A stretch of 64,000 bases of DNA from Octopus bimaculoides (taxonomy: Eukaryota). Positions 1 through 64,000 of this stretch are shown in pieces. Position 1 is the first letter of the stretch. The number at the start of each line of letters is the position of its first letter. A program made the translations under genes and the position numbers. Location of the stretch: the NCBI RefSeq assembly GCF_001194135.2, contig NC_068990.1, positions 17,662,856-17,726,855 of the forward strand. The letters run 5' to 3'. Below the pieces are notes generated by a model. It made no database searches, was not told the DNA's origin, and saw only the letters and a list, made by a program, of their open reading frames with translations.

Positions 1-25820: not shown

Positions 25821-26756
25821 GGCTTCTTTCAGTTTTTGTTTACCAAATGTATTCACGGGGCTTTTGTTGGCCCAAGAGTAACATTGGGAATTTCAGGCAT
25901 GACAACTTTGTAAAACATATAATGGTCTTTATACAGCCTAGAGTTTAGCATTAAAAAAAATCAGAGACCCTGTTTGTCAGCCAAGAAAGAGATGACCACT
26001 GGAAGGAGGAAGGGGAAGAAGAAGAAGTCTCCATGAGGTTGCCCCGAAATCTCTGCTATTAGCTTCCTGCTTCAAAGCGATCCTAAAAAGTTTTTCGATG
26101 AAAATTTCTTGTTAATTTATACTCCAAACACCAACTTAATGATGACAAAGTTATTTTACTAAAGTCTTCTTTATTTTCTAACTTTGTTGAAACAAAAGAC
26201 TGTGTATTTTAGAGTAAATAGATTATTTACATGAATATCTGTCAACGTTCTTATTCATTTGTTTTCTTTAATTTACTTTGTTGTCATTCATAGATCATAA
26301 TAAATATATTTTCAGAACAATGGAGTAGCATTTTTCTCTTATTGTTTATCTCTGGTGCTCTTTCTTTCTTTTTTTTTTGTTCTATTTTTTTCCTTTTGTT
26401 TTATTTTTTCTCTATTGTTATTCTGGGATATTGTTTTTGTCTTTTATTCTTTGGTATTATTAAATAAATAAGTATCATTAATATGTTGAGAATCTATTCA
26501 ATCCTGAATATCTCCTCCTCCTTATGGTGGCAGGATATAAATGGTGGCAAAGTGCTGGGCATACTCACAATGGGCAGTGATCAGAATATAAATGGAATGG
26601 TTGAGTAAAGGAAGAGAGAGATATAGATGGTGGCAAGAGCCAGGGTACACCCTTGAGGTTTGAAGGTCGTAATATAAGTGGCAGTATATTTCGAAAGGAG
26701 TGGGATTAGAGAGTGCAGAGGGGTAGGGAAGTGCGTGGTGAAAACCTGGGTATATA

Positions 26757-27475
26757 TAGGGCTTTCCTATAAGGTGTTATCCACCCCTGATTGGAACTCT
26801 CCCGTATGACATGTACGCATGCTCAGTGACTTGCTTTAACAGTTGCAATCAGCTGAATGCACATTGCCNNNNNNNNNNNNNNNNNNNNNNNNNNNNNNNN
26901 NNNNNNNNNNNNNNNNNNNNNNNNNNNNNNNNNNNNNNNNNNNNNNNNNNNNNNNNNNNNNNNNNNNNNNNNNNNNNNNNNNNNNNNNNNNNNNNNNNNN
27001 NNNNNNNNNNNNNNNNNNNNNNNNNNNNNNNNNNNNNNNNNNNNNNNNNNNNNNNNNNNNNNNNNNNNNNNNNNNNNNNNNNNNNNNNNNNNNNNNNNNN
27101 NNNNNNNNNNNNNNNNNNNNNNNNNNNNNNNNNNNNNNNNNNNNNNNNNNNNNNNNNNNNNNNNNNNNNNNNNNNNNNNNNNNNNNNNNNNNNNNNNNNN
27201 NNNNNNNNNNNNNNNNNNNNNNNNNNNNNNNNNNNNNNNCCTTTCAACCTTTCAGTCAAGTCCGCCTTTCTTCCAGTAACATACTGTCCATATAATCTTA
27301 AATATTTCTTTAACTCAGGCACAGTAAGTACTTCGATAGCTGAATCATCAAGCTGCTTTATATCCATGATAAGACGTAAAACAATAACAATGGCGTGGGT
27401 AGCCTCCGGAAGTTTAATTATCTACATGGAGCGCCGCCTAGCCAAGGGAGATAACCTACTTATAGGAAAGCCCTA
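26757..27475 (-). mobile_element. TIR-bounded DNA transposon-like element carrying a SAP-domain ORF (interior in a gap)
   Basis: Perfect 19-bp inverted repeat TATAGGGCTTTCCTATAAG at 26755-26773 and 27459-27477; TA (or TATA) duplicated; it interrupts another dispersed repeat. Confidence 0.8.
27240..27367 (-). CDS. SAP DNA-binding domain ORF start (transposon-borne, continues into gap)
   Basis: MDIKQLDDSAIEVLTVPELKKYLRLYGQYVTGRKADLTERLKG matches the SAP pattern LTVxELKxxLxxxGxxxxGxKAxLxxRL; no stop before the gap. Confidence 0.8.
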
Positions 27476-27876
27476 TAGAAGCGGTGGGGGGGGGGCCTGC
27501 AGGATAGCAATGATTCAGAGAAACAGGCCCATGAGAACAGGATTGTGGAGTGAGAGGTAGGCGTAGTGTATGAAATGGAAATGCAAGGAAGAGAAGAGAT
27601 GTAGAGATGTAGTTTGGTTTGTTGTGGTAAGGTGTGTGAGAAGTTTTCTTGTTAAGTGTGGGTAAGGCACACAGTGCTTCTAGGACTCAGTTTCGCTGAT
27701 GTGGGTGGGTCTTCTCAAGATCCTCATATCGCCAGACATCTCGGTCCATTGTCATTTCCTCTGTGAAGCCCAACATCCTGAGAGCAGTTCTTATCATTTC
27801 ATAAATATATATAATTATAAATATATATAATTTAATCCTTTTATCTTTTCTTCTCTATTTTCTTTTCATTTTATAG

Positions 27877-28003
27877 GTGGTGGACGGAACCCAATAACAC
27901 CACGTTTTCTCCGTCATTTCAATACCATAACAATCAATGAGTTCAGTGATGAGACAATGTGCACAATCTTTACAAGAATTGTGGACTGGCATTTTACCTC
28001 AAA
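27877..28003 (+). CDS. DNAH7: Exon 15 (AAA3)
   Basis: tatag|GT..AA|gtaaga; [42 protein letters not shown]; 127 nt, phase 1 to 2. Confidence 0.96.
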
Positions 28004-28623
28004 GTAAGATTTTCGTAACATGTGAAGTTCAATATAGTTCTTTTCTGGAGATGGGGAAAGGCATTGTTCTTGACAATTTTGCTGGGTTTTAAGACAAGTT
28101 GTGGAAAAAAATAAATGAAGAAAGAAACTAGGACTTTTGGGTTATGACAGCAAGAAACAGCACTAATTCAGATCATAGAACTTCTCGTCCAATAGCTTGC
28201 ACTATAGTGGGGCTAGGTAGTGACGAGAAATCTGGCAATAGATTCAGAATACCTGAAATTGTTGTACTTTGGGAGATTTATACTGCCAAGTAAAGCACAT
28301 ACACTGGTTATTCTTCACTTCAGTTTTATTACTAATCAATTAAGCAATTAATCACTTGATCAACTGTTAATCAGTTAGCCTGCCAAAGTCATTTACTGCT
28401 GAGTGAATCGGAGCAAAATGAAATGAAGTGTTTTGCTCAAGAACACAATGCACTACCAATCACCCTAACCTCTAGGCCATGTGCCTTCACCTATGCTTAT
28501 TTATACTATATTAGAAATCAATATACACCAAAATTAAAATATAAATAAAATAAGATGAAAGGGCCTTCAACTGTCATTTGTATGCTTAAGTAATTAATCA
28601 ATTAATTCTTTTTGTCTTTCCAG

Positions 28624-28840
28624 TGGTTTCAGTGAATATTTCAAGCCATGTGTGGATCAAATAGTTTTTGCCACTCTTAGAGTTTACAAAGAAGCCATGG
28701 TGAACCTACTTCCCACACCGGCTAAATCCCATTATTTATTCAATCTGAGAGATTTCAGCCGAGTCATTGGTGGTGTGTTACTCTCTGTCCCTGAAACTAC
28801 TGAAGTGCCAAACTCTATCAAGAAACTATGGGTTCATGAG
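28624..28840 (+). CDS. DNAH7: Exon 16
   Basis: tccag|T..GAG|gtagac; GFSEYF...[21 protein letters not shown]...LWVHE; 217 nt, phase 2 to 0. Confidence 0.97.
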
Positions 28841-29362
28841 GTAGACATTTCAATCATCAATTATCAGTATTATTATATTTTCCCTACTTTTTCATGTTTT
28901 ATGCTGCTTTTGTTGTTCATCAATTTAACCCTTTGTCTGTCCTGTATAATACACATGTGATTCATGGGGCATATTTCCCTGGCATCCATGCATCATAAAT
29001 GATACACATCCCTAAATTTTTTCAACCACCAGAGTAATTTGGAACTTAAGAAAAAGAAAGGCTTAGATTACTCAGAACGTATGAAACAAGGGCTAACCAA
29101 AAAATATGAAAACAAGTGTAGATATTTAAGATGAACATATGAAAATATTTTTTGGACTGCCAAAGGGTTAAGAATCTGAAGATATCTGTCGCCTTGGAAT
29201 TATCAACTTCGATATGAAATTTCTCCAGCAAGAGGTTGCCATTGATTATAGTTTCCAAAACTACTGCACCAAACACTTGCCACGCAGTGAGACTGAACCC
29301 GGAACCATGTGGTTGGTAAGCAAGTTACTTACCACATAGCCACTCCTGCGCCTATATATATA

Positions 29363-29398
<36 letters not shown>

Positions 29399-29444
29399 NN
29401 NNNNNNNNNNNNNNNNNNNNNNNNNNNNNNNNNNNNNNNATATA

Positions 29445-29780
29445 GGCACATGGCTCAGTGGTTAGAGCGTCAAACTTACGATAGTGAGGTTGTGAGTTTG
29501 ATTCCCGGACCGGGCTGCGTGTTGTTGTTCTTGAGCAAGACACTTTATTTCACATTGCTCCAGTTCACTCAGCTGTAGAAATGAGTGGCGACGTCACAGG
29601 TGCCAAGCTGTATCGGCCTTAGCCTTTCCCTTGGATAACACTAGTGGCATGGCGAGGGGAAGCCGGTATGCATGGGCGACTGCTGGTCTTCCATAAACAA
29701 CATTGCCTGGACTTGTGCCTCGGAGGGTAACTTTCTAGGTACAATCTCATGGTCAGTCATGACCAAAGAGGGTCTCAACT
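29445..29780 (+). mobile_element. tRNA-headed SINE family E with CORE/V-like centre
   Basis: Box A TGGCTCAGTGG, box B GAGTTTGATTCC, then TTCTTGAGCAAGACACTT...TTGCTCCAG. Related copies near 6025-6290, 57300-57520, 62500-62680 and 28410-28480 (minus). Confidence 0.8.
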
Positions 29781-29825
29781 GTATTTGTATGTATGTATGT
29801 ATGTATGTATGTATGCATGCATAGC

Positions 29826-30560
29826 TTTTTTTTTTTTTGATGCAATTCAGCTTTTGATGTGGTTTGTGCAGGTTCCTTACACTTGGATTATGATCATTTT
29901 AAATTGATGTTATTGGAGACAATCCATTTTTCATCACCAGTGATGGTTTGTTTCAAAAAAAGGTCGATTTCATTGCGTTTGAGATGCATAGTGCAAATAT
30001 TGATTCATTGTGTTAAGTGAATCTCTTTCAATTTATGTGGAACCCAAATATTGAGTTTGTTAATGAGTCCAAGACATTTTAAGTGATTATCAATTGTTGT
30101 GTGTGATACATTTAGCCTCTATGCAATCTCTCACAGAGTTCTATGAAAATCAGATTCAGTTATGGCTTCTAGACTTCTGTGGTCACAGTCTTCAGGTTTA
30201 TACCTCCTGGTCATAATGGGGTTTCCAAGGATGAAAATTCAATTCTTTATGCAACAACATCCGTATTGTGTGTCTTGTTAGTTCACTTTCACAAGCTGCT
30301 CGATGTGTTGATTTTTGCAGGCTGCAATTAAACATTTCCTACACTGTTGCCACATACTGCTGATTGGGATGTGGTTGAACAGCCACTTCTTGCATCATTT
30401 ACAGAGCCTGTGTCATCAGCTTTGCATGTCAACTTTTTATTGTCTCCGGACGTAGTGTTGCATGCTTACCTTTCCATGCATGCCACCATCACTGTACCAA
30501 AACAATGGAATTCTACACTTCATAGCATGCTGCTATCTTAGCTCACTCCTGAACAGTCAA
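29826..30560 (-). mobile_element. Fused fragments of two different Tc1/mariner transposase fossils
   Basis: 29826-30170: IWVPHKLKEIHLTQ...TITGDEKWIV. 30172-30560: GSVNDARSG..T and KSTHRAACESELTRHTIRMLLHKELNFHPWKPHY, a different lineage. Confidence 0.75.
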
Positions 30561-30822
30561 GCAACCAGCCATCTGGAAAATAAGAAATAAGGCAATAAGA
30601 AAATAAGAAATCCCCATTAGTGTTGTTTGTTTAAAAACTGTTTTCGTCATGACTTCAGTGATACTAAAAATTCTATAAGCAATTTCTGATGCCCAGTTAC
30701 TTTCCACCTACCCTGCATATGCCAAGTGAAAATTCCTTATCCCCTTTACTGTTACAAATACATGCCTTGTTAAAAGAAATTTACTTCCATCTGAGCTTTC
30801 CTTTTATTCCATTCACTTGTAG

Positions 30823-31139
30823 GTGTATAGAGTTTACTATGATCGTCTGGTTGACGCAGAAGATCAAAACTGGATGTATGAATGCATACAAAATGTCTGT
30901 AATGATGAGCTAGAAGTTAATTTCCATGAACTGTTTAGCCATTTGGACGCTGATGAAGATGACCATGTTACTGATGAAGATATGCGAAGCTTAATCTATT
31001 GTGACTTTAGTGACCCCAAAAATGACAGTAAGAATTATCTAGAAGCACCTGATTTAGAGCTGCTGCGTACCATAACGGAAGGTTTACTTGATGAGTACAA
31101 TAACATGAGCAAGAAACCAATGAATTTGGTTCTCTTCAG
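30823..31139 (+). CDS. DNAH7: Exon 17 (includes EF-hand-like loop)
   Basis: tgtag|GTG..AG|gtttgt; VYRVYYDRLVD...LDADEDDHVTDED...SKKPMNLVLFR; 317 nt, phase 0 to 2. Confidence 0.97.
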
Positions 31140-31242
31140 GTTTGTTCAGTTATCTCCTTTTTTATATAATAAATTTCATTCTTATCTGGGATACATTGAA
31201 GGAATATAAATGAATCTGGGATTTGACTGGTGCTTTTTATTA

Positions 31243-32538
31243 CAAAGTTCATTCCAGATGTTTAGAGACATTTACAAGGGAGACATTTATTAATTTCAAA
31301 GTTAAAAATTCTAATGTCCTTCAAAGGAGGACCCTCTGACTTCAATGCATTGTTGTAGTGCTCCAGCTACTTTGTGAAGGCCCTATAAAAGCCCTCCAAA
31401 GTGAAGGTGTCCCAGACCATTTTCACAGCCGCCTGCATCTTCTCACTCTCTTCAAAATTACTGCATCTGAGGTTTTCCTTCAGCTTGGGGAAACAGCCAA
31501 AATTGCAAGGAGCAAGGTCTGGACTATAGGGAGGATGAAAAACAATTTTGATGTCCATCTCTGTCAAGTAGTTGGTTACCAGGATGGAATTGTGGACTGA
31601 TGCACTGTCCAGTGCAGTTGCTGCTGACTTGAGTGGAAGGGCTCTGGCCTTTTGTGATGAGCTCTCTTCTTGAACTCCCTCACAATCTCCACAAAGTACT
31701 CTTTGTTGACCATCTGGCCAGAGGGAACCCAGTAGATATAGATGATGCTGTTGCTGTTGAAAAATGGTATCATCACGAGCTTCCCAGTTGACTTGCTTTG
31801 CCTGGCCTTCATAGGTCTGGAAGAGCCTGGATGCTTCCATTTCTTGGACTCTGGATCACAACAGTAGTTCCAGCTTTTATTATTGGTCACTAGAGACTCA
31901 AGTACTCTTTAATTGGAGATAATTAGCTCAGCAATCTCCCTTCTGTCACCAATGCAACTTTCTTTCAGTTCATCATTGAACACCCTCAGAACAAACTTTA
32001 CACATGTTCAGACCTTCATGAATATTTCTGTGTACAGTTGCCACACCAACTCCAAACTATACTTATTGTCTTTATAGGCATACAGACAATCTTCATCCAG
32101 AAAATTGTGAATTTTCTTGACCAATTCAGATATTCTGATGTGCCTCTCCCTCTCACGCCTCTCATTGTCTCTAACTTCCTCTCTACCATTCTTGAACCTT
32201 TTGTGCCAATGAAAAGCAGATGCTCAGCTCCATACATGTTAATACATAAGCAGTCTGGAGCATTTCATAAGTTTCTGTAGCGTTTTTGCCCAGTTTAACA
32301 TGAAACTTTATTGCATAACAAACTTCCAACATCCCGACTGCATTCTGCAAACTAGTCAGTTGTGACAAGCAGTGTTTGGTGTGTTCAAATTGCTGTTACA
32401 GCCATCTCCTTCAATCTGGAATAAAAAAAAATGTTGGCAGGTCAGCTTATTAGTTGTATAGTACTAAAGTTACAACAATCAAGGGGAATTATAACTGCGT
32501 CTCTTAAACAAGTCTCAAAACTTCTGGAATGCACTTTG
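31243..32538 (-). mobile_element. Full-length decayed mariner transposon (1,296 bp)
   Basis: TA at 31241-31242 and 32539-32540; 27-bp TIRs, 24/27 identical (CAAAGTKCATTCCAGAWGTTTWGAGAC); remnants AIKFHVKLGKNATETYEML, DPESK..WKHPGS.RP.KARQSKS and HPPYSPDLAPCNF; many stops and frameshifts. Confidence 0.92.
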
Positions 32539-33079
32539 TATTCAGCCATCATAGCCATGTTGTAACACTTCCTTCAGGAAAATGGGAAAACAGATTAAAT
32601 ACTAGAAATTTATTCTCAGTTGGTTAAATGACTGATAGTATTTAATACCTAAGAATAAAATAATCGTGTTACTTTGTTATTGCTGTTTGTTAGATCAATT
32701 CTTACTTTAGTTAAATGGGTAAATATTATTTGCTATGTTATCAATACTCCCTCATCTGGTCTATAGAATCACGGCAAAACCTCAATGAGGATGTAATCAG
32801 GTGTCTGGTTCCTTGATGCATGACACTTGTGCAACCATTTTTTAAAAATCCACGTGTGACGATCCATAGTGACAAAACACTCTTCATCATCATCATTTTA
32901 TTCCAATTTCCATACTTGCATGGGTGAGATGAAATTTGTTGAAGCAGATTTTCTATAGCCAGATGGTCTTCCTGTCACCAATCCTCCCCAGTTTCAAGCA
33001 AGATGGAGAAGACTAGAAGTTGACAAGATTTGCATGACATTGATGCTTGTGTACAACCATCACATGATGTCAAGGCAAG

Positions 33080-33081
<2 letters not shown>

Positions 33082-33135
<54 letters not shown>
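33082..33135 (+). repeat. (CA)27 microsatellite
   Basis: Directly visible. Confidence 0.97.
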
Positions 33136-33136
<1 letters not shown>

Positions 33137-33184
33137 CAACATCCACACAGTCACACTTATACACACTTACATACATGGTTTGAA

Positions 33185-33382
33185 AAATACAAGAGAAAGA
33201 GGACATCTATGACCATTAACAAAGAGTCTGCAAATCCAGTACCCAAGATACGATTTCAACTTCATACCCATTATCATTGGAGCAGCAGGAAACATACTGA
33301 TCCATCTGGAGCAAAGTATGGCTGAACTTGGGTTCTTGGAGACAGATTGCAAGACCTTAATTCATACACTACAAATGATCAT
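33185..33382 (+). mobile_element. C-terminal fragment of a second RLE-type LINE
   Basis: QEKEDIY...SLQIQYPRYDFNFIPIIIGAAG...LGF..LIHTLQ resembles the K..Y..L...P(I/V)IIGALG end of RLE-clade ORFs; family assignment is inference. Confidence 0.6.
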
Positions 33383-33419
33383 ATTTACTTTAATATTTTA
33401 TTTAAATGTTTTATTATAG

Positions 33420-33561
33420 ATTTGCTGTTGAACATGTTTCAAAGATTTCTAGAATCTTAAAGCAGCCCAGAAGTCATGCATTGTTAGTTGGTGTTGGTGG
33501 ATCAGGCCGACAGTCTCTTACCAGATTAGCTGCTCATATGGCGGATTATGATTTACATCAG
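33420..33561 (+). CDS. DNAH7: Exon 18 (AAA4 Walker A)
   Basis: tatag|A..CAG|gtatat; [47 protein letters not shown]; 142 nt, phase 2 to 0. Confidence 0.97.
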
Positions 33562-33693
33562 GTATATTATAAACTTACTTGTTGATGGTTTCTTTGAATA
33601 TCAAACACTGCTGAATGGTTTTTTAATGCTGCTAAGTCTGAATTTCTTTTCAAACCCTGGACTATATTGCTGCTGTTGTCAACTTTCTATCAT

Positions 33694-33700
<7 letters not shown>

Positions 33701-33750
<50 letters not shown>
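33701..33750 (+). repeat. (GT)25 microsatellite
   Basis: Directly visible. Confidence 0.97.
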
Positions 33751-33754
<4 letters not shown>

Positions 33755-34683
33755 GATGACGTTCTGTCTGTGACCTTTTAGCATTCTTCATTAGTTAGTT
33801 TTATGCTAAGTGCTGGCATGGCTGTGTGGTAAGAAGCTTGCTTTCCAACCACATGGTTTCAGGTTCAGTCCCACTGTGTGACACCTTGAGCAAGTTTCTT
33901 CGACTATATCCTCGGAGCAACCAAAGCCTTGTGAGTGGACTTGGTAGACAGAAACTAAAAGAAGCCTGTATACATACACACACGTGTGTGTGTGTGTCTT
34001 TGTGAACATGTTTGTTCCCCACCACTACCACCACGATTTGATGACAGTGTTGGTTTGTTTATGCCTCTGTAAGCTAACAGTTTGGCAAAAGAGACCAATA
34101 GAATAATTACTAGGCTTAAAAAAAATCAGTCTTGGGGTTGATTTGTTCAACGAAGACCCTTCAAGGCAGTGCTCCAACATGGCCATAGTCAAATGACTGA
34201 AACAAGTAAAAGATAAAAGATGTTACGTCTTTTTGGTAGATTCCTAAGAAAAGTGAAACTAGTTGGTTTTGTCCTCATCCCAGGCTGCCAAAAGCTCTTA
34301 GGTTTATCTACAAAGCTTTAATTCCATGGCTGGCGGAGGTTATAAATGAGCACCACTGACATACAAATGATGTTGTTAATTTTAAGCCTTCCATAAAAAT
34401 CATTTTCTGGCAATGCAGAAATATTACAATTGTTTGGAAACAGATTCGGATTGGTAACAGGAAGGACATTTGGAAGTAAAAACTCTGCCTCAACAAAGTC
34501 CATTTGACACATGGAAGCATGACATTAAACAGTGTTATATATAATAATATACCACAGGCTTCTTTCAATTTCCATTTACCAAATCCATTCACAAGGATAT
34601 TAGTGGAAGACACTTGCCAAAGGTGCTATGTAATGTGACTGGACTTGGAATCATGTTTGGGAAATGAACTTCTCGAGAATACC

Positions 34684-34832
34684 AGGAGTGGCTGTGTGGT
34701 AAGTAGCTTGCTTACCAACCACATGGTTCCGAGTTCATTCCCACTGCATGGCACCTTGGGCAAGTGTCTTCTACCAAAGCCTTGTGAGTGGATTTGGTAG
34801 ACGGAAACTGAAAGAAGCCCATTGTGTATATG

Positions 34833-34863
<31 letters not shown>

Positions 34864-35092
34864 ATATGTATGTGTGTGTATATGTTTGTGTGTCTGTGTT
34901 TGTCTCCCCAACATCGCTTGACAACCGATGCTGGTGTGTTTATGTCCCCGTAACTTAGCAGTTCGGCAAAAGAGGCTGATAGAATAAGTACTAGGCTTAC
35001 AAAGAATAAGTCCTGGGGTCGATTTGCTCGACTAAAGGCGGTGCTCCAGCATGGCCACAGTCAAATGACTGAAAGGAGTAAAAGTGTAAAAG
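34684..35092 (+). mobile_element. tRNA/CORE-type SINE family B, near full-length, with internal (TA/TG)n
   Basis: Box A TGGCTGTGTGGT, box B GAGTTCATTCCC, CORE-like GGCACCTTGGGCAAGTG, internal microsatellite, tail GTAAAAG. Other copies: plus 8847-8935, 33815-34220, 40722-40870, 42962-43355, 58780-58925; minus 14735-15158, 24105-24331, 25320-25900, 29270-29352, 34557-34675, 41925-42192, 48015-48130, 53535-53910. Confidence 0.88.
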
Positions 35093-35232
35093 AATACTTG
35101 CATCCATCCATCTAAATTATTGATTAAATATAATTTGATTAATATCTTAATCTGTTTTCTTTTTTCTCCTGATACAGAATGTTTGAGCATGTAATTAACC
35201 TGAGAGGAAATTATTTAATTGTCTGTATTTAG

Positions 35233-35346
35233 GTAGAGATTTCCAAAAGTTACACGCAGAATGAATGGCGAGATGACTTGAAACTTATACTCAGGAAATC
35301 AACTGAAACAGATAACCATGCTGTGTTTCTCTTCTCCGACACTCAG
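35233..35346 (+). CDS. DNAH7: Exon 19 (AAA4 Walker B region)
   Basis: tttag|GTA..CAG|gtaaaa; VEISKSYTQNEWRDDLKLILRKSTETDNHAVFLFSDTQ; 114 nt. Confidence 0.96.
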
Positions 35347-36951
35347 GTAAAATATTTCTTATGCCTCATGGAAAAGTTATACATTTTCAATAAATAGTTT
35401 GTAATCATTTAGACATTAATTCTTTTGTTGTATTTCTGTTGAAATACACTGCTTTTATCTCAATAAATTTTGAAAATAATGAGGAATTTGGTAAAATAAC
35501 TGTCATTATTGATCTGGTATTTGGAACATAAATTAACATGAAATTTTGATGAACAGTCTTAATTTAGATTATCTTAAAACTGAAAGTTTGTAGCATAGAA
35601 CCATATTAAGCTGGTGTTTGGAACATAAAATAACATGAAATTGTACTTTGGTTCACTTTAAAACAGGATGTTTGTGTCATTGGACTAGGGGCAGTTTTAA
35701 GCGGTTGACTTGAAAAGGGTTAACCCATTTGTTACTGTGTTTCTATTGGAACACACTACCTTTGCTTCAATTAATTTAAAAAATAATGAAGAATTTAGTA
35801 AAATACTTGTCATTATTAAGCTGGTATTTGGAGCATAAATTAACATGAAATTTTAACAGAAATATTAAATTTAAATCACTTCTTAAACAAGATGTGTGTA
35901 TCATAAAACCAAGGGAAATATCTGGTGGCTTGGTATCAGAAGGACTAAAGTGCTGTGGGTTCACAGAAATCATAAACAAATTGTTTTGTGGTAATAAGTT
36001 ATATCTCTATGTTCTGAGTCTAAACCCTTCCAGGATTGATAAACTAAAGTACCAGTTAGATATAAGTCAGTATAATCAACTGTTCCCTTTTTTCAAATTT
36101 CCTGGCCTTGTGCTTGTATAAGAAATCAATCATTTGGCATTTACCCTTTTGATACCAACCCACCTGAAACCATCCCAAGTTTTATGATACAAACCTGTTT
36201 TAAAGTGATCTAATCAACCCTAGTTTTTTGATCAAAATTTCATGCTAATTTATGTTTCAAACACCAACTTGATAATGAAGAAGTTATTTTACTGAATTTG
36301 TCATTATTTTCAAAATTAATTGAAATAAAGGTAGGGTATTTCAAAAGAAATATAGTGACGAAAGGATTAAAACATCAGTTTATGTCAGTAAACTATGGGA
36401 ACACAGAAAGGTAGAAAAATTTAAGTTCATGTAATGTCAACATTTCTGTCTTTATCATACTCAAGATGGCTATTTAGACCAACGTCAGCACTGATCATAG
36501 TCATGACCACTACATTGTCTAATATCTTCTCTTATATAAAACAGTAAGGTATGAATTGAGAGATATTTCACTGCTATTTCCAGCAGGTCAGATGACCAAA
36601 TAAAGACAAGAGCCTCCTCTATTAGTTTGTCAGAGGGAGAGGACAGAATGGCAATTAAAGGTCAATATTTCATGTCCTTAGAAAGAATGAGAAAAATATA
36701 TAACTTGTTTCTTCTGTAAACAAGATAAACTATTAGAAAATATAGATGATTCAACAACTGGCAGATCAAAACCTTTGAATATAATATACATGAACCTACA
36801 TTTAAACAGGTACTGAGTCTTTTGTAAATCTGTGTTCCAACTATCATATTTATCTAAGCCTATTTTTGACTCAAAAGATCATCTTTTTTTATGAGAAATA
36901 ATATCTCGAGAGACAGCTAAAGCTAAGTTGTTTTTATATTGCATTTTAAAG

Positions 36952-37070
36952 ATCAAGAAAGAATCCTTTTTGGAAGACATCAATAATTTACTAAATGCTG
37001 GAGAAGTACCAAACCTCTTCCCTCCAGATGAAAAGCAGGAAGTGTGTGAGAAGATGCGTCAGTTGGATAG
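36952..37070 (+). CDS. DNAH7: Exon 20 (AAA4)
   Basis: taaag|ATC..AG|gtgagt (AAG acceptor); IKKESFLEDINNLLNAGEVPNLFPPDEKQEVCEKMRQLDR; 119 nt, phase 0 to 2. Confidence 0.95.
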
Positions 37071-37156
37071 GTGAGTGTGTTGAATATTTTTGTTTCGTAT
37101 ATACATATATCTGTGTGTGTGTGTGTGTTACGTGTATGTGTGTGTGTGTGTATATA

Positions 37157-37205
<49 letters not shown>

Positions 37206-37790
37206 AAAAATAATAATTATTCTAAGTTATCAGGATATTTACTATTTTATACTTTACTAATGCAAAGCAAACAGTATCAATTATAATGTTATTATTACAA
37301 ATTTGTGATTTTTACCAATAGGACCACAACTTCAATTTCCGACATGCTTATATTATTAGATTAGCATTTTGGATATAATTTTCTATGTGTACTCCAGTAA
37401 ATAAGGTTGTCCTGAAATTGAAGTTGTGGTCCTATTGGTAAAATCCCAAATTTTTACATTAGTTATATGTGAGCTACTGCAAGTTTCATGCTTGGATAGT
37501 GTAGTAACTGGACAGGTTTGTATGGCATACCATGCCTGACCCAACAATTATTCATGCTCAGATGACTTGGCATGTTTTTGCTTGCATTTTTCTCTCAGAG
37601 AGGCCATGTTATTTGAGTCCGAATAATTGCTAGGTTATGCATGGTATGCTATTGAAGCCTATCTGTACTATCCAAGCATGAAATTTGAAGTAATTATTCT
37701 GTATTCATTAAATGATATTTAGCTTTTGCTGACTCTTTCAACAAGCAAACAATATTCTACATGTAAAAGTACATACATACATACATACAT

Positions 37791-37821
<31 letters not shown>

Positions 37822-37927
37822 TACATACATACACACACACATGCCTTCACCTATAAATTTATAAACTTATTTTTAAAGTAAATATATTCCCAGTTTGAAA
37901 ACATTTTTTTTCTCTCTTTTCTTGCAG

Positions 37928-38108
37928 GCAACGAGACAAAATGAAACAAACTGATGGCTCACCTGTTGCGTTGTTTAACTTCTTCATTCAGCGTGTACGG
38001 GATCAACTTCATATTGTTTTGGCAATGAGTCCCATTGGGGATTCTTTCCGTACCAGACTACGAAAATTCCCTTCATTAGTCAATTGTTGCACAATTGATT
38101 GGTTCCAG
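37928..38108 (+). CDS. DNAH7: Exon 21 (AAA4)
   Basis: tgcag|G..CAG|gtaaag; QRDKMKQTDGSPVALF...FRTRLRKFPSLVNCCTIDWFQ; 181 nt. Confidence 0.97.
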
Positions 38109-40194
38109 GTAAAGTACAGCTCTTATATTTTCCCACACTTACTCACTTGATCTAGTAAACCAGGAAATTTTCATCACTTATAATTTCTTATGCTAGTGCT
38201 AATTATGTTATTAATTTTACATGCAGTAGGCATCACTGGGTATTTTCTCCCGGGCATTACTATAAAAAAGTAATGGTTGTCACCACCTCAATGTGGTTGT
38301 TCCATACAGAGCATTGTTTCTACTCTTTTTAACCCCAGGAGGACACCTCCTCCAGCTAGTTAACGACACGCTATCTGTGTTTATCATATTGCAAATAAGG
38401 GAACAAACAACTCCCTGGAACGTTTATTGATGGATTTGTAACTATGAATGTTTATTAACATATTGTTAGGGTTGTTTTAAGACAGCAGATGTGAACTTGA
38501 CATATCCATTAAGTCTTAAAGTTCCATAACTGTAGATATCGACAACTGTCACCAAATGCTGAATCACTTAAAAGTTCTTTGTTTGCATTCTGTCTTACAT
38601 TCACCTTCATGTATCTTGAGAAATTGCTCGGACACCTTGCCACCATATCATCATCTTATTTCTAGCTACTCCCATCGTACTGCCGGACTGACCCTCGTGC
38701 CGGTGGCACATAAGAGCACCCACTACACTCTCGGAGTGGTTGGCATTAGAAAGGGTATCCAGCTGTAGAAATTCTGCCAGATCAGATTGGAGCCTGGTGC
38801 AGCCATCTGGTTCGCTAGTCCTCAGTCAAATCGTCCAACCCATGCCAGCATGGAAAGTGGACGTTAAACGATGATGATGATGATGATGCAGGGTAGCCAT
38901 ATATTTCTTCTTTAGCAAAACAGCTGTCCCTGTACCTCTGTCTTACTTTAGCCATCCCAACACCTGGTATAAAGCCAATTCTCTCTCTACTACAACCTCA
39001 CTTAGCCAACAGGATTTTTTTCTCTGTCTTGCAATTATTTGGCACCTTATCAGTGCCAGTGTCAACAAATATTATTGTTTTAGGGGTCGAAAACTGGAAT
39101 TATGCATTCTTCTGTGCAAGAAACAAAAGCTTAATCTCATTTTAGAAAAAAAAAATCCTGTCAAAATACATCCTGTTTGCACCATGTGTGTTTATTCTTT
39201 TGTGTTTTATCAAGTAAATCTTTCTGGGTGTTTTCTTTTTCCTTAATTTTCAAGCTTACTTGTGGTTAATACCTGAAGTAATGAGTTAGAATTCTGTAAC
39301 ATCATTTATTAATGGTTTATTTGTTATTATTTATTTATCAATGATTTAATTAGAAAATCAGTGCCCCGGAATCGATATCTTGTAAATTTATGTGAAAACA
39401 TTTACATGTAGTCAACTTCACTATATTCAACTCACCTTGGTTGGTGAAATGCATGACTGCATTTGCAATGTAAATTATATAGTATTTGTGGATTTCATCC
39501 AAATTCATGCAGTAGTTATATTTTTATGATTTTTATACTGAACTAACTGCATTTCTTCAAAATCTTCAGTTTCTTATAGGATTGAGAGATTTCTATAGGG
39601 AAAGTAAGACAGGAGTTAAGACAAGTTAATATGCTGCCAAATATCATTTCTATCAAGAAAGCAAGCATTACAGGACTTTAAGAGTTTATACAACACCAAA
39701 TATTTCTATAGAGAAAGTACTACAGGATTTTAGGAGTTAAGTTGTTAACCATGGTCAATCTCTCTTTTGTTTATAACATTCAGTGATCTGGGTTTTTTTT
39801 TTACATTAATTTCATTGAAGATTTTGACAGTGTTAGTATGAGGTTGGTATTGTCAGTAACAGTACAATGCCTTTTCACAGCAGTCTTTCAAGCTTGCTTT
39901 GAACTTGCTTGCATTTTAATAAGTAAATGCTTAATGTTGAAGTTTTTTCCTGATAATGCTCCAGTATTGGTCCTTATGGGTCAAGGAAAAAACCCCCAAA
40001 AAACTATCAGTATGAAGATACAATGCACTGGGACTAAATCCTGCATCATGTGGCTGTAAATAGAGCTTCTTAATTATTATACAATCATACAAAAATCATT
40101 CATAATGAAATAACATTTTTCTTTGATCTAAAAGAAACTCTATTCTTTTATTTATTTTGTTTTTTATTTTACTTTTTTTTTTGCTTAACAACAG

Positions 40195-40424
40195 TCTTGG
40201 CCAAAAGATGCCCTAGAGGCTGTTGCAAGACGTTTCCTTGGAGATATAAAAATGGGTGATGATGATAAATATGGGTGCACTGAAATGTGTCAGATGTTCC
40301 ATACAACCACATCTGAGCTGTCTGCCAGATTTTTTTCAGAACTTGAGAGACACAATTATGTTACACCAACATCGTATCTGGAACTTCTCAGTACATTTAA
40401 ACTGCTTTTGGACAAAAAACAGAC
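40195..40424 (+). CDS. DNAH7: Exon 22
   Basis: aacag|TCT..AC|gtaagt; SWPKDALEAVARRFL...RHNYVTPTSYLELLSTFKLLLDKKQ; 230 nt, phase 0 to 2. Confidence 0.97.
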
Positions 40425-40867
40425 GTAAGTTTGATAGATTCATTCATTTGATTTTCTTCCGGTTTTTTTTCCTTGTTAGTGTTTGATAACTGGATGCCTT
40501 TCCTGTTGCTAACACTTATCAATTCCTCAAATAAGGGATATTTTAAACTATTTGTCTTTGAAAATGATGTGATTGAGGGTAATCTGTTTGTAAAGTATTT
40601 CAACATAGTGCCACTGTTTTACTAAAACCGTTTTACTTATGTGGAGATGCAGAATGCCTACATTCACACAGGACAAGCATACTCCCCCCCACACACACAC
40701 ACACGCTCACACATAGACACAAGCATGGCTGTGTGGCTAAGAAGTTTCTCAACCACATGATTTCAGGTTCTCTTACATGACATGGCACCTTGGACAAATG
40801 TCTTCTATCATAACCCCAGGGCAACAAAGGTCTCGTGAGTGGATTGGGAAACTAAAAGAAGCCAGTT

Positions 40868-40910
<43 letters not shown>

Positions 40911-41657
40911 TATCATGTGTGTTTGATACTTATGTAAGTTGTGTTAAGTTCGTGCACATTCCATTGTGTTGTGTATAAATTATTGCCTGTGGATATAGTG
41001 TCACCACACATGTACACAAATAAATGAAATCATTATTATAAAATGGATTTTTAAAAAATGTTCAATTCTGTCTCTGTTTTAGCAACCTATGATACACTAT
41101 TGATAATATAGACATATTTTGAATTTTATAGAAGCATTGTATTCCTGAAAATCTTGTTATGACATGGAACCTCAAAGCACAAATCCTATGTTTTCCATTA
41201 ACTCTGATGTTATTTCTATATTATGTAAAACGGCCACTCAGTAAGAAAATAGGCTTTGTGTTATGGAATTTCAAAGCAATGACCGAGATCTTTGGCATTA
41301 TGTTTTGCTTGGGAAGAAGACCCATCAAGCCAAGTAAAATCACAGTCATGGTAGATACCGGTGTCATGCAAATGCCCCTGTGCCAGTGGCACATAAAAGC
41401 ACCCATTACACGCTTGGAGTGGTTGGCATTAGGAAGGACATTCAGCTGTGGAAACCATGCCAAATCAGACTGGAGTCTGGTGCAGCCTTTCAGCTTGCCA
41501 GCCCTGGTCAAACCGTCCAACCCATGCCAGCATGGACAATAGATGATGAATGATGATGATAATGACACAATTTACAGGAACATAAAGCTACATTGTATGA
41601 TGCTGATCTCTAATAACTACTCTAATGACAAAATTTAATCAATTATTCTCATTGCAG

Positions 41658-41847
41658 TGAAGTTTCTTTACAGAGACAGAGATACGTGGTTGGGTTAGAG
41701 AAGCTGGATTCAGCAGCATCTCAGGTGTCGATTATGCAGAAAGAGTTAACTGATCTCCAACCACTGTTGGTCATTGCTAGCAAGGAAGTAGATGAAATCA
41801 TGATTGTTGTAGAAAAGGAATCTATTGAAGTGGCAAAGAAAGAAAAG
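41658..41847 (+). CDS. DNAH7: Exon 23 (stalk CC1)
   Basis: tgcag|T..AAG|gtatat; EVSLQRQRYVVGLEKLDSAASQVSIMQKEL...EVAKKEK; 190 nt. Confidence 0.96.
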
Positions 41848-44786
41848 GTATATTTCTGTTAATTTTACCAAACCCTTCATCCTGACATTTGAAAAATATT
41901 CATTTTATATTTTCTTTTCTTTTATTCTTTTATTTGTTTCCGTCACTGGACTGAAGTTTTGCTGGGGCACTGCTTTCAAGGGTCTACTCAAATAAATTGC
42001 CCCTGGTACGCATACCTTTTGACTTTGGTACTTATAGTATGGGTCTTTTTGTACTTTTTTTTTTTTGCTGAACTACAAAGCCATGAGGATGTAAACAAGC
42101 CAGTACTTTTTGTCAGGTCCTGTGGGGACAAATACAAAGACATGCCACACACACACACACACACGCACACACACACACACACACACATCCACNNNNNNNN
42201 NNNNNNNNNNNNNNNNNNNNNNNNNNNNNNNNNNNNNNNNNNNNNNNNNNNNNNNNNNNNNNNNNNNNNNNNNNNNNNNNNNNNNNNNNNNNNNNNNNNN
42301 NNNNNNNNNNNNNNNNNNNNNNNNNNNNNNNNNNNNNNNNNNNNNNNNNNNNNNNNNNNNNNNNNNNNNNNNNNNNNNNNNNNNNNNNNNNNNNNNNNNN
42401 NNNNNNNNNNNNNNNNNNNNNNNNNNNNNNNNNNNNNNNNNNNNNNNNNNNNNNNNNNNNNNNNNNNNNNNNNNNNNNNNNNNNNNNNNNNNNNNNNNNN
42501 NNNNNNNNNNNNNNNNNNNNNNNNNNNNNNNNNNNNNNNNNNNNNNNNNNNNNNNNNNNNNNNNNNNNNNNNNNNNNNNNNNNNNNNNNNNNNNNNNNNN
42601 NNNNNNNNNNNNNNNNNNNNNNNNNNNNNAGGACTGCACACTATCAAATATGCTCTTCCTTCTTGTTTTTAGATGAGAAGTTGTGATTCGAGGGAGTTTG
42701 ACTATTTTTTCTTGCAGATTGTAAGACTATATAGAAAATTGCTGGTTTGATGTGTGACAACATTTATCAGAATTTTGTTAGGAATTCATAAATTCTTAAT
42801 TTGTCAGAATTTTAAAATTTCATTATTTTCAAATGTTACAATCCGAAATATTTACTGAGCTATGTCAAAATAACCTGGGGTATGTAAAAAAAAAACAAAA
42901 AAAAAAACAAAAGGTCTTTGCTTTTGTTGAAATTGTTCATTTTCAAATTCTTTAATATATAAGCACAGTTGTGGCTGTGTGGTAAGAAGTTTGCTTCCCA
43001 ACCACATAGTTCTGGATTTAGTCCCACTGCATGGAACCTTGGGCAAGTGTCTTTTACTATAACCTCAGCCTGACCAAAGCCTTGTGAGTGGATTTGGTGG
43101 AAATAAACTGATAGAAGTCCATTGTGTGTGCTTGTGTGTGTCTGTCTGTATTTATCCCCTGCCACCACTTGATGACCTGTGTTGGTGCGTTTACATCCCT
43201 GTAACCTGGTAGCTCAACAAAAGAGAATGATAAAATAAGTGCCAGGTTTGAAAAAATAAAAAATAAGTACTTGGGTTGATTTGTTTGACTAAAATTCAAG
43301 GTGGTGCTCCAGCATGGTTTCAGACTAATAACTGAAATGAATAAAAGAAAAAGATGTGAAAATTTTAAATTTTCATGAACTTTGACTCTTTGGAATTAGC
43401 AAATTATTTTACTTTCCAAATATATTAGATTTTATTAAGTCGTGTAGAAGTTTCAGGCTGGCAGAGAATAGTGTTATAATGTCAACTTTGTCTTTCATTC
43501 TTTTGAGAGTTTATAAATAAGTACCAGTCCTGGGCAATGGATTATCAAAATGGTTAGAGGGCTGGCAAGATACCCAAGATATCTTGCAGCATCTGTTCTG
43601 GCCCTTTGCATTTTGACAGTAATATCTGCTGCAAGACTGGTGCCAGGTTGTATCATCCCAAGCTGGTTTTCTCTGAATAACATTGGTGGCTTGGAGAGGG
43701 GAGACTTACATCCATGAGCAACTGCCAGTCTTTCTCAAAAGATTTTGGCCAGGTCTGCATTTTCATGTGTAGATGAAAGGTCAATTTCAACCAATGGCTT
43801 TCTTAATAGGTCGAGTAATTTTCTCTTTGTACTTTCAAAGGTGACCAGTTTAGAGAATAACTCCATTGGAGAGTGTTTCTGAAGAAGTTGTGCAAAGTGT
43901 AGCATAAGATATCTAGTTTGGGTGTGGATGATGTATGTGTGAGAAGACAGTTTAGAAGGACTGAAAGGTGGTTTCTGTGTAATGGTATGTGTGGCAAGAA
44001 TAACAATAAGTCCATTATTATGAAGAAGGAACCATGTGTTAAAAATATCCAAACTCTGAGACATATAAAATTGTCTGTTAAAATATGGGTTGGAGAGGTC
44101 CCAGTTAAACTTTGCTGCAATGGATTGGTTTGATAAGAAACTTCTGCTTCAAAACGTCAGATATAGACACTGTCCTCAAAGGAAAAGTTAATTTTATCAA
44201 CCTCAGTACTTGACTGGTACCTGTTTCATTAATATTAGTTTCAGATGTTGGTACAAGGCCAGCAATTTCAGGGGAGGAAGTAAGTCAGTTACATTAACCC
44301 CACTGCTCAATTGCTACTTATTTTATCGACCCAGAAAGGCAAGGTGAACCTTCGCAAAATTTGAACTCAGAACATAAAGATGGGTGAAATGCTGTTAAGC
44401 ATTTTGTTCAGCATGCTAATGGTTCTGCCAGCTCACTGCCTTACTTGTTTTATTAATATTGAAAAGATGAAATGCAAAGTTGGTCTGAATAATATTTGAA
44501 CTCAGAATATAAAAAAGATGTGACTACAAAGCATTCAAAGTAATGCATTTACTGAACCTGCCATCTGTGGCTATATTGTCTCCCAAAAGATGTGTTGAAA
44601 ACAATAATAACTCTTACTAATTTTGGCACAAAGCCAACAATTTTAAGGGGAGGCGGCAAGTACTTGACTGGTATTTTATCTTATTGACTTGAAAAAGATG
44701 AATGAGAAAGTTGAACTTGGAAGGATGTGAATAATAATGATAATGATCCTTTCTACTATAGGCACAATGCTTGAATGATGATGATG

Positions 44787-44856
<70 letters not shown>

Positions 44857-44867
44857 TAATAATAATA

Positions 44868-45300
44868 GAGCATAACAGATTAGACCTAGTGGTGATGGAC
44901 AAGGTGCACCACATATGCTGTATAGTTGATGTTGCATGCCCCTTTGACCCACAAATAGTCAAGATGGAAGGCGCAAAGATAGATAGATACAACCCTCTTA
45001 AGTACAAAATAGCCCAGCTATGGAAAATGAAGAAGGTGAAGATAGTGCCAATTATTGTTGGGTCCTTGGGAACAGTATCAGAAAGCATCAAGAGGAATAT
45101 AATGAAAATTGGAATAGAGTACCCTGTAGAACTGTTAGAAAAAGTTTGCTTCTTTGGCACAGCCAGAATAATCAGGAAAGTATCAGATAGCTGAAAAGAA
45201 CGAATGGCATGGCACTGTAGGCTGCAGGTAATAAGCTCACTACGCATGCAAGACTTCAGGAGCTCCAACAAAACCTGTGATAAAGAGAAAATAAAAATGA
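44868..45300 (+). mobile_element. 5'-truncated R4/Dong-like LINE fragment starting directly after (TAA)n
   Basis: Open frame NRLDLVVMDK...IVDVACPFD...KIDRYNPLK...VPIIVGSLG...FGTARIIRKV* (stop at 45194) plus 3' UTR; abuts the TAA tract 44775-44867. Confidence 0.85.
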
Positions 45301-45320
45301 TTATTATTAATATTTTTCAG

Positions 45321-45461
45321 ATTGTGAAAGCAGATGAAGTTGTAGCTAATGAACATGCTATTAATGCTAAAGGCATTAAAGATGAATGCAACAATGATCT
45401 CGCTAAAGCCATGCCTGCATTAAACCAAGCTCTAGCTGCCCTGGATACACTAACTCCACAG
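45321..45461 (+). CDS. DNAH7: Exon 24 (stalk CC1 into MTBD)
   Basis: ttcag|ATT..CAG|gtaaac; IVKADEVVANEHAINAKGIKDECNNDLAKAMPALNQALAALDTLTPQ; 141 nt. Confidence 0.96.
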
Positions 45462-45912
45462 GTAAACATTCCATTACTTTTTTGCAGTTAATCTCATCAG
45501 TAGGGTGCTTAACAATGAGCTGAGATTATGGCAGTTTGTGTTTTGTCTTTGATGTGTGACATGTCCATGGCTAAAACCTTTAACTACTATTGTAAAAAAA
45601 AAAAAAGCTTTGGTGTTAGTACTTGTGCTGGTGCCACACAAAATGCACTGGTGATGGTGCCACACAAAATGCACTGGTGATGGTGCCATATAAAAAGCAT
45701 TGGTACTGGTGCCATGTAAAATGCTTCCAGTGTACTTTGTAAAGTGGTTGGCATTTGGAAGGGCATCCAGCTTTAGAAACCAAGCCAAAACTATGGAATC
45801 TGGTGCAGCCTCTGGCCTTACCAGTTCTTGTCAATGGATGTTAAATTATAATGATGATGGTGATTAAAATATGAATCCTATGGTGTTAAAATAGTCTTCA
45901 ATTTCTTCTTAG

Positions 45913-46116
45913 GATATTACTCTGGTAAAATCCATGAACAATCCACCTTGGCTTGTACGTCTGGTAATGGAAGCTGTCTGTGTTATAAAAGGAATAAAAC
46001 CTGATAGAGTTCCTGATCCTTCTGGATCTGGTAAGAAAATAGAAGACTTTTGGCCACCATCAAAGCGTGTTCTAGGAGATATGAAGTTTCTGGAAAGTCT
46101 TCACACTTTTAATAAG
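45913..46116 (+). CDS. DNAH7: Exon 25 (microtubule-binding domain)
   Basis: cttag|GAT..AAG|gtaatt; DITLVKSMNNPPWLVRLVMEAVC...FLESLHTFNK; 204 nt. Confidence 0.96.
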
Positions 46117-46700
46117 GTAATTAATTATCAACTTTATTTAATCAGCTTTTTCTTATTTTCTTCTTTATTTTTTAGTTTAGATTTAGATTTCTTTTGACAA
46201 TGTTTTGAAAAAAACTTCAGAGAACAAATGATAATGACCAAAAAATGAAATGTCTAAATAAAGTAGAAACCAGATTTCAAGGACACAACAATATCTGTTT
46301 CAACAAAAGTTAACCCATGATGTCTGTTGATGGTGGAGGCAGTCAATTTCTGATTGAACTGAGAAATCTCGGTTTCCATTTGTATTTTTCCAAATTGCTG
46401 ATACTATTGTCAGTTACAACTCCAAACAGAAGAAACCAGATTTGAACATGAATTTCACAAAATTGGAGCAAATAACCTAAGCCATCCTGTCCAATGCTTT
46501 AACAATTTGCCAAATGAGCTAATTTTCAATTGAGGGGTGAAAGAACCAATGTTCCAAACACTTTTATTTCTGGAGAAATGTTTTCAGCTTATAATATTTT
46601 ATGGACTGTTAACCTCATCTCTACAGATGACCTATATATATAAATACACACACACACATGCATGCACGCATGTGCGCACACACACACACACATTTACACA

Positions 46701-46908
46701 TGAGGGTATATTGAAAAGTTCCTGGCTTTCGATAAAAGATAATACAGGAGGATCAGTTAATTATGATTTTATCAAACATATTCCCCTCTCAGATTCACAC
46801 ACTTATTGCAGTGGTTTTTTAGTTTTTCTAAGCCCTGTAAAGAAACTGAGAGGGTAGGACCTCCAACCAATACCCTTAAAATCAGGAACTTTTCAGTACC
46901 CACTCACA
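46701..46908. mobile_element. Mariner-derived MITE (about 210 bp); second copy at about 59638-59857
   Basis: Ends GAGGGTATATTGAAAAGTTCCTG and CAGGAACTTTTCAGTACCCACTC; interior GGAGGATCAGTTAATTATGATTTTAT...CTCAGATTCACACACTTATTGCAG shared by both copies. Confidence 0.8.
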
Positions 46909-47491
46909 TACCCATTTAGTGTTTACTGTCAGAAGAAAGGGTACACAGTACTACAGTAAAGATTAGTAATATTTAATTTTTATCCAGTTAGTCTCTGGCT
47001 ACTCTGAGTTATGTCTGGAGGTGCAGAGAATCTTCAGGCATGTTACGCCTGAAAAAAATTATGGAATTTATGTGCATTGTGCACACACACACACACACTA
47101 CACAGGAGAAACAAAAGGTAAAGAAAAAGAAAATTAAGAAAAGAAAAGAAAGCAGAAAAATAAAAAGAGAAAAGGAAGAAGAAGAAGGGGCAAATATTAC
47201 AGTGCTTGGAAACAGGTGAGAATTGGCAACAAGAAGGATATTTGGCTGCAGAAAGTCTGCCTCAGTGAATTCCATCTGATTCACACAAGCATGGAAAAGT
47301 GGACATTAAAATGATGGTGATGATGGTGAATCAAATCTTCTTACTTGGAAGTAGAAGATTAAATATTTGATTAAAATAGAGAAAATGCTAGAAAACTCTG
47401 CTGAGAGTTAAGTACACAGTTTGGTATTTATAAGTATTAAACAAGAAGCTTAAAATTCAAATGCTATCTGATGTGATTTTCTTTGCTTTAG

Positions 47492-47634
47492 GATAACATT
47501 AATCCAGGAATCATGAAAACAATCCGGACTAAATATATTGCAAACCCAGATTTTGATCCTGAAAAAATCAAAGTTGCCTCGACAGCTTGTGAAGGTCTTT
47601 GTAAATGGATTCGAGCCATGGATACATATGATAA
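47492..47634 (+). CDS. DNAH7: Exon 26 (MTBD)
   Basis: tttag|GAT..AA|gtaagt; DNINPGIMKTIRTKYIANPDFDPEKIKVASTACEGLCKWIRAMDTYD; 143 nt, phase 0 to 2. Confidence 0.96.
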
Positions 47635-48741
47635 GTAAGTGATTTGATTTGAAATTTGTGATGTAGTTTGGGTAAAAGATTTCATCTGTCACCCAGTCCA
47701 ATACCACCACTTAATCCTTGGGTGTCTTTAGGGGAGTTTCCTTTGATAGCAAGCAGTCAAAATGTGATTTGCTACTTTCTACTCCAATAGGGTTTCTTAC
47801 ATCCTCCTCATCCTCTCCTACAAGTTTTGAAGGCATAAAGAACAGGGATGCTGCCCCTACTTTCTTGTGACAGTTATATAGAAAAGAAAAAAAAAATTGA
47901 TCAATCCAGCATGAGTTATTTGTGACAGGTCATTTATTATAACCTAAGAATATATATATTTGGTGAAAAAACACATGAAAATAACTGAAAGATACCATCA
48001 TTACCACCACAAGGCTTTGATCAACCCAGGGCTATAGTAGAAGACACTTGCCCCAAGGTGTCATGTAGTGTGACAAAACCTGAAACCATATGACTGGAAA
48101 GCAAACTTCTTAATGTCATAGCCATACCAGAATGCTTTAAAACGGGATCATTAACCAGGAGTGGATTTAGGCAGATTAGCATTAGAAGGATTAATCCATT
48201 TGTCATGGTATTTTTTGCTAAAATACATTGCCTTTGTTTTAATTAATTTTGAAAATAACAAAGAATTTTGTAAAATAACTTTTTCATTATTAAGCTGGTG
48301 TTTAGAACATAGATTAACATGCAACTTTGGTGGAAGGTTTTAGTCTAAATCCCTTTAAAACAGGGAGTTTGTATTATAGAACCAGGGTAGGTGTCAGGTG
48401 GGTTTGTGTTAAAAGGATTAAATACAGTTCAAATAAATACTATTTGCAGATTAATATTATTTGGAGTTCAAAGTTGGTGAGCTGGCAGAAATGTTAGCAT
48501 GCCAAACGAAATGCTTAGTGGTATTTCATCTGTCTTTATGTTCTGAGTTCAAATTTCGCCAAGGTTGACTTTGCCTTTCATTCTTTTCAGGTTTGATAAA
48601 TTGAATACCAGTTGCATACTGGGATTGATTTAATCGACTGCCCCCCCCTCACCCTCCCAAAAAAAATTTCGAGCCTAGAGCAGAAAAGAATATTGTTGAG
48701 TTCTTATTTTTTTATTTAACTGCTTTCTTCTTTTTCTGCAG

Positions 48742-48993
48742 AGTTATCAAAGAAGTTGCTCCCAAAATAGAAACGCTTAAGAAAGCTGAAGAAGACCTTA
48801 GACTTGCCAAAGAATCTTTGGATAAAAAGAGGGCTTCATTAAAAGCTGTACAGGACAGACTCGATAAGTTAAACCAGCAAATGGAAAATAATAAACAGAA
48901 GAAAGCAGACTTGGAAAACCAAGTAGATTTGTGCACAAAAAAGCTGGAAAGAGCAGAGCAGTTGATTGGTGGCCTGGGAGGAGAAAAAGATAG
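48742..48993 (+). CDS. DNAH7: Exon 27 (stalk CC2)
   Basis: tgcag|A..AG|gtaatg; VIKEVAPKIETL...KLERAEQLIGGLGGEKD; 252 nt, phase 2 to 2. Confidence 0.96.
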
Positions 48994-50564
48994 GTAATGC
49001 TTTTGAATGGAGTTTATAATATAAAAATTACTTTGAACTTAACTTTAGATTTGTGTTTGTGTGTGCATGCATACTTGCAAGTATGTTGTAGAAACTGAGT
49101 TTGTATCATTTGGAAAATTTTAGCTTTTACGTAATTCTTGTGTAAAAGAACTGGTAAATGAAAGCAGATTAATGGGTGATGGTAGCCAAAACAGAAAAGA
49201 TTTTATGAAGTTATTGAACAAAGCAGCTGGATATGCTTTTGTTTTTTATACAGTTTTGTCCCAAACAAGGTTTGAGGCTGCTATAATGTAAGGGACTCTA
49301 AAGAAGGAAAAGAAGGGCCTATACATTCAAAGTTTAAAGGACTGAATATTATAGATCAGAGGAAAAAATGATGGCAATGAGTTCCGGAGAGCAGCAGGTC
49401 AAGGAAAGAATCTATTAGAATAGAAAAGATGGATGACTAACAGGAAGCTCAACAGAGAAATGATGAGGACTTTGACAAAGAGCAGAGGAAATTATGATCA
49501 TGGGAGAGATGACAGATGAGAAAGTGGCAGCCGTGGTGGTGGTAGTGGTAGCTGTCATGGTAATATCATATCATTGGGTCCTTTGGATTAATTTGGGCTA
49601 CATTCCTGGCTGCCCCTCCCTTCCTCCCTTATTTATTTAATTGCAATTAGGTCTTAAAGGGTGAAAACTGAGGTGTTACTTTCTTCTTTTATCCTGGAAT
49701 ATAAAGAAGGCATTGCATTTAATAAATATCAATGCTCTTAATTTCAACCATTTTATATCTCTCACTGCCTATAAAATATTTAGGTTCTTTCACCGAATTA
49801 ATTTCGTAACCTTGGTGATAGGTATGCTATTATAATTGGTATTTCTTCATATATGGACACATGCCAGCCTCTGGGCCACAGTCTTGCTATCTTTTTCTTC
49901 TCTCTCTGTCTTTCCGATTGCTAGTATGCAGTGATGCATATTCCAACATGCAGTGGAAAAGTCTGATGAGGTGCAGTGTGACTGTCTTGGCATACTGTAC
50001 TCCTCGCCTCACTTGTCCAGTTTATATCTCAATGTCTGTTAATTCTAGCGCTGGCCACAACAGAGGTACATGCATAATGATGAAGGACTTAATCTGATAA
50101 AACTCAGCACTTGATGTTCCTCTACTCTTATTATTGGTATTATTAAAGGTGACGAGCTAGCAAAATCATTACCACACTGGACAAAATGCTTAGAGACATT
50201 TTTATTTGCTCTTTACATTTTGAGTTCAAATACTACTGAGATAAACTTTGCCTTTCATCCTCTCAGGTTCAATAAAATACTTGTTCAGCATAGGGATTGA
50301 TGTAATCAGCTTCCCCTTCCCCTCATAATTTCAGACCTTGTGCCAAAATTAGAAAGGATTATAAAGAATTATTGATGTTGTGCACAATAGTTTCTTTGGG
50401 GGTGGGGTGGATAGGGTTACTCAGGCTGTTAATGTTACAGTTATTTATGTATGTATTTGTTTTTATTTTTTTTTATTATGTTTGCCTGTACTGAGTGGGA
50501 GAGATAGTTTGATAGTGTTTTTAGCACTTACATCAGTGTTATTCATATAAGGTAACTATTTCAG

Positions 50565-50679
50565 ATGGAATATTGCTGCTGAGAATCTTGCTGTCCAGTA
50601 TACAAATCTAACAGGTGATGTTTTGATATCAGCTGGTGTTGTTGCTTACTTGGGAGCCTTCACGTCAGCTTATAGACTT
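50565..50679 (+). CDS. DNAH7: Exon 28
   Basis: ttcag|A..CTT|gtaagt; WNIAAENLAVQYTNLTGDVLISAGVVAYLGAFTSAYRL; 115 nt. Confidence 0.96.
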
Positions 50680-52104
50680 GTAAGTAATCATGTTTTCACT
50701 GATACACCCTCTGTTAGAATCTGATTGTAACTGATTTGTTTGTGAGCCTCTGAAGAAAGAGCATTCACACACAGAAAACAATAGTGTTTATAATCATTGA
50801 CTAAATTTTAATTCCATTATATGTACTGTGTTAGTGCTTCATAAAAACCACTTGTACCAGTGCCACATGATAAGCACTCATGCCTGTGCCAGGGTCACAT
50901 AGAAAGCACTCATGCTGGTGTCATGTAATGGGTACTCATGCTGGTGTCACATAAATGCACTTGTGCTGGTGGCATGTTAAAAGCACCCAGCACACACTGT
51001 AAAGTTGTTGGTTGTTAGGAAGGGCATCAAGCCATAGAAACCAAGCCAAATCAGACTGAAAGCTGGTGTAGCTTCCCAGCTTCCCAACTTTGGTCAACCC
51101 ATCCAACCTATGCCAATATGGAAAATGGATGTTAAAGGAGGCTGATAATGGTGTTGATGTAATCTCAGTGAAGTAGTAAAATTAAGCTAATTGCCTCAGG
51201 GAGGTGGGGCAGTTCTCATTTTATTTTTCACTCCTAAACATGTACACATAAGCACAATTATGACTGCAACCTCCAGCTGGCCAATACATTGTCAGTGAAA
51301 CACCCTAACCACTAGGATATGTGCCTTCACTGGCCAGTATAATTTACATAAGTTACAAAACATAAGATAAAGGAATTAAGTGAGTCCCATGACAGGAATG
51401 CGGATAATTCAGGTGGGTATTGACCCACTGAATGAGGTATACAAAAGAAATTTTCAATAGGATTTTTTGATTGTAGAAGAAAACAGAAACCTGAGAGTAG
51501 TTGTTTGTAGCTCTCAAAGGAAAGGGGAGATAATTTCAAGAAATTAAGAATTAATTGCACAAAGAATTTACTTTTTAGGCTTAGAAGAAAATTGAGATGA
51601 ATTTTGTTGAACTTTTGAAACTAACAACAGTGGTTTATGAGGAAGATAATGTTGGTAATAGCCTCAATATGGTAGTAGTGATAGTGATTGTGATGATGAT
51701 GGTAATGATAATTATAGAGATGTTGATGTTGCGATAGGGTCTTGAGTTTGTGATACTTGAGTAGACAACATATAATCAATATGCATTTAACCATCCAGTG
51801 ATTCTTTTTCAGAATTGCATAACATCAACTTCATTATCCACTGTGTCACATCTTTTATTTTAAATGGTAGTATGTGATGTGTAGGAGATTTGGCTGTTAT
51901 TTCTTGTAGATTGAGTGACCATGTAGAGGTTCTTTTGTTGGTTTGTTGATTGGGTCATTGATAACAGTGGTGATAGATTTGAGGATGAAAATAATTCTTT
52001 GTGTTTTTATCCTTTTGTTTTAATTAATTTTTTTCTTGCTCTCTGCAGTTTTTTCATTTTTTATTTTTATCTATTTTGTTTTCTTTTTGTGTGTGTGTCT
52101 TCAG

Positions 52105-52268
52105 GATCAAATCCATTATTGGGTGAAAGAAATCAAAGAAAGTGGAGTCCCTTGCACTGATGAATTCTCTTTGGTACACACGCTGGGAGAGCCAGTGAAG
52201 ATCCGTGAATGGAATATCAATGGTCTACCAACTGATACATTTTCTATTGAAAATGCCATCATAATTAC
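52105..52268 (+). CDS. DNAH7: Exon 29
   Basis: ttcag|GAT..AC|gtgaga; DQIHYWVK...WNINGLPTDTFSIENAIII; 164 nt, phase 0 to 2. Confidence 0.96.
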
Positions 52269-52976
52269 GTGAGAACCAAAATTATTATTTATTGATTTTC
52301 CTAGAGTGATGGATTGACAGAAGTGTTAGAGCACTGGATAAAATGTGTGGATCTTTACATTCAAAGTTCAAATTCTACCAAGGTAGTAATTGCTTTTTCA
52401 TCATTCTGGTCATAGGTATTTATACTTGAAAAACAAGTAAAGGTTGGCAACAGGAAGGGTATTTGGCCAGAGAAGACTTCCTCAGTAAGTCCTCGTCCAA
52501 TTCATATCAGCATGGAACAAATGGACATAGACATTTTGACAATGATGATGATGCTGATGTGAGTGTCAAAGGTCAAGAACAGCATCATCACTGCTGATGA
52601 CTTTGATTGTTGTCAGCAAAGACTGATTCTTTAGAATCGTTTGAACCATGTTCCTGCTGTGATTATTTAAGCCTCATGAGGTTAAAAAGAAAACAGTGTT
52701 AACCTTTATGTGGTTGCTTGAGTTGCTAAAAATAGCAACCAAATCTATTTTTAAAATACAACCACTGCCACTTAACAGCAAAAAGTGTGGGGCCAAGAAA
52801 ACACTGGATGAGCATAGTTCTAGATATACTATGTCTGAAAGAAAGACGTGATGGTCACGACTGGAGGGTCTTTGGTCATAGATCTGTCTGTTCAGGGTTA
52901 ACCTGGTGTTAAATAGATACAGCAGTGACACAATTCTGCATTTATACCAGACTATCTAAATCCAGCAGCAAAGAAG

Positions 52977-53017
<41 letters not shown>

Positions 53018-55039
53018 ATTTGGTTTAAAGAAAATTGATCAATAATGTTTATTGATTATGGAACATTTTTATAAGCAGATTTGTCTTACAACACTTAAAA
53101 GATTAAGATTAACCAAAATCAATGTCTTTAAGACTAAACAAGAGTGCTTCCATTTCCAAACTAGCTTAAAATTTCTATTGTGGTGACTGAGAGAGAGAGG
53201 GAGAGAGGGAGGGAGGGTGAGAGATGGGGAAAGAGGGGGGAGAGAGAGAGAGAGAGAAAAAGAGAGTGCACTAAAGTGTCCTGTTGCTGATATTTAGCGT
53301 TTAGTTCAAATCTTATGTAACAAACTCATAATCAAAGTTGTTCCATCCTTGACCTTCCCATCTTTATTTTAAGACATTATTATGTCATCCAAGGTGCCTT
53401 CCCATTTTTAGAACAGTGAAGTGTGTTTTGAGGAAAATATTGCTGCTTTTTCTAGCAAATTGTCCAGAGACTCTCATATTGGTTCTGTTGTTACATAATC
53501 GTTTACAAGTTTTGGCCCAAGGTCAGCAAGTTGTTTTTCACTTGTTTCGGTCATTAGACTGTGGCCATGATGGGGCACCTCATTGAAGAATTTGACCTCA
53601 GTAGTTATTTTTTGTAAAGCCTGGTATTTATTCCATCGCTCACTTTTGCTTAACTGCTTAGTTACGTGGATGTAAACAAACCAATACTAGTTGACAAGTG
53701 TTGGTGGAGGACAGACACAGACACAAGACAGACAGACAGAAACACATGACAGGCTTCTTTCAGTTTCAGTTTACAAATCCACTCACAAGGCTTCGGTCAG
53801 CTTAGGGCAATAGTAGAAGACACTTGCCCAAGATATCAGGCAATGGGACTGAACCCTGAACCATGTGGATGGGAAGCAAGTTTCTTATCACACAGCCATA
53901 CCTGCACTTATGAAAGAAGATTTGCAGAATGTTAGGCTACTGTTTCTAGTTAGCTAAGGGGTCATGTAGAGACCCATATTTTTTTTCCAACCTTTTTATT
54001 TCTAGGATGACATTATTCAATGTGTACCACCTTATTTTTTTAAGATGGTAGGGTTTATTTTTTGGGAGATTGGATGCAGGTTGAGTGACCATGTAAAAAG
54101 TGATGCTGGTAAGTTTTCTTAGTCTGTATACTGTGTGTGTTTTGGGGCTGTTAAGTAAGATTACGTTGCCAATTATCCCTCGAGTAAATGCAAGAAGTCT
54201 TCTTCAAGTTTACTTTTGTGGAACAAGTACACTGTTACCAAAAGTCGTTGATGTTGTGTTTGGATGAGGTCTGAATGCAGAAGTACAAATGATGTTATCT
54301 GCTTCAAAGTATGAAGCAATGACAGAGAAGCAAGAAGAATGTGGGGAAACTAATTCAAGTGCAGAGGTAATTTTGTTTTCCTTTTTTGTGAATTTTCATC
54401 CAAAGAGAAAAAGGAGTGGCCATGACTTTTTGTGGAAGCTGAGGTTAATGGTATGTTGGAGTGGATTATGATTCATAGGTCTCTGTTGAAGAAAGCTATC
54501 TGTCATGAAATTAGGTTATCCTCAAATCACAGTTCTGCATTGATTGCTTGCAACAAAGGAGACTGCTGAAGGGCAGCACTCATAGACTAGGGGGTTGTTT
54601 TAAAACATTTCCATAAAGTGAAAGTCACCAATCAAAGGTTCAAGAGTTCACACAATCCTTCATGTTTGAAATATCTGTATCTCTCATATTGTTGTTGATG
54701 TTGTTTAACCCCAGGTCAAACCTGATTGAGCAAAACTATGACAGATGGCATTCCAGCCTGATTATCCCATCTTATCGCTGAAATAGTTTATTCTGCATTA
54801 TATATATCGAATAAGTCCAACCCATGCCAGCATGGAAGATGGACATTAAATGATGATAATGATGTTGTTCATTTTCTTTTTTTTTTATCTTGGTGTGTAA
54901 TTTGAGGAACATTAGGCCATTGCTTCTAGCCTGTCGAGTGACCACATGAAGTCATTCCCTTATTGATTAATTTTTTTCTTCACATATCCTTATGTTTACT
55001 TTCACTGCAATCATTTAAGATGTCCTCTTTTCATTGCAG

Positions 55040-55193
55040 TAATGCTCGACGGTGGCCATTAATGATAGACCCTCAAGGACAAGCTAACAAATGGATTAAA
55101 AATATGGAAAAGGCAAACAATTTAAGTGTTGTTAAAACCAGTGACTCAGATTTCAACAGAACTCTTGAGAATTGTATTCAATTTGGAACACCT
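55040..55193 (+). CDS. DNAH7: Exon 30 (AAA5)
   Basis: tgcag|T..CCT|gtaagt; NARRWPLMIDPQGQANKWIKNME...LENCIQFGTP; 154 nt. Confidence 0.97.
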
Positions 55194-56049
55194 GTAAGTG
55201 GAGTTTTTCTATTCCTTGAGATACTGAGCCAGACTTACTTTCTTGTACTTATGGTGGCATTCACCTGGGATGGGTTGAACAAGCTTTAAACAATGAATTC
55301 ACTCATGTTCAGAGTTACAGTGGAAAAACAAATTCACTCGTGTTCCCTGGTCCCATGCATACACACTTTGGGATAATGTGATCCATAGCAGCTCATCTTG
55401 CAGTCAATCGTTGATCATCACAGAGGATTCACAGACCAAGCCTCTACCAATTACCAGAGCAGACATAGCCTGGGTTTGAAGCAGGTTCTAGGGTCATGCT
55501 TTAACAAAAGATAAAGGGGGCCTCACTCCTAGTGGTCTTCCAGCATGTCGGACACCTATATGGAATTATGGGTCCATGCTATTGCTAAATAGTCATTAAA
55601 CTTATCACTTAGTTCATCATTCCTTTTGACAGGTCTTGTTTTCAGTCCTACTGGATTTCAGGTCTACCACAGGGCTGATTTTCAAGAGTAAAGTCACCAG
55701 ACCAGAACTTCTCAAACCATTGACATACAGTGCACTCATTCACCACATCTTCACCAAACAGCTCATTGATGTTTTGAGCTGTCTGGGATGCATTAGTTCC
55801 ATGATGGAACTCATATTCATAAACAACATGAATTTTTTATCTATTCATAGGTTCACAAAAATTGATTTACAAGAGAAAACTCACAATATAATCAGACACC
55901 ATGAATTTCATTTCAAAAAGTGATGATGTAACTATCAGGATAAAACATTAGAGTTAACGGCTGTCAAACTTGGTGCATAAGAAAATTGGACATTTCATTC
56001 TTAATGGCCTGATATTATTATTATCATAAAACTTTGGATTTTTCCAAAC

Positions 56050-56340
56050 TTCAGAATTGAATGAGCCAAGAGAAAAAGCTGGATATTGAAGGTATCAGAT
56101 GCAAAAGAGAAGCCAGCACTGATATGGGTGAATGATGTGTAAAGGGTGAGGACATCATGTTTAACAAAAGTGCCAAGTCCTCAAAGTGGTTGGAACATAG
56201 AAAGACAGGGAATACAGTTGTGAAGACTGATCTCAAGCTGTTGAGTCTCACAAATGAGATAGCAAAGTGCAACAATTGGTAACATGCACAACTGGAGTGG
56301 ACCTGTACTTCCATACAAACATGAGAATATCAAAATGGAA
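56050..56340 (+). mobile_element. Highly decayed RTE ORF2 C-terminal fragment
   Basis: Remnants EKLDIEGIRC and VVKTDLKLLSLTNE resemble the RTE end seen at 19385-19440. Confidence 0.5.
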
Positions 56341-56589
56341 GGAGTGATGGAAGCTGGAATGCTCTCTCTACTACACTCTTCCTCCCACCCATTTATAACT
56401 TCTTCCTACCTATCTTTCATTGTCTCTCTCTCTCTGCAGCTCCTTTGTCCCTTGACACTATCTTATTTCTGTCTTTCTCTCTCTCTCTTTCTCTCTCAAG
56501 CTATCCCACCCTCTCATATTTTCTGTACCCTGTCACCTATATAACGTGAGATAACACTGAATCTCAGTCTATTCAACACACAGTACCAT

Positions 56590-56633
56590 CCTTATCACTT
56601 AGTGTTCTCTCTTTCTTTCTTTCTTTCATTCTT

Positions 56634-56696
<63 letters not shown>

Positions 56697-56760
56697 TCAA
56701 TCCTTTGTGAAATAAGGGATCTTTCTTCCCACCACCACCACCACCACCACCACCACCACC
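56590..56760 (+). repeat. (TC)n polypyrimidine tract and (ACC)n microsatellite
   Basis: Directly visible. Other simple repeats: (TTA)n 418-477 and 844-948, (CAC)n 10826-10890, (GA)n 52981-53012, (TG/TATG)n 58920-59080, (TG/TGCA)n 60775-60940. Confidence 0.95.
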
Positions 56761-57522
56761 ATGATATTTCTGCTGTTTAGTCATCTTTTCTTCTCTCTTC
56801 TCCTCCTCCTCTCAAGTGAATTATAATTGACATCACTTTTCTCCCACCTTCACTCATCACTACAACAATTCATCAATCATGCACTCTCTATTCTATCAAA
56901 CAACTTGTTGCCATTGTCCATCTCCCTTCCAAAAAAACCCTGCCACTACAACTTCCATCAGTTTCCATTCTATTACTTCTCACTCCTCTGTTACTCTCCC
57001 CTCTGCCACCCCCTCACACCAATATATCTGTTTCTCCTTTCATACTTTCTCTTTCTCTCTATCTCACAACACAACTTCAACTTCTTTCATCACCCTTTCT
57101 TTTATTCTCTCTCTCTTAGACTAGTGTGGGCTCTTTGAGTCTGGCTACAAGCTTACAGTGTGACCTCATTAGTGCTAGTGCCTTGATAAAATGTTTGATG
57201 AATTGAGCAAAGACAAGGTAGCACCAAAAAGACTCTTTAGTCTTGCCAAGCAACAAAGTTTCTTGCAGTACAGGAGATATATGGAGTGCCTGGTATTTTG
57301 TGGAGGTGCATAGCTTAGTGGTTAGGGTATTGGACTCTTTGATCATAAGCTTATGGTTTTGATTCCTGGACTGGGTGAGGTATTGTGTTCTTGAGTAAAA
57401 CACTTCATTTCATGTTACTCCAGTCCACTTTACCTGGTAAAAATGAGTAGTCTTGCAACAGACTGGTATTCCATCCAGGGGGGAATATATACATCAGAGA
57501 AACTGGGGAAACTCACTCTCTG

Positions 57523-58200
57523 GGATCTATTTTAAAACGGGGGCCACAGTTTTCATTAATGTTTTACGTAGTGTTTTTGGTACCGAAAGACTTTCAAACT
57601 TCGTATACTTATCTATTTTGTGTTATAGAACAGAAAAATATTTTTGTATTCGAATTTATTTCATGTAAAAAATTGTCTTATTTCGATAATTTCAACCAAT
57701 CACTGACAAGTATTCAGTTGTTTACATTTACTCCTTTGGCTGATTAAGTGGTGTAAAGCGTATTTAATCTCCATAGCTTCTGACATTTGCAGAGAGGCAA
57801 TTTGCTTTTTTCATTTTCTTTTTTTTTTTCTTCGTTTTATTTGCTTTTTTCTTTTTAAATTTGCTGTTTTACCCTAACCCTAACCTTAGAAAGGTTTATT
57901 AGCTACTGCCAATATGCTTCAGCCATTTTTTGACAAGGAAATAATAATTTTATCACCGATAGAATTGTTTCAGAATCGTTTGTTTATGTAGTCGGCACTT
58001 AATGTATATCGGCTGAATGGATGTCAGTGATTGGTTGAAATTACAGATATACGACAACTTTAACATGGAATAACTTAGGGATTTCTTTTTTTTTAAGAAG
58101 ACTAAGAGAAAAAGATGTTTTATATGACATTCTATCAGTGTTCCAAGTTTCAAAGTGTTTCGTTAAGAAAATACTGTGACCCCCGTTTAAAAATAGATCC
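57523..58200. mobile_element. 678-bp MITE with GG termini and 8-bp TSD (Merlin-like candidate)
   Basis: 30-bp TIR, 27/30 identical (GGATCTATTTTWAAACGGGGGYCACAGT); flanks ACTCTCTG (57515-57522) and GCTCTCTG (58201-58208); internal perfect 22-bp IR at 57687-57708 and 58022-58043. Confidence 0.8.
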
Positions 58201-58322
58201 GCTCTCTGCTCCTTATAGAGTAATGTGGACTTACCATGCCCGATACTTTAGAAGGAGCATGTTTTCAATTGTTTGCTTCATTTTTTTTTTTGTTGCTCAT
58301 TTGTAATTTCTTTAATGGTCAG

Positions 58323-58514
58323 GTTTTAGTGGAAAATATTGGTGAAGAAATCGACCCAATGCTTGAGCCCCTTCTACTGAAGCAGACATTTAAACAAGGT
58401 GGTACATTGTGTATCCGTCTGGGTGACAGCACTATTGAATACAGCAATGATTTCAAGTTCTACATGACAACAAAATTGAGGAACCCCCACTATATGCCAG
58501 AAACTTCTGTAAAG
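58323..58514 (+). CDS. DNAH7: Exon 31 (AAA5)
   Basis: gtcag|GTT..AAG|gtaaaa; [18 protein letters not shown]...[16 protein letters not shown]; 192 nt. Confidence 0.97.
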
Positions 58515-59942
58515 GTAAAATATAACACCTTTTTTTAATAGCCATCTATGTATTATATTTTATATCTCCTACTGATGTGTTTTATTTAAAACACAGCATG
58601 TCCATGAGATTATTATCACAGGATGAATACTGCAGTAAATTTGCCTTTTGTGATGTTTTCACATTAAGTATGATACACAGATGGCTGTTTTAATCTTTTT
58701 TCTTTTCTCTTCTTACTTTTCCTTTTCTTTTTCTTTTCTTTTTTTTTCTTTATTTCTTTTTTGGCTAAATACAAAGCTGCAGACGTGGCTCTGTGGTTAA
58801 GAAGTTTCCTCTTCCCATCCATGCAGTTTAGGGTTCAATCCCATTGTCTGTTAACTTGGGCAAATGTCTTTACTTTAGCCCTGGACTGACCAAAGTCTTG
58901 CAAGGGAATTTTGTTTGTGTATACCTTTATATGTATGTATGTGTGTGCATGTGTATGTGTGTATATATGAATGTATGTATGTATGTATGTATATATGTAT
59001 GTGTATATGTATGTATGTATGTATGTGTATATGTATATATGTTTGTGTGTGTGTATATGTATGTGTGATTGTGTGTGTGTTATTATCTTGAGATTGTGTG
59101 ATCCCTGTAAAGGAGCATCACCATCTTATAAGCAGTATCCTTCATTTTCAATCTTCTGTGAAAACATGCCTGGACTGGGAGAAATATTTCTTTTCTTGGA
59201 AGCTGGTGAGGGTTGGCAACAGGATGAGCATCCAACCAAAAAAAAAGTCAGCCTCAGCAAATTCTGTCCATCACATGCAGGCATGGAAAACTGGTCATTA
59301 AACTGATGCTGATGAGGATAGTAATGACGATAATAATTGTGAGTGATTTTATATTTTATTCATTATTGTTTGGCAAAATCATTAGAGTGTCAGACAAAAA
59401 GATGTATTATTTCTTCTGGCTCTAAACATTCTGAGCTCAAATCCTGCTGAAGTCATCTTTGCCTTTCATTCCTTTGGGGTCAATGAAATAAAGTACCAGC
59501 CAAGGACAAAGGGGTAATGGTATCAACTGGTTCCTTTCCTTCCAATTTGCTGGCCTTGTGCTTAAATTAGAAATCATTATCGTTTTGTCTGGCCAAGAAG
59601 ACCTCTATCAAGTGAGTAATCACTGAAAGGAATAGATCTGAATAGGTGCTGAAAGGTTCCTGGTTTTGGGTAAAAGAAAATACAGGAGGATCAGTTAATT
59701 ATGATTTTATTTAACATATCCCCCTCTCAGATTCACACACTTATTGCAGCAGTCCTTCAGTTTTTCTAAACTCTGTAAAAGAATTCAGAAGTTTGGGTCT
59801 TCAACCAGGCCTTTCACGATACCCTTAAAGCCAGAAACTTTTCTGCACCACCTTGTAATATGGTTTCTTGGTATTATAAAATTAGTAATAATGATTAGAA
59901 AATGAATGATTAACATTTTGACCTGATTTCTTTCTAATGTAG

Positions 59943-60076
59943 GTGACATTATTGAACTTCATGATCACCGAAGAAGGGCTGCAAGACCAGCTGCAAGGAA
60001 TTGTGGTTGCCAAAGAAAGACCTGAACTGGAAGAGGAGAAGAACTCTCTCATTCAGCAAGGAGCCAAGAATAAAAA
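59943..60076 (+). CDS. DNAH7: Exon 32 (AAA5 into buttress)
   Basis: tgtag|GTG..AA|gtcagg (weak donor); VTLLNFMITEEGLQDQLQGIVVAKERPELEEEKNSLIQQGAKNK; 134 nt, phase 0 to 2. Confidence 0.95.
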
Positions 60077-60593
60077 GTCAGGATTGTCTTTTATTTTTTG
60101 TTTTTACAGATTAGATGATGATGATGATGGTGATTTGTTAACCACTCATTAAGAGTCTTTTTGATAATTATTGTACCATTATTAACAGCACCATTATCAA
60201 CATCATTGTTATGTTTTAATACTGAATTATCAACTTGGAGACAACACAACATATACTCAAAAATGCATGCTGATTAAAGCAGAACTTAAAAATCCACGTG
60301 CAAAAAGTATCATGCCACTTACGAAACAAACCAGTATGCAAATTAGAAGGCAGTCCAAAAGGACACAAGGTGAACGCATGAAATAAAGCAGAGTCACTAA
60401 ACTTAGTTCAATAGAATTAAATTTGAGCAATATAACACCACCACCACCATCAACATCATCATTATTATCAGGATCTTTTTTGTCAATAACAAAGTTAATT
60501 TTTTGTAATGAGGATGCTTAATGAAATTTTTGTTCTAAAGTAATTCAAAGGTGACTAGTGTTTTGTCTTTTTATTTGTTCCAATTGTGTACAG

Positions 60594-60726
60594 GCAACTT
60601 AAGGAAATTGAAGACAAAATTCTTGAAGTCCTCTCAACCTCTGAAGGAAATATTCTGGAAGATGAAACTGCTATTAAAGTTCTCTCTTCTTCTAAAGCTT
60701 TAGCTGATGAAATATCAGAAAAGCAA
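60594..60726 (+). CDS. DNAH7: Exon 33 (buttress)
   Basis: tacag|G..CAA|gtaagt; QLKEIEDKILEVLSTSEGNILEDETAIKVLSSSKALADEISEKQ; 133 nt. Confidence 0.97.
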
Positions 60727-61453
60727 GTAAGTTCATTCACAGAGAGTTTTATTGGTCACACATTTCTTGGTTTTGTGTGTGTGTGTGTGTGCATGCATGT
60801 CCATGTGCATGTGTGTATGTGTTTGTGTGCACATGTCTGTATGCATGCATGTGTGTGCATGCACATGTGCACACATGCATGTGTGTGTTTGTGTGCATGT
60901 GTATGTATGCATGCATGTGTGCATGTGCATGTGTGTATATCTCATCATCATCATCATCATCATAATATCCACTTTTCCTTGTTTGCATGGGTCAGACAGA
61001 AATTGTTGAGATTGAATTTCTAGGGGACCAGGTGCTCTTCTTGTTGCTAACCCTTACCTCTTTCCAAGCAAGGTAATATTTCCTTATGACTGGAAATGTT
61101 TCCATGACCCCCTCTAAATACCCAGGTTTTCACCACTCACTGCATCCCCCCCTCCATTCTCTACTCATGCTTCTTTGGCTTTGCCCTACCACTTATATCA
61201 TGACCTCTGTACCTCAAGAATATGCCCTGGCATTTACCAACATCTATCTCTCTCTTCTTTTACTCAACCATCCCATTTATAATCTGATCCCCATCTCTTT
61301 TGAGTATGCCCGGCATTTTGCCACCATCTGTCTCCTGCTCTTTCTTGCACTCTTGCTGTCTCTCACTCTGTCTCTCCTTCTCCTGCTCTTCCCTCAGGCT
61401 GGGTAACCATGTATCCTCCTTTACAGCAGCACACCTGTTTTTGACCTCATTAT

Positions 61454-61491
<38 letters not shown>

Positions 61492-62044
61492 CTGGGCAAC
61501 CATGTACCTCCCACCTGCCAATTCACTGCCTTACCCAATATATTACTGGTATTTATTTTATTGATCTCAGAGGGATGAAAAATAACCCTTTGGTCATCAT
61601 TTTCCTGCTGAAATACACTTCCTTTGTTTCAATTCANNNNNNNNNNTTTGGAAAATAACAAAGACTTTAGTAGAATGGCTTTGCCCTTATTAAGCTGGAA
61701 TGTTTTGGAACATAAATTAGTTTGAAATTTTGTTGGAAGGCTTTCATTTAGATCGTATTAAATCTGAAAGTAATATCAGAGAACTGCAGGTGGTCTCAGG
61801 TGTGTTCATGCTGAGAGAATTGAAGTTGATTCCAGCATGTTTCAAACCTGTGCCTAATGAGACCAGATTAAAGCTTTAAGATATTTCGTCTTGTCTTTTG
61901 TTTCTCTTCATCTGTAAACTTCCTTCCTTTTTCTTATAAAACATCTTAAAATATTCTATTTTATTAAATTTGTTTTCCCTTGTGTTTGGCTTTTCTCATA
62001 TTTTTTCCATTATTTTACTTTTATTTTCTTTTATTTTCATCCAG

Positions 62045-62323
62045 GCAATTGCTGAAGAAACTGAGAAAAAATTAGACATTGCACGTAGTAGCTACGAAGA
62101 AATCTCTGTTCACTCGACTATTTTATTTTTCTCTATTGCTGACTTAGCCAATATTGAACCTATGTACCAATATTCGTTGACCTGGTTTATAAATCTATTC
62201 CTCTTGTCAATTGAAAATGCTGAGCAATCCGAAAATCTCTCGGTACGACTGGAAAACCTGCATACCCATTTCACTTATTCTCTCTATGTAAATATTTGTC
62301 GGTCTCTGTTTGAAAAAGATAAG
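62045..62323 (+). CDS. DNAH7: Exon 34
   Basis: tccag|GCA..AAG|gtatgt; [11 protein letters not shown]...[10 protein letters not shown]...[11 protein letters not shown]; 279 nt. Confidence 0.97.
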
Positions 62324-62674
62324 GTATGTATTAATTTAAAGATAACATATGTTAAACTTTAGGCGTGCATATTTTTGTTTGTTTTACATCTGTTTTTCCG
62401 TCCTTGCATGGGTTGTTTGATTACATTATTTAAAACATTGTTTTGCTGCCAGATAGCCTTCCTGGTAGAGGCTACATTCACCTAAGGTGGATGTAAGGAA
62501 GTTACGGTGTTGCATTCAATTCCTGGTTGTGTGTTGTGTCCTTGAGCAAGACACTTTATTTCTTGTTGCTCCAGTCCACTCAGCTGGCAAAAATTAGCCG
62601 TACCTGTAATTGAAAGAGCCAGCCTTGTCACACTCTATGTCATGTTGAATCTCCTTGAGAACTACATTAACAGG

Positions 62675-63170
62675 ACATGTATGAGTGATTCAGACGTTTC
62701 AAGATGACCGAAAAAAATGTCAATTTTGGTAAATATTCTGGGAGACCTGCAACCAGCCAAACTGAGAAAAACATTGCAGACATGTGTGCAGCTGTAAGGG
62801 GAAATCATCAAATTACCATCCATGAGTTATCAGGGGATGTGCAGATTAGTTACGGTTCAGTTCAGTCCATTATCACTGAAGATTTGGGTATGAGACACAT
62901 GTCTGCCAAATTTGTGCCAAAACTGCTTTCAGTTGACCAAAAAGACACTTGGGTTTCAGTTGCACAAGGTCTCCTTGATTGTGTTGAGAACGATGAAAGC
63001 TTTTTGAAAACTTTGTGTAGGCCTCTGAGCAGGTATCACCAAACTTTTGGCAAAATTTGATGCAGATTCTCTGCTCAACTTTCTCTGTCATGGTCAATGC
63101 GATGATCACACACTACACACCTTCCTTCCAAGCACTGCTGTAAACAGCAAAAGGGAGCTAGGACATTAAA
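62675..63170. mobile_element. Mariner fragment with an internal inversion
   Basis: Plus strand SGRPATSQTE...ISYGSVQSIITEDLGMRHMSAKFVPKLL (62675-63010); minus strand N-terminus MTEKVEQRICIKFCQKFG (ATG at 63091). Confidence 0.85.
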
Positions 63171-63791
63171 ACTCAGAGTAGTTGGTGTTAGGAAGGGCAA
63201 CCAGCTGTAGAAACATTGCCAGATTAGATCGGAGCCTGGTGCAGCCACTAACATTCCAGACTTTAGTCAAACCGCCCAACCCATGCCAGTATGGAAAACG
63301 GACGTTAAACGATGATGATGATGATGATCTAGTATTTTAAATGTTACTAGTTTGTTCTATGATAAGGCAGAGAGTCCTACTTCTAAGAAACAGTGAATCT
63401 ATTAAGTTTTACAATCTTTACAACTGTTTTCCTTTTATTCTTTTGCTGGTTTCAGCCATTGGTGTAGTCAGATTAACTGCAGCACTTACTTTTACCTTCT
63501 GCAATTTACTTCACTGACCTTATAAAGACAAAATACTAAGTAGATCTCGCCTGAATTTGAACTCAGGATATGAAGGGCCTTTTACCATATACCATCAAGT
63601 ATTTTGTTTGACAATTTACCCATTCTACCCTATAATGTCCAATTATTAAGTCATCTCATATAATTTGAATAATATTGTATCTTCTAAATTTTTCATTAAA
63701 GAACTGACGTACATTTTATTTGCTGGTGTATTTTTTTTTTTGTTGTTCTGTTACTTCTGAAACATCTGCTATTTTATATTATTTCTTTCAG

Positions 63792-64000
63792 CTGCTGTTC
63801 TCGTTTTTGCTGTGTACCAATATTTTAAAGCATAAAAAGGAAGTTAATGAAGAGGAATATCGGTTCTTATTAACTGGAGGAATTGGTTTAGAAAATCCAC
63901 ATGTCAACCCAACTGATTGGCTACCACCAGAGTCATGGGATGAAATCTGTCGACTAGATGAACTTAGTCATTTCCGCAATATTCGACTAAAGTTTTCCAA
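63792..64000 (+). CDS. DNAH7: Exon 35 (cut by window end)
   Basis: ttcag|CTG; [13 protein letters not shown]...[13 protein letters not shown]...[16 protein letters not shown]; open to base 64000. Confidence 0.95.

What the first reader, a model, noticed from the sequence alone, without database searches (positions are those of the whole stretch)
26755..27477. Candidate undescribed DNA transposon: self-palindromic TIRs, promoter-like ends and a SAP-domain ORF
Seen: (1) perfect 19-bp terminal IRs, each itself a hairpin (TATAGG-gcttt-CCTATA); (2) a duplicated TA, with the second host-repeat copy at about 61110 showing a 6-nt TAAATA at the matching spot, which favours TA-TSD and TAGGG ends (weak, one paralog); (3) an intact SAP ORF starting about 90 nt inside the right TIR, preceded by ETS-like CCGGAAGT (27406-27413) and YY1-like ACAATGGCG (27387-27395); (4) CCAAT (26790-26794, minus) and an NRF1-like ACGCATGC inside the left TIR. 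Known: SAP domains occur in KDZ/Zisupton proteins and, as recalled, in accessory nuclease ORFs of some two-gene transposons, but those have other TSD/TIR signatures. Inference: a young element of unresolved superfamily, possibly with two convergent genes, collapsed into the 371-N gap or internally deleted.
Basis: partly seen in the sequence, partly recalled or inferred. Interest (0 to 1): 0.75.

Follow-up and report, generated by a model that had tools for sequence, protein, structure and literature searches.

The report
Deleted ISL2EU transposon copy in octopus
The feature is a real but ordinary mobile-DNA remnant: a roughly 715-base, internally deleted copy of an ISL2EU-type (PIF/Harbinger-related) cut-and-paste transposon that keeps only its two ends and the first exon of the family's accessory SAP-SWIM-YqaJ nuclease gene.

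Summary
The perfect 19-bp terminal inverted repeats, the flanking TA/AT dinucleotide and the minus-strand SAP reading frame are all present. The superfamily is not unresolved.

**What the ORF is.** It is the N-terminal part of a roughly 570-600 aa SAP-SWIM-YqaJ nuclease. In three molluscs (Mya, Sinanodonta, Haliotis) this gene lies convergent with a THAP + HTH_Tnp_4 + DDE_Tnp_4 transposase gene. In Mya and Sinanodonta clear TIRs bound the pair, and these TIRs are homologous to the octopus ones (17/19 identical in Sinanodonta). In Mya the TSD is AT. That is the published definition of the ISL2EU group.

**The gap.** The two sides belong together.
- The right side encodes residues 1-43 of a 175-aa Octopus bimaculoides model.
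- The left side encodes its last 10 residues and the stop.
- The spacing is 532 nt as written against 528 nt expected.

**State of this copy.** It is non-autonomous. The nuclease gene is cut inside its SWIM finger, and no transposase is present.

**Motifs.** The hairpin within each TIR is not conserved in relatives. The ETS-like and NRF1-like end motifs are conserved.

Verdict: a new member of a known kind, of low interest.

The parts
26756..26757 (.). Left target-site duplication, AT. This is the favoured parse. The alternative is TA at 26755-26756.
   Evidence: AT directly flanks AGGGC..GCCCT on both sides. In 10 Mya copies, AT followed by 4 nt and then CTTTCC is the only parse that gives a direct repeat. 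The ISL2EU rule is an AT TSD. The single paralogous site fits TA better by 2 nt.
26758..26790 (+). Transposase-side TIR. It is perfect to 26773 and imperfect to about 26790. The conserved core is CTTTCCnATAA..GTTATC..CCCCTGAT.
   Evidence: Inverted repeat I2. It aligns with the Sinanodonta and Mya transposase-end TIRs.
26791..26835 (+). Transposase-side subterminal region, which would be the promoter or 5' UTR of the lost transposase gene. It holds GGAACTCT and the NRF1-like ACGCATGC at 26815-26822.
   Evidence: GGAACTCT and GCGCATGCG are conserved in Sinanodonta, and GCATGCGC in Mya. In Mya the transposase ATG lies 121 nt from the end, so the start codon is not retained here.
26836..26868 (-). 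End of the truncated nuclease ORF (GNVHSADCNC + TAA). The internal-deletion junction lies at about 26836-26839, inside the SWIM finger and 3 codons before the conserved exon-1/intron boundary.
   Evidence: Read directly. It is identical to the C-terminus of P0005 and P0273. L011 continues CNCTAG|gtaagag, followed by an exon 2 that encodes YqaJ.
26869..27239 (.). Assembly gap of 371 N. It is predicted to hold about 367 nt encoding residues 43-165 of the 175-aa remnant.
   Evidence: Arithmetic: 532 nt as written against 528 nt expected.
27240..27367 (-). Start of the nuclease ORF: the SAP domain, MDIKQLDDSAIEVLTVPELKKYLRLYGQYVTGRKADLTERLKG.
   Evidence: Pfam SAP 27.9 bits. 43/43 identical to P0273. 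P0273 is homologous over its whole length to the SAP-SWIM-YqaJ proteins P0053 (E 3e-50) and P0162 (E 3e-28).
27368..27442 (-). Nuclease-side promoter/5' UTR region. It holds the ETS-like CCGGAAGT (27406-27413), GGCGGCGCT and the YY1-like site (27387-27395).
   Evidence: ACTTCCG is invariant in the nuclease ends of Octopus, L011, Sinanodonta and Mya. TAGGyGGCGCT is shared by Octopus, L011 and Sinanodonta.
27443..27474 (-). Nuclease-side TIR. It is perfect from 27459 onwards.
27475..27476 (.). Right target-site duplication, AT. The alternative is TA at 27476-27477.
   Evidence: Same evidence as for the left TSD.

Best explanation
Window 26758-27474 is a non-autonomous, internally deleted copy of an ISL2EU-group transposon (PHIS / PIF-Harbinger superfamily). 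It sits antisense in an intron of a dynein heavy-chain gene.

**The full-length element.** This is shown in Mya and Sinanodonta, and in a decayed form in Haliotis. It is 4.6-6.5 kb long and carries two convergent genes.
- At one end is a spliced gene for a SAP-SWIM-YqaJ protein. Its nuclease domain is lambda-exonuclease-like, of the PD-(D/E)XK type.
- At the other end is a gene for a THAP + HTH_Tnp_4 + DDE_Tnp_4 transposase.
- Each gene starts about 90-120 nt inside its TIR, behind a conserved short promoter-like block.

**The octopus copy.** It retains:
- the nuclease-side TIR, the promoter block and nearly all of exon 1 (SAP, linker and the CxC half of the SWIM finger; at most 175 codons);
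- about 80 nt of the transposase-side end, fused directly to that exon.

It has lost the nuclease domain and the whole transposase gene.

**Mechanism (inferred, not shown here).** The copy can move only if a transposase is supplied in trans. That transposase would recognise the conserved C(T/A)TTCCnATAA core of the TIRs, cut the element out and paste it into an AT dinucleotide within an A/T-rich site, duplicating the AT. The role of the YqaJ protein in transposition is unknown in the literature. The 175-aa remnant is most likely non-functional.
For: **Protein homology.**
- The ORF on both sides of the gap matches one 175-aa O. bimaculoides model, P0273.
- P0273 aligns end to end with the N-termini of P0053 (45% identity, E 3e-50) and P0162 (32%, E 3e-28).
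- Pfam finds SAP + YqaJ in P0162, and SAP + SWIM (17.5 bits, cut-off 19.6) + YqaJ in P0053.

**Gene architecture.**
- In Mya, 10 loci of a 6.48-kb element are 99.9% identical. In 8 of them the annotation calls a convergent THAP/HTH_Tnp_4/DDE_Tnp_4 gene beside the nuclease gene.
- A direct scan of that transposase gives DDE_Tnp_4 144 bits, HTH_Tnp_4 56.7 bits and THAP 36.1 bits.
- Sinanodonta has the same arrangement. Haliotis has it too, unannotated.

**Homology of the ends.**
- The Sinanodonta TIR TATAGGGCATTCCAATAAG matches the octopus TATAGGGCTTTCCTATAAG at 17/19.
- CTTTCC.ATAA...TTA is invariant across five ends.
- Both subterminal regions also align.

**TSD.** It is AT in Mya. One tandem pair there shares a single AT.

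**Literature definition of ISL2EU.** AT TSD, THAP+HTH+DDE transposase, YqaJ second ORF. Non-autonomous families of about 750 bp exist, and families are known in the oyster.

**Deletion.** L011, a related cephalopod-like contig, continues past CNC into an intron and a YqaJ exon. The window instead runs into the other end of the element.

**Copy number.** At least 22 protein clusters (about 40 gene models) of this remnant occur in O. bimaculoides, all 209 aa or shorter.
Against:
- No phylogeny of the DDE domain was made.
- For this copy the TSD is ambiguous (AT or TA), and the only paralogous site fits TA by length.
- The interior of the element is unread, and read evidence was unavailable.
- The Repbase and Dfam libraries could not be consulted.
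Confidence: 0.9

Rival explanations
1. It is a Stowaway-like MITE of the Tc1/mariner superfamily (TA TSD) that happened to capture a SAP-coding fragment.
For: A TA parse of the TSD is possible, and the single paralogous site fits it by length. Mariner fragments lie in the same window.
Against: The TIRs and both subterminal regions are homologous to those of elements that carry a DDE_Tnp_4 (IS5/PIF-type) transposase, not a Tc1/mariner one. The ORF is that element's own second gene in its native position, about 100 nt from the TIR, and not a captured fragment.
Confidence: 0.03
2. It belongs to a new transposon superfamily with self-hairpin TIRs.
For: The hairpin within each TIR is real in this family. 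No paper in the searchable library mentions ISL2EU in octopus.
Against: All diagnostic features match ISL2EU. The hairpin depends on one variable base and on TSD bases, and it is absent from homologous TIRs.
Confidence: 0.02
3. It is a scaffolding artefact: two different partial copies, or unrelated contigs, were joined across the gap, so no single 715-bp element exists here.
For: The interior is 371 Ns, and no reads could be laid. As written, the frame is off by one.
Against: The two sides carry opposite ends of the same element in the correct inverted orientation. They carry the first 43 and last 10 codons of the same ORF on the same strand. They are spaced 532 nt apart against 528 expected.
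Confidence: 0.05
4. The truncated SAP protein is functional. It could be a trans-acting regulator of the family, analogous to truncated P-element repressors, or a co-opted host factor, expressed from the retained end promoter.
For: The derivative keeps the conserved promoter block and almost exactly exon 1. Many copies keep an open frame, and the N-terminal 43 residues are 90-100% identical among copies.
Against: Copies differ by frameshifts and internal deletions that give 58-182-aa products with different tails. The zinc finger is broken. High identity is equally explained by recent amplification. There are no expression data.
Confidence: 0.05

Closest known systems
ISL2EU (IS4EU) group of the PHIS / PIF-Harbinger superfamily, e.g. 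ISL2EU-10/11/15_CGi of Crassostrea gigas (Han et al. 2015, PMC4482050)
   Same: - 2-bp A/T TSD.
- Short TIRs.
- In autonomous relatives, a THAP+HTH_Tnp_4+DDE_Tnp_4 transposase plus a YqaJ second ORF of about 500-650 aa.
- Element length of 4.5-6.5 kb.
- Restricted to animals.
   Different: [quoted passage not shown] Here its N-terminus is resolved as SAP plus a SWIM-type finger, with a conserved intron inside the finger.
- The TIR does not start with the 'usual' GG.
- The base outside the TSD is T..A (apparent target TATA) rather than A..T (AATT).
- No octopus family is reported in the papers searched.
ISL2EU-2_PXyl, a 746-bp non-autonomous ISL2EU of Plutella xylostella (PMC4482050, Table S2 and Fig. 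S1)
   Same: - Size of about 0.7 kb.
- No transposase.
- AT TSD.
- A constant extra base outside the TSD on each side, which extends the apparent TIR.
   Different: The Plutella element has no reported ORF. The octopus element retains exon 1 of the nuclease gene and both promoter-like blocks.
PIF/Harbinger sensu stricto
   Same: Related DDE_Tnp_4 transposase, two-gene organisation, A/T-rich targets.
   Different: Harbinger has a 3-bp TWA TSD and a Myb/SANT second ORF. Neither fits here: flanks cannot be parsed as a 3-bp repeat, and the second ORF is SAP-SWIM-YqaJ.
Zisupton/KDZ elements
   Same: A SAP domain occurs in a transposon protein.
   Different: By my recollection those have 8-bp TSDs and a different transposase. 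Here the TSD is 2 bp and the partner transposase is IS5/PIF-type.

Membership tests
ISL2EU group (PHIS superfamily) | 2-bp TSD, typically AT (window copy) | tested here: inconclusive
   AT flanks AGGGC..GCCCT on both sides, but TA flanking TAGGGC..GCCCTA fits equally well. The one paralogous site fits TA by length and extends only 8 nt past the junction. A 3-bp parse is impossible. A 4-bp TATA parse is possible but predicts a longer empty site.
ISL2EU group (PHIS superfamily) | 2-bp AT TSD in the homologous autonomous element | tested here: met
   In 10 Mya copies, AT next to TGTCC..GGACA is the only parse that gives a direct repeat. It holds at both ends in the copies whose two ends were read, except the right end of L005. 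A tandem pair shares one AT.
ISL2EU group (PHIS superfamily) | [quoted passage not shown] | tested here: met
   It is absent from the window copy, which is non-autonomous. It is present in the elements that share this copy's TIRs and ORF: Mya (DDE_Tnp_4 144 bits, HTH_Tnp_4 56.7, THAP 36.1), Sinanodonta and Haliotis.
ISL2EU group (PHIS superfamily) | Second ORF with a YqaJ exonuclease domain | tested here: met
   The window ORF is the N-terminal part of that protein. The YqaJ domain is present in full-length relatives at 63-73 bits. It has been deleted from the window copy.
ISL2EU group (PHIS superfamily) | Terminal inverted repeats (6-259 bp) | tested here: met
   19 bp perfect, about 33 bp imperfect.
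ISL2EU group (PHIS superfamily) | Transposase falls in the ISL2EU clade of a DDE-domain phylogeny | not tested
   No reference set of PHIS transposases was on hand. Only the domain architecture was used.
PIF/Harbinger sensu stricto | 3-bp TWA TSD and a Myb/SANT second ORF | tested here: not met
   No 3-bp direct repeat can be parsed at the ends. The second ORF is SAP-SWIM-YqaJ.
Tc1/mariner (Stowaway-like MITE) | TA TSD, with TIRs matching a Tc1/mariner transposon | tested here: not met
   A TA parse is possible, but the TIRs match DDE_Tnp_4 elements.
Zisupton/KDZ | 8-bp TSD and a KDZ transposase | tested here: not met
   There is no 8-bp repeat at the ends. The partner transposase is IS5/PIF-type.

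The most novel reading that the evidence does not exclude
The exon-1-only derivative may not be mere debris. It keeps both conserved end promoters facing each other across a 175-codon SAP frame. Dozens of copies could then produce either of two things. One is a truncated SAP/half-SWIM protein that competes with the full nuclease or binds transposon ends, acting as a self-encoded repressor. The other is convergent transcripts that feed small-RNA silencing of the family. Either would give a first functional handle on why ISL2EU elements carry the YqaJ gene at all.
Probability: 0.06. Interest if true: 0.5.

Novelty: new member of a known kind. Interest (0 to 1): 0.2.

Why it matters
The value lies mainly in annotation.
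- It places an unclassified octopus repeat in a described group.
- About 40 UniProt 'SAP domain-containing protein' models of O. bimaculoides turn out to be transposon remnants. One of them is a chimeric model with a Kazal domain.
- The 371-N gap can now be predicted to hold about 367 nt of known coding content.

Two by-products may interest transposon specialists.
- The ISL2EU second ORF has a defined SAP-SWIM-YqaJ architecture, with a conserved intron and conserved ETS-like and NRF1-like promoter blocks at the element ends across distant molluscs.
- The Mya arenaria family has 12 loci that encode the identical nuclease, and 10 copies are 99.9% identical in DNA. It looks recently active. It would be a good system for the open question of what the YqaJ nuclease does in ISL2EU transposition.

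Tried and rejected
- **Genomic copies of the octopus models.** The look-up of encoding contigs found no record for P0001 or P0002. No further octopus copies were available as DNA, so the TSD could not be fixed from many copies.
- **First protein search.** The 43-aa fragment found only two short octopus models. The link to full-length proteins came from the index-free HMMER search.
- **Intron hypothesis.** I first supposed an intron after '...DDKSE' to explain the different tails. I rejected this when P0273 showed continuous coding there, homologous to P0053. The differing tails are frameshifts or deletions, or artefacts of gene modelling.
- **Empty site.** The paralogous repeat near 61115 does not continue into the right flank beyond 8 nt.
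- **Literature.** A search for SAP domain + transposon + YqaJ found 0 papers. A search for YqaJ + transposon + SWIM found nothing relevant. A search for ISL2EU + octopus found 0 papers.
- **Metagenomes.** A scan with P0273 found no relative.
- **Hairpin.** I rejected the TIR hairpin as a functional feature because it is not conserved.
- **'Transposase start'.** I rejected MYACSVTC... (26811, + strand). Beyond about 26836 that frame is antisense to the nuclease ORF, and in Mya the transposase ATG lies further from the end than the stretch retained here.
Full report
**The observation.** The window holds a perfect 19-bp inverted repeat, TATAGGGCTTTCCTATAAG at 26755-26773 and its complement at 27459-27477. 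The 17-nt core occurs nowhere else in the 64 kb, even with three mismatches allowed. Each arm can fold as TATAGG-gcttt-CCTATA, at -5.8 kcal/mol and z = -2.4. On the minus strand an ATG at 27367 opens MDIKQLDDSAIEVLTVPELKKYLRLYGQYVTGRKADLTERLKG and runs into the 371-N gap. Pfam calls it a SAP domain at 27.9 bits against a cut-off of 23.9.

**The gap, which was to be tested first.** The test I could make was by homology.
- An index-free HMMER search with the fragment and two short octopus relatives returned O. bimaculoides models that begin with the same 43 residues and end in ...GNVHSADCNC.
- That decapeptide plus a TAA stop is what the minus strand encodes immediately left of the gap, at 26868 to 26836.
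- The longest uninterrupted model of this subfamily, P0273 (UniProt A0A0L8IGG2), has 175 aa, or 528 nt with the stop. Its first 43 residues are 43/43 identical to the window.
- In the window, ATG to stop is 532 nt with the 371 Ns.

So the two sides carry the two ends of one ORF, on the same strand, in the right order and at the right distance. They also carry the two arms of the TIR. Continuity is strongly supported. The true gap should be about 367 nt, and the frame as written is off by one, which means nothing for an estimated gap.

**What the ORF is.** P0273 aligns over its full length with the N-termini of much longer mollusc proteins. Against P0053 of Sinanodonta woodiana it shows 45% identity (E 3e-50). 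Against P0162 of Mya arenaria it shows 32% identity (E 3e-28).
- These proteins are about 565-600 aa. They carry a SAP domain and a C-terminal YqaJ domain at 64-67 bits.
- In P0053, Pfam also gives a just sub-threshold SWIM finger: 17.5 bits against 19.6, with the pattern CxC..CxH.
- The nearest solved structure is a lambda-exonuclease-type enzyme, 3syy (E 6e-8).
- The D...ExK motif (ASPDG...EIKCP) is visible in P0053 and in L011.
- The family is multi-copy in many bivalves and gastropods.

**Genomic context of the full-length protein.**
- *Mya arenaria.* The identical 581-aa protein is encoded at 12 loci. Ten of them share a 6.48-kb segment at 99.9% identity with sharp boundaries. In 8 of the 10 loci the annotation calls a convergent gene beside the nuclease gene. 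Its product has THAP (36.1 bits), HTH_Tnp_4 (56.7) and DDE_Tnp_4 (144).
- *Sinanodonta.* The same pair of convergent genes lies in a 4.57-kb element.
- *Haliotis.* The pair is also present, unannotated and decayed.
- *Intron.* The nuclease gene has a conserved intron directly after the CxC..TAG of the SWIM finger.

**The ends are homologous.**
- The Sinanodonta TIR is TATAGGGCATTCCAATAAG, 17 of 19 identical to the octopus TIR.
- The Mya ends read [AT]TGTCCTTTCCGATAAC.
- In a five-end alignment, CTTTCC.ATAA...TTA is invariant.
- Homology continues inward on both sides. At the nuclease end, TAGGyGGCGCT and an invariant ACTTCCG lie 30-50 nt upstream of the ATG. At the transposase end, GGAACTCT and GCGCATGCG-like motifs are shared.
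That role is an inference, as no expression data were available.
- The CCAAT is not conserved.
- The hairpin in the TIR depends on one variable base (T, where relatives have G or A) and on bases outside the element. It is absent in Mya, Sinanodonta and L011, so I regard it as incidental.

**Classification.** Published work defines the ISL2EU group of the PIF/Harbinger-ISL2EU-Spy superfamily as follows (PMC4482050, PMC4122938):
- a 2-bp AT TSD;
- a transposase with DDE, HTH and THAP domains;
- a second ORF with a YqaJ exonuclease domain;
- TIRs of 6-259 bp;
- autonomous elements of about 4.8 kb;
- non-autonomous families as short as 746 bp;
- several families in the oyster.

The Mya and Sinanodonta elements meet the architecture and TIR criteria, and Mya also shows the AT TSD. 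The octopus element shares their TIRs, subterminal regions and ORF. It is therefore an ISL2EU element.

**Why it is non-autonomous.** A related contig, L011 (Logan assembly of run ERR12120951; the tool does not name the organism), has the same kind of end (AGCACTTTCCGATAAGG...) and a 67%-identical exon 1. It continues CNCTAG|gtaagag into an intron and then a YqaJ exon at 73 bits. In the window, the sequence after CNC is TAA, followed by about 80 nt that align with the transposase-side end. The copy is thus an internal-deletion derivative. It keeps the nuclease-side end and nearly all of exon 1, joined to the last roughly 80 nt of the other end. There is no nuclease domain, only half a SWIM finger and no transposase. 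tblastn of the Mya transposase finds nothing in the window. O. bimaculoides has at least 22 clusters (about 40 gene models) of such remnants, 58-182 aa long, with various frameshifts and deletions, plus a second subfamily that is closer to L011.

**The TSD.** The ends read ...GGGTATAT-AT-AGGGC...GCCCT-AT-AGAAG. Equally, they can be read as TA-TAGGGC...GCCCTA-TA.
- In Mya, only AT followed by four bases and then CTTTCC gives a direct repeat, and a tandem pair shares one AT.
- The same spacing holds for octopus and Sinanodonta, and for the Haliotis right end, under the AT parse.
- The constant outer base (T...A) parallels the constant A...T of the published Plutella family. This would make the target TATA.
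- Against this, the only paralogous site (61115-61338, 77% identical) aligns without a gap to the TA parse. Its similarity extends only 8 nt past the junction, and the site is a TA run prone to slippage.

I favour AT by about 60:40. Many copies are needed to settle it.

**Mechanism.**
- *Shown:* the anatomy, and the homology to two-gene ISL2EU elements.
- *Inferred:* mobilisation in trans by a THAP-DDE_Tnp_4 transposase that binds the conserved TIR core, followed by cut-and-paste into AT. I could not show such a transposase in O. bimaculoides.
- *Unknown:* the function of the YqaJ protein in transposition. The literature says so explicitly. The remnant ORF is most likely inert.

**Verdict.** It is a new (octopus) member of a known kind, and interest is low.

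Noticed in passing
window 24880-25031, 30823-31150, 60586-60740, 62060-62300 (+ strand): Exons of a dynein heavy-chain gene: Pfam AAA_7 at 97 bits and AAA_9 at 44 bits. The transposon lies in one of its introns, with the nuclease ORF antisense to the host gene.
   Followed up: partly
window 31367-31840 (-) and 62704-63060 (+): Fragments of mariner-like transposase genes. The first gives DDE_3 at 29.5 bits and contains HPPYSPDLAP. The second looks like an N-terminal HTH part, with no Pfam hit. They are unrelated to the ISL2EU element.
   Followed up: partly
L001-L010 (Mya arenaria GCA_026914265.1), element at about 9914-16397 of each locus: A 6.48-kb ISL2EU family. Ten copies are 99.9% identical, and the nuclease protein is identical at 12 loci. 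L002 holds a head-to-tail tandem pair that shares a single AT. L001 carries an extra ~260 bp near its nuclease end. The family looks recently or currently active.
   Followed up: partly
P0006 (UniProt A0A0L8I7X3, O. bimaculoides, 278 aa): A chimeric gene model. The transposon's SAP exon is spliced onto a Kazal-domain, transmembrane-like host sequence with an acidic low-complexity tail. It is either an annotation artefact or an exonised transposon copy.
   Followed up: no
P0281, P0285, P0286, P0291 (O. bimaculoides) and L011: A second octopus subfamily (MNIKQLELKNYLRLHGQYVT...CNCTAGKEHV) is closer to the L011 element. It reads through into the conserved intron, so longer and possibly full-length copies of that subfamily may exist in the genome.
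   Followed up: no
window 26090-26220; similar copies at 35442-35862, 36222-36329, 48218-48328, 5107-5211, 61648-61782: A short interspersed repeat of about 110 nt at 73-82% identity, with at least six further copies in the window. The repeat that hosts the insertion (26530-26756 against 61115-61338) is a different one.
   Followed up: no
L012 9948-12283 (-) (Haliotis cracherodii): An unannotated THAP-DDE_Tnp_4 transposase gene, convergent to the annotated SAP-YqaJ gene. It has an internal duplication of about 257 bp (repeated segments near 10263 and 10520) and a degenerate left TIR.
   Followed up: partly
window gaps at 7007, 17428, 24332, 42193 and others: Most assembly gaps are bordered by microsatellites, such as (TA)n/(TATG)n, (AAT)n and (CA)n. 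The gap inside the transposon is not. This fits a gap caused by a multi-copy repeat rather than by low complexity.
   Followed up: no
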